Shown one piece after another: positions 1-64,000 of a stretch of DNA of 64,000 nt. The notes beneath the pieces were generated by a model. That model had not been told where the DNA came from and did not search any database. It worked only from the letters and a program-made list of their open reading frames with translations. The position numbers and the translations under genes are program-made. This DNA is from an uncultured Actinomycetes bacterium (GTDB taxonomy: Bacteria > Actinomycetota > Thermoleophilia > Gaiellales > Gaiellaceae). The stretch covers positions 78,290-142,289 of the forward strand of contig CAVSAK010000009.1 in the NCBI GenBank assembly GCA_963725965.1. Direction: 5' to 3'. Every line of letters starts with the position of its first letter. The first letter of the stretch is position 1.

Positions 1-137
1 TACGGTCGGCGCTCGATGTCGACGGCCTCGCGCGTGCCGAGCGGCTCGGCCTCGCGGTCGATGGGGGCGAGACGCTGGCGCTCACGCGGCGCGGACGCTT
101 CCTCGGCGGCGGGGTGACGGCCGAGATCATCGCCTGA
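1..137 (+). CDS. 3' end of a HemW/HemN-like radical SAM protein (partial, runs off the window start)
   Basis: The frame ending at TGA 135-137 reads ...LTRRGRFLGGGVTAEIIA, like a HemN_C tail. Its position upstream of hrcA fits the common hemW-hrcA-dnaJ order. Only about 44 codons are visible. Confidence 0.4.
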   Translation, partial: RSALDVDGLARAERLGLAVDGGETLALTRRGRFLGGGVTAEIIA

Positions 138-180
138 GCCTGCCGTCCGGCACGAAACCAGCGGCTAAAATCTCCTGCAA

Positions 181-1218
181 ATGCTGGAAACAGTGCAGCT
201 GAGCGAACGGCAGCAGGCGGTCCTGCGTCGAGTCGTCGAGGAGTTCGTCGGTACCGGACAGCCGGTGGGATCGAAGACGCTCGTCGAGCGTTCCGACCTA
301 CGCGTCTCGCCGTCGACCGTCCGCGCAGCGCTCGCGGAGCTCGAGAATCTCGGGCTGCTCACGCATCCGCACACGTCGGCGGGGCGCGTGCCGACCGAGC
401 GCGGTTACCGCTACTACGCCGACGAGTTGCTCGGCCGACTCGAGCCGCAGCCGGCCGCGTTCCCGCTCGACCTCACGTCGACGAGCACCGAGATCGAGTC
501 GGCTCTGCAAGCGACGACCGAAATGCTCTCACAGGTCACGCGGCTGCTCGCCCTCGTCTCGGCGCCGCCGCTCGAGGCGACCCACGTACGACACGTGGAG
601 GTGCTGCTCCTGCAGCCGCAACTGGTGATGGTCGTCGTCATCACGTCCGCCGGCGGCGTGTCGAAGCGGCTCTTCCACTTCGACGAACCGGTCGACGCCG
701 GAATCGCGCAGTGGGCGAACGACTACCTGAACGAGGCTGTTGCCGGCCTCCAACTCGGTACCGGGCTGCTCCGTCGACGCTTCGAGGAGGTCGGGCTCAG
801 CCCCAACGAGCGTGCATTTCTTGCCGCTCTCTGGCCGGCGTTCACGGAACTCGTCTCGGCCGAGCAGCGACTGTATGTGGGCGGCGCAGCCGATCTCCTC
901 GGCGAAGTCCGCGCGGAGGAGCTCGACGCGTACCGGAGCCTGTTCGAGCTCGTCGAGCGCCGGGCCGACCTGCTCGACGTGCTTGGAGAACCGAGCGCCT
1001 CGCGCCGTCCGTTCGTCCGCCTCGGACACGAGCTCGAGCACCCCGCCCTGGCCGAGATCGCGCTCGTCGGAGCGTGCTACGGGCTCGTGCACCGCGCGCT
1101 CGGTGCGGTCAGCCTCGTCGGCCCTGTCCGGATGGACTACGAGAAGGCGCTCGGCGCCGTGCGCTCGGCCGCGCTCGAGCTGTCGCGCTTCGTCGAGTCG
1201 ATCTACGACGAGGCCTGA
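181..1218 (+). CDS. hrcA: Heat-inducible transcription repressor HrcA
   Basis: 345-aa ORF. The N-terminal wHTH LSERQQAVLRRVVEEFVGTGQPVGSKTL...VSPSTVRAALAELENLGLLTHPHTSAGRVPTERGYRYY is a classic HrcA signature. dnaJ follows. Confidence 0.95.
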   Translation: MLETVQLSERQQAVLRRVVEEFVGTGQPVGSKTLVERSDLRVSPSTVRAALAELENLGLLTHPHTSAGRVPTERGYRYYADELLGRLEPQPAAFPLDLTSTSTEIESALQATTEMLSQVTRLLALVSAPPLEATHVRHVEVLLLQPQLVMVVVITSAGGVSKRLFHFDEPVDAGIAQWANDYLNEAVAGLQLGTGLLRRRFEEVGLSPNERAFLAALWPAFTELVSAEQRLYVGGAADLLGEVRAEELDAYRSLFELVERRADLLDVLGEPSASRRPFVRLGHELEHPALAEIALVGACYGLVHRALGAVSLVGPVRMDYEKALGAVRSAALELSRFVESIYDEA

Positions 1219-1266
1219 GCCGCCACGCGACCTCGGCGGCAGACGCCGACGCTACATTCCGAACAG

Positions 1267-2391
1267 GTGGCGACCACAGACCGGGATTACTACGAGCTGC
1301 TCGGAGTCGGGCGCGAGGCGAGCGAAGGCCAGATCAAGCGCGCCTTCCGGCAGCTCGCGCGCGAGCTTCATCCCGACGTGTCCGACGCGCCGGATGCGCA
1401 CGAGCGCTTCCGTGAGGTCGTCGAGGCGTATGAGGTTCTGTCGAAGACCGAGACGCGCGATCTCTACGACCGCTACGGTCACGCGGGTCTGCGGAGCGGC
1501 GGCTTCCAGGCGGGGCACGTCGACTTCGGCAACCTCGCCGACCTCTTCTCGGCGTTCTTCGGAGACGACGTCATGTTCGGCGGCCGCGCCGGGAGCCGGC
1601 GCGCACGCGGAGCCGACCTCGCCGCGACGGTCGAGATCGACCTCGTCGAGGCCGCGCACGGTGTCACGCGCGAGGTGCCGTACGAGGTCGCGGTGACGTG
1701 CGCGCACTGCGAAGGGAACGGAGCGGAACCGGGCAGCGAGATCAGCGTGTGCACGACGTGCGGCGGCGCCGGGCGGCTGCAGCAGGTGAGTCGGAGCGTC
1801 TTCGGCGAGTTCGTCCGCACGCAGACGTGCCCGACGTGCTCGGGCTCCGGGCGACAGATCGAGCAGCCGTGCTCGGAATGCCACGGCGCAGGGCGCGTCG
1901 TCGAGGAGCGGACGCTCTCGGTCGAGATCCCGCCGGGCATCCACCACGGTCAGCAGATCCGCCACAGCGGAGAGGGACACGCCGGGGTTGTCGGCGGGCG
2001 GGCGGGCGACGTCTACGTAGAGGTGCGGATTCGGCCCGACGAGCGGTTCGTGCGGGAAGGAGACGACATCTACACGACCGTCGCGCTGACCTTCACGCAG
2101 GCCGCGCTCGGCGCGACCGTGGCGGTCCCCACGCTCGAAGGAGAAGAGGAGCTCGAGCTGTCGGCGGGGACGCAGCCGGGTGAGATCGTCGTCCTGCGCG
2201 GGCGCGGCATGCCCGTGCTGCAGGGCCGCGGCCGCGGCGACCAGCGCATCCTCGTCAACGTCCTCGTGCCGAGACACCTGAGCGACGAGCAACGCCGGCT
2301 TCTGCAGGAGTTCGAGGAGCACGCCGACGAGGGCACCTACGGCAAGGCCGACGGTGGGCTCTTCGGCAAGCTCAAGAGCGCCTTCCGCTGA
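1267..2391 (+). CDS. dnaJ: Chaperone DnaJ (hrcA-linked copy)
   Basis: J domain DYYELLGV...HPD, four CxxCxGxG zinc-finger repeats (CAHCEGNG, CTTCGGAG, CPTCSGSG, CSECHGAG), and a C-terminal substrate-binding domain. Confidence 0.95.
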   Translation: MATTDRDYYELLGVGREASEGQIKRAFRQLARELHPDVSDAPDAHERFREVVEAYEVLSKTETRDLYDRYGHAGLRSGGFQAGHVDFGNLADLFSAFFGDDVMFGGRAGSRRARGADLAATVEIDLVEAAHGVTREVPYEVAVTCAHCEGNGAEPGSEISVCTTCGGAGRLQQVSRSVFGEFVRTQTCPTCSGSGRQIEQPCSECHGAGRVVEERTLSVEIPPGIHHGQQIRHSGEGHAGVVGGRAGDVYVEVRIRPDERFVREGDDIYTTVALTFTQAALGATVAVPTLEGEEELELSAGTQPGEIVVLRGRGMPVLQGRGRGDQRILVNVLVPRHLSDEQRRLLQEFEEHADEGTYGKADGGLFGKLKSAFR

Positions 2392-3089
2392 AGCGGTACG
2401 TCGTCGTCGGCGGCGAGCCGGAGCTCGCACTCCTGCTTCACATCTTCCCGGAGGGCGTCGAGGAGCTCGACGGCGCCTACGGCGTCTACGCCGACGAGCC
2501 GCCGCTCGGCTTCGACGTCGTGACCGTCGACGACGTGGCGGACGGCTGGGAAGACGGTTGGCGCGCGTTCCACCACGGCGTTCGGGTCGGGACAGTGTGG
2601 GTGGGGCCGCCGTGGGAGGAGGCTCAGGCTCCGGCCGATTCGATCGCGCTGGTCATCGATCCGGGCCGCGCCTTCGGCACCGGCGCGCATGCCACGACGC
2701 GGCTCTGCCTCGAGCTCCTGCAGAAGGTCGAGCCGGCGAGCTTGCTCGACGTCGGCTGCGGCTCGGGCGTCCTGTCCGTCGCCGCGGCGAAGCTCGGCTT
2801 CGAGCCGGTGCATGCCGTCGACATCGACGAGGTGGCGCTCGAGACGACTCGCGCGAATGCAGCGGCGAACGGCGTCGTCGTCGACGTCGGGTCCGAGCTC
2901 GCGCCAGCGAGCCTGGCCGTGATGAATATCGCGCTCGACGTCGTCGAAGGGATGCTCCCGGAGCTCCCCGTCGCGCGGGCCATCACCTCGGGCTACCTGG
3001 AGCGTGACGAGCCGCGCGTCCACGGGTGGCACCGGGTCCGGCGAAACCTTCGCGACGGCTGGGCGGCCGACCTGCTCGTTCGCGACTAG
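2388..3089 (+). CDS. prmA: Ribosomal protein L11 methyltransferase PrmA (start non-canonical or uncertain)
   Basis: Motifs GRAFGTGAHATTRLCLELL and LLDVGCGSGVLSVAAAKLG. The PrmA-like N-terminal domain (KRYVVVGGEPELALLLHIFPEGVEEL...WEDGWRAFHH) lies upstream of the first canonical start at 2520. The only candidate start is CTG 2388 inside a CTGA overlap with the dnaJ stop. Confidence 0.8.
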   Translation: MKRYVVVGGEPELALLLHIFPEGVEELDGAYGVYADEPPLGFDVVTVDDVADGWEDGWRAFHHGVRVGTVWVGPPWEEAQAPADSIALVIDPGRAFGTGAHATTRLCLELLQKVEPASLLDVGCGSGVLSVAAAKLGFEPVHAVDIDEVALETTRANAAANGVVVDVGSELAPASLAVMNIALDVVEGMLPELPVARAITSGYLERDEPRVHGWHRVRRNLRDGWAADLLVRD

Positions 3090-3158
3090 TCCTCGGAAAG
3101 CGCGTCGGGCGGGCCGAGCAGGAGCTCTCGCCTCCCGTAGCTGATTACCATCGCGGCG

Positions 3159-4355
3159 ATGGCGAGCTTCTCGGTCCGCTTCCTCGGCTGCAAGGTCTCG
3201 CACGTCGACGCGCACGCGGTGCGCGAGCGGCTGCTCGCGGACGGACACGAGGAGCGTGACTGTGCCGACGTGGTCGTCGTGAACACGTGCTGCGTCACGC
3301 ACGAAGCGGTTGCGAAGTCGCGCAAGGAGGCGGCTCGCGCGGCGCGTAGACACCGGCGGGTCTACGTCACCGGGTGCGGCGCGAACCTCGCCGGGGATGC
3401 CTTTTCCGGTTTGCCCGACAACGTCGTGGTCGTCGCGCGCCGGAGCGAGGAGACGCCGGAGTTCGTCGCCGGCGACGTCGGGGCGATCGGCTGCGTCCAG
3501 GCGGACGCCCGCCTCGACCGGGTCCGCGCGTTCGTCAAGGTGCAGGACGGCTGCTCGTTCTCGTGCCGCTTCTGCGTGATCCCACTCGTCCGCGGCGCAT
3601 CGCGCAGCCGTCCGGCCGAGGCCGTGCTCACCGAGATCCGTCGCCGGATCGCCCAGGGGCACCGCGAGGTCGTCCTCACCGGCATCAACCTCGGCTGCTA
3701 CCGCGACCGCGCCGCCGGCTACCGCCTGTCCCACCTCGTCCGCGAAGCGGGCGCGGCACCTGGGCTCGAGCGGCTGCGCCTCTCCTCGATCGAGATCAAC
3801 CACGTCGACGACGAGCTCGTCCGCGCGTTGCGCGAGACGCCGACTGCGAGCCGCCACCTACACGTGCCGCTCCAGTCGGGCGACGACGCCGTCCTGCGCG
3901 CGATGGGTCGCCGCTATTCCGTCGGCACGTACCTCCGCCGGCTCGAGCCGCTGTGCGCCGACTTCAACCTCACGAGCGACGTCATCGTCGGCTTTCCGAC
4001 CGAGGACGGGCGGGCTTTCGAGAACACGCTCCGCGTGGTGGGCGAGGCCGGGCTGACGAAGGTGCACGTCTTCCCTTACTCGCCGCGCCCGGGAACCGGC
4101 ACCGCTGCCGACGACCCGGTGTCGCCGGCGACGAAGAAGGAGCGGAGCGCACGGCTGCGCGCGGCGTCTCACGCGGCCTGCCTCGTCCACTGGCGCTCGA
4201 AGGTCGGTCGCGACGACGTGGTGCTCGTCGACCGCCCGGGTCGCGGCTACGGCGACGACTACTCCCCGTGGCTCGTCCCGGATTCGGCCCCGCTCGGCGA
4301 ACTCGTCGGCGTTCGGGGCGCCGCCGTCTCGGAAGAAGGGATCGTGGCGGCGTGA
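3159..4355 (+). CDS. mtaB: Radical SAM methylthiotransferase, MtaB-like (MiaB/RimO family)
   Basis: N-terminal MTTase domain (FLGCKVSHVD...VVVNTCCVTHEA), radical SAM CSFSCRFC box, and position after prmA as in the yqeV/mtaB synteny. Confidence 0.8.
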   Translation: MASFSVRFLGCKVSHVDAHAVRERLLADGHEERDCADVVVVNTCCVTHEAVAKSRKEAARAARRHRRVYVTGCGANLAGDAFSGLPDNVVVVARRSEETPEFVAGDVGAIGCVQADARLDRVRAFVKVQDGCSFSCRFCVIPLVRGASRSRPAEAVLTEIRRRIAQGHREVVLTGINLGCYRDRAAGYRLSHLVREAGAAPGLERLRLSSIEINHVDDELVRALRETPTASRHLHVPLQSGDDAVLRAMGRRYSVGTYLRRLEPLCADFNLTSDVIVGFPTEDGRAFENTLRVVGEAGLTKVHVFPYSPRPGTGTAADDPVSPATKKERSARLRAASHAACLVHWRSKVGRDDVVLVDRPGRGYGDDYSPWLVPDSAPLGELVGVRGAAVSEEGIVAA

Positions 4356-4663
4356 ACGACTGCCTCTTCTGCAAGCTCTACCACGAGGGCGACCTTGTCG
4401 CAGCGACGGACGGTTTCGTCGCGATCCGCGACATCAACCCGCAGGCGCCGGTGCATCTGCTCGTGATCCCCGAGCGCCATGTCAACTCGTTCCGCGAGAT
4501 CGGCGAGTTCACGGCCGACGAGGACAAGCGGATGCTCGAGTTCGTGGCCGAGGTCGCTGCACGCGGGGGGTTGACGGATTACCGTGTCGAGGTCAACGTG
4601 GGCCCAAGCGCGGGCCAGACGATTTTCCATCTGCACTGGCACATCAAAGGCGGCTGGGCTTGA
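4352..4663 (+). CDS. HIT (histidine triad) family protein
   Basis: GTG 4352 lies in a GTGA overlap with the mtaB stop. The sequence reads CLFCKL...NPQAPVHLLVIPERH...IFHLHWHIKGG (HxHxHxx motif). Confidence 0.85.
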   Translation: MNDCLFCKLYHEGDLVAATDGFVAIRDINPQAPVHLLVIPERHVNSFREIGEFTADEDKRMLEFVAEVAARGGLTDYRVEVNVGPSAGQTIFHLHWHIKGGWA

Positions 4664-4730
4664 GCCGTAGGCTCGACGGAGTCGAACAAGGAGTGGAGGC
4701 GGCGGCTTTGCCGGCGCCGGAGCGGAAATG
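4661..4730 (+). repeat. 70-nt intergenic element, copy A (TGA of the HIT gene to ATG of the yqeY-like gene)
   Basis: Near-identical to 50780-50849 (+) and to the reverse complement of 25573-25642. Contains a GC hairpin at 4698-4718 and GGAG five nt before the ATG. Confidence 0.85.
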
Positions 4731-5171
4731 AGCCTGATCGAGGACATCGACGACGAACTGAAGGATGCGATGCGGGCGCGCGACGCGGAGCGTCGCGACA
4801 CGCTGCGACTGATCCTCAACGCGCTCAAGAACTCGGAGAAGGAGCTGCAGCGTCCCCTCAGCGAGGACGAGGAGCTGCAGGTGCTGCAACGCGAGCGGAA
4901 GCAGCGGGTCGAGGCGGCCGAGGCCTTCCGCACCGGCGGGCGCGAAGAGCAGGCTGCGGCCGAGGAGCGCGAGCTCGACGTGCTCGAGGAGTTCATGCCC
5001 GAGCCGCTCTCCGAGGACGAGGTGGAGGAGATCGTCGATGATGTCATCGCCGAGGTGGGGGCGACGAGCATGGCTGACCTCGGCCGGGTGATGGCCGACG
5101 TGATGCCGCAGATCGCCGGCCGCGCGGACGGCTCACAGGTCAGCCAGATCGTCCGCGAAAAGCTCGCCTAG
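4728..5171 (+). CDS. GatB/YqeY domain protein
   Basis: 147 aa. MSLIEDIDDELKDAMRARDAERRDTLRLILNALKNSEKE is a typical YqeY N-terminus. Confidence 0.85.
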   Translation: MSLIEDIDDELKDAMRARDAERRDTLRLILNALKNSEKELQRPLSEDEELQVLQRERKQRVEAAEAFRTGGREEQAAAEERELDVLEEFMPEPLSEDEVEEIVDDVIAEVGATSMADLGRVMADVMPQIAGRADGSQVSQIVREKLA

Positions 5172-5216
5172 TTCGCGAGGCTCCGCTTGGCTCGCGTCTG
5201 AGCCGGAGGCACGAAG

Positions 5217-5244
5217 CACCGCCGAGACCGCGCTCTCGGCGGTG
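5217..5244. terminator. Candidate bidirectional terminator hairpin between convergent genes
   Basis: Perfect 11-bp stem CACCGCCGAGA / TCTCGGCGGTG with the 6-nt loop CCGCGC, flanked by an outer inverted repeat GCACGAAGC (5209-5217) / GCTTCGTGC (5269-5277). No clear U tract. Confidence 0.45.
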
Positions 5245-5278
5245 CGGAGTTCCGTCTCCAGCGCGTCAGCTTCGTGCG

Positions 5279-6406
5279 CTAGGGAACGCGCCGGGCGCCG
5301 TCGTAGCCGCCGAAGCTCGACATACTGTCGATGCGGACGACGGAACCCGTGTGCGGCGCATCGACGAACCGGCCGCCGCCGAGGTAGATCCCGACGTGGC
5401 CGAGGCCGTTGAAGAAAACGAGGTCGCCGGGTGCCGGTGACGAGATCGGCTGCGTGGCGTTCCACTGGGCCACGGTGTAGTGCGGGAGCGAGATCCCGAG
5501 CTGTGCGTAGACGTACATCACGAGGCCGGAGCAGTCGAAGCCGCTCGGGCTCGCGCCACCGTAGACGTACGGGACGCCGAGGTACCTCAGCGCGATCGAG
5601 GCAGCCGCCGAATGGCCGGCGCCGCCATTCCCGACGGGAACACTGACCGGCGGGGGCACGATCGTCGGCGCGGACGAGGGCGCCGACTGCGCCTGTTGAG
5701 CCTGGGCTCGCTCTGCCGCCTTCCGCACGGCCTCCTCCTGGCGCAACCGCTCCAGCGCTGCGGCCCTCGCTGCCCGCTCGCGCGCCGCCTCCTGCGCCTG
5801 CAGCTGCGAAATCGTCGTGTGGATCGACGCGAGCAGCCGCTTCTGCTGCCCGAGCTCCGACAGGACCGTGCGGTGCTCGGCCTCGATCTCGCTTACCGCA
5901 GCCTCGCGCTTTTGCTCGAGTTGCTTCAGCTGCCGCTCCCGTGACTGCACCGAGTGCTCGAAGCTGAGCGCCTGCTGTCCGAGCGCGGCGTCCTGGTTCG
6001 AGAGCACCTGCGCGGACTCGGCGCGGTCGATGAGCTGCGAGATGCTGTGTGCGCCGGCGAGCACGTCGACCGTGCTCGGAGCGCCGTTCACGTAGAGCGA
6101 GTACAGGCGCGCCTCGAGCCGCTTCTGCGCGGCGTGGAGGTTGCCCCGCGCCACGTGGAGTCGGTACTCGTTTTGCTGCAGGCTGTGCTTGACGAGCGTC
6201 AGGCGCTGCTTCGCGCTCCACTCTCGGTCCTGGACGGCCTGGAGCTTGTCCCCGATCTGGTTGACCTGCGCAAGGACCGAACGCTCGTGGGTCTGCTGCG
6301 CGCGGATCTCAGGCGTCGAGTGCGCGCCCGCGACAGTGGCCGCCAGCGCTGCTGCGAGAGCGGCGAAGGCGAGCGTGCAGAGGAGTACGAGACCGTGACG
6401 TCGCAT
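5279..6406 (-). CDS. Secreted NlpC/P60 peptidoglycan endopeptidase with an N-terminal coiled-coil region (RipA-like architecture)
   Basis: Signal peptide MRRHGLVLLCTLAFAALAAALA, then a long Q/E/A-rich coiled coil. The C-terminal region reads YVYGGASPSGFDCSGLVMYVYAQLGISLPH...GDLVFFNGLGHVGIYLGGGRFVDAPHTG. Confidence 0.9.
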   Translation of the reverse strand: MRRHGLVLLCTLAFAALAAALAATVAGAHSTPEIRAQQTHERSVLAQVNQIGDKLQAVQDREWSAKQRLTLVKHSLQQNEYRLHVARGNLHAAQKRLEARLYSLYVNGAPSTVDVLAGAHSISQLIDRAESAQVLSNQDAALGQQALSFEHSVQSRERQLKQLEQKREAAVSEIEAEHRTVLSELGQQKRLLASIHTTISQLQAQEAARERAARAAALERLRQEEAVRKAAERAQAQQAQSAPSSAPTIVPPPVSVPVGNGGAGHSAAASIALRYLGVPYVYGGASPSGFDCSGLVMYVYAQLGISLPHYTVAQWNATQPISSPAPGDLVFFNGLGHVGIYLGGGRFVDAPHTGSVVRIDSMSSFGGYDGARRVP

Positions 6407-6552
6407 AGGAAACGGCGTTGCAAAGGGGACCCGAGCCCGGGACGCTAGCGCATAGAGCTGACGGAGTCATGTTCGTGCTCGCCGCAACGAACCCTTGTTC
6501 CCTTCTTCCCGGGCGCCCGGGAGCTGCCGCAGAGCGCCCTACACTGCCGTTT

Positions 6553-7512
6553 GTGCAAACGGTTCTCGACGTCTCGAACGAGGTCGCGGCGGAGCTCGCG
6601 GGCATCGGCGACCCGGTTCTCGAGGCGCTCCGGGACCGGCTCGGCTGCACCGTCAACCTCCGCGGCAACCGCCTCACGCTGGCCGGAGACGGCCCGAAGG
6701 TCGCGGAGGCGCAAGCAGTGGTCGAGGAGCTCGTCGAGCTCGTCGAGGGCGGCCAGGAGGTCGGCGCAGGCACCGTCGACGCCATCCTCGGCGCCATCGA
6801 CCAGGCCGAGGACGTGCGCGAGATTTTCTCCGACGTCGTCTGGTCGCACCGCGGCAAGCGGATCACGCCGAAGACCGTCACGCAGAAGCGCTACGTCGAC
6901 GCCATCCGCGAGTGCACCGTCACCTTTGGCATCGGCCCGGCGGGGACGGGCAAGACATATCTCGCGATCGCGCTCGCCGTGGCGGCTTTGTCGGAGAGGC
7001 AGGTCGGCCGCATCATCCTCACCCGCCCCGCGGTCGAGGCCGGCGAGCGGCTGGGCTTCCTGCCCGGCGACGTGCTCGCAAAGGTCGACCCGTACATGCG
7101 GCCGCTGTTCGACGCGCTCTACGACACGATGGACCCGGAGAGGCTCAACGCGTACATGGAGCGCGGCACGATCGAGGTCGCGCCGTTGGCATTCATGCGT
7201 GGCCGGACCCTCAACGACAGCTTCGTCATCCTCGACGAGGCGCAGAACACCTCTCCCGAGCAGATGCAGATGTTCCTCACCCGGCTCGGCTTCGGCTCGA
7301 AGATGGTGGTGACCGGGGACGTGACCCAGGTCGACCTGCCGCGCGAGCAGGCGTCCGGCTTGATCCAGGTGCGCGAGATCCTGGCCAGCGTCGACGGAAT
7401 CGCGTTCGTCGAGTTCAGCCATCAGGACGTCGTCCGCCACAAGCTCGTGCAGCGGATCGTGGAGGCCTACAAGCGCCACACCGAGCAGACCGGGTCGCAG
7501 CGGAGCCGGTGA
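6553..7512 (+). CDS. phoH: PhoH-like ATPase (PhoH/YbeZ)
   Basis: Walker A GIGPAGTGKTYLAIALAV, DEAQN, and a PhoH C-terminal region. The ORF track starts at 6418; GTG 6553 is preferred because it gives a PhoH-sized protein and leaves a divergent promoter gap. Confidence 0.88.
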   Translation: MQTVLDVSNEVAAELAGIGDPVLEALRDRLGCTVNLRGNRLTLAGDGPKVAEAQAVVEELVELVEGGQEVGAGTVDAILGAIDQAEDVREIFSDVVWSHRGKRITPKTVTQKRYVDAIRECTVTFGIGPAGTGKTYLAIALAVAALSERQVGRIILTRPAVEAGERLGFLPGDVLAKVDPYMRPLFDALYDTMDPERLNAYMERGTIEVAPLAFMRGRTLNDSFVILDEAQNTSPEQMQMFLTRLGFGSKMVVTGDVTQVDLPREQASGLIQVREILASVDGIAFVEFSHQDVVRHKLVQRIVEAYKRHTEQTGSQRSR

Positions 7513-7886
7513 TCGACGTCGAGCTCGTCAACCGTTCGGGCAGCGAGGTGGACGAGACGGCCGCGGTCGAGCTCGCGCGCACCGTCCTCGCGGGTGAGGG
7601 CGTCGGAGCGGGAGAGCTCGGGCTCGCATTCGTCGGGCCGGACGAGAGCCGTGCGCTGAAACGGGAGCACCTCGGCGTCGACGAGGCGACCGACGCGCTC
7701 GCCTTCCCGATCGACGGCTTGGGCGCGCTTCCGGACGGTGTGCCGCGCCAGCTCGGCGACGTCGTGCTGTGTCCGGCGGTGGTCGGCGAAGAGTGGCGCG
7801 GGCCGCTCGTGCACGCTCTCCTCCACCTCGTCGGCTACGACCACGGGTCCGAGATGGAGGCGCGCGAGGCGGTGTATTCGGCGTGA
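7509..7886 (+). CDS. ybeY: rRNA maturation endoribonuclease YbeY
   Basis: GTG 7509 lies in a GTGA overlap with the phoH stop. Metal-binding motif HALLHLVGYDH. Confidence 0.9.
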   Translation: MIDVELVNRSGSEVDETAAVELARTVLAGEGVGAGELGLAFVGPDESRALKREHLGVDEATDALAFPIDGLGALPDGVPRQLGDVVLCPAVVGEEWRGPLVHALLHLVGYDHGSEMEAREAVYSA

Positions 7887-8671
7887 GCGTCACTCAGCTC
7901 CCGCGCGACCCCGAGGACGAGCAGCGCGAGCGGGCGCCACGCCGTTCTGCGCCGCGCGCTCCGGGTCGTGCGCCGTCCCTGCTCGACAGCTTCAACTATG
8001 CCTTCGAGGGGATCATCCACGTCCTCCGCACGCAGCGGAACCTCCGCATCCACTTCCTGGCGGCGGTTCTCGTGTTCGGGGCCGCGCTGGCCGTCGGCGT
8101 CACGCGGCTCCAGCTGATCGCCCTCGTGCTCGCCATCGCCTTCGTGCTCGTCGCGGAGATGCTGAACACGGCGATCGAGGGACTGATCGACGTCTCGACG
8201 ACCTCCTTCGACCCGAACGCGAAGCTGGCGAAGGACATCGCCGCCGGCGCGGTGCTGATCGCGTCGATCACGGCCGTCGCGGTCGGCTTCCTCGTCTTCC
8301 AGGGAGCGGTCGGGCAGCGAGCGACGCACGTGCTCAACCGGGTTCGCGACGCCCCCGCGGACATCACGCTCGTCGCGCTCGTCCTCGTCGTCCTCATCGT
8401 CATCGCAACGAAGGCCTGGACAGGCCACGGCACGCCGCTTCGTGGGGGCCTGCCGTCGGGACACGCTGCGGTGGCGTTCGCGGTGTGGATCGCGGTGACG
8501 TACCTGGTCGGCGACGAGCACCGCTTCGTCGTCTCGGCGCTCACGCTGATCATGGCGCTGCTCGTCGCGCAGACTCGGGTCGAGTCGGGCATCCACTCGG
8601 CGCTCGAGGTCGCGTACGGCGGTGCGCTCGGCGCACTCGTGACTCTCGTCGTCTTCCAGCTGGTCGGCTGA
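7883..8671 (+). CDS. dgkA: Fusion protein: DgkA-type (diacylglycerol/undecaprenol) kinase plus a PAP2-type lipid phosphatase domain
   Basis: GTG 7883 lies in a GTGA overlap with the ybeY stop. The N-terminal half reads FNYAFEGIIHVLRTQRNLRIHF...AEMLNTAIEGLIDV...AKDIAAGAVL (DAGK_prokar). The C-terminal half has LPSGH and TRVESGIHSALEV, like PAP2 motifs C2 and C3. Confidence 0.8.
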   Translation: MSVTQLPRDPEDEQRERAPRRSAPRAPGRAPSLLDSFNYAFEGIIHVLRTQRNLRIHFLAAVLVFGAALAVGVTRLQLIALVLAIAFVLVAEMLNTAIEGLIDVSTTSFDPNAKLAKDIAAGAVLIASITAVAVGFLVFQGAVGQRATHVLNRVRDAPADITLVALVLVVLIVIATKAWTGHGTPLRGGLPSGHAAVAFAVWIAVTYLVGDEHRFVVSALTLIMALLVAQTRVESGIHSALEVAYGGALGALVTLVVFQLVG

Positions 8672-8679
8672 GCGTGGGC

Positions 8680-9342
8680 ATGAGCGATCTCGTCGCAGAG
8701 CAGAAGCGCTACTACGCCGAGCGGGCGCCGGAGTACGACGACTGGTGGTATCGGCGCGGCCGCTACGAGCTCGAGCCGGACGCGCTCGCGCGCTGGCGGG
8801 ACGACGCCGCCGAGGCGGAGGCGGCGGTCGAGGCGCTTGCGCCGCTCGGTGCTGTCCTCGAGCTCGCGGCCGGCACCGGGATCTGGACGCGCAAGCTCAT
8901 CCGGCTCGCGGATCGTGTCGTGGCCGTGGACGCGAACGCGGAGACGCTCGCCCTCAACACGTCGGACGCCGAGCTCGTGGAGGCCGATGTCTTCGAGCTG
9001 TGTCTGGGCGAGCGGTTCGAGCTCGTCTTCTTCTCCTTCTGGCTCTCGCACGTTCCCGAGGATCGGTTCGACGAGTTCTGGAAGCTCGTGCGGACCGCGC
9101 TCGTACCGGACGGTCGCGTGTTCCTCGTCGACAGCGGCGCGGGCGACAGCGCGCACACCGGCACCGACCAGGAGGGCTGGGAGGAGACGCGGTCGCTCGC
9201 CGACGGTCGCACGTTCCGCATCGTCAAGCGGCGGTGGTGGCCCGAGGAGCTCGTGGATCGCGTGCGCTCGTCGGGCTTCGAGCTCGATCTGCACGAAACC
9301 GCGAACGGCCACTTCCTGTACGGCGCGGGAGCTCCCAGATGA
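8680..9342 (+). CDS. Class I SAM-dependent methyltransferase
   Basis: Motif I VLELAAGTGIWT, plus ADVFEL...FELVFFSFWLSHVP. An alternative GTG start exists at 8674. Confidence 0.8.
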   Translation: MSDLVAEQKRYYAERAPEYDDWWYRRGRYELEPDALARWRDDAAEAEAAVEALAPLGAVLELAAGTGIWTRKLIRLADRVVAVDANAETLALNTSDAELVEADVFELCLGERFELVFFSFWLSHVPEDRFDEFWKLVRTALVPDGRVFLVDSGAGDSAHTGTDQEGWEETRSLADGRTFRIVKRRWWPEELVDRVRSSGFELDLHETANGHFLYGAGAPR

Positions 9343-9713
9343 CGGCCGAGGAGCTGCTCGACCGGGCCGACGCGGCGGCGAAGAATGCCTACGCGCCGTA
9401 CTCGAACTATCAGGTCGGCGCCGCCGTCCTCACTCGCGACGGCCGCGCCTTCGCGGCGGCGAACGTCGAGAACGCGGCGTATCCGCTCGGCGTCTGCGCC
9501 GAACGAGCGGCGATCGCCAAGGCTGCGAGCGAAGGGGTACGGCCCGGCGAGGTGGAGGCGATCGCGATCACGGCCTCCCCGTGCGGCGGCTGTCGCCAGT
9601 GGCTCCACGAGTGGCGGTTCGAGCGCGTCCACTTCCGCCGGACCGACGGCACGATCGCGACCTACGGCGCCGACGAGCTGCTGCCGGAGACGTGGGATCT
9701 GCCGGAAGGATGA
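9339..9713 (+). CDS. cdd: Cytidine deaminase
   Basis: ATGA overlap with the upstream stop. Zinc motifs CAERAAI and PCGGCRQ. Confidence 0.9.
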   Translation: MTAEELLDRADAAAKNAYAPYSNYQVGAAVLTRDGRAFAAANVENAAYPLGVCAERAAIAKAASEGVRPGEVEAIAITASPCGGCRQWLHEWRFERVHFRRTDGTIATYGADELLPETWDLPEG

Positions 9714-10570
9714 GGTCGGGAATCGTCGCGGTGGCCGGCCGGCCGAACGTCGGCAAGTCGACGCTCGTGAACGCGATCTGCGGCGGCAAGGTGGCGATCG
9801 TCTCCGACAAGCCGCAGACGACGCGCCGGCGCATCTTCGGCATCGCGAACGGGGACGACTATCAGCTCGTCCTCGCCGACCTCCCGGGCTTCCAGCGGCC
9901 GCTCGATGCGCTCACCGAGCGCATGCAGAAGACCGTCGACGCTGCGTTCGAGGAGGTGGAGGCTGTCCTCTTCGTCCTCTCGGCGCGGGAGCGGATCGGC
10001 GCCGGCGACCGCTTCATCGCCTCGAGGGTATTCGGGCTCGGCGTCCCGGTCGTGATCGCGCTCAACAAGGTCGACCGGCTCAAGGCGAGCCACATCGCGA
10101 CGCAGATGAACGTCGCGGCGAAGCTTGGAGCCTTCCACGCGCTCCATCCGGTGAGCGCGAAGACGGGAGACGGCGTGGCGGCGCTCCGCGACGAGCTCGT
10201 GGGGCTGCTGCCGGAGGGGCCCCTCTACTTCCCGCAGGAGCAGCGCACCGATCTCTCGGTCGAGCTGCAGCTGGCCGAGCTCGTCCGCGAGAAGGCCCTC
10301 TGGCTGACGCGAGACGAGGTGCCGCACTCGATCTCCGTCGAGGTGGAGGAGATCGAGGACAAGGTCGTACGTGCGTCGATCCTCGTCGAGACCGACTCTC
10401 AGAAGCAGATCGTGGTCGGCAAGGGCGGCGCGCTCGTGAAGGACATCGGGACCCGCGCTCGGCCGGAGATCGAGGCCCTGCTCGGGCATCCGGTCTTCCT
10501 CGAGCTCATGGTCAAGGTGCGGCCGAGGTGGCGCCGCGACGCCGCCACGCTCGAACGGCTCGGCTTGTAG
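9710..10570 (+). CDS. era: GTPase Era
   Basis: ATGA overlap with the cdd stop. G1 GRPNVGKSTL, DKPQTTR, DLPG, NKVD, and a C-terminal KH domain. Confidence 0.95.
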   Translation: MRSGIVAVAGRPNVGKSTLVNAICGGKVAIVSDKPQTTRRRIFGIANGDDYQLVLADLPGFQRPLDALTERMQKTVDAAFEEVEAVLFVLSARERIGAGDRFIASRVFGLGVPVVIALNKVDRLKASHIATQMNVAAKLGAFHALHPVSAKTGDGVAALRDELVGLLPEGPLYFPQEQRTDLSVELQLAELVREKALWLTRDEVPHSISVEVEEIEDKVVRASILVETDSQKQIVVGKGGALVKDIGTRARPEIEALLGHPVFLELMVKVRPRWRRDAATLERLGL

Positions 10571-10580
10571 GAACTCCCAG

Positions 10581-11669
10581 CTACGAGCAGGTGGCGCCGC
10601 CGTGAGCGGCGAGCCACTCCTTCAGCGCCCGGATTCGCGTCGCCGCCTGCAGCAGCCGCGACTGGAGGTGCGTCGAGTCGGCTTCGTCGGCGAGGAGGGT
10701 CGCGTAGCCCCGCTCGCTGGCGCTCTCCGCGCCGAAGATGAGTAGGTCGGAGCCGGCGAGCATCGCCCGCGTCGCCGTATGCGGGATCCGGTCGGCGGCC
10801 GGCGCCGTGAGCGAGTCGGTCACCGTGACGCCCGTGAAGCCGAGCTGTTTCCGCAGCAGCCCGTTGATGATCGTGCTCGAGAACGCGGCCGGCCTCTTCG
10901 ATCCGTCGAGCTTCGGGTAGACCGCCGTCGAGAGCATGACGAGCTTCACCCCGGCGCGGACCGCGCTCTGGAACGGAAGCAGCCCCTGGTGGAGCTTCGA
11001 GGCGGCGGCGCGGATCACGATCCGGCCGTTGTCCGTGTTGCCGCTCGCGAGGCCGAGGCCGGGGAAGTGCTTCGCCGTCCCCGCGATCCCGTTCGCCTGC
11101 AGGCCGCCGACGAAGGCGCTACCCAACTGCGCGTTCCAGGTGCGCGAGTGCGAGAAGGCGCGCGAGCCGAGGAAGTTGTGCGCCGAGTCCGGCGTGTCGA
11201 CGACGGGCGCGAAGTCGACATCGATCCCGACGGAACGAAGCGCCTCCGCCGCGGCGGAGGCCTGGGAGTGTGCCACGGCTGCGCTCGTCATCTCGTCCGG
11301 AGCCTCCGTAGGGGGTGCCCAGGCGAGGCGCCTGACGATCCCGCCCTCCTGGTCGACGGCGATGAGGAGCGGCTCGCCGCGCATGCATGCCGCGTGCTGC
11401 AGCTCGTCAGTGACTGTCTCGGCGGTACGTCGTGTGAGCCAGCCGTTGCCGAGGAGGACGACGCCGCCCATCTTCCCGTTGCGGATCCGCGTGAGGAACC
11501 TCTGGCTGGGCGGGCCGACGAGCGTCCCCATCACGGTCTCGGCGGTGTCGGAGAAGCCCGTGGTTGCGTGTGTCGTCGCCGCCGGCCTCGACGTCGATCC
11601 CGACCTGGCTGTCGTCGGAACGACCGAAACGGCCGCCACGGCGACGAGAATCGCGAGTGCCCTGATCAT
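10581..11669 (-). CDS. Secreted glycoside hydrolase family 3 (NagZ-like beta-N-acetylhexosaminidase)
   Basis: Motifs LIAVDQEGGIVRRL and KHFPGLG, plus an N-terminal signal-like MIRALAILVAVAAVSVV. The track start at 11768 adds a non-hydrophobic extension, so the internal ATG 11669 is preferred. Confidence 0.82.
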   Translation of the reverse strand: MIRALAILVAVAAVSVVPTTARSGSTSRPAATTHATTGFSDTAETVMGTLVGPPSQRFLTRIRNGKMGGVVLLGNGWLTRRTAETVTDELQHAACMRGEPLLIAVDQEGGIVRRLAWAPPTEAPDEMTSAAVAHSQASAAAEALRSVGIDVDFAPVVDTPDSAHNFLGSRAFSHSRTWNAQLGSAFVGGLQANGIAGTAKHFPGLGLASGNTDNGRIVIRAAASKLHQGLLPFQSAVRAGVKLVMLSTAVYPKLDGSKRPAAFSSTIINGLLRKQLGFTGVTVTDSLTAPAADRIPHTATRAMLAGSDLLIFGAESASERGYATLLADEADSTHLQSRLLQAATRIRALKEWLAAHGGATCS

Positions 11670-11749
11670 CCCGCGCAGGGTAGCCCTCGTCTCGGCGCAG
11701 TCCTCGTGCGGTGAATTGTCGGGCTGCGGCCCAGGACTAGACTCAGTGC

Positions 11750-12688
11750 ATGGCTCAGGCGCCCGCATTGCCGGCAGGGTTCGAGCTCCCGCTCGAAGCG
11801 CGGCTGCCCAGGATCGGGGCCGTCGACGCGGTGGCGCTCGAGGAGCGCGCGGCGTCGCTCGCGAAACGCTCGATCAAGCGTGAGGCGAAGGTCTGGGCGC
11901 TTCAGCTGGCGATCCGGACGATCGACCTGACGACGCTCGAGGGGGCGGACACGCCGGGAAAGGCGGCGGCGATCGCCTCGAAGGCGCTGCGGCCGGACCC
12001 GTCCGATCCTTCCGTGCCACCGGTCGCTGCCGTGTGCGTCTATCCGAACCTCGTGCCGGCCGTGCGTGAGCGGCTTGGGGACAGCGACATCAAGATCGCG
12101 GCGGTCGCTACCGGGTTCCCGTCGGGCCAGTACCCGACGGCGATCAAGGTCGCCGACGTACGCGCGACGGTCGAGCTGGGGGCCGACGAGATCGACATGG
12201 TGATCGATCGCGGCGCTTTCCTCTCGGGTCGCTACGCAAAGGTCTACGACGAGATCGTCCAGGTGAAGGAGGCCTGCGGAGACAAGCACCTGAAGGTGAT
12301 CCTCGAGACCGGCGAGCTCGGCACCTACGACAACGTGCGGCGGGCGACGCTGCTCGCTATCGCGGCCGGGGCGGACTTCGTCAAGACGTCGACGGGGAAG
12401 ATCTCGCCGGCCGCGACGCTGCCGGTCGCGCTCTGCATGCTCGAGGCGATCCGCGACGTGTACGGGGAGACCGGCAGGCGCATCGGCTTCAAGGCGGCGG
12501 GCGGGATCCGGCAGTCGAAGCAGGCGGTGCAGCATCTCGTGCTCGTGCACGAGACCCTCGGGCCGGAGTGGCTGACCCCCGAGCTGTACCGGCTCGGTGC
12601 GTCCTCGCTGCTCAACGACATCCTGATGCAGCTCCGCAAGGAGCGCACCGGCACCTACCAGAGCGGCGACTACTTCACGAAGGACTAA
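11750..12688 (+). CDS. deoC: Deoxyribose-phosphate aldolase (long actinobacterial type)
   Basis: IDLTTLEG, VCVYPNLV, GFPSGQ, DEIDMVI, LKVILETGEL, and GADFVKTSTGK (Schiff-base Lys). Confidence 0.9.
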   Translation: MAQAPALPAGFELPLEARLPRIGAVDAVALEERAASLAKRSIKREAKVWALQLAIRTIDLTTLEGADTPGKAAAIASKALRPDPSDPSVPPVAAVCVYPNLVPAVRERLGDSDIKIAAVATGFPSGQYPTAIKVADVRATVELGADEIDMVIDRGAFLSGRYAKVYDEIVQVKEACGDKHLKVILETGELGTYDNVRRATLLAIAAGADFVKTSTGKISPAATLPVALCMLEAIRDVYGETGRRIGFKAAGGIRQSKQAVQHLVLVHETLGPEWLTPELYRLGASSLLNDILMQLRKERTGTYQSGDYFTKD

Positions 12689-12777
12689 GAGACAGGATTC
12701 CGTGACGAAGTTGGCACACTCGCGCGAACACTCGGCGCCTAGTCTTGCCCCCTCCCATCAGGGTGGGGGGTGGGTTC

Positions 12778-14253
12778 GTGGGTGAGCTGGACAACCCCCC
12801 GGCCGGGGTCGACGTACCCGGCGACTGGACCTACGCGAGCGCGCCCGAGTCGCGCGACATCGTCCACGTCCGCGAGCGCTACGGGTACTTCGTCGGCGGT
12901 GAATGGCTAGAGCCCGCCGAGACGTACGAGACCATCGCTCCCCGCGACGAGGAGCCGCTCGCAGCCGTCGGCCAGGGCACGGCCGAGGACGTCGGTCGCG
13001 CGGTCGCCGCCGCCCGCACCGCGTACGCGGACGGCTGGTCTTCCCTCCGCGGCTCGGAACGAGCGAAGTACCTCTTCCGCATCGCTCGCCTCCTCCAGGA
13101 GCGCTCACGTGAGTTCGCCGTTCTCGAGTCGCTGAACGGCGGCAAGCCGATCAAGGAGTCGCGCGACGTCGACCTCCCGCTCGCCGCGGCCCATTTCTTC
13201 TACTACGCCGGCTGGGCGGACAAGCTCGAGTACGCCTTCCCGAACCGGCGCCCGCACCCGGTCGGCGTCGCGGGCCAGATCATCCCGTGGAACTTCCCGC
13301 TCCTCATGCTGGCGTGGAAGGTCGCGCCGGCGCTCGCCTGCGGCAACACCGTCGTGCTCAAGCCGGCCGAGACGACCCCGCTGACCGCGCTCCTCTTCTG
13401 CGACGTCCTCCGCCAGGCCGAGCTCCCTCCGGGCGTCGTCAACATCGTCACGGGCGACGGCCGCACCGGCGCCGCGCTCGTCGAGAGCGAGGACGTCGAC
13501 AAGATCGCGTTCACCGGCTCGACCGAGGTGGGCAAGGAGATCCAGCGACGGCTGGCCGGCACCGGCAAGAAGCTCACGCTCGAGCTCGGCGGCAAGGCCG
13601 CGAACATCGTCTTCGACGATGCGGCGCTCGACCAGGCCGTGGAGGGGATCGTCACCGGGATCTACTTCAACCAGGGACACGTCTGCTGCGCCGGGTCGCG
13701 CCTTTTCGTCCAGGAGTCGATCTACGAGCCGCTCGTCGCCAAGCTCGAGCGGCGCCTCGCGACCCTGCGGGTGGGCGATCCGCTCGACAAGAACACCGAC
13801 GTCGGCGCGATCAACTCCGCCGCCCAGCTCGAGAAGATCCAGGAGCTCGTCGCCTCCGGAGTCGAGGAGGGCGCCCGGATCTACCAGCCGCCGTGCGTGC
13901 TTCCCGAGAAGGGTTACTGGTTCGCGCCGACCGTGTTCACTGACGTCGCGCAGAGCTACCGGATCGCGCAGGAGGAGATCTTCGGTCCGGTCCTCTCGGT
14001 CCTCACCTTCCGCACGCCGGAGGAGGCGCTGGAGAAGGCGAACAACACGCCGTACGGGCTGAGCGCGGGCGTCTGGACGGAGAAGGGCTCGCGCATCCTC
14101 TGGATGGCGCAGCGCCTGCGCGCCGGCGTGGTCTGGGCGAACACGTTCAACCGCTTCGACCCGACCTCGCCGTTCGGCGGCTACAAGGAGTCTGGCTTCG
14201 GTCGCGAGGGCGGGCTGCACGGACTCGAGCCGTATCTGGAGTTCGACGAATGA
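12778..14253 (+). CDS. NAD(P)-dependent aldehyde dehydrogenase (full length)
   Basis: WNFPLLM, FTGSTEVGK, LELGGKA (catalytic Glu) and NQGHVCCAGSR (catalytic Cys). The start is uncertain: TTG 12745, GTG 12763 and GTG 12778 are all in frame. Confidence 0.9.
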   Translation: MGELDNPPAGVDVPGDWTYASAPESRDIVHVRERYGYFVGGEWLEPAETYETIAPRDEEPLAAVGQGTAEDVGRAVAAARTAYADGWSSLRGSERAKYLFRIARLLQERSREFAVLESLNGGKPIKESRDVDLPLAAAHFFYYAGWADKLEYAFPNRRPHPVGVAGQIIPWNFPLLMLAWKVAPALACGNTVVLKPAETTPLTALLFCDVLRQAELPPGVVNIVTGDGRTGAALVESEDVDKIAFTGSTEVGKEIQRRLAGTGKKLTLELGGKAANIVFDDAALDQAVEGIVTGIYFNQGHVCCAGSRLFVQESIYEPLVAKLERRLATLRVGDPLDKNTDVGAINSAAQLEKIQELVASGVEEGARIYQPPCVLPEKGYWFAPTVFTDVAQSYRIAQEEIFGPVLSVLTFRTPEEALEKANNTPYGLSAGVWTEKGSRILWMAQRLRAGVVWANTFNRFDPTSPFGGYKESGFGREGGLHGLEPYLEFDE

Positions 14254-15047
14254 GCCGCCTGCCGGTCAAGAAGACCTACAAGCTCTTCATCGGTGGCGCC
14301 TTCCCGCGCAGCGAGTCGGGACGCACGTACGACGCGGAGGGGCAGAACGTCGCGCGCGCCTCGCGCAAGGACGTCCGCGACTCGGTTCGTGCTGCGCGCG
14401 AGGCGCAGTCGGGCTGGGCGAAGGCAACCGCGTACAACCGCGGCCAGGTGCTCTATCGCCTCGCGGAGATGGTCGAGGCGCGCGTCGCCGAGTTCGCCGA
14501 GCTGTGTAACGGGCGCGACGAGGTCGAGCAGACGATCGACCGCATCGTCTGGTACGCAGGCTGGGCCGACAAGCTGCCGCAGGTGCTGGGCGGCTCGAAT
14601 CCCGTCGCCGGCCCGTACTTCAACTTCACGGTGCCCGAACCGACCGGCGTCGTCGCCGTGCTCGCGCCTGACGAGCCGCCGCTGCTGGGACTCGTGACGC
14701 GCCTTCTTCCCCCGCTCGTCGGGGGAAACGCCGTCGTCGCCGTGGCGTCGGAGAACCGGCCGCTGGCCGCGATCGAGCTGGCCGAGGGCCTCGCCACGAG
14801 CGACGTCCCGGACGGCGTCGTGAACCTCTTGACCGGACACCACGCCGAGCTCGGGCCGGTGCTCGCCTCGCACATGGACGTCAACGCGATCGACCTCTCC
14901 GGCGCCGACGGAGACGCGTCGGAGCTCGAGCGTCTCGCGGCCGACAATGTCAAGCGTGTCGTGCACGGCCGTGCCGACGTGCAGAGCCCGTGGGAGATCG
15001 CCTCTTTTCTCGAGCTGAAGACGGTCTGGCACCCGATGGGGCAGTGA
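14250..15047 (+). CDS. Aldehyde dehydrogenase-like protein lacking the catalytic domain
   Basis: ATGA overlap with the upstream ALDH stop. The N-terminal half is ALDH-like (KLFIGG...AREAQSGWAK...VVAVLAPDEPPLLG...VVNLLTG). At only 265 aa it has no ELGGK or catalytic-Cys box. The C-terminal end FLELKTVWHP resembles an ALDH C-terminus. Confidence 0.7.
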   Translation: MSRLPVKKTYKLFIGGAFPRSESGRTYDAEGQNVARASRKDVRDSVRAAREAQSGWAKATAYNRGQVLYRLAEMVEARVAEFAELCNGRDEVEQTIDRIVWYAGWADKLPQVLGGSNPVAGPYFNFTVPEPTGVVAVLAPDEPPLLGLVTRLLPPLVGGNAVVAVASENRPLAAIELAEGLATSDVPDGVVNLLTGHHAELGPVLASHMDVNAIDLSGADGDASELERLAADNVKRVVHGRADVQSPWEIASFLELKTVWHPMGQ

Positions 15048-15048
15048 G

Positions 15049-15654
15049 GTGGGAGAATCGGTGCTCGTGAACTCGAGCCGCCGCTTCAGCCACGCGATCG
15101 CCGAGGGCGACGGCATCTCCGTGGTCGCTGCCGTCGAGGACGCCGACGCCGCGCGAGCCGCCGAGACGCAGCGGGCCGAAGCGCTCGTCGTCACGGGCGA
15201 CCCGGCGCGCTTGCGAGAGGCGACTCGCCTGCCGATCCTGTGGCGCGCGGATGCGGAGGTCGATCGAGCCGCCGAGGTCGCGGACGCCGTGACCCTCACG
15301 CTTCCGGACGAAGACGAGGATCACGACCATGTTCACCGGCGCCACGACGACGCGCTGGCCGTCGGCCTCGATTGCGCGGTGGAGGTACACAACGAGGAGG
15401 AGCTCGAGCGAGCGCTCGAGGCTCTCGATCCGGAAATCTTCCTCCTCGCGCCGCCGCCAGGGCCTCCGCACGAGCGACTCGAGGCCGTCCTCGACCTGCT
15501 CGCGGAAGTACCGGCGGGCAAGCTCGCGATCGCGGATCTCGTCGTCACGACCGAGGACGAGGTGCACGAACTGGAGCGCGCCGGCGTGGACGCGGTGATC
15601 GTCCATGCCGCGGACGTGTCGCCGCTCGCGGGCGAGGCTCCGCCCGAGGTCTAG
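15049..15654 (+). CDS. Degenerate indole-3-glycerol-phosphate-synthase-like TIM-barrel protein (function unknown)
   Basis: FSHAIAEGDGISVVAAVE, VEVHNEEELERAL and ELERAGVDAVIV parallel IGPS strands. The Lys-rich IAEIKxxSPSKG box is not conserved. Confidence 0.5.
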   Translation: MGESVLVNSSRRFSHAIAEGDGISVVAAVEDADAARAAETQRAEALVVTGDPARLREATRLPILWRADAEVDRAAEVADAVTLTLPDEDEDHDHVHRRHDDALAVGLDCAVEVHNEEELERALEALDPEIFLLAPPPGPPHERLEAVLDLLAEVPAGKLAIADLVVTTEDEVHELERAGVDAVIVHAADVSPLAGEAPPEV

Positions 15655-16682
15655 CCGAAGAACGCGTGCGCCACGTCGTACCACTCGCGTGGCACGACCT
15701 TCAGCTGCGCGGTCGCCTCCGCCAGGGGGACGGCGACCACGTCGTCCCCCTGCAGGGCCGCCATCTGGCCGAACTCGCCCGCCAGCGCGAGGTCCGCGGC
15801 CTTCAGCCCGAACCGCGTCGCGAGCACCCGGTCCCGCGGGGTCGGAGTGCCGCCGCGTTGTACGTGACCGAGCACGGTGACGCGCGTCTCGAAGCCGGTG
15901 CGCTCCTCGATCTCCCGCCCGAGCGCCTCGCCGACGCCGCGCTTCGCGAGGATCACATGCCCGAACTGATCCTGCTCGCCGCCGTCCGCGAGCCCGGGCA
16001 GCTCGCAGCCTTCGCTGACGACCACGATGGAGAAGTTCTTGCCGCGCGCGTGCCGCTTCCGGATCGATTCCGCGACTACCTCGAAGTCGACCGGGACCTC
16101 CGGCACGAGGATCACGTCGGCCCCGCCGGCAATGCCGCTCATCACGGCGATCCAACCGGTTTGACGGCCCATCACCTCGACGACCATGACGCGGTTGTGC
16201 GACTCGGCGGTCGTATGAAGCCGGTCGATCGCCTCGGTCGCGATGAAGACGGCGGTGTCGAAGCCGAACGTGTAGTCGGTGCCGGAGAGGTCGTTGTCGA
16301 TCGTCTTCGGGACGCCGATGACCGGGAGCTCATGCTCGGCGTGCAGGCGCGCCGCGACGCCGAGCGTGTCCTCGCCGCCGATCGCTACGAGCGCATCGAG
16401 ACCGCGGTCGGTGAAGTTCTGCAGTACGCGCTCGACACCGCCCTCGAGCTTGAACGGGTTCGTGCGGCTCGTGCCGATGATCGTGCCGCCGCGCGGGAGG
16501 ATCCCGGAGACCTGCGCAGGCCCGAGGTCCTCGAAGATCGGATCCACGAGGCCGCGCCAGCCCTCGCGCACCGCGACGACGTCCCAGCCGGCCGCGTCGG
16601 CCCGGCGTACGACGGCGCGGATCACCGCGTTCAGCCCGGGGCAGTCGCCGCCGCCGGTGAGGATTCCGACGCTCATCGCCAT
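15651..16682 (-). CDS. pfkA: 6-phosphofructokinase (actinobacterial ATP/PPi type)
   Basis: GILTGGGDCPGLNAVIR, IGGEDTL, PKTIDNDL, MGRQTGW and HVQRGG. Confidence 0.95.
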   Translation of the reverse strand: MAMSVGILTGGGDCPGLNAVIRAVVRRADAAGWDVVAVREGWRGLVDPIFEDLGPAQVSGILPRGGTIIGTSRTNPFKLEGGVERVLQNFTDRGLDALVAIGGEDTLGVAARLHAEHELPVIGVPKTIDNDLSGTDYTFGFDTAVFIATEAIDRLHTTAESHNRVMVVEVMGRQTGWIAVMSGIAGGADVILVPEVPVDFEVVAESIRKRHARGKNFSIVVVSEGCELPGLADGGEQDQFGHVILAKRGVGEALGREIEERTGFETRVTVLGHVQRGGTPTPRDRVLATRFGLKAADLALAGEFGQMAALQGDDVVAVPLAEATAQLKVVPREWYDVAHAFFG

Positions 16683-16822
16683 TCGGCCCGAGCCTAGATG
16701 CTCCGCCCGGACCGACGTAGAGTGTCCTGGCGTTCTACTGGGGCGGGGTGGGGCTGTTCCTGGTCGGGACCGGAGTCGTCACGTACGCCGTCCTTCGCCG
16801 CCGCAGCAGCTAGAGGGAACGA

Positions 16823-16908
16823 TGCCGAAGGTGGGGGTCGAACCCACACGGCCCGTTAAGGCCACCGGATTTTGAGTCCGGCGCGTCTGCCAGTTCCGCC
16901 ACTTCGGC
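16823..16908 (-). tRNA. tRNA-Leu (anticodon CAA), no encoded CCA
   Basis: Reverse complement: GCCGAAGTGGCGGAACTGGCAGACGCGCCGGACTCAAAATCCGGTGGCCTTAACGGGCCGTGTGGGTTCGACCCCCACCTTCGGCA. It has a 7-bp acceptor stem, anticodon stem CCGGA/TCCGG with loop CTCAAAA, a long variable arm, and T-loop GGTTCGA. Confidence 0.9.
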
Positions 16909-16961
16909 GTGCGACGTCATGGTACGCGGGAATCCGGCGAGCAACTTCGCTGCATTGTGGT

Positions 16962-17003
16962 GCAACAAAAATTGTTGCGCAACAGAAGGCGTTGCGCTAA
17001 GCT
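16962..17003 (+). promoter_or_regulatory. Candidate operator/promoter of the RES-Xre module
   Basis: AT-rich patch with overlapping palindromes GCAACAAAAATTGTTGC (16962-16978) and TGTTGCGCAACA (16973-16984). Promoter-like boxes are TTGCGC (16975-16980), a 17-nt spacer, then TAAGCT (16998-17003). The ATG at 17011 is only 7 nt after the -10-like box. Confidence 0.45.
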
Positions 17004-17010
17004 GCGAGGC

Positions 17011-17343
17011 ATGGCTGTCGCCATCGCAACGAAGGTGGACGCCCTGCGCGCCGACTTCGGCTCGGCCGCGCGGCTCGCCGACATGCTCGGCGTCAGCCGC
17101 GCCCAGGTGACGCGCTGGCTCCGCGGCTCCGGGATCGACCCCTTGAACGCCGAGAAGGTCGACCTGCTCGAGCTCGTGTGGGCAAACCTCCTCCGTCTCT
17201 ACGAGCCCGAGGCGGCTCTGGCGTGGCTGTTCGGCCTCAATCCGTATCTGGGCGACCGGAGGCCGATCGACCTCGTCCGCGCCGGCCGTACCGAGGAGTT
17301 GATGCGCGCCATCCGGGCCGAGCGCTCGGACACCTTCGCGTGA
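17011..17343 (+). CDS. Xre/MbcA/ParS-type antitoxin (HTH plus DUF2384-like toxin-binding domain)
   Basis: HTH-like LADMLGVSRAQVTRWLRG. The C-terminal AALAWLFGLNPYLGDRRPIDLVRAGRTEELMRAIRAE is typical of DUF2384 antitoxins. The track start at 16909 abuts the tRNA 5' end at 16908, so the internal ATG 17011 is preferred. Confidence 0.8.
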   Translation: MAVAIATKVDALRADFGSAARLADMLGVSRAQVTRWLRGSGIDPLNAEKVDLLELVWANLLRLYEPEAALAWLFGLNPYLGDRRPIDLVRAGRTEELMRAIRAERSDTFA

Positions 17344-17894
17344 TCCTGTACCGCTGCTTCGCCTGGAACTCGCGCGTCCGCCCCGATCGCCCCGACGGCG
17401 CCCTCTGGTTCCCGCGTCCATACCAGGGCGACGGACGCCACGACAACGCCGACCTCTACGGCTGCCTTTATCTGTCCGAGCGACCGCTCTCGTGCGTCGT
17501 GGAGCAACTCGCGCGGTTCCGGGGGCAGCGGCTGCTGCCGGCGCTGCTCGTGCGGCGGGCCCTCCCGCTTGCGCTCGCCGAGCTCGAGCTGCCCGGCAAG
17601 ACGCAGCTTGTCGACCTCGACGACCCGGTGGTGCTCCAGCGCGAGCAGCTTCGGCCGTCCGTCGTCGCGACGCGGGCGCGCGAGGTGACACAGCTGCAGG
17701 CACGCGCGCTCTACGAGCGGCATTCCGACGCTGCAGGAGTGCGCTGGTGGTCGACGTTCGAGGCGCAGTGGCTGAACGTGACGCTGTTCGATCGGGCGGA
17801 ATCCGCGCTGCGGCTCGTCTCGGTGAGGGCGCTCGACGTCGCCGACGACGAGATCGCCGCGGCGGCGGACTTCCTCGGCCTACGCGTCCCCTGA
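17340..17894 (+). CDS. RES-domain toxin (NAD+-targeting family)
   Basis: GTGA overlap with the antitoxin stop. LYRCF...GRHDN...LYGCLYLSERPLSCVVE...VRWWSTFEAQWLNVTLF gives an R...E...S pattern consistent with the RES domain. Confidence 0.78.
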   Translation: MILYRCFAWNSRVRPDRPDGALWFPRPYQGDGRHDNADLYGCLYLSERPLSCVVEQLARFRGQRLLPALLVRRALPLALAELELPGKTQLVDLDDPVVLQREQLRPSVVATRAREVTQLQARALYERHSDAAGVRWWSTFEAQWLNVTLFDRAESALRLVSVRALDVADDEIAAAADFLGLRVP

Positions 17895-19412
17895 CCCCAC
17901 CCGGATCGGGAAGTAGGGCGGGGCCAGGAGAAAGCCGACCCGCGCGTCGGGGCCGCGATGGCCGCGGGCCATCTGGAGCGCGGCGCCAATCCCGCCGATC
18001 GGGACGAAGCCGAGCTGCCGCACCGCGGCGGCGTCCCGCGCGCCCGCGACGTAGACCGCACCGAGCCGGTCGAGCGCAGGCCGACAGGCCTCCCAGTCGC
18101 GGAACGGCAGCAACGGGTGGACGGTGCGGCCGGCGCGGTACTCCTCTGCGGCGCGCGCGTCCGCAGCAACGGCCTCCTCCGCGGCGGCGAGGAGGTCGGG
18201 GTCGCGGGCGATCGGGTCGGAGCGGAAGAAGACGCGGTACGGCTGCTGCGTCGGAGCGGCGAAGGTGCGCCGGAAGCGGTGGACGAGGATGACGATGCCG
18301 CCGTCGCGAACGGGGAAGGCATCTCGCCACAGCCCGAGTGCGTGCGCGAGGCCGAGGTGGGCCGCGAGCAGCGGGTTCGGCTTCTCGCGCGGTAGGAACG
18401 GCGTCGTCCCCGGGATCCCGATCACGAGGGCGTCGAGCGGCTCGTCGAGCGTCGCTCGGCGCAGCTCGATCGCGCGGAGCAGGGCTTCGGCGTGTGCGAC
18501 CGACGGCGGGCCGGCGAGCACTGCCGCCGTCGTCCTGGTTCCGCGCAGCGTGCGGAGGACACGGCGCCGGACGGATTCCGGCGCGGCCGAGAACGCGAAT
18601 CGGAGCGGTGAGCCGGCGATTCGCTCGGCCGCCTCCGGCTCGTAGGGATAGCCGCGCAGCGCGCCCGTGAACTGCGGGTGGTTGAGGACGAGCGAGACGC
18701 CGAAGATTGGGACGCGGCCGCTCACCGCCCGCTCGACGAGCGTCGCGAGCCGCCAGCCTTCCGAGCCCCCGGTTTCGAGCAACGAATCGGCGGTCGCACG
18801 CCTCTGCGTCTCGGCGTCGGCGGCGGCGAGCAGCACCGCGGGGCCGCCGTGCAGGACGCTCTCCGCGGCGCTCACCACGACGACGAGGTCCGTCTCGACG
18901 AGCTCACGGGCGACGCGGACCCGAGGCGCGTCTGCGGGAAGCCCGGTGAGGGCGGGGTCGGCGGCGTCGTGCACCGCCACGTGGCCATGGAAGCGGCGTC
19001 GGAGCTCCGGGGTGACGAGTGCCGCAATCTCCGGAACGCTCGAGCGGCGGGCGAGGCCTCCTGCGACGAGCAGGGTCTGGTTGCCGGTCGGGATCCCGAG
19101 CTCCTCGAGCGCCTCGACCACCGCCGCGATCGCCAGCGCTCGCTGGTTGCCCTGTACGCTCGCGACCGGCACCGCGGGCGGCTCCAGCACGATCGTCGCC
19201 CGCGCTGCGCCCGCCGCGACCGTCTCCAGCGGCGGCCCGTCGAGCGGGAAGCGCACCGCCTCGCGGGTTGCGGCGTGGACGTCCGTCGCCCGGCCCGGGG
19301 CCGGCGGCCGCAACACGCGAGCGTCGGCGGGTGCCGACGCGACGACGATGCGGCTGCCGGACAGGAGCGGGACGCGCGGCATCGGCGGATTCAAGCATTG
19401 GTCGGAATACAC
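17880..19412 (-). CDS. LarA N-terminal-like (DUF2088) domain protein, function unknown
   Basis: 510-aa ORF with normal composition. The segment ATIVLEPPAVPVASV...ALEELGIP..NQTLLVAGGLARR follows the DUF2088/LarA pattern (xIVxxDxTRP...LVAxGxHR), but the signature residues are replaced. Alternative ATG start at 19382. Confidence 0.5.
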   Translation of the reverse strand: MYSDQCLNPPMPRVPLLSGSRIVVASAPADARVLRPPAPGRATDVHAATREAVRFPLDGPPLETVAAGAARATIVLEPPAVPVASVQGNQRALAIAAVVEALEELGIPTGNQTLLVAGGLARRSSVPEIAALVTPELRRRFHGHVAVHDAADPALTGLPADAPRVRVARELVETDLVVVVSAAESVLHGGPAVLLAAADAETQRRATADSLLETGGSEGWRLATLVERAVSGRVPIFGVSLVLNHPQFTGALRGYPYEPEAAERIAGSPLRFAFSAAPESVRRRVLRTLRGTRTTAAVLAGPPSVAHAEALLRAIELRRATLDEPLDALVIGIPGTTPFLPREKPNPLLAAHLGLAHALGLWRDAFPVRDGGIVILVHRFRRTFAAPTQQPYRVFFRSDPIARDPDLLAAAEEAVAADARAAEEYRAGRTVHPLLPFRDWEACRPALDRLGAVYVAGARDAAAVRQLGFVPIGGIGAALQMARGHRGPDARVGFLLAPPYFPIRVGSGDA

Positions 19413-19420
19413 TCGGACGG

Positions 19421-21982
19421 ATGTCGCCGAAGACCCTTACCGGAGCCGAGCTCGACCTGAACGACGCGCCCGCGCGCGACGCCGAACTCTTCCTCGTCGA
19501 CGGCAACAACCTCGCCTACCGCGCCTTCTTCGCCCTGCCGGAGGAGCTTGCCACGAGCGAGGGCTTCCCCACCAACGCGCTGCTCGGCTTCACGAACATG
19601 CTCTTCAAGCTCCTCTCGGACTACCGGCCGAAGGGCGTCGCGGTCGCCTGGGACACGCGGCCGGTGCACCGTCACGCGCAGGCCGAGGCGGTCGAGGTCG
19701 TCTACAAGGAGGGCCGGCGGCCGATGCCGGATCTGCTGGCCGAGCAGTTCCCGTACCTACGGCCGATCGTCGCGGCCTTCGGCTACCGGAACCTCGAGTT
19801 CGAGGGCTGGGAGGCCGACGACGTGATCGCCACGCTCGCGACGCGGGCCGACGAGGAGGGGATCAAGACGTGCGTCGTCTCGACCGACCGCGACGCGTTC
19901 CAGCTCGTCTCCGAGAACGTCTGCCTGATGATGACGCCGCGGGGCGTGAGCGACGTCAACGTCTACACGCCCGAACGCGTCGAGGCGCGCTACGGGATCC
20001 GGCCCGACCAGATCCCCGACTTCATCGGCCTCAAGGGTGACTCGTCCGACAACATTCCGGGCGTCCCCGGCATCGGGGACAAGACCGCCGGTCAGCTGGT
20101 CGCGCAGTACGGGTCGCTCGAGGGAGTGCTCGAGCACGTCGAGGAGCTGTCGCCGGCGCGCCGGAGGAACCTGACGGAGTTCGCCGAGCAGGCGCGGGCG
20201 GCGAAGGTGCTGGCGACGATGCGCCGGGATCTCGACATCGACGCCGACCCGGCCGAGCTCGTGCTCGCACCGCCCGATCGCGCGCAGCTGCGGGAGACGT
20301 TCCGCCAGTTCGAATTCCGGGCGCTGCTCGGGCGGGTCGACGAGCTCGACGAGGCGGTGCCGGCACGCGAGCGGATCTCGGCGGGGACGGCGGTCGTGTG
20401 GCGCGAGGGCGCGCCGCCACGAACCGAGGATCTCGTGGGTGTCGCCGGCGACACGGACCGTCTCGCGTTCGCTCTTGCCGACGAGGTGATCGTCGCGCCG
20501 CGCGCGGAGCGGCCCGAGGGGACGTTCGTCGCGCACGACGCCAAGTCGCTGCGGGTCGAGGCCGCCGACGACACGATGATCCTCGCCTACCTCATCGATC
20601 CGGCACGGAGCGAGTACCTGCTCGACGACCTCGCGGCCGAGTACGCGGTCGAAGCGGTCGCCGAGCCGGAGGCCGAGGAGGAGACGGCCCGCCTCGTCCG
20701 CCACGCCGCGGTCACGCTGCGCCTGCGCGAGCCGCTGCTCGAGCGCGTCCGCGAGCGCGGCGCCGAGCCGCTCTACCGCGACGTCGAGATGCCGCTCGTA
20801 GGCGTCCTTCGCCGGATGGAGGAGGCCGGAGTCCGGATCGACACGTACCGGATGGGCGAGATCACCGCGCGCCTTGCCGACCGCGTCGAGGAGCTCGAGT
20901 CGCAGGCGTACGAGCTCGCGGACGAGGAGTTCGTGCTCGGCTCGCCGCAGCAGCTCGGTCGGATCCTGTTCGAGAAGCTTGAGCTGACGCCGGGCCGCAA
21001 GGGCAAGACCGGCTACTCGACCGACACGAAGGTGCTCCGCTCGATCCGCGCCGAGCACGAGATCGTGGCCGTGATCGAGGAGTGGCGCGAACTATCGAAG
21101 CTCCTCAACACGTATCTCGTGCCGCTGCCGTCGCTCATCGGCGACGACGGGCGCCTGCACACCACCTTCAACCAGACCGTCGCGGCGACCGGCCGCCTCT
21201 CGACGACGAGCCCGAACCTCCAGTCGATCCCGATCCGCACGGAGCTCGGGCGCGAGATCCGCTCAGCGTTCGTCGCCGAGCAGGGCGCGCGGCTCATCTC
21301 GGCCGACTACTCGCAGATCGAGCTGCGCATCCTCGCGCACGTCTCCGGCGAGCCGAAGCTGCGCGAGGCGTTCGAGCGCGGGGAGGACATCCACACCGCG
21401 ACAGCCGCCGAGGTGCTCGGCGTCGAACCGGCCAAGCTGACGCCCGCGGAGCGGTCGATCGCGAAGATGATCAACTTCGGGATCGTCTACGGGATCTCGG
21501 CGTTCGGTCTCTCGGAGAATCTCGAGATTCCGCGCGAGCAGGCGCAGGAGTACATCGATGCGTACCTCGCGCGGTTCCCGCTCGTGCAGGACTTCATCTC
21601 GCGCACGATCGAGCAGGCGGAGCGCGACGGCTACGTGACGAGTCTGCTCGGGCGGCGTCGCCCGGTGCCGGAGCTGCGCGTGCGGAACCGCGCAACGCGG
21701 GGCTTCGGGGAGCGCGTGGCCGTCAACTTCGTGATGCAGGGCTCTAACGCCGACATCATCAAGGTGGCGATGGTCGCGATCGAGCGTCGGCTGCGCGCGG
21801 AGGGGAGGAGTGCGCGGCTCGTCCTCCAGGTGCACGACGAGCTGCTCCTCGAGGCGCCGGACGCGGAGACCTCGGTGGTGAAGGAGCTCGTCCGGGAAGA
21901 GATGTGCAACGCCTATCCGCTCGACCCGCCGCTCGCGGTCGACGTGGGCGCGGGCGACTCGTGGGCGGACGCAAAGAGCTAG
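19421..21982 (+). CDS. polA: DNA polymerase I
   Basis: 5'-nuclease domain (LFLVDGNNLAYRAFFAL, GLKGDSSDNIPGVPGIGDKTA) and polymerase motifs (DYSQIELRILAH, RSIAKMINFGIVYG, QVHDELLLE). Confidence 0.97.
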   Translation: MSPKTLTGAELDLNDAPARDAELFLVDGNNLAYRAFFALPEELATSEGFPTNALLGFTNMLFKLLSDYRPKGVAVAWDTRPVHRHAQAEAVEVVYKEGRRPMPDLLAEQFPYLRPIVAAFGYRNLEFEGWEADDVIATLATRADEEGIKTCVVSTDRDAFQLVSENVCLMMTPRGVSDVNVYTPERVEARYGIRPDQIPDFIGLKGDSSDNIPGVPGIGDKTAGQLVAQYGSLEGVLEHVEELSPARRRNLTEFAEQARAAKVLATMRRDLDIDADPAELVLAPPDRAQLRETFRQFEFRALLGRVDELDEAVPARERISAGTAVVWREGAPPRTEDLVGVAGDTDRLAFALADEVIVAPRAERPEGTFVAHDAKSLRVEAADDTMILAYLIDPARSEYLLDDLAAEYAVEAVAEPEAEEETARLVRHAAVTLRLREPLLERVRERGAEPLYRDVEMPLVGVLRRMEEAGVRIDTYRMGEITARLADRVEELESQAYELADEEFVLGSPQQLGRILFEKLELTPGRKGKTGYSTDTKVLRSIRAEHEIVAVIEEWRELSKLLNTYLVPLPSLIGDDGRLHTTFNQTVAATGRLSTTSPNLQSIPIRTELGREIRSAFVAEQGARLISADYSQIELRILAHVSGEPKLREAFERGEDIHTATAAEVLGVEPAKLTPAERSIAKMINFGIVYGISAFGLSENLEIPREQAQEYIDAYLARFPLVQDFISRTIEQAERDGYVTSLLGRRRPVPELRVRNRATRGFGERVAVNFVMQGSNADIIKVAMVAIERRLRAEGRSARLVLQVHDELLLEAPDAETSVVKELVREEMCNAYPLDPPLAVDVGAGDSWADAKS

Positions 21983-22080
21983 TCGGCGAGACCTCAGGCG
22001 TAAGAACACTCGCTCAGGCCACTCTCCCGTCACCTGACCGGCGAACTGCGCCAGCGCGGGTGCCGGGCGATCAGGAGACC

Positions 22081-22470
22081 TCATGTTGCTGAGCGCGTGA
22101 AGCCGCCGAGATGGAGCGGCTTGAGCGTCAGCGACACGCCCGCACCGGCCTGGCGAGCCAGCACGTCGAGGACGGCGTCGCCGGGCGCACCGAACACCTG
22201 GATGCTCGTCGTCTCGGCGACCGTCTCCGCATACGCCGCGGCAGCGCGCTCGGCAACGACCTCCAGGTGAGACTCCATCGAGTCGGCGTCGGGGTGGATC
22301 TGGACGACCGCGACCTCCGTGCCGTCGTCGTTGGCGTACTCGTTGAACGCGATCACGCGCGGCTCGTTCTCTTCGACGAAGTCGACGAGGCCAGGCACCC
22401 GCTTTCTCTCGTCGGCGAGCTTTCCCGGCTTGAGTCGATTTGTGGCGATGAAGATGAATGGGCCTGACAA
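22081..22470 (-). CDS. Hypothetical protein (possible ferredoxin-fold/ABM-like)
   Basis: 129-aa ORF with ordinary composition, 10 nt downstream of the S51 peptidase gene on the same strand. No firm motif. Confidence 0.45.
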   Translation of the reverse strand: MSGPFIFIATNRLKPGKLADERKRVPGLVDFVEENEPRVIAFNEYANDDGTEVAVVQIHPDADSMESHLEVVAERAAAAYAETVAETTSIQVFGAPGDAVLDVLARQAGAGVSLTLKPLHLGGFTRSAT

Positions 22471-22480
22471 AACGCCTCCT

Positions 22481-23155
22481 TTACGCGTTGAGCAGCATCC
22501 AGCGTCCCTCGGAGACGACTTCGACGCTGCCGTCGACCACCTTGATCGCGGTCTCGTCGTCGATCACGTAGGCCGGCACGGATAGTCCGGCGGCCCATGC
22601 TTCGATCTCTTCCTGACTTGCAGGCGGAAGGCCGTCCTCGCGATCGAGGTGTGGGAACACCGAAAAATCGACGAGCCCCAACGCCTCGTCGCTGCCGGTG
22701 ACCGGCTCGAAGCCGTCGTATGCGACGCCGCCGAAGTCGGGGGTCGCGACCATCGCTCCGCCGCTCGTCCCGACGTAGACCATCTCGGGCCGCAGTGAGG
22801 GCAGGAGGTCCGCGAGCCCGGACTGCCGCATCCAGTAGCAGAGATACAACGGACTCCCGCCCCAGACGAGCAGGGCATCTGTCTCCTGGACGGCAGGCTT
22901 CCAGTACTCCTCCTTGATGCTGGGCAGTGCTGTCAGCTCCAGCACTCCCAGCGACTTCCAACCCAGGCCGCACATCGGGCCGAAGTTGGTCGCGGTTATG
23001 AACTGGTAGACGTGCGACGGCCCGCCGGGGAACGGCTGCACCCCGGTGGGAATGCACAGCGCGTCGGACTCGGCGATCGGCTTGCCCAGCAACTCGACCA
23101 GCGCGTCCTCGATGCTCGTGTTGGTGATGCCGCTCGAAGTGAGAAGAAGCTTCAC
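22481..23155 (-). CDS. Peptidase S51 / type 1 glutamine amidotransferase-like protein (PepE-like)
   Basis: MKLLLTSSG..., ALLVWGGSPLYL, and VGTSGGAMV (nucleophile Ser context GTSxGA). Confidence 0.78.
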   Translation of the reverse strand: MKLLLTSSGITNTSIEDALVELLGKPIAESDALCIPTGVQPFPGGPSHVYQFITATNFGPMCGLGWKSLGVLELTALPSIKEEYWKPAVQETDALLVWGGSPLYLCYWMRQSGLADLLPSLRPEMVYVGTSGGAMVATPDFGGVAYDGFEPVTGSDEALGLVDFSVFPHLDREDGLPPASQEEIEAWAAGLSVPAYVIDDETAIKVVDGSVEVVSEGRWMLLNA

Positions 23156-23208
23156 GTGTCCTCCTGGAGTCGTCTACTGCGACAGAGACTCAGCAGACCA
23201 CCGAAAAC

Positions 23209-23892
23209 TCATCGGCGCTGGAGATCGTGTTCTAGCCCGCGCTCGAGCTTGCGGAGCTCGCGGCGCAGCGGCATCTTCGAAGCCTTGTCGGTACGCAGAG
23301 TGTCCAGGGCGCAGGCGAGGAAGCATGCCGCCCCGAGTGAGGTGTTCCAGTTCGCGGCGGCCAGGTCGACCATCGAGCCGGTGGAGGGAACGACGTAGCC
23401 GGCGACGGCCGAGATCCCGAAGAAGATGCAACCGAGCAGGTTGACGCCCGGCTGCCACCAACCCTCGCCGCCTCGGTGCGGCAGCCAGCCGCGCCAGCCG
23501 CCGCGCGGCGAGGCGATGTACGCGATCGCACCCGAGACGAGGAAGCAGATCGAGCCGCGCCAGTCCGGCCGCCAGACGAGCCTGTTGTACTCGGGACTCG
23601 TCAGGGCGACATGCATCGCGTGGTAGGTGGTGACGTTGAAGAAAAGCGTGCCGGCCGATTGGACGATCGCGGACCACCAGGCCGCACGACCGCCACTACC
23701 GCGGGCTCGCCATTCGCCCCAGGCGAGCCCGCTCTGAAGCGCTCCACCACCCGTGAAGAGGATCGAGCCGACGAAGAAGGTGATCGCATCGGCAGAGTCG
23801 CCGACGAGCTGGACGTAGCCGGGAAACGGGCCGACGAGGAAACAGGTCGAGCCGAGCGCGAAGAGCAGTGCCATCCAGCGACTGCGAGTCAT
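23209..23892 (-). CDS. Polytopic membrane protein (YrhK-like)
   Basis: Six or so hydrophobic segments with two similar halves (GSTCFLVGPFPGY... / GSICFLVSGAIAY...). Confidence 0.55.
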   Translation of the reverse strand: MTRSRWMALLFALGSTCFLVGPFPGYVQLVGDSADAITFFVGSILFTGGGALQSGLAWGEWRARGSGGRAAWWSAIVQSAGTLFFNVTTYHAMHVALTSPEYNRLVWRPDWRGSICFLVSGAIAYIASPRGGWRGWLPHRGGEGWWQPGVNLLGCIFFGISAVAGYVVPSTGSMVDLAAANWNTSLGAACFLACALDTLRTDKASKMPLRRELRKLERGLEHDLQRR

Positions 23893-23935
23893 CGGGCGGA
23901 TCCTCCCGCACCCGCGGCGTCCTGGAGAACGTTCC

Positions 23936-23984
23936 TTGACTTTCCTGATAGGAAAGTCTATCGTCTACTTTCCAAGTAGGAAAG
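23936..23984 (+). promoter_or_regulatory. Promoter with twin palindromic operators
   Basis: TTGACT (23936-23941), a 17-nt spacer, then TATCGT (23959-23964). The inverted repeats are CTTTCCTGATAGGAAAG (23940-23956) and CTTTCCAAGTAGGAAAG (23968-23984), with centres 28 bp apart. Confidence 0.55.
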
Positions 23985-23999
23985 CGAAGGGGGATCGAG

Positions 24000-24482
24000 A
24001 TGAACTATCCAACCGAGGCCGAGGCGCGTCTGGCGCTCGAGTCGGTTCGCAGCGGGCGGCAGCAGGTGATCGACGAGATCGGGATGCCCTGGTGGTACTG
24101 GTGGGGCCTCGCCGCTTGCTGGGTCGTCCTCGGGTTGCTGGCCAACTTCCACGCGCCGTGGTGGGTAATCAGCGTGGCGACGGTCCTCGTCGGCGCGGGG
24201 CACGCGACCGTGTCGCATCGAGTGCTGGCCGGTCGCCAGCGAACCCGCGGCGTGAGGGTCAGCGGCGACGTCGCAGGAGAGCGCGGAATGGCGCTCGTGA
24301 TCGGCTTTCTCCTCGCCCTCGTAGGCGTGACGATCGCCGTAGCCGTCGGCTTGTCGGCCGACGGCGCCGGTCACCCGTCCATCTGGGCGAGCGGCTTCGC
24401 GGCGGTTCTGGTCGTACTCGGCGGCCCGCGCGTGACGAACGCGGTCCGCCACGACGCCATTCGTCGCGCCGTCGTCGAATGA
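24000..24482 (+). CDS. Small membrane protein (4 predicted TM segments)
   Basis: 160-aa ORF with GGGGGA upstream of the ATG. Hydrophobic stretches include WWYWWGLAACWVVLGLL and ALVIGFLLALVGVTIAVAVGL. Translationally coupled to the regulator gene that follows. Confidence 0.6.
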   Translation: MNYPTEAEARLALESVRSGRQQVIDEIGMPWWYWWGLAACWVVLGLLANFHAPWWVISVATVLVGAGHATVSHRVLAGRQRTRGVRVSGDVAGERGMALVIGFLLALVGVTIAVAVGLSADGAGHPSIWASGFAAVLVVLGGPRVTNAVRHDAIRRAVVE

Positions 24483-24790
24483 GCAACGGCGCCAGGTTCG
24501 ACGAGCTGATCCACCCGGCGACGAGGCTGTCTGTCGTGGCGCTCCTCGCCGCGGCCGAGTGGGCCGACTTCGCGTTCATCCGCGATCGGCTCGGACTCTC
24601 GGACTCGGCGCTGTCCAAGCAGCTCGCGACGCTCGAGGAGGCCGGTTACGTCGCGATCGAAAGGCCGGTGAGCGAGCGGCGACGCCGCGTCCGGGCGCGA
24701 CTCACGCCCCTGGGGCGGGAGCGGTTCGCCGCCCACGTGGCCGCGTTGCAGGGCATCATCGCCGTCGGCGACGCAGCGCCCTACGAGTAA
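24479..24790 (+). CDS. Winged-helix transcriptional regulator (ArsR/MarR-like small wHTH)
   Basis: ATGA overlap. The sequence reads LIHPATRLSVVALLAAAEWADFAFIRDRLGLSDSALSKQLATLEEAGYVAIER. Confidence 0.75.
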   Translation: MSNGARFDELIHPATRLSVVALLAAAEWADFAFIRDRLGLSDSALSKQLATLEEAGYVAIERPVSERRRRVRARLTPLGRERFAAHVAALQGIIAVGDAAPYE

Positions 24791-25575
24791 CCGAGCTCGG
24801 CGAGCAGCGGGCCCGCCTCCGCCTCGACGTCGGCGATCTGCTCCGGCGTCAGCTCCCGGTGCCAGCGTCCGATCGAGGAGTCGCGGAAACGGTCGAGCGC
24901 TCGATGCGTCGAGGTCACGTTCGAGCCGAGAAACTCCACGAGCCGGTCCGCCACGCTCGCGAGCCCCTCGTAGCGAATCTCGAGCAGGCGATCGCCGGCG
25001 TCCGCGGCTCGCACCGCCTCGACGTAGCGCCGCCACGCCCACGCGCACCGGCGGGCGTTGCTCACCTCCGAGAACTCGTCGCGGCGCTCGGGCTCGACCC
25101 AGAAGCGAGGCTCGGACCCGTACGGGAGTCGCGCGTCGTCCTGCCCGGCGTGATCCGCGTTCAGCCAGCCGCGTTCGAGGAGTGAGCAGACGACGTCGCG
25201 GCCGTCCCGCAGCACGTGCACCGCGAGCGCCTCGGGATACGCCTCGAGGGCCGCGTCGAGGACGTGCGCCGTCTCGGGAGTCTGCTCCACGCCGCGGAGT
25301 CCCCAGGCCAGACCGAGACGCCGGATGCGCTCGAGGATCCTCCGGAGGTCTTCCGCTGAGGGGTCAAGCGGCAGCGCCGCCTTCCACGGCGTGACCTCAC
25401 CGAAGTCGACGAAGCCCGGCAGGCCGCCGATCGCGCGGCCGACGAACGTCGTCCCCGAGCGCGGGCAGCCGACGACGAAGACGAGGCGCTCCTCGCGTCC
25501 GAGCCTCGGCCGCTGCACCAGTGCGCGCTCCGCCACCCGAGCGCCTGCGGTGGCGTAGTCGAGCAACGCGCTCAC
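24781..25575 (-). CDS. Sulfotransferase family protein
   Basis: 5'-PSB-like P-loop FVVGCPRSGTTFVGR, and later VLRDGRDVVCS. GTG 25575 is chosen as the start because it occupies the start-codon position of the 70-nt element; the track start TTG 25596 lies inside the repeat. Confidence 0.75.
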   Translation of the reverse strand: MSALLDYATAGARVAERALVQRPRLGREERLVFVVGCPRSGTTFVGRAIGGLPGFVDFGEVTPWKAALPLDPSAEDLRRILERIRRLGLAWGLRGVEQTPETAHVLDAALEAYPEALAVHVLRDGRDVVCSLLERGWLNADHAGQDDARLPYGSEPRFWVEPERRDEFSEVSNARRCAWAWRRYVEAVRAADAGDRLLEIRYEGLASVADRLVEFLGSNVTSTHRALDRFRDSSIGRWHRELTPEQIADVEAEAGPLLAELGYS

Positions 25576-25642
25576 TTCCCGCTCCGGCGCCGGCAAGGCC
25601 GCCGCCTCCGCTTCTGGGTGAGCTCCGTCGAGCCTACGCTCA
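25573..25642 (-). repeat. 70-nt intergenic element, copy C (TGA of the hypothetical gene to GTG of the sulfotransferase gene)
   Basis: Reverse complement: TGAGCGTAGGCTCGACGGAGCTCACCCAGAAGCGGAGGCGGCGGCCTTGCCGGCGCCGGAGCGGGAAGTG. It aligns along its full length with copies A and B. Confidence 0.85.
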
Positions 25643-26068
25643 CGACATCTCCGGCAGCGAGTCCGGCACGAGCCCGAGCCCCTGCCTGAGCGTCTCGATC
25701 AGATGCTGTGCGTCGGCGAGCAGTGATGCGAGCACCTCGATCTCGTCGCGCGGCACCTCGAGCGTCACTCGCACGGGCGAGCGGGCCGTGGAGGAGAGCG
25801 CGATCGTCTCGATCTCGTCGGTCGCGAGCGCGGTCACGTCGAGATATTCGTCCCTCGCGAGGCGCTGCCCGGGCACGAAGCGCTCCGCCGCCGCCCCGAG
25901 GCGCTCCGCCAGGACTCCGGCGTAGTGGCCGGGCACGCGGATCGTCGCCTCGCCGCTGAGCAGTCCGATGGTCGCCGACCAGCTCCCGTAGGCGGCTCCG
26001 TCGCCGTCGTGGCGCACGACGTGCACCGCGAGGGTGGCCGTGACGCCGATCGGATAGCGCTCCTCCAT
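25640..26068 (-). CDS. Hypothetical protein
   Basis: 142-aa ORF with ordinary composition and no motif recognised. Its TGA stop is the first triplet of repeat copy C. Confidence 0.5.
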   Translation of the reverse strand: MEERYPIGVTATLAVHVVRHDGDGAAYGSWSATIGLLSGEATIRVPGHYAGVLAERLGAAAERFVPGQRLARDEYLDVTALATDEIETIALSSTARSPVRVTLEVPRDEIEVLASLLADAQHLIETLRQGLGLVPDSLPEMS

Positions 26069-26121
26069 CCGGGCCAGCCTAGCCCCGAGGCCCGGATGAC
26101 CCAGCTATATTGACCCGCCGC

Positions 26122-27603
26122 ATGGCGAACGAGACCATCAACGATCCGCGGCTCGAGGAAGGTGTCTGGACGACCGATCCCGAGAGCGGCGAGCTCGTCC
26201 CCGACTACGAGTCCACCTTCCCCACGATCGAGGAGGGGCAGGTCGTGAACGGCACCGTCGTCCGCGTCGACAAGGACGAGGTTCTGGTCGACATCGGCTA
26301 CAAGTCGGAGGGCGTCATCCCGGTCTCGGAGCTTTCGATCCGCCGCTCGATCAACCCTGTGGACGAGGTGTCGATCGGAGACGACATCGCGGCGCTCGTC
26401 CTGACGAAGGAGGACGCCGAGGGCCGGCTGATCCTCTCCAAGAAGCGGGCGCGCTTCGAGATCGCGTGGAAGGCGATCGAGACTGCGCACGAGAAGGGCG
26501 AGCCCGTCACGGGCCGCGTGATCGAGGTCGTCAAGGGCGGCCTCATCCTCGACCTCGGCGTGCGGGGTTTCCTGCCCGCGTCGCTCGTCGACATCCGCCG
26601 GGTGCAGGACCTCGATGAGTTCCTCGGCCAGGAGCTCGAGTCCAAGGTCATCGAGCTCAACCGCTCGCGCAACAACGTCGTCCTCTCGCGCCGCGCCGTG
26701 CTCGAAGAAGAGCGCAAGGAGCAGCGGCAGAAGATCCTCGACCGCCTCAACCCCGGCGACGTCGTGGAAGGGACGATCTCGAACATCGTCGACTTCGGCG
26801 CCTTCGTCGACCTCGACGGGATGGACGGCCTCATCCACATCTCGGAGCTTTCGTGGAGCCACGTCAACCACCCGTCGGAGGTCCTGGAGATCGGCCAGAC
26901 GGTCAAGGTGCAGGTTCTGGACATCGACCGCGAGCGCCAGCGGATCTCGCTCGGCCTCAAGCAGACGCAGACCGATCCGTGGCAGCAGGTGCTCGAGAGC
27001 TACCAGGAGGGCGACGTCGTGCAGGGCACGGTGACGAAGGTCGTCACCTTCGGCGCCTTCGTCGAGATCCTGCCCGGCGTCGAGGGGCTCGTCCACATCT
27101 CCGAGCTCGCGCAGCACCACGTCGAGAACCCACGCGAGATCGTCTCGCAGGGCGACAAGGTGAACGTCCGCATCCTCGAGGTCGACGCCGACCGGCGGCG
27201 CCTCTCGCTCTCGCTCAAGCGGGTCGAGGAGGGGATGCCGGTGCAACCGATGCCCGGCGAGGAAGCTGCCCCGCCCGCGCTCGGGCTGTCCGACGAGGTC
27301 TTCGCCGACGAGGTTCCCGCCGCCGAGGCGCTCGAGGCGCCGGCGGAGGAAGAGCCTGCCGCCGAGGGCGAGCCCGAGGTCGTAGCCGAGGTCGTCGAGG
27401 AGGAGCCTGCCGCGGAGGTCGAGGCCGAGGTCGTCGAGGCGGAGGAGCCTGCGGCCGCGGAACTCGAGCCGGTTGCCGAAGAGGAACCCGTCGTCGAGGT
27501 CGAGGCCGAGGCGGAGCCTGTCGCAGAGGCGGAGCCTGCCGTCGAGGCAGAGCCGGAAGCCGAGGCCGACGCCGACGCCTCCGACGAGGCCCCGGCCGAA
27601 TAG
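26122..27603 (+). CDS. rpsA: 30S ribosomal protein S1 with a long acidic C-terminal tail
   Basis: Four clear S1 repeats (GQVVNGTVVRV..., VTGRVIEVVKGG..., VVEGTISNIVDFGAFVDL..., VVQGTVTKVVTFGAFVEI...) followed by an E/A/P/V-rich tail. An in-frame TTG at 26110 is an alternative start. Confidence 0.95.
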   Translation: MANETINDPRLEEGVWTTDPESGELVPDYESTFPTIEEGQVVNGTVVRVDKDEVLVDIGYKSEGVIPVSELSIRRSINPVDEVSIGDDIAALVLTKEDAEGRLILSKKRARFEIAWKAIETAHEKGEPVTGRVIEVVKGGLILDLGVRGFLPASLVDIRRVQDLDEFLGQELESKVIELNRSRNNVVLSRRAVLEEERKEQRQKILDRLNPGDVVEGTISNIVDFGAFVDLDGMDGLIHISELSWSHVNHPSEVLEIGQTVKVQVLDIDRERQRISLGLKQTQTDPWQQVLESYQEGDVVQGTVTKVVTFGAFVEILPGVEGLVHISELAQHHVENPREIVSQGDKVNVRILEVDADRRRLSLSLKRVEEGMPVQPMPGEEAAPPALGLSDEVFADEVPAAEALEAPAEEEPAAEGEPEVVAEVVEEEPAAEVEAEVVEAEEPAAAELEPVAEEEPVVEVEAEAEPVAEAEPAVEAEPEAEADADASDEAPAE

Positions 27604-27605
27604 GG

Positions 27606-28175
27606 ATGAAGCGACCGCTCGCGGTCGCGCTCACGGGCGGCATCGCGGCCGGCAAGAGCGAGGCTCTCGGCGCGTTCGCGCGGCACGGCGCCGCCGTGAT
27701 CTCGAGCGACGACGTCGTCCACCGCCTCTACCGCGAGGACGAGGCGCTGCAAGCGGCTCTTCGCGATCGGTGGGGCGAACGCGCCTTCCGCGACGGCGAG
27801 GTCGACCGGGAGGAGATCGGCCGGATCGTCTTCGCCGACCGCGCCGAGCTCGCCTGGCTCGAGTCCGAGCTGCATCCGCGCGTCCGGGCGGTCACCGACG
27901 CGTGGCTCGCCAAACAGTCGGCCGATGTCACAGTCGCCGAGATCCCGCTCCTCTTCGAGACCGGCGGCGAGAGGCGGTTCGATCGCGTCGTCGTCGTCAC
28001 CGCACCGCCCGAAGTGAGGGAAGCGCGGCGCGGCGCCCTCGCCGGGAGGGAGGATCGGCTGGTACCCGAAGAGGAGAAAGTGCGGCGAGCGGACTTCTCC
28101 TACGTGAACGACGGCTCGCTGGAGGAGCTCGACGCCTGGGTCGCAGGCGTGCTGGAGGAGCTACGACACTCCTGA
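27606..28175 (+). CDS. coaE: Dephospho-CoA kinase
   Basis: P-loop LTGGIAAGKS. Follows rpsA as in actinobacterial synteny. Confidence 0.9.
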   Translation: MKRPLAVALTGGIAAGKSEALGAFARHGAAVISSDDVVHRLYREDEALQAALRDRWGERAFRDGEVDREEIGRIVFADRAELAWLESELHPRVRAVTDAWLAKQSADVTVAEIPLLFETGGERRFDRVVVVTAPPEVREARRGALAGREDRLVPEEEKVRRADFSYVNDGSLEELDAWVAGVLEELRHS

Positions 28176-28720
28176 GGCGATGGATCGTCGTCGGAGCCGT
28201 CGCTCTCCTGGCGGTGGGCGCGTTCGCATACCTCCAGCGGACCGAGCCGCCGTGGTACGAGCGCCTCTGGTACCCGCTCCACTATTCGACAATCGTCCGC
28301 GTCCACGCCGACGAGAACCAGATCGATCCAGCGCTCCTCGCGGCCGTGATCGAGACCGAGAGCAAGTTCGACCCGACCGCGGAGTCCGACGCCGGCGCCG
28401 TGGGCCTGATGCAGCTGACGCCGACCACGGCGAAGGGCATCGCACAGGCGACCGGCGGCAGCCGTTTCCGCGTCTCCGACCTGACCGACCCCGACATCAA
28501 CGTCCGCTACGGCGCGTGGTACCTCCGCCACCTACTCGACCGTTACGACCAGGACGAACGGCTCGCGCTTGCCGCCTACAACGCCGGCGAGGACAACGTC
28601 GACCGCTGGGAGCGGGAGCACGTCGGGATCCAGTTCGACGAGACGCGCGACTACGTCGACAAGGTCGAGCGCCTGAAGAAGATCTACCGCCACGCATACG
28701 CGTCCCAACTCGGGTACTGA
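28172..28720 (+). CDS. Membrane-anchored lytic transglycosylase (SLT domain), start non-canonical or uncertain
   Basis: AVIETESKFDP, GLMQLTP and AAYNAG. The TM anchor RRWIVVGAVALLAVGAFAYL lies upstream of the first canonical in-frame start (GTG 28214). CTG 28172 lies in a CTGA overlap with the coaE stop. Confidence 0.8.
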   Translation: MRRWIVVGAVALLAVGAFAYLQRTEPPWYERLWYPLHYSTIVRVHADENQIDPALLAAVIETESKFDPTAESDAGAVGLMQLTPTTAKGIAQATGGSRFRVSDLTDPDINVRYGAWYLRHLLDRYDQDERLALAAYNAGEDNVDRWEREHVGIQFDETRDYVDKVERLKKIYRHAYASQLGY

Positions 28721-28727
28721 TTCCGAG

Positions 28728-29837
28728 ATGAGGATTCGCGCGGCGGTGCTCGAGGAGTTCGATCGACCGCTCGAGGTCCAGGAGGTCGACCTCGCCGAGC
28801 CGAAGGCGGGCGAGGTGCTCGTGCGTCTCGTCGCCTGCGGTGTCTGCCACACGGATCTGTACACCGCGTCGGGCGCCGACCCGTCCGGCTACTCGCCGAC
28901 GGTGCTGGGCCACGAGGGCGCCGGCGTCGTCGAGCGCGTCGGCGACGGCGTAGCTTCGCTCGCGCCGGGCGACCACGTCGTGACGCTCTTCTCGCCGCAG
29001 TGCCGCGAGTGCATCCACTGCCTCGACCCGCGCACGAACCTCTGCCTGGCAATTCGTGAGCAGCAGAACCAAGGCTTCCTCCCGGACGGAACGACGCGCC
29101 TCTCCCGCGACGGCGAGCCGATCCGGCACTTCATGGGGACTTCGACGTTCGCCGAGTACACCGTCATGCCCGAGATCGCGCTCGCGAAGATCTCGCCGGA
29201 GGCTCCGCTCGACCGGGCGTGCGTCTTCGCCTGCGGTCTCTCGACGGGACTCGGCGCCGCGCTCAACACCGCGAAAGTCGAGCCCGGCTCGACGTGTGTC
29301 GTCTTCGGCGCGGGCCTCGTCGGGCTCGGCGCCGTCGCCGGGTGCAGGCTAGGCGGTGCTTGGCGGATCATCTGCGTCGATCCGGCGCAGCAGCGGCTCG
29401 AGCTCGCGCGTGGCCAAGGCGCCAACGACACCATCACCGGCGGGCCCGAGGTTGTCGAGCAGATCCTCGAAATGACCGGAGGGTTCGGCGCGGACTACAC
29501 CTTCGAGGCGACGGGCCGCGTCGACGTGATGCGCCAGGCGGTGGAATCCGCCCGCATGGGCTGGGGTCTGGCGACGGTCTGCGGCGTGGCCGGGAGAGGC
29601 GAGACGCTCGACGTCGTGCCGCGCTTCCTGATCACGGGCCGCCGCGTCGCGGGCTCGTCGTTCGGCGGGGTCAAAGGGCGCGACCAGGTGCCGCAGTTCG
29701 TCGACCGCTATCTCGCCGGCGACATCGACCTCGATCCGCTCATCTCCCACTCGATCTCGCTCGACGACGTCAACCGCGGCTTCGAGCTCATGCACGCGCA
29801 GGACGGCATTCGCAGCGTGATCGCCTTCGACGGCTGA
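28728..29837 (+). CDS. Zinc-dependent alcohol dehydrogenase, class III-like
   Basis: [17 protein letters not shown], the structural-zinc Cys cluster [15 protein letters not shown], and GAGLVGLG. Confidence 0.88.
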
Positions 29838-29851
29838 CTACCCTGTCCGTA

Positions 29852-31861
29852 GTGGCCGAGCTACGGACAACTTCCGCGTACAGCCCCACCGGCGATCAGC
29901 CGCAGGCGATCGAGAAGCTCGGCGAGGGGATCCTCGCGGGCGAGAAGTTCCAGACGCTGGTGGGCGCGACCGGCACCGGCAAGACGGCGACGATGGCCTG
30001 GACGATCGAGAAGACCGGCCGGCCGGCGCTCGTGATCGCCCACAACAAGACGCTCGCGGCGCAGCTCTGCAACGAGTTCCGGGAGTTCTTCCCGCACAAC
30101 GCCGTCGAGTACTTCGTCTCCTACTACGACTACTACCAGCCAGAGGCGTACGTCCCGCAGGCCGATCTCTACATCGAGAAGGACTCGTCCCGCAACGACG
30201 ACATCGCGCGGCTGCGGCTCGCCGCGACGTCCTCGCTGTTCACGCGGCGCGACGTGGTCGTGGTCGCGTCCGTCTCCTGTATCTACGGATTGGGCTCGCC
30301 GGAGGAGTGGCGCGAGCGGATGATCTACGTCGAGGTCGGCGCCGAGCACGACCGCGACCTCATGCTGCGCAAGCTCATCGACTCGCAGTACGTCCGCAAC
30401 GACACCGTGCTCGGCCGCGGCCGCTTCCGCGTCAAGGGCGACGTCGTCGAGGTGCAGCCGGCGAATCAGGAGACCGCGTACCGCATCTCGTTCTTCGGCG
30501 ATGAGGTGGAGGGGATGACGCACTTCGATCCGCTCACGGGCGAGGTGCTCGCCAAGCTCGACAACCTTTCGATCTGGCCGGCGACGGAGTACGTCACCTC
30601 GCAGCCGACCGTCGAGCGTGCCGTCGACGAGATCCGCGACGAGATGGAGGCGCAGGTCGCGTCGTTCGAGGAGGAGGGAAAGCTGCTCGAGGCGCACCGG
30701 ATCAGGCAGCGCACCGAGTACGACCTCGAGATGCTGAAGGAGCTCGGCTTCTGCAACGGGATCGAGAACTACTCGCGCATCCTCGAAGGCCGCGCCGCCG
30801 GGACGCACCCATTCACGTTGCTCGACTACTTCGCGGACGACTTTGTGGTCTTCGTGGATGAATCCCATCAGACAGTCCCGCAGCTAGGCGGCATGCACGA
30901 GGGCGACCGCTCGCGCAAGCAGACGCTCGTCGACTTCGGGTTCCGGCTGCCGTCGGCGCTCGACAACCGGCCGCTGCGCTTCGACGAGTTCCTGCGCAAG
31001 GTCCCGCAGCTCGTCTTCGTCTCCGCGACGCCCGGGCCTTTCGAGCTCCGCAACTCGACGGTGATCGCCGAACAGCTGATCCGGCCGACCGGCATCGTCG
31101 ACCCCGACGTCGAGCTGCGCGCGACGAAGAACCAGATCGACGACCTGCTCGGCGAGATCCGCGCGCGCGAGGCGGCGGGCGAGCGCGTCCTCGTCACGAC
31201 GCTGACGAAGAAGATGGCCGAGGATCTGACCGACTACCTGCTCGAGTCGGGCGTCAAGGCGCGCTACCTCCACTCCGAGATCGACACGCTCGAGCGGATC
31301 CAGATCATTCGCGAGCTGCGGCTCGGCGAGTTCGACGTCCTGGTGGGCGTCAACCTCCTCCGGGAGGGTCTCGACCTGCCGGAGGTGTCGCTCGTCGCGA
31401 TCCTCGACGCCGACAAGGAAGGCTTCCTGCGCGGGCGCACGAGCCTCATCCAGACAATCGGGCGCGCGGCGCGGAACGTCAACGGCAAGGTGCTGATGTA
31501 CGCCGACAAGCAGACGGAGGCGATCAAGGAGGCGCTCGACGAGACGGACCGCCGCCGCGCCGTCCAGCTGGCGTACAACGAGGAGCACGGGATCGTGCCG
31601 GAGACGATTGCGAAGGGCGTCTCCGACATCGCCGAGCTGCTCCAGCTCGAGTCGCCGACCGTGCCTTCCTCGCGGCGTCGGCGCGGCGCGACGAAGGTCG
31701 AGGGGATGTCGCGCGAGGAGCTCGAGAAGCTCGTCATCACGCTCGAGGAGGAGATGTACCTCGCCGCCGAGGAGCTGCGGTTCGAGTACGCGGCGAAGCT
31801 CCGCGACGAGGTCAAGGACCTGCGGCGCGACCTGCAGGCGATCGAGCAGACCGCCGCGTAG
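29852..31861 (+). CDS. uvrB: Excinuclease ABC subunit B
   Basis: [35 protein letters not shown], helicase C motifs, and a C-terminal UVR domain. Confidence 0.97.
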
Positions 31862-31867
31862 ACGCGG

Positions 31868-34318
31868 CTACTTGCCGACCTTCAGCGCGACCTTCGAGCC
31901 CTTCGTCAGGTGCTTGCCGGGCTTGGGGCTCTGGGAGATCACGTGACCCTTGTTCTTCTTCTTCGACTTGACCTTCGTGATCTTGCCGACACCGCAGTGA
32001 TGGCCCTTGATCGCCCGCTTGGCCGCGGCGAGCGTCTTGGCCTTCACCTTCGGCACGATGCACTTCGTAACGAGCGGCGGCGGGGGCGAGAAGAAGAAGC
32101 TGGCGGTGACCGTGGTGTCGGTGTTCAGCGTGATGACGCAGGTGCCGGTACCGGAGCAGCCGCCGCCCGACCAGCCCAAGAAGCCGGTGCCGGTTGCAGT
32201 CGCTGTGAGCGTGACCTGCGTCCCGGCGCTGAACGCGTGGGAGCAGGTCGACCCGCAATCGATCCCGGCCGGACTGCTCGTGACGCTGCCCCTCGGGCCA
32301 AGTAGTGAGACCGACAAAGTTCGAGTCAGCCCGGGCGTACCGAAGATCGCGTTGACGGTTGTGTCGGCGCTCAGCGTCACCTTGCACGTGCCGGTGCCGG
32401 ATGCCGGTCCGCACCCGCCGCCCGACCATCCCTCGAAGACCGAGCCGGCGGCGGCAGTCGCACTCAGCGTCAGCTGGGTCCCGGAGTCGAACAAGCTCGA
32501 ACAGGTAGAGCCACAGTCGATTCCGGCCGGACTACTCGTCACCGTGCCGGTTCCCGGCCCACCCGTCGTCACCGTCAGTGTGTGCTTCGGAGGCTGCGTC
32601 GGCTGATCCCAGATCGCCTGGTCGCCGTCGTCGATCGGCGTGCTCCCTGTCCCGTTCAAGGCGACGATCTCCGCGCAATACCCGGCGCCGGCTGTAAGTC
32701 CAGTGACGTTGACCGAGACGTCGTGGAACGTGCCGTCGACTTCGGCGGACGGTAGCTGGGTGGGGGTGGTGCTGACGGCGGGTGAGCCCGAGGCGCCGTT
32801 GCTGGTACACCACTCCGAGCTGTCGAAGTCGTACTCGACCACGTAGCTCGTGCTCTGGCCGGCAGCGTTGACGTCGCCGTCGATCGTGGCTGTTGTGAGC
32901 CCGGTGGGGTTGGCGTCGAACGTGTCCACAAACGGTGCGCCCTGGGTCCAGGGGACCTGGCCTCCCTGGGCGTCCCCGTTGGCGTCGGTCGCGACCAGTT
33001 GGGCGCAGTAGGCGATGCCTTCGGTCAGCCCGGTCAGGTCGACGGAGACGAAGTCGTCGTCGGGGATCGGGTCGGTGCCCGCGATCGTCTGCGGCGAGCC
33101 GGACGTGCCGCCGCTCGTGCACCAGTCGGAGGTCGCGAGGTCGTACTCCGCGGCATATGTCGTGGCCTCGCCGTGAGGATCGATCAGGCCCTCCACGGTC
33201 GCCGTGGTCGCTCCGGTCGAGTAGGTGTCGAATGTCAGAACGTCGGGCGTTTCCCCCTGTGTCCACGACAGTTGGGCGCCGTCGACTTCACCGTTGACGT
33301 TGGTCGCGATGAGCCGGGCGCAATAGTCGGAGGCTGCAGTAAGCCCAGTCAGGTCGACGGAGACGCCGTGGAAAACCTCGTCCGTAAATCCGAGATCTGT
33401 CGCGTCGGTCGCTTTCCCCGGCGAGCCGGAAGTGCCGCCGCTCGTGCACCACTCGGAGCTGGACAGGTCGTATTGCACGGCGTAGCTCGTCGTCTCGCCG
33501 TTCGGATTGACGACGCCGGTGACCGTCGCCGTCGAGCCTCCCGTCGGCGAGGCGGCCCCGGTCGTCGCCCCCGGCTTGTCCACGGTGAACCTCACGAAGG
33601 TGGTCCCGAACGCTTCCCCGCCGGCGCTGAAGGCTGCTGCTCGCGCGCAGTACCCGGCTCCGGTCTGCAGTTCGAACAGCTTGACCGAGACGTCGTGGAC
33701 GGTGTTGTCGGTGAAGCCGAGATCAGCGTTGTCTGAGATGTGCGGCGTCGGTCCCGATTCGCCGTCGCTTGTGCACCAGGTTGAGCTGGCGAGGCCGTAC
33801 GCAACGTCGTAGACCGTGTCGTTCCCCTCTGGATTGATCGCGACGTCTACCGTCGCCGACGCCGCCGAGGTTGCGAACCCGTCGAGCGTGTCGACCTCGG
33901 GCGGGTCCTGCTGCCACGTCACCTGCGGCCCGTCGCCTTCTCCGTCGCCGTTGGTCGCAATGAATCGCCCGCAGTACGTGGTGAACCGGGTCAGTCCGGT
34001 CAGGTTCACCCCGACCTCGATGGCAGAGTTGGACCCGAGTGGGGTGGGGCTCGTCGCGTTGTCCGGCGAACCCGACGTGCCACCGCTCGTGCACCACGTG
34101 GAGCTCTGGACGTCCCACTCGACCGCGTAGCTCGTCGTCGCGTCCAATTGGGGGTCGATGTCACCGGCGAATGTTGCCGTCGTGAACCCGGTTGCTTGGA
34201 CAGAAGTCTTCGTGACGACAGGTGCCGCAGCCGAGGCTGCGGCCGGCAGGCAAAGCGTCACGGCGATCCCGAGAAGGCCGACCAGGAAGAGTGGGGCGCG
34301 GCGCGGACGCATGGTCAT
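31868..34318 (-). CDS. Large secreted repeat protein: signal peptide, 5 Cys-bearing FN3-like repeats, 2 InlB-B-repeat-like modules, C-terminal PASTA-like domain
   Basis: Signal peptide MTMRPRRAPLFLVGLLGIAVTLCLPAAASAAA. Five ~105-aa repeats share Y.V.YD..SS.WCTS.G.SG...VSV.LTGLT...YCA...A.N. Two modules contain VTSSPAGIDCGSTCS...GWSGGGC..TGTC. The tail is CIVPKVKAKTLAAAKRAIKGHHCGVGKITKV...GHVISQSPKPGKHLTKGSKVALKVGK. Start alternatives are 34312 and 34369. Confidence 0.8.
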   Translation of the reverse strand: MTMRPRRAPLFLVGLLGIAVTLCLPAAASAAAPVVTKTSVQATGFTTATFAGDIDPQLDATTSYAVEWDVQSSTWCTSGGTSGSPDNATSPTPLGSNSAIEVGVNLTGLTRFTTYCGRFIATNGDGEGDGPQVTWQQDPPEVDTLDGFATSAASATVDVAINPEGNDTVYDVAYGLASSTWCTSDGESGPTPHISDNADLGFTDNTVHDVSVKLFELQTGAGYCARAAAFSAGGEAFGTTFVRFTVDKPGATTGAASPTGGSTATVTGVVNPNGETTSYAVQYDLSSSEWCTSGGTSGSPGKATDATDLGFTDEVFHGVSVDLTGLTAASDYCARLIATNVNGEVDGAQLSWTQGETPDVLTFDTYSTGATTATVEGLIDPHGEATTYAAEYDLATSDWCTSGGTSGSPQTIAGTDPIPDDDFVSVDLTGLTEGIAYCAQLVATDANGDAQGGQVPWTQGAPFVDTFDANPTGLTTATIDGDVNAAGQSTSYVVEYDFDSSEWCTSNGASGSPAVSTTPTQLPSAEVDGTFHDVSVNVTGLTAGAGYCAEIVALNGTGSTPIDDGDQAIWDQPTQPPKHTLTVTTGGPGTGTVTSSPAGIDCGSTCSSLFDSGTQLTLSATAAAGSVFEGWSGGGCGPASGTGTCKVTLSADTTVNAIFGTPGLTRTLSVSLLGPRGSVTSSPAGIDCGSTCSHAFSAGTQVTLTATATGTGFLGWSGGGCSGTGTCVITLNTDTTVTASFFFSPPPPLVTKCIVPKVKAKTLAAAKRAIKGHHCGVGKITKVKSKKKNKGHVISQSPKPGKHLTKGSKVALKVGK

Positions 34319-34401
34319 GAGTGACTCGCGGAGCGGGCGAAAGCTAGCACCGAAAAGATCGCGCTTCAATCAACTGGCCCGGCAGGAACGGGCCGGATCC
34401 A

Positions 34402-34496
34402 CTTACCCACCTTCGGCGCAACCTTGGCGCCTTCCGCACGCGCTGGCGGGGGTTCCGGCTCTACGAGATCACGTGGCCCTTGTTCTTCGGCGAAGT
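34402..34496 (-). pseudogene. Decayed copy of the last ~32 codons (PASTA tail) of the adjacent large gene
   Basis: 34402-34496 aligns with 31871-31966. The 3' 32 nt, GGCTCTACGAGATCACGTGGCCCTTGTTCTTC versus GGCTCTGGGAGATCACGTGACCCTTGTTCTTC, differ at 3 positions. The relic reads ...KNKGHVIS(stop) and, in a shifted frame, ...GAKVAPKVGK versus GSKVALKVGK in the intact gene. Confidence 0.6.
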
Positions 34497-34555
34497 GCAG
34501 TTACGAAACAAGACCCGCCGTCGGCTCATCCGGCGCACCGCGCTACGCTCCGCGC

Positions 34556-35113
34556 ATGCTCGGAGCCGTGATCGGCGCGCTCTTCATCGCGTTCATCACC
34601 GGGGCGCTCGCGCGCTTCGCGCTGCCGGGCCCCGATCCGATGCCGCCGTGGCTCACGCTGACGATCGGCCTCGTCGGATTCGTGGCCGGAACCGGGATCG
34701 TCCTCGCGATCGGCGGGCGGAAGGCCGCCTCCTGGTCGGGGCTGGCGAGCTTCTGCGTTGCGGTCGGGCTGGTGGTGATCTACCGGCGCTTCGTCCAGAA
34801 ACGGCCGCTGTGGGGCAGGGGCGCCTACCGCTTCCCGGACCGCGGTTTCGGCGTCGAGCAGTACCGCGAGCGGCTGAAGCGGGCCGGCATCGACCCCGAC
34901 CAGATCGGGACGCAGCCATTCGGCCTGCAGGCTCGGCCGCCGCTGCAGCCGCCCCTGGCCGGAGCTGGCCACCACCCCGGCTCGGGGGACGCTCCTACCG
35001 ACAACCCGGCGCACTATCTCGGCCTGCTGGAGGAGCTGCACGATACGGGCGTCCTCGACGACGACGAGTACACGGCGGCGCGCACGCGGCTCCTCGAGAG
35101 CCTGCGGGCCTGA
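34556..35113 (+). CDS. GlsB/YeaQ/YmgE-like membrane protein with a C-terminal SHOCT domain
   Basis: N-terminus MLGAVIGALFIAFITGALARFALPG...TIGLVGFVAGTGIV. C-terminus YLGLLEELHDTGVLDDDEYTAARTRLL (SHOCT-like). Confidence 0.68.
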   Translation: MLGAVIGALFIAFITGALARFALPGPDPMPPWLTLTIGLVGFVAGTGIVLAIGGRKAASWSGLASFCVAVGLVVIYRRFVQKRPLWGRGAYRFPDRGFGVEQYRERLKRAGIDPDQIGTQPFGLQARPPLQPPLAGAGHHPGSGDAPTDNPAHYLGLLEELHDTGVLDDDEYTAARTRLLESLRA

Positions 35114-35117
35114 ACGG

Positions 35118-35909
35118 CTAACGCGCGAAGCGGCGCTCGGCGGCGAGTGTCCAGTCGCCGCTCGACCAGTGGAACGTCCGGACGACGATCGCGTCGTCGT
35201 CCGCCTCGTGCAGGTGCAGCCCGCGGGCCTCGCCGAGCCGCCGCGGCCGCGGTTGCCCGAGCCCGGGCGCGATTGCGACCACGGAGGTGCGTGTCCCGCC
35301 GCCGAGCACCTCGAACTCGTGGCGCTCGCTCACGGCCGCCTGATGGATGTGTCCCGCGAGGATGAGGTCCGCGCCGGCACCGACGAGCGCGTGCAGCACG
35401 CGCTTGCGCCGCGAGACCGGGCGCTTGCGCGCCGCGCGCCAGGGCGCTCCGATCAGATGGTGGTGGAGCACGGCTACGCGGAGAGCTCCGGCGTCGGCCT
35501 CGGCGAGCCGTCCGGCCGCACGCTCCAGTTGGGCGCGGCTCAGCGCGCCGCCCTGGTGGCGAAAGGGCCGCGCCGAGTTGAGACCGACGACGTGCAGCCC
35601 GGGAAGCGACGCTGTCGGCTCGGTCGTCTTCCAGACTCGCTCGAACTCCGCCCAGGGACGTACGAACCGCGCCGGGGTGTAGGGCAAGTCGTGATTGCCG
35701 GGCACGGCGAGCACGGGTGGCCCGAGCGAGCGCAACAGCTCCGCCGCCCGCTCGAGCTGCGCGCGGCGGCCACGGTGCGCAAGATCGCCGGAGGCGATGA
35801 CGAGCTGAGGCTCCAGCCGCTCAGCGAGCCGCGCAAGAGCGCGCTCGACCTCAGGCTCCTCATGTGTACCCGTGTGCAGGTCGGATACATGGAGGAGCCG
35901 CGCGTTCAC
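35118..35909 (-). CDS. Metallophosphoesterase (calcineurin-like)
   Basis: HVSDLHTG, ASGDLAHRG, VPGNHD, LHHH and AGHIHQ. Confidence 0.85.
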   Translation of the reverse strand: MNARLLHVSDLHTGTHEEPEVERALARLAERLEPQLVIASGDLAHRGRRAQLERAAELLRSLGPPVLAVPGNHDLPYTPARFVRPWAEFERVWKTTEPTASLPGLHVVGLNSARPFRHQGGALSRAQLERAAGRLAEADAGALRVAVLHHHLIGAPWRAARKRPVSRRKRVLHALVGAGADLILAGHIHQAAVSERHEFEVLGGGTRTSVVAIAPGLGQPRPRRLGEARGLHLHEADDDAIVVRTFHWSSGDWTLAAERRFAR

Positions 35910-35937
35910 AACCGAACGAGGCTATAGATTGGAAGCT

Positions 35938-36177
35938 GTGACAGAAGACTCCTCCGAGATTTTCGACGACCTCTACCTCGGAGTACGAGCCGGGGGCGCG
36001 CTGCGCAAGCAGCGTCGGGGCGAGGAACTGACCGACGAAGAGCGGGAAGCGCTCACGCGCTGGCAGCGTCTGTCGACCGCGCGCAAGGCGGCGGCCATCG
36101 GCGCCTTCGCGTTCGGCACGTTCGGGCTCGGGTTCACGCTCGGCGGCCTCGTCTTCGGACGCTGGCGTCGGGCCTGA
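35938..36177 (+). CDS. Small membrane-anchored hypothetical protein
   Basis: The short ORF ends in the hydrophobic segment AAIGAFAFGTFGLGFTLGGLVFG. The start is uncertain (GTG 35938 or TTG 35929). Confidence 0.35.
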   Translation: MTEDSSEIFDDLYLGVRAGGALRKQRRGEELTDEEREALTRWQRLSTARKAAAIGAFAFGTFGLGFTLGGLVFGRWRRA

Positions 36178-36183
36178 GACGAG

Positions 36184-37275
36184 TCAGCGCTTCGCTTCTC
36201 CGGTCCCGGCGAAGAGCACTGTCGGTGCGTCCTCCTCGGCCGGGTCGCGGCCGCGCACCACGACGTCGACAAGCGTGGCGGCGACCGCAGCCATCGGCGT
36301 AGCGATGAGCACGTAGATCGGTCCGAGCAGGTAGCCCACGGAAACGACCGAGATCAGCACGACGAGCGGCGACAGTCCGACTGCGTGGCCCATGACGCGT
36401 GGCGCGATGGCGTAGTCCTGCAGCTGCCGCAAGATGAGCACCGCGACACCGGCGCCGACGGCCACCGTCCAACCTACGGTCAGCCCTGCACCGATCGCGA
36501 CCGCTCCTGCGACCAGCGGCCCGACGATCGGTATGAGTTCGACGATCCCGGCACCGACCCCGATCAGCAGCCAGTACGGCTCTCCATCGAGCCAAAAGGC
36601 GAGAGAGAGCAGGAAGGCCACGATCGTGACGAGCAGGAACTGCCCGCGGACGAAGGCGCCCAGCTTCATGTCGATCAGGACCCAGGTGTCGCGGGTCACG
36701 CGCCGGTGCTTGCGCGGCACGAGCGACTGGATGAGCCCGATCGTCGCGTCGCGCTCGAAGATCCAGTAGGCGCCCACGGCAAACATGAACAGGATCCCGA
36801 CCAGGATCTCGAGCGCCTTCGCCCCGAGTGAGATGGCGGGGTGGAGGAGGCTGGCGCCCGACGGCAGCTGCCGCAGCCGCTTGTCGAGCGCGCTGAGGAT
36901 CTCGTGCCGTATCCCGTGCGAGTGTTCGGCCGCGTGGTGGAGCTGGGAGGTCGACGTCGGGACCGTGCCGATCGCGTTGTCGATCTGGGTGATCGCGACC
37001 GGCACGACGAGATAGAGGAAGAGCGCGATCGCCGCGAGAAAGCCGACGTAGTGGAGGACGACGCCAACAGGCCGGGGGACGTGAGCCCGCCGATGCAGCC
37101 ACTCGATGCTCGGCCGCATCGCCGACGCGACCACGAAGCCGAGAAAGAGCAGCGCAATCACCACGCGGATCTTCCAGAGCGCGAGTGCTGCGATCAGGAT
37201 CGCGAGGACGACGATGGTCGTCGTCGCCGCCCGGCGTGCTGTTCCACCTATTTCCACAGGGATTCGTTGTTGCAA
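36184..37275 (-). CDS. AI-2E family transporter (PerM/UPF0118)
   Basis: Eight or so TM segments and the family-typical GAGIVELIPIVGPLVAGAVAIGAG. Confidence 0.82.
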   Translation of the reverse strand: MQQRIPVEIGGTARRAATTTIVVLAILIAALALWKIRVVIALLFLGFVVASAMRPSIEWLHRRAHVPRPVGVVLHYVGFLAAIALFLYLVVPVAITQIDNAIGTVPTSTSQLHHAAEHSHGIRHEILSALDKRLRQLPSGASLLHPAISLGAKALEILVGILFMFAVGAYWIFERDATIGLIQSLVPRKHRRVTRDTWVLIDMKLGAFVRGQFLLVTIVAFLLSLAFWLDGEPYWLLIGVGAGIVELIPIVGPLVAGAVAIGAGLTVGWTVAVGAGVAVLILRQLQDYAIAPRVMGHAVGLSPLVVLISVVSVGYLLGPIYVLIATPMAAVAATLVDVVVRGRDPAEEDAPTVLFAGTGEAKR

Positions 37276-37291
37276 CTAGAACGAAGCGGCC

Positions 37292-37693
37292 GTGGATACG
37301 CCCGTTTTTGAAGCGCACCGGCACGGGATCGCGCTCGCCCGTCCATTGCTGCGCGCGTTCGTCCTCGCCCTCGCAGGGGCAGCGTGCTTCCTCGCGCCGT
37401 GGAAGTTCGTGGGAGTCGCGGGCGCCCTCCTGCTCGGCCTAGCCGCTGTGATTGCCGTCGCCGCGGTGGGCCGCTGGGAGCGGACGCACCTCTTCGTCAC
37501 CGACAACGCGCTCGTCGTCGAGCACGGATTCCTGCGCCGGAGCAGCGCGTCGGTCTCGCTCAACGGGACGGTGTTCGAGGTCGAGCGGCCGCTGCTGGGC
37601 CGCATCCTCGGCTACGGAACCGTCGTCGTGGGGGGGCTCGAGATCGACTGCGTGCCGCGGCGGCTCACCCGCCTGCTCCAGCAGCGACGATAA
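37292..37693 (+). CDS. Membrane-flanked bacterial PH domain protein (bPH_2/DUF304-like)
   Basis: Two N-terminal TM segments, then THLFVTDNALVVEHGFLRRSSASVSL...ILGYGTVVV. Confidence 0.6.
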   Translation: MDTPVFEAHRHGIALARPLLRAFVLALAGAACFLAPWKFVGVAGALLLGLAAVIAVAAVGRWERTHLFVTDNALVVEHGFLRRSSASVSLNGTVFEVERPLLGRILGYGTVVVGGLEIDCVPRRLTRLLQQRR

Positions 37694-37733
37694 CCCTTCC
37701 GAACACACGTTCGGCCGATAGAATGCCCCTCGT

Positions 37734-40580
37734 ATGGCTGCCGACGAACTTGTGGTCCACGGCGCCCGCGAGCACAACCTGAAGGACATCACCGTCCGCC
37801 TGCCGCGGAACCGCCTCATCTGCATCACCGGCCTCTCCGGGTCCGGCAAGTCCTCGCTTGCCTTCGACACGATCTACGCGGAGGGGCAGCGCCGCTACGT
37901 CGAGTCGCTGTCCGCGTACGCCCGCCAGTTCCTGCAGATGATGGAGAAGCCGGACGTCGACCACATCGACGGCCTCAGCCCGGCGATCTCGATCGACCAG
38001 AAGACGACCTCTCGGAACCCGCGCTCCACGGTCGGCACCGTGACCGAGATCTACGACTACCTCCGCCTGCTCTACGCGCGGGTCGGGCGGCCGCACTGCC
38101 CGATCTGCGGCAAGCCGATCGCAGGGCAGTCGCTCGACGCGATCGTCGACCAGGTGCTCAAGCTCGAGGAGGGGACGCGCTTCACGGTCAACGCGCCCAT
38201 CGTCCGCGACCGCAAGGGCGAGTACAAGGCGGAGTTCGAGGACCTGACCCGGGAGGGCTTCACGCGTGTCAAGGTCGACGGCGAGCAGTACGTCCTCGAG
38301 GAGGGCGTGCCCGAGCTCGACAAGAAGTTCAAGCACACGATCGAGGTCGTCGTCGACCGGCTCGTGATGCGTCCCGACCTGCGGCTCCGCCTCACGCAGT
38401 CGATCGAGACGGCGGCCGGGCTCGCGGAGGGACTCGTGGCGGTCGACCTCGTCGCCAGCGGCGAGCAACTCCTCTTCTCCGAGAACTTCGCCTGCCCGGA
38501 TCACGGCGTCTCGCTGCCCGAGCTCCAGCCGCGGATCTTTTCCTTCAACGCGCCGCACGGCGCGTGCCCGCGCTGCACCGGTCTCGGTTCGCAGCAGGAG
38601 ATCGACCCGGACCTGCTCGTCCCAGACCCGTCCCTCTCGATCGACGACGGCGCGCTCGTGCCGTGGTCGGTAGGCGGGTCGTCGGGCTTCTACGAGGCCG
38701 TGATCCAGGCGATCGCCGACCGCTACGAGATCGACACGTCGAAGCCGTGGGCCGAGCTGACCGAGGCCGAGCAGGACCGCTTCCTCAACGGCACCGACGG
38801 GGAGAAGCTCTATGTCCAGTACCGCAACCGCATGGGGCGCCGGCGCCAGTACATGCTCGCGTTCGACGGGATCGTCGCCAGCCTCCAGCGCCGGTACAGG
38901 GAGACGGACTCGTCCACTGCGCGCGAACGGATCGAGGAGTACATGTCGCTGCGGCCGTGCCCGGTGTGCAAGGGCGCGCGCCTCAAGCCCGAGGTGCTGG
39001 CGGTGACGGTGGGCGAGTGTTCGATCCACGACTTCACGCAGATGTCGGTCTCGCGCGCACTCGGCTTCCTCGACGAGCTCGGCCTGACACCGACCGAGGA
39101 GCTGATCGGGCATCGGATCGTGAAGGAGATCCGCGAGCGGCTGACGTTCCTCGACGACGTCGGCGTCGGCTACCTGACTCTCGACCGCGCAGCGGCGACG
39201 CTGTCGGGCGGCGAGGCGCAGCGGCTCCGGCTCGCGACGCAGATCGGCTCGCAGCTCGTCGGCGTCCTCTACATCCTCGACGAGCCGTCGATCGGCCTCC
39301 ACCAGCGCGACAACGCGCGGCTGATCGACACGCTCGGGCGGCTGCGCGACATCGGCAACACCGTGGTCGTCGTGGAGCACGACGAGGAGATGATGCGTCG
39401 CTCCGACTGGCTCGTCGACATGGGGCCGGGTGCGGGCCTCCACGGAGGCGAGGTCGTCGCGGAGGGGCCGGCGGCGAAGGTCGAGCGCGTCGGGAAATCG
39501 GTTACGGGGCAGTTCCTCGCGGGCAAGCGGTCGATCGCGGTGCCCGAGCGGCGTGACGAGGACCGAGGTTCGTTCCTCGTCCGCGGCGCCGCGCAGCACA
39601 ACCTCAAGGACATCGACGTCGAGTTCCCCGTCGGCAAGTTCATCACCGTGACGGGCGTCTCGGGCTCCGGCAAGTCGACGCTCGTGAACGAGATCGTCTT
39701 CAAGGCACTCGCGAACCGGCTCAACCGCGCGCGGGTCAAGCCGGGCGCACATGCGAGCGTGGAGGGGATCGACGTCTTCGACAAGGTGATCGAGATCGAC
39801 CAGAAGCCGATCGGGCGCACACCGCGCTCGAACCCGGCGACCTACACCGACCTGTTCACGCACATCAGGGAGCTCTATTCGCTCACGCCGGAGGCGAAGG
39901 TGCGGGGCTACAAGCCGGGCCGCTTCTCGTTCAACGTCCGCGGCGGCCGCTGTGAGACCTGCAAGGGCGACGGGCAGATCAAGATCGAGATGCACTTCCT
40001 GCCCGACGTCTACGTGCCCTGCGAGACGTGCAAGGGCGCGCGCTACAACCGCGAGACCCTCGAGGTGCGGTTCAAGGGCAAGTCGATCGCGGACGTGCTC
40101 GACATGTCGGTCGAGGAGGCGCTCCGTTTCTTCGCGAAGATTCCGAAGATCCGGCGCCGCCTGCAGACGCTCCACGACGTCGGGCTCGACTACATCAAGC
40201 TCGGGCAGCCTGCGACGACGCTCTCCGGGGGCGAGGCGCAGCGCGTCAAGCTCGCGGCCGAGCTGAGCAAGGTCGCCACGGGGAAGACGCTCTACATCCT
40301 CGACGAGCCGACCACGGGACTCCACTTCGCGGACATCGAGAAGCTGCTCGAGACGCTGCAGCGCCTCGTCGACGGCGGCAACACCATGATCGTGATCGAG
40401 CACAACCTCGACGTGATCAAGCAGGCCGACTGGGTGATCGACCTCGGTCCGGAGGGCGGGGACGCGGGCGGCGAGCTCATCGCCGTCGGCACGCCCGAGG
40501 ACGTCGCGCGGGTCGAAGGGAGCTTCACCGGCACCTTCCTCCAGCACGTCCTGCCGGAGCGTGCGGTCGCGGCCGCCTAG
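37734..40580 (+). CDS. uvrA: Excinuclease ABC subunit A
   Basis: GAREHNLK, two ABC modules ([25 protein letters not shown], two LSGGE signatures), and zinc-finger Cys pairs. Confidence 0.97.
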
Positions 40581-40643
40581 GCACGAGGACACGTCCGAAA
40601 CGGACACTTGTCGGGCGCGCGGTTCGGCGTCAGACTCCACCGC

Positions 40644-40874
40644 ATGGAGGCAGGCGCCCGAGTGGAAGCGGGCTACACCGGTGCAGCCGTTGCCGGAGCC
40701 GTGCTGGCGACGCTGTTCTTTCCCTTCTTCGCGCTGATAGCGGCGCTCCTGCTGCAGGGCGGCCAGCCGGATCCGCGCAAGAGAGCGCAGCTCCGCACGT
40801 GGGCCTGGGTCTCGGGAGGCTGGCTCCTCTTCGCAGCCGTCCTCTGGACGGTCTTGGCCTCGGTCACGCTCTGA
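40644..40874 (+). CDS. Small two-TM membrane protein (hypothetical)
   Basis: The ORF has two hydrophobic segments, AVAGAVLATLFFPFFALIAALLL and WVSGGWLLFAAVLWTVLA. An alternative TTG start exists at 40608. Confidence 0.35.
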   Translation: MEAGARVEAGYTGAAVAGAVLATLFFPFFALIAALLLQGGQPDPRKRAQLRTWAWVSGGWLLFAAVLWTVLASVTL

Positions 40875-40899
40875 CCGTTACGGGCTAACCTCATCGTCG

Positions 40900-41550
40900 A
40901 TGGCGGCGACCGCGGACACCCCGCGTACCTCGGCGCTCGACCGGAGCTGGTGGCTGCGTGCGCCGGCCGTGCTCGTCGCGCCCCGCGCCGTCTTCGTCTC
41001 GCTGCGGGACGACTCCGAGGAGGCCGTCGAGGCGCGGCAGGAGCCGATCACCGCGATCGCCGGGCTCGCGGGAATCGCAGGGGTGCTCGCAACGCCCGTC
41101 GCGCGCCATCTCCTGAACGACGCCTCGTTTTCGGTCTCGCTCATCCCCGTCTGGGCCTTCTTCGGCGGCGTCGTCTACGCGGTCGCCGTCTACTGGCTCG
41201 GCGGTGGGCTCCTCTTCGGCGCGGCCCGCCGCTTCGGCAGCCTAGGTAGCTACCGTCGCGCGCGGCACCTGCTGACTCTCTCCGCCGTCCCTGTCGCACT
41301 CACCCTCTTCACGGTGTGGCCGATCCGGATCGCGATCTACGGCGAGAACCTCTTCCGCACGGGCGGCAGCGACTGGGGGCCGGGCGACCGGACCTTCGGC
41401 GCGCTGCTCTACTTCGCGTTCGCCTGGAGCGCCGTTCTGCTCGTCCTGGGCGTCCGCAGCGTCCACGGTTGGAGCTGGGGGCGCTCGTTGGCCACGGTCG
41501 GGCTGGCCGCGTCTGTGCCGGTGCTGGTCGTCCTCGCGACGATCCTCTAG
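40900..41550 (+). CDS. Yip1-like polytopic membrane protein
   Basis: A soluble N-terminus followed by about 5 TM segments. The layout resembles the Yip1 domain; no catalytic motifs. Confidence 0.55.
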   Translation: MAATADTPRTSALDRSWWLRAPAVLVAPRAVFVSLRDDSEEAVEARQEPITAIAGLAGIAGVLATPVARHLLNDASFSVSLIPVWAFFGGVVYAVAVYWLGGGLLFGAARRFGSLGSYRRARHLLTLSAVPVALTLFTVWPIRIAIYGENLFRTGGSDWGPGDRTFGALLYFAFAWSAVLLVLGVRSVHGWSWGRSLATVGLAASVPVLVVLATIL

Positions 41551-42452
41551 TCCTCGCCGGTCCGGGTCGGAGCGCCCTCGAATTCCGCCTGCTCCTCTTC
41601 GGGCATCGCGTACGTGTGGCGCTCCTCCGGGAAGGCACCGGTCCGCACCTCCTCGGCGAACCGGGACAGCGCCTCCACGATCGCCTCGCCCAGCTCGGCG
41701 TACCGCTTGACGAAGCGCGGCGCCCGGCCCTCGTAGAAGCCGAGCATGTCGTGCCAGACGAGCACCTGCCCGTCCGTCGCCGCGCCCGCGCCGATGCCGA
41801 TCGTCGGCACCGTGAGCGCCCCCGTCGCGGCGCGCCCGACGGCAGGAGGAACGGCCTCGAGCACGATCGCGAAGCAGCCGGCCGCCTCGAGCGCGAGTGC
41901 ATCCTCAACCAGCTGCCGGGCGCGCTCGGCCGTCCTCCCCTGCGCCTTGAAGCCGCCGAGCACCGTCGCGGTCTGCGGCGTCAGCCCCACGTGCCCCATG
42001 ACGGGAATCCCGGCTCCCACGATCGCCCGCGCCCGCGCGACCGAGGTCCCGCCGCGCTCGAGCTTGACCGCGTCCGCGCCGCCCTCCTTCACGAGGCGCA
42101 CCGCGTTGTGCACCGCCTGCTCGTCCGACTCCTCGTACGAGCCGAAGGGCATGTCCGCGATCACGAGGGGCCGTTTCGCTCCGCGCGTCACCCACTGGGT
42201 CATGAACACGATCTCGTCGAGGGACACCGGGACGGTCGATTCCCGGCCGTGGACGACCATTCCCGACGAGTCCCCCACCAGGATCAGGTCGACGCCGGCG
42301 GCATCGGCGAGACGCCCGCTTGGCGCGTCGTACGCGGTGACCATCACGATCTTGTCGCCGCGCCGCTTCATCTCGGCGAGCTCCGGAAGAGGCAGCTTGC
42401 CGGCCGTCCAGGAGGCATAGCGCGTGGGCTTCGGCTTCGGGTCGTCGCTCAT
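41547..42452 (-). CDS. panB: 3-methyl-2-oxobutanoate hydroxymethyltransferase
   Basis: KIVMVTAYDAPSGRLADAAGVDLILVGDSSGMVVHG, ADMPFGSY, and GADAVKLEGG-like KLERGG. Confidence 0.95.
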   Translation of the reverse strand: MSDDPKPKPTRYASWTAGKLPLPELAEMKRRGDKIVMVTAYDAPSGRLADAAGVDLILVGDSSGMVVHGRESTVPVSLDEIVFMTQWVTRGAKRPLVIADMPFGSYEESDEQAVHNAVRLVKEGGADAVKLERGGTSVARARAIVGAGIPVMGHVGLTPQTATVLGGFKAQGRTAERARQLVEDALALEAAGCFAIVLEAVPPAVGRAATGALTVPTIGIGAGAATDGQVLVWHDMLGFYEGRAPRFVKRYAELGEAIVEALSRFAEEVRTGAFPEERHTYAMPEEEQAEFEGAPTRTGED

Positions 42453-43213
42453 GTGAGCTCTCCTTCCAGGAGGACGTTGTCGATCAGGCGGGTGGAGCCG
42501 ACGCGGATCGCGGCGGCGAGAACCTTTGCGTCGCCCAGGTCGAGCACCTCGACGTACTCGGGCTCGAGGCCGTTGAGCGAGGCGCGCGCCGCGGCGGCGG
42601 GATCCGTACTCGCGACGGCTTCGCGCAGTGCACGCGGCAGCGCGAGTGCGCGCTCGCGCTCGTCGGGGGAGAGGTGGACGTTGCGGGACGAGTGCGCGAG
42701 CCCGTCGGGGTCGCGCACGGTCGGGACAACGCGAATCTCCACGGCCACATTCAGGTCCCGGACGAGGCGCCGGGCGACCGCAACCTGCTGTGCGTCCTTC
42801 TGGCCGAAGTACGCGCGCTCGGGCCGGACGAGGTTGAACAGCTTCAGGCAGACGGTCGCGACGCCCCGGAAGTGCCCCGGCCGGGCGACGCCTTCGGCTC
42901 CCGTGTCGTCCGGCTCCACCCAGGTGGCGAAACCGGCCGGGTAGAGCTCGTCGGGCTCCGGCGCGAAGACGACGTCGACGCCTTCCGCGGCTGCGATCTC
43001 GAGATCGCGTTCCTCGTGGCGTGGATAGGCCTCGAGGTCGGTCGGCTCGTCGAACTGGGCCGGGTTGACGAAGAGGGACGCGACGACGCGCTCGTTCTCG
43101 GCCCGCGCCGCGCGGAAGAGCGCGCGGTGGCCGTCGTGCAGCGCTCCCAGCGTCGGCACGAGCCCGGTTCCCGGCGCGGTCTCGAGCGCGGCAATCGTGC
43201 GGAAGATCTTCAT
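42449..43213 (-). CDS. panC: Pantoate-beta-alanine ligase
   Basis: PTLGALHDGHRALF, FVNPAQF, GHFRGVATV, FGQKDAQQ and SSRN. ATGA overlaps on both sides. Confidence 0.93.
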   Translation of the reverse strand: MKIFRTIAALETAPGTGLVPTLGALHDGHRALFRAARAENERVVASLFVNPAQFDEPTDLEAYPRHEERDLEIAAAEGVDVVFAPEPDELYPAGFATWVEPDDTGAEGVARPGHFRGVATVCLKLFNLVRPERAYFGQKDAQQVAVARRLVRDLNVAVEIRVVPTVRDPDGLAHSSRNVHLSPDERERALALPRALREAVASTDPAAAARASLNGLEPEYVEVLDLGDAKVLAAAIRVGSTRLIDNVLLEGELT

Positions 43214-43866
43214 GCGAGCAGCGCCGTCGCTTCGGCCAGCGTCTCGTAGAGGTGCTCGAGCTCGGGGTGGGTCGCCCGGATCGCCCGTTTGTGCGCCTCG
43301 ACGGTCGCCCAGTCGCCGCGCGCGATCGGGCCGGTCAGCTCGAACCCGTGCTCGATCGTCCCCTTCATCAGTTGCACGAGCCCCTCGGCGGGGACGCCCA
43401 GCTGCACGGCAGCCCGCTGCAACGTCACGAGATAGTTCGAGGCGAAAACCGCGCCGGCGTGGTAGAGCGTCCGGTCTTCGTCGGCCAACTCGAAGGGCCG
43501 CAGCCCGAGTGTCTCCGCGAGCTCCCGCGCGACCGCGAGCGCCTCGTCGGTTTCGCCGGTGACCGCTGCCCAGGCGCCGTCGAGCTGAGCCGGATCGCCG
43601 CTCCGGTCGAACGACTGCAACGGATGGAGCGAGAACCGATGCTCGTGCGGATCGAGCGCGGCGAGCGGCGTCGCGCCCGAGACATGTCCCACCCAGGCAC
43701 GTCCCGGTGCCAGGCACCGGGACACGTCGCCAATGGCCGTGTCCGGAACGCAGAGCAGGACGACGTCGGGGTCCGCTCCGCCCACGGCGATGCCGCGCTC
43801 GCGGAGGCGGGCGGTGACGGCCGAACCGACTCGGCCCGAACCGATGACGTGGACTCTCTCGATCAC
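43210..43866 (-). CDS. Rossmann-fold oxidoreductase with a DUF2520-like C-terminus (candidate ketopantoate reductase)
   Basis: N-terminal VHVIGSGRVGSAV. C-terminal YHAGAVFASNYLVTL...TGPIARGD. Sits first in the panC-panB operon. Confidence 0.7.
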   Translation of the reverse strand: MIERVHVIGSGRVGSAVTARLRERGIAVGGADPDVVLLCVPDTAIGDVSRCLAPGRAWVGHVSGATPLAALDPHEHRFSLHPLQSFDRSGDPAQLDGAWAAVTGETDEALAVARELAETLGLRPFELADEDRTLYHAGAVFASNYLVTLQRAAVQLGVPAEGLVQLMKGTIEHGFELTGPIARGDWATVEAHKRAIRATHPELEHLYETLAEATALLA

Positions 43867-43915
43867 GATCTAGCTCCAGTTCCGAACCGGATACCGGGCA
43901 GAGCGGATTGTACTC

Positions 43916-46876
43916 GTGCGCCGGTCGCGGCATGCTCCGTTCGTGGCTACAGCATCGAGGCCAAGCCTGACCCTGCTCGGAGGCTTCGCGGCCGAGGTGG
44001 CCGGCGAGCCGGTTCCTGACTCCGCCTGGCGGCTTCGTAAGGCGAGGGAACTCGTGAAGCTGCTCGCGCTCGCCGACGGGCTCCGCCTGCATCGAGAGCA
44101 GGCGATGGATGCGCTCTGGCCGGACCGCGACCCGGCATCGGCGGCGAACAACCTCAACCAGGCCGTCCACGCGGCGCGGCGCGCACTCGGGCCGGACGCG
44201 ATCACCCTGCTCGACGGGCTGCTCCGGCTCGAGGCCGAAGTGGACGTCGAGCTCTTCGAGCGTGCCGCGGCGGATGCACGACGCGAGGCAACCGCGGCGG
44301 CGTGCGTTCGCGCGCTCTCCCTCTACGGCGGCGAGTTGCTGCCCGAGAATCGCTACGACGACTGGGCGTCACCCGATCGCGAGCGGTTGGCCGACCTCCA
44401 CGCGGAGCTCGAGCAGCTCCTGTCCGAGCTCGGTGGCGCACCCCAGGTGATGCGCACATTGCCGGTCGAGACCTCGACCTTCGTCGGCCGGGGCCACGAG
44501 CTCGGGGAGCTGGCCGCCTCGCTGGCGCACACGCGGCTGCTGACGCTCACCGGCGTCGGCGGCGTGGGCAAGACACGGCTTGCAGTCGAGCTCGGCCGAC
44601 GTCGGGAAGGCGGGTACGCCGACGGCGCGGTGCTCGTGGAGCTCGACTCGCTCGACGACCCTGGCCTCGTCCCCGGCGCCGTCGCCGAGGCGCTCGATCT
44701 ACAGGCCTTGCGGGCCGAAGCGGTGATCGACGCCCTCCGTGCCGAGCTCGAGCCGCTCGAGCTGCTGCTCGTGCTCGACAACTGCGAGCACCTGGTCGGG
44801 GCCGCGGCGGCGCTCGTCGACTCCCTGCTCCGCGCCGCGCCGAGGCTGACAGTCCTTGCCACGAGCCGCGAGCCGCTGCGCGTTCCCGCGGAGGTCGTCT
44901 TCCGCGTCCCCTCGCTCGGTATCCCCGACCCGGACCGCGCACAGGAGCCCGAGGCGCTGCTCGGCTACGAGGCCGTGAGGCTGTTCGTCGAGCGTGCGGG
45001 AGCGGTCGCGCCCAGCTTCGCGCTCGACTCCGAGACGGCGCCGGCGGTCGCCCGGATCTGCCATCGCCTCGACGGCCTCCCCCTCGCCCTCGAGCTCGCG
45101 GCTGCGCGAGTGGACGCGCTGACGCCGGACGCCCTCGCCGACCGCCTCGACGACCGCTTTCGTCTGCTGCGCGCGGGGAGCCGGACGGCCCCGACCCGGC
45201 AGCAGACGCTCGAGGCGACGCTCGACTGGAGCCACGACCTGCTCTCCGCCGAGGAACGCACGTTGCTCCGCCGCCTCACGATCTTTTCGGGCGGGTTCTC
45301 GCTCGAGGCCGCCGAGGAGGTCTGTGCCGGCGACGGCATCGAGACCGTGGAGATCGCGCTCCTGCTCGCCGACCTGGTCGAGAAGTCGCTCGTGTCGAGC
45401 GAGGATCGCGACGGGCCCCGGCGCTACCGGCTCCTCGAGACGATCCGGAGCTACGCCGCAAGTCGGCTCGACGCGTCCGGCGAGCGCTCTGCGCTCGCAG
45501 CACGGCAGGCGTCCTGGCTCGTGCGGTTCGTGAGTGGCCTCGACCAGCGGCTGACCGGCCTCGAGGCCGAGCAGGGCAACCTCCGGGTCGCGCTCGAGAC
45601 GCTGATCGCGACGGACCCGGAGGAAGCGCTCCGGCTGAGCGCCCGCGTGTGGCCCTTCTGGCTCCGTCGCATCGAGCTGCCGGAGGCTCGTCACTGGCTG
45701 GGCGAGTCGCTCGAGCGTGCGCCGGCCGTGTCTGCGGAGCGCATCGAGGCGCTCCTGGGCTACGCCGCGATCGAGTTCCGCGCGGGGGATCGGGGCTTCG
45801 GCCTCGCCGGGATCGAGGAGGCCTTGTCGCTCGCCCGGAAACTCGGCGAACCAGCACTCGAGTGGCGCACCGTGCACTTCCGCGCGGCGGTGGACATCGC
45901 GGCCGACGACGGCGTGCGGGCCGCGGGCTACTACGAGCCCGCGCTCGCCCTCGCCCGCGAGCACGGTCTCGCGGCTGCGGAGGCAGTCAGCGCGTACTCG
46001 CTCGGTGCGGCAGCGTGGGTGGCCGGCGACGTCGCCGAGGCGGAACGGCGCTGCGTTGAGAGCTTCGCGCTCTTCGGCGCGCTCGCGGACTCTGAGGAGC
46101 CGGTGCCGGCTCTCGTCAACGTCGCCGAGATGGTCGAGCCGGATCCCGCCGCGCCCGGACTACGGCTCGCCTTCGAGGACACGCTCCAACCGTTCGGCGG
46201 GATCTCCTGTGCCGTTGCGGCCGGATACGTCCTGATCAACTGGGCGAACGTCGTCCGCTCGGCGGGCGACGATCGGCAGGCACGCTCGCTGCTCGCAGAC
46301 GGGCTCGCGCATTTCGAGCGGGTCGGAAGCGATCAGGGGCGTGCGGATGCCTGGGCGCGGCTCGCCAACGTCGAGCTCGGGGAGGGGCGCCTTGACCTCG
46401 CGGCAGAGCTCTTCGAGCAGGCCCGGCGCCTGCGGGAAGAGCTGGGTGACCGCCGCGGCGGCGCGCTCGCGCTCGTCGGGCTCGGGCAGGTGGCGACCCG
46501 ACGCGGCGAGGACACGCGGGCCGCCGACCTGTTCGACGCCGCTCTCGTCACCTTCCGCCGCGCCGGCGACCGCTGGGGGCTCGCCTCGACCCTATGGCGG
46601 ATCGCCGATCTCGAGCGCGCTCGCGACCGTCCGGCGGCCGCGGAGGAGCGACTCGAGGAGGCTCTCGCCGTCGTCGGGGTGACGCGCAGGGTGCGCTGGC
46701 AGGCCGTCACCTGCGCCAACCTCGCCGAGCTCGCGCTCGCACGCGGCGACGAGGCGCGGGCTCGAGAGCTGCTCGAACGTGCACTCGCCGGCTTCGAGAC
46801 ACGTGGCGACACACGCTGGGCGGAGCACGTTCGCGAGCGTCTGAACGCCGCAAATGCGGCGCAAATCGGGCGCTAA
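43916..46876 (+). CDS. SARP/AfsR-like STAND regulator (wHTH plus BTAD, P-loop NTPase, TPR-like C-terminal region)
   Basis: LTLLGGFAAEVAGEPV...KARELVKLLAL...REQAMDALWPD (SARP DNA-binding), BTAD-like YGGELLPENRYDDWA, Walker A LTGVGGVGKTRLA, LVLDNCEH, and a long helical repeat region. Confidence 0.8.
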   Translation: MRRSRHAPFVATASRPSLTLLGGFAAEVAGEPVPDSAWRLRKARELVKLLALADGLRLHREQAMDALWPDRDPASAANNLNQAVHAARRALGPDAITLLDGLLRLEAEVDVELFERAAADARREATAAACVRALSLYGGELLPENRYDDWASPDRERLADLHAELEQLLSELGGAPQVMRTLPVETSTFVGRGHELGELAASLAHTRLLTLTGVGGVGKTRLAVELGRRREGGYADGAVLVELDSLDDPGLVPGAVAEALDLQALRAEAVIDALRAELEPLELLLVLDNCEHLVGAAAALVDSLLRAAPRLTVLATSREPLRVPAEVVFRVPSLGIPDPDRAQEPEALLGYEAVRLFVERAGAVAPSFALDSETAPAVARICHRLDGLPLALELAAARVDALTPDALADRLDDRFRLLRAGSRTAPTRQQTLEATLDWSHDLLSAEERTLLRRLTIFSGGFSLEAAEEVCAGDGIETVEIALLLADLVEKSLVSSEDRDGPRRYRLLETIRSYAASRLDASGERSALAARQASWLVRFVSGLDQRLTGLEAEQGNLRVALETLIATDPEEALRLSARVWPFWLRRIELPEARHWLGESLERAPAVSAERIEALLGYAAIEFRAGDRGFGLAGIEEALSLARKLGEPALEWRTVHFRAAVDIAADDGVRAAGYYEPALALAREHGLAAAEAVSAYSLGAAAWVAGDVAEAERRCVESFALFGALADSEEPVPALVNVAEMVEPDPAAPGLRLAFEDTLQPFGGISCAVAAGYVLINWANVVRSAGDDRQARSLLADGLAHFERVGSDQGRADAWARLANVELGEGRLDLAAELFEQARRLREELGDRRGGALALVGLGQVATRRGEDTRAADLFDAALVTFRRAGDRWGLASTLWRIADLERARDRPAAAEERLEEALAVVGVTRRVRWQAVTCANLAELALARGDEARARELLERALAGFETRGDTRWAEHVRERLNAANAAQIGR

Positions 46877-46925
46877 GTCCCTCTCGGTAGAACGGCGCGG
46901 ACATCTCCACGAGAAGGAGGAACAC

Positions 46926-48329
46926 ATGACGGAGACCCTCACGCCGGTTCTCGGCGAGGCAACGGTTCAGGAGCTGCGCGACGCCCTGCGCGGCGACTTG
47001 TTCCTGCCCGGCGACGACGGCTACGACGAGGCGAAGCGGATCTGGAACGGCGCACACGACGACCGCATGCCGGCCGCCGTGGCGCGTTGTACCGGCGTCG
47101 CCGACGTGATCGCAGCGCTCGGCTTCGCCCGCAGCCACGACCTCCCCGTGGCCGTTCGCGGCGGCGGCCACAGCGTGGCCGGGCTCTCGACCAGCGACGG
47201 AGGCATGGTGATCGACCTCTCGCAGCTCCGGACCGTCCGCGTCGACGCCGAGGCCGGGCGGGCGTTCGTAGGCGGCGGCGCGACCTGGGGCGACGTCGAC
47301 CACGAGGCCCAGCAGTTCGGCCTTGCGACGACCGGAGGGCTCGTCTCGACCACCGGTGTCGCAGGCTTCACGCTCGGCGGTGGCATCGGCTGGCTGATGC
47401 GCCGGTACGGACTCGCCTGCGACAACCTCGTCGGCGCAGACGTCGTCACGGCCGACGGACGGCTCGTGCACGCGAGAGCGGACGAGAATGCGGACCTCTT
47501 CTGGGGCCTGCGGGGAGGCGGCGGGAACTTCGGGATCGTCACCTCGTTCGAGCTCGCACTGCACCCGGTCGGCCCTGAGATCTACGCCGGGCCGATCTTC
47601 CTGCCGGGCGATGCCGCCGGCGATCTGTTGCGCTTCTACCGCGACTGGGCGCCCTCGGCACCGGACGGGATCACGACCGCGATCAGCCTCGCGACGGCGC
47701 CGCCGCTGCCGGTGATCCCGGAGGAGTGGCACGGGAAGAAGGTGGCGATCTTGATCGCCGCCTGCGCAGGACGGGTCGAGGACGGCGAGGCGCTCGTCCG
47801 CGATCTCAGGATGGTTGCGGAGCCGGTCGCCGACCTTTGCGGGCCGATGCCGTACACGTTCATCCAGTCCCTCCTCGACCCTCTTTGGCCGAAGGGGATC
47901 AATGCGTACTTCAAGGGGGCGCATCTGGCTCGGCTCTCGGACGAGACGATCGAGTCGTTCACCGAGCTGCACCAGGCGGCCCCGGGTCCGGGGTGCGAGA
48001 TCCACCTCCACCAGATGGGCGGTGCGGTTGCGCGCGTCGGTGCCGACGAGACCGCTTATCCCGAGCGGTCGATGCCGTACGTGCTGAACGTGGTGACCGG
48101 AACGCCCGAGGCCGCCGAGTTGGGGGCCAATACCGAGTGGGCGCGGGCGGTCGTCGCTTCGGCTCAGGCCGACGTCACGGGCCGGCTGTACGTGAACTTC
48201 CTCAGCGAGGCAGGCGACGCGGAGTCCGCCTACGGCGAAGACACGTACCGGAAGCTCGTCGCCCTGAAGGAGCGCTACGACCCGACGAACGTGTTCCACC
48301 TGAACCAGAACATCGCCCCGTCGGTCTGA
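46926..48329 (+). CDS. FAD-linked oxidase with a BBE-like C-terminus
   Basis: Strong SD GAAGGAGG upstream of ATG 46926. FAD_binding_4 region VAVRGGGHSVAGLS, and BBE-like end LKERYDPTNVFHLNQNI. Confidence 0.85.
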   Translation: MTETLTPVLGEATVQELRDALRGDLFLPGDDGYDEAKRIWNGAHDDRMPAAVARCTGVADVIAALGFARSHDLPVAVRGGGHSVAGLSTSDGGMVIDLSQLRTVRVDAEAGRAFVGGGATWGDVDHEAQQFGLATTGGLVSTTGVAGFTLGGGIGWLMRRYGLACDNLVGADVVTADGRLVHARADENADLFWGLRGGGGNFGIVTSFELALHPVGPEIYAGPIFLPGDAAGDLLRFYRDWAPSAPDGITTAISLATAPPLPVIPEEWHGKKVAILIAACAGRVEDGEALVRDLRMVAEPVADLCGPMPYTFIQSLLDPLWPKGINAYFKGAHLARLSDETIESFTELHQAAPGPGCEIHLHQMGGAVARVGADETAYPERSMPYVLNVVTGTPEAAELGANTEWARAVVASAQADVTGRLYVNFLSEAGDAESAYGEDTYRKLVALKERYDPTNVFHLNQNIAPSV

Positions 48330-48342
48330 CGCGGGGGAACGG

Positions 48343-48372
48343 CCGGGGTGCGAGATCGCACCCCGGTTGTTT
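48343..48372 (+). terminator. Intrinsic terminator candidate after the FAD oxidase gene
   Basis: 10-bp stem CCGGGGTGCG / CGCACCCCGG with loop AGAT, followed by TTGTTT. Confidence 0.6.
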
Positions 48373-48400
48373 CCGCTTGGCAACCGGCACACCTGCGAGG

Positions 48401-50062
48401 ATGGGCGGTGCCCGGATGAGCTCGGCCGTCGCAAGCCTTTCCGATCTCCGCCGCATCTCGCCTCGTCGCGAGTTGCTGCTCGGCGCCGCGCTGACGGCCG
48501 GGTTCGCCCTGCTCGTGCACCTGGTCGGGCCTGCGCCGGGCGACGCGCCGGTCCATCTCTACCGCACGTTTCTCGTCCGCGACGGCGCGCTCGTCTGGGA
48601 CAACTTCTGGTACGCGGGGACGTATCCGCTCGCCTCGTACAGCCTCCTCTACTACCTCCCGGCCGCTCTCGTGGGGAACCTGCCGCTCGTCTTCGCGGCC
48701 GCCGTTGCCTCGACCGTCCTCTTCGCCTCGATCGTCCTGCGGGAGTGGGGACGGGCCGCTCTCTGGCCTGCACGCGTGTTCGGCGTGCTCGCCGCCGCGC
48801 CGATGTTCACCGGCCTCTATGCGTACTCGCTCGGCTTCACGGCGATGCTGGCGACGCTCAAGCTGCTGCAGTTGCGGCGGTTGTGGCTCGCGGCTGTCGT
48901 CGCCGCGCTCACCGTCGGCTTCAGCCCACTCGCCTTCGCCTTCCTCTGTCTCGTCGTCGGGGCGTACGCCATCTCACGCCGGCAGATCGCCCAGCGCCAT
49001 GTCTGGTTCGGAGTCGGCCTCGGCGTCGCGGCGGGGATCGAGGCGCTCGCGCTCGTCCTCTTCCCGGGCGGCACCGGCGCCTACCCCTTCCACTGGATCG
49101 ACTTCGTCTCTGTTCTCTGCGTCACGGCGCTCGGCCTCCTCGTCGCAAGGAACGCTCGAGGCGCCGGACCGCTCGTCGCGTTCTATGCGCTCTGGGGGCT
49201 CGGCAGCGTGGTCGTCTACATCGTCCCCTCGCCGCTCGGGGACAACTGGACCCGGCTCAGCGCCTTCGTGTTTCCGATCATGCTCCTCACCGCGAGCCTC
49301 GCCGACTTCCGTCCGCGGCGCCTCGTCGTGCTCGCGCTCGCGGTTGCCTTCGCCTACAACGTGGTGCCGTACGCGCTGCTCGTGCCGTCGCGAATCGACA
49401 ACAACACGCAAAGCGCGAGCTTCTGGCGGCCGGCGATCCGCTTCCTCCGCGAGCACGAGCAGCCGGGATTCCGTGTCGAGGTCGTGCCGACGGCGGAGCA
49501 CTGGGAGGCGTACTTCGTTCCGAAGGCGGGCTTCCCGCTTGCGCGCGGGTGGTACCGGCAGCTCGACGTGGCTGACAACCCGGCTCTCTACGTCCACGAT
49601 CTCGACGCCCCGGCGTACCGCCACTGGCTGCGCTCGAACGCGATTCGCTATGTCCTCCTGAGCACGACCGCCCCGCTCGACTGGGACGGCGGGCCGCAGG
49701 AGGAGCGTGTCCTGCGGTCGCCAGGCTCCGGCCTCGAGGCCGTCTTCCGAAGCCGGAACTGGGCGATCTACGAGCTTCCGCACGCGACGCCGCTCTTGAC
49801 CGGTCCCGCCGATCCGGTCGTGACCTCCTTCGGCCACACGGCGATCCGCGGGCAGGTCTTCGCGCCCGGGCGTTATCTCTTGCGTGCCCACTACAGCCCG
49901 TACCTGCGCCTTTCGGGTCGAGGTTGCGTTTCGCCCGGGCCCGACAAGATGACGTTCCTCGACCTCACGCGGCCCGAGCGATTCGCGCTCAGCGTGCCGG
50001 GGACGCCCGACGGCCTCGTCCGCGAGCTCTTCGGGGACGAGGAGGCGACTTGCGGGTCGTAG
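48401..50062 (+). CDS. Polytopic membrane protein with a C-terminal extracytoplasmic domain (GT-C-like glycosyltransferase candidate)
   Basis: About 10 TM segments, then a soluble domain of about 170 aa. The overall GT-C-like layout is the only evidence; no diagnostic motif was recognised. Confidence 0.5.
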   Translation: MGGARMSSAVASLSDLRRISPRRELLLGAALTAGFALLVHLVGPAPGDAPVHLYRTFLVRDGALVWDNFWYAGTYPLASYSLLYYLPAALVGNLPLVFAAAVASTVLFASIVLREWGRAALWPARVFGVLAAAPMFTGLYAYSLGFTAMLATLKLLQLRRLWLAAVVAALTVGFSPLAFAFLCLVVGAYAISRRQIAQRHVWFGVGLGVAAGIEALALVLFPGGTGAYPFHWIDFVSVLCVTALGLLVARNARGAGPLVAFYALWGLGSVVVYIVPSPLGDNWTRLSAFVFPIMLLTASLADFRPRRLVVLALAVAFAYNVVPYALLVPSRIDNNTQSASFWRPAIRFLREHEQPGFRVEVVPTAEHWEAYFVPKAGFPLARGWYRQLDVADNPALYVHDLDAPAYRHWLRSNAIRYVLLSTTAPLDWDGGPQEERVLRSPGSGLEAVFRSRNWAIYELPHATPLLTGPADPVVTSFGHTAIRGQVFAPGRYLLRAHYSPYLRLSGRGCVSPGPDKMTFLDLTRPERFALSVPGTPDGLVRELFGDEEATCGS

Positions 50063-50080
50063 CCCGCTAGCATCCGAGAC

Positions 50081-50290
50081 GTGCCGATCTACGAGTACGT
50101 CTGCATGGAGTGCGAGTCGCATTTCGAGGAGCTCGTCCGGGGCGAGCAGCAGGTCGCTTGTCCCGACTGCGCCGCGACGAACGTGTTGCGCCAGTTCTCC
50201 TCCTTCGCGGTGCACGGCGTCACGAAGCCGGTCGCGACCGGCGGCGGTGGCGGCGGCTGCTGCGGCGGATCCTGCGGGTGCGGGCACTGA
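50081..50290 (+). CDS. FmdB-family zinc-ribbon protein with a Gly/Cys-rich tail
   Basis: MPIYEYVCMECESHFE...VACPDCAA (CxxC...CxxC). The tail is GGGGGGCCGGSCGCGH. Confidence 0.8.
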   Translation: MPIYEYVCMECESHFEELVRGEQQVACPDCAATNVLRQFSSFAVHGVTKPVATGGGGGGCCGGSCGCGH

Positions 50291-50297
50291 GGCCTTC

Positions 50298-50768
50298 GTG
50301 CCCCGGGGGGACGAAGACGGCGAGCTGCTGACCAGCGCCGCCTACGAGAGCATCGAAACGGAGCTCGCAGAGCTCGAGGGCCCGAAGCGGAAGGAAGTGG
50401 TGCAGGCGATCGCGACGGCGCGTGCGCACGGCGACCTCTCGGAGAACTTCGAGTACCACGCGGCGAAGAACGAGCAGGGACTGCTCGAGGCGCGGATCCG
50501 GGTACTGCGTCACCGGCTCCAGCACGCGACGATCCTCGACGAGGAGGCTGCCGCGGCGAGCGGCGTCGTCACCGTCGGCTCGCGCGTGGAGCTCGAGCGC
50601 GACGACGGCGAGAAGCTCGAGATCGAGATCACGGGCGTCGGCGGCGTGTCTCCCGACTCGCCCGTGGGACGGGCACTACTGGGGAAGGTCCCGGGCGACG
50701 AGATCGAGGTCGAGGCGCCGCGCGGCCGGTGGCGGGCGCGCATCGTGTCCGTCGGGCGTGCCTCGTAG
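50298..50768 (+). CDS. greA: Transcription elongation factor GreA
   Basis: HGDLSENFEYHAAKNEQ and a C-terminal SPDSPVGRALLGKVPGDEIEV. Confidence 0.9.
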   Translation: MPRGDEDGELLTSAAYESIETELAELEGPKRKEVVQAIATARAHGDLSENFEYHAAKNEQGLLEARIRVLRHRLQHATILDEEAAAASGVVTVGSRVELERDDGEKLEIEITGVGGVSPDSPVGRALLGKVPGDEIEVEAPRGRWRARIVSVGRAS

Positions 50769-50779
50769 ACTTGGAGGCG

Positions 50780-50849
50780 TGAGCGTAGGCTTGACGGAGC
50801 TCAGCAAGGAGTGGAGGCGTCGGCTTTGCCGGCGCCGGAGCGGGAAATG
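50780..50849 (+). repeat. 70-nt intergenic element, copy B (ends at the ATG of the udg gene)
   Basis: TGAGCGTAGGCTTGACGGAGCTCAGCAAGGAGTGGAGGCGTCGGCTTTGCCGGCGCCGGAGCGGGAAATG. Here the initial TGA lies 11 nt after the greA TAG stop. Confidence 0.85.
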
Positions 50850-51512
50850 AGTGCGGTGCCGGTCGCTGTGGAGACGCTCGAGGAGTACGGGGCGGCGACC
50901 GCGAGCTGCACGCGATGCCGTCTCGCGCAAGGACGGACGCAGGTCGTCTTCGGAGCCGGGAACCCGCGCGCCGACCTGATGTTCGTCGGCGAGGCGCCCG
51001 GCTTCCACGAGGACAAGCAGGGCGTCCCGTTCGTCGGTCAGGCGGGGAAGCTGCTGGAGGGGCTGCTCGCAGGTGTCGATCTCCGCCGTGAGGACGTCTA
51101 CATCGCGAACGTGCTGAAGTGCCGGCCGCCGGGGAATCGCGACCCGCAGCCAGACGAGATCGAGGCGTGCGAGCCGCACCTCTTCCGCCAGATCGAGCTG
51201 ATCGAGCCGAAGGTGATCGCGACGCTCGGCAACTTTGCGACCAAGCTCCTCTCGGGCCGCCCACTCGGCATCACCCGCGTGCACGGCCAGGAGCAGGAGC
51301 TGACGATCGCCGGCCGGAGCGTCCTCCTCTATCCGCTTTACCACCCGGCCGCCGCGCTCTATACGCCGGCGATGCTCAAGGTGCTCGAAGCCGACTTCGC
51401 CCGCCTGCCCGGGCTGCTCGGTGCCGCCGAGCCCGCGCCGCTCGCAGCTCTTCCAGAGCCTGAGCCGGAGCCTGCGGTCGAGGCTCCCGCGGAACAGCTC
51501 GGACTCTTCTAG
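50847..51512 (+). CDS. udg: Uracil-DNA glycosylase, family 4
   Basis: [38 protein letters not shown] and YHPAAAL. ATG 50847 is preferred over GTG 50811, which lies inside the repeat. Confidence 0.88.
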
Positions 51513-51808
51513 AGCGGTTCGTCCAGACCCTGTACCGCGACCATGTTGAGGTTCGCGGCCCCCTCGCGCAGCCGCTTCGCATCCTGATACTCGGGCGAGG
51601 CGTACCAGCGCTTCGCGGCCTCGAGGTCGGGGAACTCGAGGACGACGAGCCGCGAGGGATCCCAGTCGCCCTCGAGCACCGCGAGCTCGCCTCCGCGCAC
51701 GACGAAGCGGCCGCCCCCCGAGTGGACGGCGTCCGGCGACGCCGCCTTGTACCGGTCGTACTGCTCGGGGTCGTGGACGTCCGTCTCGACGATCACGTAG
51801 GCGGGCAT
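51509..51808 (-). CDS. DUF1330 domain protein
   Basis: 99 aa. MPAYVIVETDVHDPEQYDRYK...VVLEFPDLEAAKRWYASPEYQDAKRLR. Confidence 0.75.
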   Translation of the reverse strand: MPAYVIVETDVHDPEQYDRYKAASPDAVHSGGGRFVVRGGELAVLEGDWDPSRLVVLEFPDLEAAKRWYASPEYQDAKRLREGAANLNMVAVQGLDEPL

Positions 51809-51823
51809 GCTTGGATCGTACGC

Positions 51824-52234
51824 GTGGAGCAGCAGAGCAACTCGCCCGAGGAGACCGAGGCGCTCGCCGCGAAACTCGCGCGACGTCTGGCGACAGGCGA
51901 CGTCGTCACGGTCGCGGGTGAGCTCGGCTCCGGCAAGACGACATTCGTCCGCGGCGCGTGCGACGCCCTCGGTGTGCGCGAGCGGGTCACGAGCCCGACG
52001 TACACGATCGGCCACCGCTACCACGGCGACGGCGTCGAGATCTCGCACCTCGACCTCTACCGGTTCGAGGGTATCTCGCCGGCCGAGTGGGGGGACCTCG
52101 AGCCGTACTTTGAGGACGCCATCGCCTTCGTCGAATGGCCCGAGGCCGGGGACGGGGTGATCCCGCCGCCTCGTTTCACGGTGCGTTTGCGGCATGCTGG
52201 CGCTGGGAGAGCGGTGGAGATCGAGGAGTGCTGA
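51824..52234 (+). CDS. tsaE: tRNA t6A37 biosynthesis ATPase TsaE
   Basis: GELGSGKTTFVRG, SPTYT, and HLDLYR. Confidence 0.85.
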   Translation: MEQQSNSPEETEALAAKLARRLATGDVVTVAGELGSGKTTFVRGACDALGVRERVTSPTYTIGHRYHGDGVEISHLDLYRFEGISPAEWGDLEPYFEDAIAFVEWPEAGDGVIPPPRFTVRLRHAGAGRAVEIEEC

Positions 52235-52824
52235 CACTGGCTTTCGATACCGCGACGGCGGTCGCGACGAGTGCGCTCGTGGACGGGGACGAGGTGCTCG
52301 GTGAGCGTGTCTCGCGGGCGCAGACGCTGCTCGAGGACGTCGACGCCCTCCTGCGCCAGGCGGGCGCGCATCCGTCCGACCTCGACCGGCTCGCGGTCGG
52401 CCTCGGCCCGGGCAGCTTCACCGGCGTTCGCATCGGCCTCGCGGTCGCGCGCGGCCTCGCGCTCTCGCTCGAGCTTCCCGGCTCCGGCGTGTCGACCCTG
52501 GCGGCCCTCGCCGCCGGCGCTCCCGGCGCACGGCCCGTGATCGACGCGAAACGCCGCGAGGTCTTCACCATCGTCGGCGACGAGCCGCGTGTGCTCGCTC
52601 CGCAGGAACTGCCCCTGGACGAGGGAACGGTCTGCGTCGGCGATGGTGCGAAGCGATACCGGGCGCTGCTCGAGGGGCGCGGTGCCGACGTGCCGCCCGA
52701 CGACGACGAGCGCCACCTCCCACGCGCCCGCTTCCTCGTCGGCCTTGCCGGCGAGCCCGGATCCGTAGACGAACTCGAGCCGCTCTACCTCCGCGTTCCG
52801 GACGCCGACAGGAATCTCGGATGA
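52228..52824 (+). CDS. tsaB: tRNA t6A37 biosynthesis protein TsaB
   Basis: LAFDTAT, GPGSFTGVRIGLAVARGLA. Overlaps the tsaE stop. Confidence 0.85.
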   Translation: MLTLAFDTATAVATSALVDGDEVLGERVSRAQTLLEDVDALLRQAGAHPSDLDRLAVGLGPGSFTGVRIGLAVARGLALSLELPGSGVSTLAALAAGAPGARPVIDAKRREVFTIVGDEPRVLAPQELPLDEGTVCVGDGAKRYRALLEGRGADVPPDDDERHLPRARFLVGLAGEPGSVDELEPLYLRVPDADRNLG

Positions 52825-53285
52825 CGACGATCGAGCTGCGCCGGCTCACGCTCGGCGACCTTCTCGCGATCGAGGAGATCGAGCGCCGCTCCTACCCGAC
52901 GCCGTGGTCGCGCTCGATGTTCGCCGGCGAGCTTGCGAAGCCGAGCTCGATCTGCCTCGGCGCGTTCGAAGCCGAGGGCGAGGACGGCGCGCTCGTCGGC
53001 TACCTCATCGTCTCGCGCTACGTCGACGCATGGCACGTGATGAACGTCGCCGTCGACCCGGATCACCGCGGCCGCGGCGTCGGGACGATGCTCCTCGAGC
53101 GGCTCTTCGACCTCACGGCCCACGACGCCCGCCGCGGCTACACGCTCGAGGTTCGGGTCTCGAACCGGAAGGCGATCGGCCTCTACGAGCGGCTCGGCTT
53201 CCGCTCGCGCGGCCTGCGGCGCGGCTATTACACGGACAACCGCGAGGACGCGCTGATCATGTGGAAGGATCCGGTCGCCCGCTGA
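52821..53285 (+). CDS. rimI: Ribosomal-protein-alanine N-acetyltransferase RimI (GNAT)
   Basis: ATGA overlap. HRGRGVGTMLL and LEVRVSNRKAIGLYERLGF. Confidence 0.85.
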   Translation: MTTIELRRLTLGDLLAIEEIERRSYPTPWSRSMFAGELAKPSSICLGAFEAEGEDGALVGYLIVSRYVDAWHVMNVAVDPDHRGRGVGTMLLERLFDLTAHDARRGYTLEVRVSNRKAIGLYERLGFRSRGLRRGYYTDNREDALIMWKDPVAR

Positions 53286-54244
53286 TCCTGGGAATCGAGA
53301 CGAGCTGCGACGAGACCGCGGCTGCGCTCGTCACCGACGAGGGCGAGATCCGCTCGAGCGTCGTCTCCTCGCAGGCGGAGCTGCATGCACGCTACGGCGG
53401 CGTCGTGCCCGAGGTCGCGTCGCGACGCCATCTCGAGCTCCTGACGCCGGTGATCCGCGAGGCACTGGCGGAGGCCGACGCGAGCCTCGCCGACGTAGGT
53501 CGCATCGCGGTGACTCAGGGGCCCGGGCTGATCGGAGCGCTCCTCGTCGGCCTCGCTGCCGCCAAGGCGGTCGCGTGGTCGCGCCGGCTGCCGCTCGTTC
53601 CCGTCGACCACCTCGACGGACACGTCGCCTCGCTCTACCTCCAACCGGATCCGCTCGAGCCGCCCTTCCTCTGCCTCCTGGCGAGCGGCGGACACACGAT
53701 GCTCCTCGACGTCCGCTCGTACACCGAGCGAAAGCTGCTCGGTTCCACGCTCGACGACGCAGCGGGAGAGGCGTTCGACAAGGGCGCCAGGCTGCTCGGG
53801 CTCGGCTATCCCGGCGGCCGCGAGATCGACCTGCTCGCAGGCGAAGGCGACCCCGACGCCTACGACTTCCCGGTTGCGCGAGTGCAGGGCCTCGACTTCT
53901 CGTTCTCGGGACTGAAGACGGCGCTCCTCTACGCGGTCCGCGACCTGACCGAGGACGAGCTCGCGGCCCGGCGGGCGGATCTCGCCGCGTCCTATCAGCA
54001 CGCGATCGTGCGGGCGCTGGTCGAGCGCGTGCGGGAGGCCGCGGAGCAGACGGGGCGGGAGCGGATCGCGATCGTCGGCGGCGTGGCCGCGAACTCCGCG
54101 CTACGCGCGGCGCTCCCGGACGTGACCGCGGCACCGCTCGCCCTCTGCACCGACAACGCGGCGATGATCGCCTCGGCGGCGCGTTGGACCGATCCCGTGC
54201 CCTACCCGCGGTACCTGGCGCTCGACGCGTACGCATCGCGCTAA
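53261..54244 (+). CDS. tsaD: tRNA N6-adenosine threonylcarbamoyltransferase TsaD
   Basis: ILGIETSCDETAAA, HGGVVPE-like RYGGVVPEVASRRH, TQGPGLIGALLVG, and GGVAANS. GTG 53261 overlaps the rimI 3' end by 25 nt. Confidence 0.92.
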   Translation: MEGSGRPLILGIETSCDETAAALVTDEGEIRSSVVSSQAELHARYGGVVPEVASRRHLELLTPVIREALAEADASLADVGRIAVTQGPGLIGALLVGLAAAKAVAWSRRLPLVPVDHLDGHVASLYLQPDPLEPPFLCLLASGGHTMLLDVRSYTERKLLGSTLDDAAGEAFDKGARLLGLGYPGGREIDLLAGEGDPDAYDFPVARVQGLDFSFSGLKTALLYAVRDLTEDELAARRADLAASYQHAIVRALVERVREAAEQTGRERIAIVGGVAANSALRAALPDVTAAPLALCTDNAAMIASAARWTDPVPYPRYLALDAYASR

Positions 54245-54299
54245 GCTCGCCGCGGCGTCAGTTTTTTTGCCCTCTTTGCAGCGACAAAAGGAGCAGACC

Positions 54300-55568
54300 T
54301 TGGCAGTCGCAACGACGTCTCACCTGCGCGAGAACCCGTTCGAGCTGGCGCGCCAGCAGCTGCGGCGCGTGGGAACCACCTTCGAGATCGACTCGAACCT
54401 GATCGCCGTGCTGGGCGAGTGCAAGAAGGCGATCGAGGTCTCGATCCCCGTGAGCATGGACGACGGGTCGACATCCGTGTTCAAGGGCTACCGCGTGACC
54501 CACAACATCGCGCGGGGGCCGTCGAAGGGGGGCATCCGCTACCACCCCGACGTTACGGTGGACGAGGTCAAGGCGCTCGCGATGTGGATGACGTGGAAGT
54601 GCGCGCTGATGGGGATCCCGTTCGGCGGCGCGAAGGGCGGCGTGGTCTGCGACCCGAAGAAGCTGTCGCGCGGCGAGCTCGAGCGGATGACCCGCCGCTT
54701 CACGAGCGAGATCATCAACGAGATCGGGCCGGAGAAGGACATCCCGGCGCCCGACGTCGGCACCGACGGCTCCACGATGGCCTGGATCTTCGACACCTAC
54801 TCGATGAACAAGGGCCACTCGGTGCTCGGCGTGGTGACGGGCAAGCCGCTTGCGATCGGAGGCTCCCTCGGCCGGGTCGAGGCGACCTCCCGCGGCGCGC
54901 TCTTCTGCATCCGCGACGCCGTCGCCAAGCTCGACAAGCGCATCGCAGGGATGAAGGTCGCCGTCGAGGGCTTCGGCAACGTCGGCAGCTACCTCGCGCA
55001 CTTCCTCCACCAGGAGGGCGCGCTCGTCGTCGCGATCTCCGACTCGACGACCGCGCTCTACAACCCGAAGGGCATCGACGTCCCGGCCGCCATCGCCTAC
55101 AAGGCCGAGAACCGCACGCTCGTGGGCCTCAAGGATGCCGAGACGATCACCGACGAGGAGCTCCTGCTGCTCGAGTGCGACGTCCTCGCGCCGTGCGCGC
55201 TCGAGCAGGTGATCACCGAGCAGAACGCCGACCAGGTCAAGGCGCCGATCATCTGCGAGGGCGCGAACGGGCCGGTCACCCCGGCGGCCGACGCGATCCT
55301 CGAGGACAAGGGCGTCCTCATCCTCCCCGACGTGCTCGCGAACGCGGGCGGCGTCGTCGTCTCCTACTTCGAGTGGGTGCAGGGCCTCCAGGAGTACTTC
55401 TGGAAGGAGGTCGAGGTGAACGCGAAGCTCAACGACATCATGAGCCGCGCCTTCGACCAGACGTGGGAGACGGCGCAGAGCCGGAAGCTGCCGATGCGGG
55501 TCGCCGCTTACGGCCTCGCCGTGCAGCGCGTCGCCGAAGCAACGGTCACGAGAGGCATCTACCCGTAA
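54300..55568 (+). CDS. gdhA: Glutamate dehydrogenase
   Basis: GPSKGGIRYHP and GIPFGGAKGG. TTG 54300 lies 6 nt after AAAGGAG; the track start TTG 54267 lies in a T-run with no SD. Confidence 0.92.
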   Translation: MAVATTSHLRENPFELARQQLRRVGTTFEIDSNLIAVLGECKKAIEVSIPVSMDDGSTSVFKGYRVTHNIARGPSKGGIRYHPDVTVDEVKALAMWMTWKCALMGIPFGGAKGGVVCDPKKLSRGELERMTRRFTSEIINEIGPEKDIPAPDVGTDGSTMAWIFDTYSMNKGHSVLGVVTGKPLAIGGSLGRVEATSRGALFCIRDAVAKLDKRIAGMKVAVEGFGNVGSYLAHFLHQEGALVVAISDSTTALYNPKGIDVPAAIAYKAENRTLVGLKDAETITDEELLLLECDVLAPCALEQVITEQNADQVKAPIICEGANGPVTPAADAILEDKGVLILPDVLANAGGVVVSYFEWVQGLQEYFWKEVEVNAKLNDIMSRAFDQTWETAQSRKLPMRVAAYGLAVQRVAEATVTRGIYP

Positions 55569-55810
55569 CGGAGGTCGTCCTCTACACCGCGGCGGGCTGC
55601 CATCTCTGCGAGGCGGCCCGGCGCGTCGTCGGTGCCGCACGCGACGAGCTCGGCTTCATCCTGCGGGAGGTCGCGATCGACGGCGATTCCGAGCTCGAGG
55701 CTGCCTACCGCGAGTGGATCCCCGTCGTCGAGATCGACGGCAAGCGGCGCTTCGTCTACTACGTCCATCCCGACGCGCTTAGCAAGGCGGTTGCACAAGC
55801 GGACGCATAA
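55565..55810 (+). CDS. Glutaredoxin-like protein (CxxC), start codon unresolved
   Basis: VVLYTAAGCHLCEAA...WIPVVEIDG...FVYY is a small glutaredoxin/DUF836-like fold. There is no ATG, GTG or TTG in frame near the N-terminus. The frame opens at GTA 55565, which overlaps the gdhA TAA stop. Confidence 0.65.
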   Translation, partial: VTEVVLYTAAGCHLCEAARRVVGAARDELGFILREVAIDGDSELEAAYREWIPVVEIDGKRRFVYYVHPDALSKAVAQADA

Positions 55811-55867
55811 GGGGCTTGCTACAACAGAGAACGCTGTCACGAAGTCGAGCTGGACGAAGGGGGTTGT

Positions 55868-56488
55868 GTGGCCGATCGCCTGAACGTCGGCGTCGCCGCC
55901 CGCCTGTCCCGGTACCTCCAGGTGCTGACGCAGGCGCGCAAGATGGGGAAGACGCGGATCTCCTCGCAGGAGATCGCCGAGTACACGAACATCAACGCGA
56001 CCCAGATCCGCCGCGACCTGTCGAACTTCGGCAAATTCGGCAAGCGCGGGGTCGGCTATTCGATCGAGCTCCTGCTCGACGCGATTCGGAAGATCCTGCG
56101 CACGCAAGGGCAGCACAACGTCGCGCTCGTGGGCGCCGGCCGGCTCGGGCAGGCGATCGCCTCGTCCTCGATTTTCGCGGAGCACGGGATCAACATCGCC
56201 GCTGTCGTGGACACCGACCCAGGGAAGGTCGGGCAGCCGATCGGTCATGTCTCGGTCGAGCCGTACGGCAGGCTCGGCGAGCTCGTGCGCGAGCACAACG
56301 TCGTGGTCGGCGTGCTCGCTGTTCCGGCAGATGCGGCCCAGCCGGCGGCGAACGATCTCGTCTCGGCCGGCGTGCAGATCATCTTCAACTACTCCGAGGC
56401 GCTGCTCGAGACTCCCGCCGACGTGACGGTGCATACGTCGAATCCCGCCGTCGAGCTCCTCTACGCACTGTATTTTCACCTGACCTGA
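55868..56488 (+). CDS. rex: Redox-sensing repressor Rex
   Basis: RLSRYLQVL, ISSQEIAEYTNINATQIRRDLSNFGKFGKRGVGY, and Rossmann VALVGAGRLG. Confidence 0.92.
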   Translation: MADRLNVGVAARLSRYLQVLTQARKMGKTRISSQEIAEYTNINATQIRRDLSNFGKFGKRGVGYSIELLLDAIRKILRTQGQHNVALVGAGRLGQAIASSSIFAEHGINIAAVVDTDPGKVGQPIGHVSVEPYGRLGELVREHNVVVGVLAVPADAAQPAANDLVSAGVQIIFNYSEALLETPADVTVHTSNPAVELLYALYFHLT

Positions 56489-57720
56489 GAATTCTCCTCT
56501 GGCACGGGTACCTGCTCGGCGGCACCGGGTCGAACGTCTATACCCGGGCGCTCGCGCGCGAGTGGAGCCTCGCCGGGCATGACGTCACGGTCGTCTGCCA
56601 AGAGCGGCATCCGGAGGAATACGACCTCGGCGACGCGAGCGTCGTCGTGCCAGAGCTACCCGGCGGCCTGCTTCCCACCTTCGTCCTCGACCGCTACGAG
56701 GGGCTCGAGGCGCGGCTGCTCGTCGACTTCTCCCCGGACGAGCGCGCGGCGTACGTCGCGGCGAACGCCGCCGCGCTGCGCGAGCTTGCGCCCGCGGATC
56801 TCGTCTTCGCGAACCACGTCCTGCTCGGCGCGCCGGTCGGTGCGGCAAGTGGGATGCGCTTCCGCGTCAAGGCGCACGGCTCGGAGCTCGAGTACGCGAT
56901 GCGGGGACGGCCCGACCTTGCGCGCTGGGGCGCGGAGACGCTTGCCCGAGCGGAGGTCGTCTACGCCGGCTCCGAGCACATCCGTATCGTCCTCGACGAG
57001 ATCGTCGGCCACCTCGACCACGTCGCGATCGTCCCCCCGGGAGTCGACGTCGAGGCATTCCGGCCGGAGCCTCGTGAGGAGGCGCTTGCGGCGCTGCTCG
57101 AGGAAGCTCGCGCCGACCCGCCGAATCCTGGGAATCGCGAGGAGCGGCTCCCGGACGAAGGCAATGCCGTGCGGTTCGCCCGCTTCTTCGCCGACGAGCG
57201 GCCGACCGTCGTCTACTTCGGGAAGCTGATCGAAAACAAGGGCGTCCAGGTTCTGCTCGAGGCGCTGGCGGGACTCGACGCTCGAGCCGTGGTCGTCGGG
57301 TTCGGCGACTTCCGGGAGGAGCTCGAGGCCCGCGCACCGCTGGGAACGCTCTTCTGCGGGCCGCTCGAGCACCGCCACCTCCGGCACCTGCTGCCGCTCA
57401 GCGACGTCGCCGTCGTCCCGTCGATCTTCCCCGAGGCGTTCGGCATGGTCGCGGCGGAGGCGGCGGCGGCCGGCGTGCTGCCGGTGGTGTCGGCGCATTC
57501 GGGTCTCGCGGAGGTGGCCGCGGGCATCGGCGAGGAGGTCGGGCCCGAGACGGCAGCGTTGCTGTCCTTTCCCGCCGGGGATGCCGACGCGCTCCGGGAT
57601 CGGTTGGCGGCGATCCTCGAGCTTCCGGGCGAGCGTCGGCGCGAGCTCGGCCTCGCCGCGCGGCGCGCCGTCGAGCGCCGTTGGAGCTGGCGCGTGGTCG
57701 CCGGACAATTGCTCGCGTGA
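56485..57720 (+). CDS. Glycosyltransferase family 4 (GT-B), start non-canonical or uncertain
   Basis: N-terminus RILLWHGYLLGGTGSNVYTRALAREW. C-terminal EAFGMVAAEAAAAG (E-x7-E-like). No ATG, GTG or TTG is available in frame. CTG 56485 lies in a CTGA overlap with the rex stop. Confidence 0.82.
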   Translation: MRILLWHGYLLGGTGSNVYTRALAREWSLAGHDVTVVCQERHPEEYDLGDASVVVPELPGGLLPTFVLDRYEGLEARLLVDFSPDERAAYVAANAAALRELAPADLVFANHVLLGAPVGAASGMRFRVKAHGSELEYAMRGRPDLARWGAETLARAEVVYAGSEHIRIVLDEIVGHLDHVAIVPPGVDVEAFRPEPREEALAALLEEARADPPNPGNREERLPDEGNAVRFARFFADERPTVVYFGKLIENKGVQVLLEALAGLDARAVVVGFGDFREELEARAPLGTLFCGPLEHRHLRHLLPLSDVAVVPSIFPEAFGMVAAEAAAAGVLPVVSAHSGLAEVAAGIGEEVGPETAALLSFPAGDADALRDRLAAILELPGERRRELGLAARRAVERRWSWRVVAGQLLA

Positions 57721-58808
57721 GCGCGAACGGCGCCCCGGCACGCGAGCCCGAGATCTTCGGGATCGACCGGCGGAAGGCGCTGCTCACAGGCGTCGGCGCG
57801 CTCGTCCTCGCGGTTGTCGCCGTGGTCGGGATCGGCCAGGTCACGAGCTTCAAGCAGGTGGTGGACGCGCTCGAGCGTGCCGACTCGGTGTGGTTCCCGG
57901 TCTGCCTCGGCGGCGAGCTCGTCGCGTATGTCGGGTACGTCGCGGCCTACCGCGACGTCGCACGGGTCGACCGGGGGCCTTTGCTCGGCATTTGGACGAC
58001 CGTCCGTATCGTCGTGATCGGCTTCGGCGCAGTCATCGTCGGCTCCAGCGCCGGCACGATCGGCATCGACTACTGGGCGCTGAACCGGGCCGGCGAGCGA
58101 CCGCACATGGCGGTGCGTCGCGTCCTCGGCGTGTACACGCTCCAGTGGCTCGTGCTCGCGATCATGGCGTTCGTCGCCGCGGCAATCTCGGTGGCCGGCC
58201 CGTGGGACGTCCCGCCGGCGATGGAAGCGGCGTGGCTCGTGCTCGTGCCGGTCTGCATCGCGGCCGCAGTCTGGGTGAGCTCGCCGCGGCGGGGTGAGCG
58301 GCTCTCGTCGCTGCCGCACGACACGGTCCGCCTCGGACGCAGTCCGCGGACCTGGCCGGACTGGCTCTGGCACGCCGCCCGTGCGGCCTTCTCGGACGCG
58401 GTGGGCGGGGTGATGCTCGTCCGCCACGTCCTCCACCGGCCGCTCTCGTATCCGGCCGCGCTCCTCGGCTTCCCGGTCTACTGGGCCGGGGACGTGCTCA
58501 CGTTCTACGCCGCCCTGCGGGCGTTCGGCGTGCATCCGCCGCTCGCGCCGCTCGTGCTCGCCTACGCGACGGGCTTCATCATCACCGCGCTGCCGCTTCC
58601 CGCGGGAGGCTCGGGTGGCGTGGAGGCCGGTCTGACCTTCTCTCTCCACGCCGTCGGGATCCCGATCGCACCTGCGCTTCTCGCCACGCTCGTCTACCGC
58701 GTCTTCACGCTCTGGCTCCCGGTGATTCCGACGCTCGCGCTCCTGCCGCAGGTCCCGGTCCTCGACCGCGAGCTGCCGTTGGTTCCGCGCGCGCAGAACC
58801 CTAGTTAG
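57717..58808 (+). CDS. Lysylphosphatidylglycerol-synthase-TM-like / flippase-like membrane protein (UPF0104)
   Basis: GTGA overlap with the GT4 stop. About 8 TM segments, and LPLPAGGSGGVEAGL typical of the family. Confidence 0.7.
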   Translation: MSANGAPAREPEIFGIDRRKALLTGVGALVLAVVAVVGIGQVTSFKQVVDALERADSVWFPVCLGGELVAYVGYVAAYRDVARVDRGPLLGIWTTVRIVVIGFGAVIVGSSAGTIGIDYWALNRAGERPHMAVRRVLGVYTLQWLVLAIMAFVAAAISVAGPWDVPPAMEAAWLVLVPVCIAAAVWVSSPRRGERLSSLPHDTVRLGRSPRTWPDWLWHAARAAFSDAVGGVMLVRHVLHRPLSYPAALLGFPVYWAGDVLTFYAALRAFGVHPPLAPLVLAYATGFIITALPLPAGGSGGVEAGLTFSLHAVGIPIAPALLATLVYRVFTLWLPVIPTLALLPQVPVLDRELPLVPRAQNPS

Positions 58809-58817
58809 GCTTTCCAC

Positions 58818-59978
58818 GTGGGCGAGGAGCAGCGGCTCGGCTACCAAGAGATGCTCGCGCTCTCCCGCGAGTCGTTCGACGCTGTCCCCGATTTCACCGT
58901 CGCGGTCGAGGAGGAGTTCGCGCTCCTCGACCCGGAGACGCTCGACCTCGTCAACCGCTTCGAGGAGCTCCAGGAAGCGGCACTGGGGACCGAGCTCGAG
59001 CCGCACCTCGTCGGCGAACTGATCGCCTCCGAGATCGAGGTCCGCACCGGGCGCTGCGACTCGTTCGCCGACGCCGCGGCGCTGCTGGGCGAGCGGCGGC
59101 AGCAGCTACGCGAGCTCGCCGAGCCGCGCGGGGTGGCGCTCGGCGCAACGGGCACGCATCCGTGGAGCCCGTGGCAGAACCAGCGGATCATCGACACGCC
59201 GCACTACCGCCGCAATGACGAGGTCCTCCGCTACGTCGTCTGGCGCAACAACTCGTTCGGCCAGCACGTCCACGTCGGCATCCACGGCGCCGACCGCGCG
59301 ATCCGCGTCTGTTCGGTGCTGCGCAACTTTCTGCCGGAGCTGCTGGCGCTCTCCGCGAGCTCGCCGTTCGTGGAGGGCGTCTTCTCGGGGCTCCACTCGG
59401 CGCGCACGCAGATCTTCACGCGCATGTTTCCTCGCTGCGGCATCCCGGACGCGCTGCCGAGTTGGGACGAATGGGAGAAGTACGTCCGCTTCCTCTACGA
59501 GACGCGCTCGATCACGGAGCACACGCAGATCTGGTGGAGCGTGCGCCCGCACCTCACGTTTCCGACCGTCGAGATCCGGATCTGCGACGCGCAGCCCGAC
59601 CTCGGCGAGTCGCGCTCGCTCGCGGCGCTCGGCTACGCGCTCACCGCACGGGTTGCGCGTGCGCTCGACGAGGGCGAGCCGCTGCCGAATTTGCCGAACC
59701 GCCTGGTCGAGGAGAACCTCTGGCGGGCGATCCGGTACGGCCTCTCAGGCGAGCTGCTCGACTTCGCGCGAGGGGAGCCGATTCCCGCGCGCGCCCGCAT
59801 CGAACAGCTCCTCGAGTGGGTGCGGCCGGTCGCGGAAGAGCTCGGAGCCGCCGAGTGGCTGGCGATCCCCGAGCGGAACGCCGCCGAGCGCCAGATCGCG
59901 CGCCACGACGAGGGCGCGAGCATGCAGGAGATCTTCGCCGAGCAGGTGCGCTGGCACCTCAGGACGCCCACTTCGTGA
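58818..59978 (+). CDS. Carboxylate-amine ligase, GCS2/YbdK family
   Basis: FTVAVEEEFALLD, GELIASEIEVRTG, GTHPW and HVHVGI. Confidence 0.85.
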   Translation: MGEEQRLGYQEMLALSRESFDAVPDFTVAVEEEFALLDPETLDLVNRFEELQEAALGTELEPHLVGELIASEIEVRTGRCDSFADAAALLGERRQQLRELAEPRGVALGATGTHPWSPWQNQRIIDTPHYRRNDEVLRYVVWRNNSFGQHVHVGIHGADRAIRVCSVLRNFLPELLALSASSPFVEGVFSGLHSARTQIFTRMFPRCGIPDALPSWDEWEKYVRFLYETRSITEHTQIWWSVRPHLTFPTVEIRICDAQPDLGESRSLAALGYALTARVARALDEGEPLPNLPNRLVEENLWRAIRYGLSGELLDFARGEPIPARARIEQLLEWVRPVAEELGAAEWLAIPERNAAERQIARHDEGASMQEIFAEQVRWHLRTPTS

Positions 59979-60068
59979 CACGGTCAATCCGGCCTGTGTG
60001 GTAAAAACCAGCCGCGCCGGGGTCGTCTCGGCGCTGACTTTGTGACGCCCGGAGGGAGCTTCTAACCG

Positions 60069-62156
60069 ATGAGTTGGTTCATGGATCATGCTGTGCTGTT
60101 CGCGCTGCTGTGCGCGGGCGCAGCCGTCCTCTACGGCCTCGGCCTCACCGTCTGGCTGCTGCGGCAGCCGGCCGGCAACGAGCGGATGCAGGAGATCGCG
60201 CGCGCCGTGCAGGAGGGCGCCGCCGCGTACCTGCGCCGCCAGTACCAGACGATCGCCGTGGTCGCGATCGTGCCGTTCCTGCTGCTCGGCTTCTACCACT
60301 CGCTCGGCTGGGCGACGGCGATCGGCTTCCTCATCGGCGCCGTTCTGTCTGCCGCCGCCGGCTTCATCGGGATGAACGTCGCCGTGCGCTCGAATGTGCG
60401 GACGGCGGAGGCGGCGCGGCACGGGCTGCCGCAGGCGCTCAACGTCGCCTTCCGCGCCGGCTCGGTGACGGGCCTCATGGTCGTCGGACTCGCGCTCTTC
60501 GGAGTTGCAGGCTACTACTGGATCCTCACCGCCGGGATCGGCGACACCCCGAATCAGGCGATTCATCACCTCGTCGGCCTTGCCTTCGGTGGCTCGCTCA
60601 TCTCCGTCTTCGCCCGGCTCGGCGGCGGCATCTACACGAAGGCCGCGGATGTCGGCGCCGACCTGGTGGGCAAGATCGAGGCCGGAATTCCGGAGGACGA
60701 TCCGCGCAACCCGGCCGTGATCGCGGACAACGTCGGCGACAACGTCGGCGACTGCGCCGGTATGGCGGCCGACCTGTTCGAGACGTACGCCGTGACCGCC
60801 GTCGCCGTGATGCTGCTCGGCGTCACGGCCCCAACTGCCTTCGCCGGGAAGAGCCTCTGGCTCTACCCCCTCGCGATCGGCGGTGTCTCGATCATCGCCT
60901 CGATCATCGGAGTCCAGTTTGCGCGGGTGCGTCCCGGCGGCAACATCATGAATGCGCTCTACCGCGCGGTCCTCGTCGCCTCGGTCATCTCGGCGCTCAT
61001 CTTCATCCCTGTCACGAAGGCCTTCGTCGGGCACCCGGCCACCAACTTCGTCGGCGTAACCATTGCCCCTCACATCTACTCCTTCGGCGAGCTCTACGGC
61101 TCGGCGCTGATCGGGCTCGCGATCACCGCGCTGCTCGTCGGAATAACGGAGTTCTACACGGGCACGCGCTGGAATCCTGTCAAGTCGATCGCGCGCGCGT
61201 CGCAGACCGGCCACGCGACGAACATCATCGAAGGCCTCGCCATCGGGATGCAGGCGACGGCGCTGCCCGTCATCGTGATCGCGATCGGGATTCTGGTCGC
61301 CAATCACTTCGCGGGCCTGTTCGGCATCGGCGTCGCCGTGATGGCGCAGCTCTCGATGACCGGCCTCATCGTTGCGCTCGACGCCTATGGCCCCGTCACC
61401 GACAACGCCGGCGGCATCGCCGAGATGGCCGACCTTCCGCCTGAGGTGCGCGCGATCACCGACCCACTCGACGCGGTCGGCAACACGACCAAGGCGGTGA
61501 CGAAGGGCTACGCGATCGGCTCCGCCGCGCTCGCGGCCCTCGTCCTCTTCGGCTCGTACTCCGACGGGCTGCGGGAGCAAGGCCTGCCGACGATCTTCCA
61601 GCTCAACGATGCCTGGGTCATCGCCGGGCTGTTGATCGGTGGCCTGATGCCGTTCCTGTTCGCCTCGCTCGCGATGCAGGCCGTGGGGCGAGTCGGCGGC
61701 GAGGTCGTGGAGGAGGTGCGGCGCCAGTTCCGCGAGCACCCGGGAATCATGGAGGGCACGGAGCGGCCGGAGTACGGCCCTGCGATCGACATCGTGACCG
61801 GCTCCGCGATCCGCTCGATGATCGCGCCCGCGCTCGTACCGATCGTCTTCCCGATCGTCGTAGGCCTCATCAGCGCGAAGATGCTCGGCGGGCTCCTGAT
61901 CGGGACGATCGTGACGGGACTGTTCCTCGCGATCGCGATGACGGCAGGCGGCGGCGCGTGGGACAACGCGAAGAAGCTGATCGAGGACGGCCTCTACGGC
62001 GGCAAGGGCTCCGAAGCCCACGCCGCTGCCGTCACGGGCGACACGGTCGGCGATCCGTACAAGGACACGGCGGGCCCGGCGATCAACCCGATGATCAAGA
62101 TCACGAACATCGTCGCGATCCTGATCATCCCGCTGATCATCTCCGTCCACGGCTAG
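60069..62156 (+). CDS. hppA: Membrane-integral ion-translocating pyrophosphatase
   Basis: [50 protein letters not shown] and [14 protein letters not shown]. Confidence 0.95.
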
Positions 62157-62174
62157 CGGAGTACCGTTTCCCGG

Positions 62175-63290
62175 GTGAGAACGCTCACCCGGATCGCGGC
62201 CTCCGCCGGCGCGCTCGCGCTCGTCACCGGCGCCATCGAGCTGCTGAAGGGCCACGTGCCCGTACTCAGCCTGTCCGTGCTCTACCTGCTCGCGATCATC
62301 CCCGTCGCGGTCGCATGGGGAATCGTCTATGCCGTCGGCACGGCGGTCGGGAGCATGCTCGCGTTCAACTTCTTCTTCCTCCCGCCGCTCTACACGCTGA
62401 CGATCAACGACTCGCGCAACTGGTTCGCGCTGCTGGTCTTCCTCGTCACCGCCGTCGTCGTCAGCGAGCTCGCGACCCGTTCCAGGGGGCGCGCCGAGGA
62501 GGCCGAAGCCGCGCTCCAGGTGCTGCGGGAGCTGACCGAGGAACGCGAGCGGCTGGCCGCGGAAGCGCTCGACGCCGAGGCGTTGCGGCGCAGCGACGCG
62601 ATGAAGACGGCGGTGCTTCGAGCCGTCAGCCACGACCTGCGCTCGCCGCTGATGGCGATCCTCACCTCCGCGGGAGCGCTCGCCCACGGTGAGCTCTCGT
62701 TGGCGGCGGCGGATCGTCACGAACTCGTCGAGACCATCCTCGTCGAGGCGGAGCGACTCGACCGAATCGTGCGGAACCTACTCGACCTCTCACGGCTGCA
62801 GGCCGGAGCGGCCGCGCCGGAGCCGCGCGACTGGCCCGTCGACGACCTGGTCCTCCAGGCACTCGACGGAGTCGAGGCAGGAAGCCGGGTGGAGGTCGTG
62901 CTGCCCGAGGACGACTCGCCACTCGTCCGCGCCGACTTCCACCAGGCAGAGCGCGTCGTCGCGAATCTCGTCGAGAATGCGCTTCGCTACTCCCCTCCCG
63001 ACGAACCGGTGCGCGTACAGGTGCGGGAGACGGGATCGGAGGTGCTGGTGCGTGTCGTCGACCACGGCCCGGGGATTCCGTCCGGAGAGGCCGACCGTAT
63101 CTTCGAGCCGTTTCAGCGTGGTTCGCTCCGCATTCCGGCACGCGGCGCCGGCCTCGGGCTCGCGATCGCGCGCGGCTTCGCGGAGGCGAACGGCGGCCGC
63201 GTGTGGGTCGAGTCCCACCAGGGACAGGGCGCTACGTTCGTACTTTCGCTCCCGGTCGCGCGCGGCGCCCGCGTGCAAGTTTCGGCGTGA
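62175..63290 (+). CDS. Sensor histidine kinase, KdpD C-terminal type (DUF4118-HisKA-HATPase) without the KdpD N-terminal sensor
   Basis: DUF4118-like TM block (LLAIIPVAVAWG...FNFFFLPP), H-box AVSHDLRSPL, N-box NLVENALRYS, and G-boxes DHGPGI and GAGLGLAI. Confidence 0.85.
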   Translation: MRTLTRIAASAGALALVTGAIELLKGHVPVLSLSVLYLLAIIPVAVAWGIVYAVGTAVGSMLAFNFFFLPPLYTLTINDSRNWFALLVFLVTAVVVSELATRSRGRAEEAEAALQVLRELTEERERLAAEALDAEALRRSDAMKTAVLRAVSHDLRSPLMAILTSAGALAHGELSLAAADRHELVETILVEAERLDRIVRNLLDLSRLQAGAAAPEPRDWPVDDLVLQALDGVEAGSRVEVVLPEDDSPLVRADFHQAERVVANLVENALRYSPPDEPVRVQVRETGSEVLVRVVDHGPGIPSGEADRIFEPFQRGSLRIPARGAGLGLAIARGFAEANGGRVWVESHQGQGATFVLSLPVARGARVQVSA

Positions 63291-63971
63291 GCGGTGCCCG
63301 CGTCCTCGTCGTGGACGACGAACCGCAGATCCTGCGGGCCTTGCGGACGAGCCTGCGCGGCGCGGGCTACGAGGTCGACACGGCCGAGACTGCCGAGGCG
63401 GCGCTCGCGGCGGCCGCACTGCGACCGCCCGAAGCCGTCGTCCTCGATCTCGTCCTCCCCGACGGAACCGGAACGGACGTAGCGCGCGAGCTCCGCAGCT
63501 GGTCGAGCGCGCCGATCATCGTCCTCTCCGCGGTCGGCGACGAGCACGAGAAGGTCGCCGCTCTGGACGCCGGCGCCGACGACTACGTGACGAAGCCCGT
63601 CGGGATCGACGAGCTCCTCGCACGCCTGCGCGCCGTCCTCCGCCGGACCACTCCGAACGGCGATCCGGTGATCGAGCTCGGCGAGCTCGTCGTCGATCTG
63701 GCGAACCGCGACGGTGCGGATGGAGGGGAAATCGGTGCACCTGACGCCGCACCAGTTCGACCTGCTGCGCGTGCTTGCTCTCAACGCCGGCAAGCTGCTC
63801 ACGCAGCGCCAGCTCTTGCAGGAGGTCTGGGGTCCCGGCTACGTCGGCGCGGCCAATCTCCTGCAGGTGAACGTCTCCCAGCTCCGCCGCAAGATCGAGC
63901 CGGACCGCGCGAAGCCGCGCTACCTCCTGACCGAGACCGGCGCCGGCTACCGGCTTGTGGCGCCCGCCTAG
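63287..63971 (+). pseudogene. KdpE/OmpR-type response regulator interrupted by a 1-nt frameshift near 63710
   Basis: The receiver domain (VLVVDDEPQILR...DLVLPDGTG...DAGADDYVTKP) reads in the frame of GTG 63287 up to ...VVDLANR. The wHTH output (TVRMEGKSVHLTPHQFDLLRVL...WGPGY...TETGAGYRLV, stop at 63969-63971) is in the +1 frame, which is open from 63672. Confidence 0.75.
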
Positions 63972-64000
63972 CTTCTTCAGGGAATCGTCAGGCCGCGGCC

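Follow-up and report, generated by a model that had tools for sequence, protein, structure and literature searches.

Immediately upstream of udg, the gene for a family-4 uracil-DNA glycosylase (UDG) in an uncultured bacterium of the Gaiellaceae, lies a short element that is probably a 68-nt insertion of a mobile junction repeat resembling the mycobacterial MIRUs, placed precisely at the start of the gene. The family to which this copy belongs can be described, on the strength of its sequences, as a small, non-autonomous and lineage-restricted interspersed repeat of uncultured soil Gaiellaceae, occurring mainly in one genus. It would work like a MIRU while being unrelated to MIRUs by detectable sequence. 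A literature search on repetitive elements of the Gaiellales found no paper and hence no description of the element.

Three members of the family, copies A, B and C, had been recognized by the first-pass annotation in the window, that is, the whole 64-kb stretch of DNA analysed here. Copies A and C are about 89% identical to copy B, the one at udg, in a repeat comparison within the window (Table 1). The genome from which the window derives (G000) comprises 2.69 Mb in 15 contigs, with 69% G+C.

Table 1. Coordinates of copy B and its neighbours, of further copies and their native junctions, and of tandem arrays (positions refer to the window unless a contig or locus is named)
Feature	Position	Strand	Remarks
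greA, longest ORF	50247..50768	+	Pfam GreA_GreB_N and GreA_GreB over 50328-50765; GC3 0.93
Flank 9-mer TGGAGGCGT	50772..50780	+	exact direct repeat of 50812-50820
5' direct repeat GTGAG	50779..50783	+	former udg start codon GTG plus AG; includes TGA 50780-50782
Mini-ORF, 23 codons	50779..50850	+	stop TGA 50848-50850 overlaps ATG 50847 (translation)
Hairpin P1	50780..50803	+	TGAGC 50780-50784 pairs with GCTCA 50799-50803; loop GTAGGCTTGACGGA, 14 nt, 50785-50798
Purine box AAGGAGTGGAGG (family consensus GGAGCGGAGG)	50806..50817	+	at least 90% conserved; holds GTG 50811
Hairpin P2	50816..50836	+	GGCGTCGGC, TTT loop, GCCGGCGCC; 9 bp, U-G 50820/50832; part of minimum-energy fold
Shine-Dalgarno-like GGAG	50837..50840	+	6 nt 5' of ATG 50847; read from sequence; GGAGCGGG kept across family
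3' direct repeat ATGAG, rebuilt udg start	50847..50851	+	empty/filled comparison
udg, family-4 uracil-DNA glycosylase, 221 aa	50847..51512	+	TIGR00758, Pfam UDG
Copy A	4661..4730 (approx.)	+	same family, 5' of YqeY-like gene
Copy C	25573..25642 (approx.)	-	same family, 5' of sulfotransferase gene; landed in GTGA stop/start overlap
Copy C, native junction	window 25642		GTGAGCGCG; empty in four relatives
Native junction	C4:146094		ATGAGCGAGG or GTGACCG
Native junction (ppa)	C4:66837		ATGAGCGGCG
Native junction	C3:17543		GTGAGGGCG
Native junction	C12:111695		GTGAGCCTC or GTGATG
Tandem array, three units	L025:1498-1712 (G028:C10)		
Tandem array	G004:C27:343-485		68-nt period
Further tandem arrays	L113, L151, L170		

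The greA-udg junction with and without the element

A udg orthologue is present in 38 of 41 genomes of the genus, and the greA-udg junction could be compared at 30 loci. It is free of the element at 26 of these, whereas G000, G012 and G009 each carry a single unit at an identical insertion point and G028 carries a composite. At the empty junctions the greA TAG is followed by a C-rich spacer of about 10 nt and then by RTGAGY, the native start being written GTGAGTGCC after CCC; the filled sites read GTGAG[CGTAGG...GGAAR]TGAG. Set against the empty site of G020, ACTCGCTCCC GTGAGTGCA, the junction of G012, which reads ACTCGCTCCC GTGAGCGTAGG...GGAAA GTGAGTGCC, contains a clean insertion flanked on either side by GTGAG. 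In G000, GTGAG starts at 50779 and ATGAG 68 nt further on, at 50847; the insert of copy B is accordingly 68 nt long (about 50779-50851), bounded by (R)TGAG at 50779-50783 and 50847-50851. From this comparison, the TGAG of copy B is a direct repeat, made or required by insertion, whose 5' copy doubles as the 5' arm of hairpin P1.

The first-pass annotation had ascribed the TGA that opens copy B to the element itself and not to the neighbouring gene, with the argument that greA had already ended. The greA stop is indeed the TAG at 50766-50768, and the TGA at 50780-50782 sits 11 nt past it. Two further observations uphold the attribution: the frame closed by this TGA has a GC3 of 0.55 against 0.93 for greA, and the empty junctions identify the target as the udg start GTGAGT. 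Because that start, and not a stop/start overlap, was the target, the leading TGA of copy B stops nothing.

It had also been proposed that the 11 nt before the element repeat one of its internal boxes. The repeat itself is real, an exact 9-mer (TGGAGGCGT) with just two occurrences in the window (50772-50780 and 50812-50820) against 0.68 expected, but it is not a property of the element, as it is absent from the filled udg junctions of G012 and G009. The spacer of the relatives reads ACTCGCYCCC at this position, those two filled junctions included; since their flanks match the empty sites, the 9-mer is a local change in G000, outside the element. The change creates a GGAGG 1 nt 5' of GTG 50779, a position apparently too near that codon for a normal Shine-Dalgarno role. 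It could conceivably have arisen through template switching or through a small GCCTCC inversion.

The same junctions bear on where udg begins. The choice of ATG 50847 over GTG 50811 is well supported: ATG or GTG followed by AGY stands at that position in 30 of 30 orthologues, and an ORF check places GTG 50811 inside the element, in frame with ATG 50847. It is extremely improbable that 50811-50846 is coding sequence and that UDG begins at GTG 50811 with a 12-residue N-terminal extension. That codon is the first possible start past the in-frame TAG at 50766 and is preceded by AAGGA, but the extension would lie within the 68-nt insertion that is missing from 26 of the 30 orthologous junctions. 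Nor is it conserved among the filled sites, the udg-site copies of G012 and G009 having no start codon at the equivalent of 50811. The sequence AAGGAG directly abuts GTG 50811, with zero spacing, and the family-4 profile gains nothing: the TIGR00758 score (203.9 bits against a cut-off of 125.3, with profile position 1 at residue 21 counted from ATG 50847) is unimproved by the additional 12 residues. GTG 50811 itself stems from a change of GGAGCGG to GGAGTGG in G000, such that the family box GGAGCGGAGG reads GGAGTGGAGG, likewise in copy A.

In G012 and G009 the greA TAG is in frame 81 nt 5' of the udg start and no ATG, GTG or TTG intervenes, so that the conserved codon is the sole possible start in these genomes. 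At the empty sites the greA TAG lies 13 nt from the udg start and out of frame, leaving the udg frame open back into greA; for this reason the start codon is argued from the RTG conserved at all 30 loci and from the filled junctions of G012 and G009. Under a longest-ORF rule udg is wrongly made to begin at GTG 50811, within a mobile insertion, and the same error is possible wherever the frame of the element joins that of the downstream gene. The copy at C3:17543 of G000 (L004:3001-3075) is an example: its unit is one base longer, and its mini-ORF continues in frame into an ABC-2 permease gene with no ATGA stop. Called by its longest ORF, that permease would gain 23 residues.

Monophyly of G000, G012 and G009, the singly filled genomes, is rejected in a tree of the 2.7-kb flanks (AU p = 2.7e-7), although these flanks may be non-orthologous in parts and a shorter alignment gave an unresolved tree. 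An uncommon 3' arm, GCTCAG, is present in each of the four udg-site copies and counts against independent insertions. These copies may go back to a single insertion with later precise loss between the direct repeats, to recombinational exchange or to repeated insertion. The composite at the udg junction of G028 (contig C4, L062) consists of two P1 modules, the first of the ATGAGC type and the second of the CCGGC type, followed by two P2-like hairpins; this arrangement suggests nested or partial re-insertion.

Distribution, gene context and insertion targets

The genome-wide census envisaged in the first-pass annotation returned 13 copies in G000, on which a profile search and a covariance model agree. 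Their bit scores (65-97, R1 model) are far beyond chance. The element is carried by 30 of 36 other genomes of the same genus, with 1-65 matches each (65 in G028, 36 in G009, 30 in G012), and the remaining six have none. In a family-level search at a very strict threshold, a second genus yielded at least one strong match. In 24 genomes from four other families of the order, no element was found. Those matches that bear titles come from metagenome-assembled genomes (MAGs) of Gaiellaceae, Thermoleophilia or Gaiellales, or from unclassified Actinomycetota or Actinomycetes MAGs. One exact match lies on a contig binned as Verrucomicrobiota (L137, JBLMYA010000042.1), which is probably mis-binned. Viral contigs gave no match to the element. 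Other repeats are present in the window as well: at 32769-34142 there are direct-repeat families of 90-128 nt, spaced about 312-327 nt, consistent with a repeated-domain protein.

Among 124 copies with enough flanking sequence, the downstream gene is co-oriented in 115 and both neighbours are co-oriented in 93; 43 copies have the downstream start codon at +67, and 12 have it at +70. Where the upstream gene is co-oriented, its stop is exactly the TGA of the element in 49 of 100 copies. The downstream genes are functionally unrelated and include udg, ppa, tgt, cysC, a nuoL-like gene, yqeY and genes for the beta subunit of a TPP enzyme, an ABC permease, a cupin and a sulfotransferase. G000 contains single copies only; relatives also have tandem arrays of two to three units, which repeat every 68-72 nt and are chained by RTGA (Table 1).

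Five further copies of G000 have clean empty sites in relatives, which together with udg makes six loci at which TGAG is doubled. The native junctions of all five are 4-nt RTGA stop/start overlaps (Table 1). The insertion target is (R)TGAG, the usual site is the RTGA stop/start overlap of two co-oriented genes, and the general filled form is R-TGAG-[CGTAGG...GGGAA(A)]-TGAG. After insertion, the 5' TGAG preserves the upstream stop, and the 3' TGAG remakes the downstream start together with the last base of the element, usually A. At several filled sites a native GTG has become ATG at the 3' copy, the G being retained in the 5' copy; in the 3' repeat, the A is probably that of the element and the TGAG the duplicated target. 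The duplication is missing at some copies, and for those with arms other than RTGAGC its signal is weak, marginally above the control.

Between genomes, copies at a shared site diverge by 6-12%; the figure for codon position 3 of the neighbouring gene is 17-33%. This low divergence, together with the almost invariant P1 loop and purine box, fits a structural constraint that serves either movement or harmless translation. It could also reflect gene conversion, or insertions that were recent or repeated. In G018 the same ppa locus with the element is found on two contigs (C22:3467-4331 and C29:8475-9339) at equal identity to the query, which suggests strain duplication or assembly redundancy. 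Strains of uncultured Gaiellaceae could be told apart by the copy number, which ranges from 0 to 65, and by the tandem arrays.

Two covarying hairpins, a mini-ORF and the question of movement

Members of the family share a common plan. The first half consists of (R)TGAGC, a loop GTAGGCTCGACGGA, GCTCA(Y) and the purine box GGAGCGGAGG; the second half is made up of P2 (GGCGCCGGC, loop, GCCGGCGCC), then GGAGCGGGAA and the start codon of the next gene. In copy B, G50779 and G50804 are unpaired at the base of P1. The reading of the variable stem position given by the first-pass annotation is correct: T50820 stands opposite G50832, which makes P2 a continuous 9-bp helix (50816-50824/50828-50836), where copies A and C have G opposite G. 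The family consensus at this position is C-G.

Structure was assessed on two alignments, one of the 13 copies of G000 (A1) and one of 112 copies from relatives (A2). Over P1 and P2, 94.2% of cells are paired in the 112 copies against 82.0% in shuffles, and double-change cells number 181 against 49.5 +/- 6.5. Fitting of the alignment to the model biases these values toward structure; slid-partner controls, with 28.8-51.7% of cells paired, and a hand count on raw hexamers are free of such fitting. P1 shows compensatory changes at five of its six pairs in the 112 copies, with arm pairs such as GTGAGC/GCTCAC, ATGAGC/GCTCAT, ACGTGC/GCACGT, ATGACC/GGTCAT and CGCGGC/GCCGCG, around a 14-nt loop in which every position is at least 90% conserved. 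In P2, 94.8% of cells are paired and five pairs have double changes. G-U pairs outnumber A-C pairs, with counts of 65 and 21 overall and of 54 and 4 in P2. Given this strand-specific wobble bias, the fold is kept on the sense strand, as would be expected of an mRNA or of one strand of DNA. The folding energy of single sequences is ordinary (z = -1.17 for copy B; range -0.1 to -1.2), and because of this unremarkable stability the case for structure rests on covariation.

A conserved, strand-specific fold raises the question of whether the element is a cis-regulatory RNA of the host, that is, a structured leader whose P1 loop binds protein or RNA to control downstream translation, with dispersal being secondary. 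Strong covariation, the G-U bias on the sense strand, the invariant 14-nt loop and purine box, a divergence two to three times below that of codon position 3 and a constant spacing to the start codon would all suit such a role. We nonetheless consider it unlikely. The downstream genes have no common function, species of a single genus carry anywhere from 0 to 65 copies, and an orthologous site may be occupied in one genome but empty in another. In addition, tandem arrays exist, one copy lies in frame within an ORF and no Rfam family matches. At the site of the element the best sub-threshold Rfam hits have E = 1.8 and 7.8, and the one match in the window that reaches its gathering score is a tRNA. 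Variable copy number, polymorphic sites, arrays, the copy within an ORF and the unrelated downstream genes together point towards what would be a mobile, largely selfish repeat.

How a gene such as udg would tolerate a mobile, largely selfish repeat at its start is suggested by the reading frame that the element carries. The old udg start, GTG 50779, now opens a mini-ORF of 23 codons whose TGA at 50848 overlaps ATG 50847 as ATGA. Among 55 evaluable copies (those with a 5' NTG and a called downstream start), this stop/start overlap is retained in 45. The mini-ORF has 23 codons in 37 of the 45, 24 in six and 25 in two; its length thus changes in whole codons. We infer, by analogy, a relay of ribosomes from greA through the mini-ORF to udg: ribosomes leaving greA would start the mini-ORF at GTG 50779, their passage would melt P1 and P2, and after stopping at ATGA they would re-initiate on udg, 6 nt past the GGAG borne by the element. 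Expression of udg would survive the insertion because ribosomes are relayed in this way. GTG 50779 is buried by P1, and initiation of the mini-ORF might be hindered for that reason. No promoter or intrinsic terminator was detectable in a scan of the element; a TTGACG in copy B that could be taken for a promoter -35 box is the product of a C-to-T loop change and has no -10 partner.

Among classical mobile elements, MITEs share with the element a target-site duplication (TGAG, at six loci). Terminal inverted repeats are absent: aligned by eye, the 5' end CGTAGGCTCGAC mismatches the reverse complement of the 3' end TTCCCGCTCCGG. No mobilizing gene was found, and a search of G000 for isolated P1 modules, or for a longer element from which the copies might derive, gave only chance matches with two mismatches. 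The invariant 14-nt loop of P1 is a candidate recognition site for a mobilizing or binding protein.

One enzyme to be considered is a RAYT (REP-associated tyrosine transposase), of the IS200/IS605 type, which would recognize GTAG and the adjoining palindrome of a REP-type element and be guided by the internal GCTCA to TGAG(C). Several features agree with this scheme: GTAG is followed directly and invariably by GCTC-GACG-GAGC, complementarity and covariation link the internal 3' arm to the duplicated target, the fold is specific to one strand, and Y1_Tnp matches occur in 36 of 41 genomes of the genus. The distribution of these matches speaks against it, since G012, with 30 copies and 91% completeness, has no Y1_Tnp match while genomes free of the element do have them, and seven Y1_Tnp genes have no copy within 1.5-3 kb. 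Moreover, copies are not arranged in inverted pairs, and 93% of them are co-oriented with the downstream gene. On balance, mobilization of the element by a RAYT seems very unlikely. A general link to RAYT/Y1 transposases was rejected as well, there being no correlation with copy number and no Y1 gene flanked by copies. Covariation backs the outer P1 helix and not the inner palindrome next to GTAG.

Another conceivable route is that base pairing selects the target. The internal arm GCUCA(Y) complements TGAG(C), and the element could then be inserted at start codons in a guide-programmed manner, moving through a sense-strand RNA or a single-stranded DNA intermediate, with a putative enzyme reading the invariant 14-nt loop. 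The arm pairs do covary across sub-families (GTGAGC/GCTCAC, ATGAGC/GCTCAT, ACGTGC/GCACGT, ATGACC/GGTCAT), and some copies of the GTGC type repeat the 5' arm at the 3' junction; even so, we rate guide-programmed insertion as quite improbable. If true, it could also explain the movement of MIRU-type repeats, whose mode has, to our knowledge, never been established. With six pairs of empty and filled sites, strong covariation and a strand-specific wobble, the Gaiellaceae element offers a useful system for studying the movement of such repeats.

Comparison with known repeat families

The closest functional counterparts are the MIRUs (mycobacterial interspersed repetitive units; Supply et al. 1997, as summarised in PMC12548453 and PMC3184786). 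These insert at start codons, contain an internal ORF coupled at -4 nt and are bounded by tetranucleotide direct repeats (PMC12548453; PMC3184786). A relay of ribosomes with re-initiation has been proposed for them as well. MIRUs and the Gaiellaceae element are both dispersed repeats in the range of 40-100 bp inside operons, between co-oriented genes, as the 13 copies in G000 and the 115 of 124 co-oriented copies attest. Both carry an internal mini-ORF coupled at -4 nt, in 45 of the 55 copies here, although copy B lacks the 5' overlap because the greA stop lies 11 nt earlier. Filled sites are flanked by 4-nt direct repeats, with RTGA at both ends and empty sites in relatives at six loci; GC-rich internal inverted repeats are a further shared trait, as are tandem arrays, found here in the relatives of G000.

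For a sequence comparison we used six units from an actinobacterial genus with genomes of 5-6.5 Mb, which we take to be MIRUs from their sequence pattern and their context; they have the design ATGA...ATGA or GTGA...GTGA, and one lies 5' of a regX3-like gene. A search with nhmmer, comparing the profile of the Gaiellaceae element with these six units, gave nothing at E <= 10. The host of the Gaiellaceae element belongs to another class, Thermoleophilia, and the element itself has 68 nt, two covarying hairpins, an invariant 14-nt loop and a P1 that takes the duplicated target as one of its arms. The MIRU design, a selfish repeat that sits in the stop/start junctions of operons and brings its own stop, ribosome-binding site, start and throw-away frame, is now shown in a deep-branching class of soil actinobacteria with unrelated sequence.

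Two other groups resemble the element in part. The REP2 repeats of Neisseria and certain plasmid repeats of Borrelia stand directly 5' of genes and supply a ribosome-binding site, an ATG, two internal stem-loops and a promoter (PMC3184786). Position, ribosome-binding site, ATG and the two stem-loops are alike, whereas the Gaiellaceae element has no detectable promoter, and a mini-ORF bridging stop and start is not described for the Neisseria and Borrelia repeats. With the REP/BIME elements and their RAYTs it shares a GTAG beside a short GC-rich hairpin and structure on one strand; it differs in the absence of a RAYT link and of inverted pairs, in its strict co-orientation with genes and in its built-in start and stop codons.

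The palindromic elements of Rickettsia sit in frame inside protein-coding genes. The Gaiellaceae element is otherwise found at gene junctions, yet one member of the family in G000, at C3:354857 (L010:3001-3066), is a 66-nt in-frame copy within a long ORF for an AddA/UvrD-like helicase with a GC3 of 0.89. The corresponding site measures 9 nt in three relatives and holds an unrelated 75-nt segment in G012, and it appears to be a variable protein linker.
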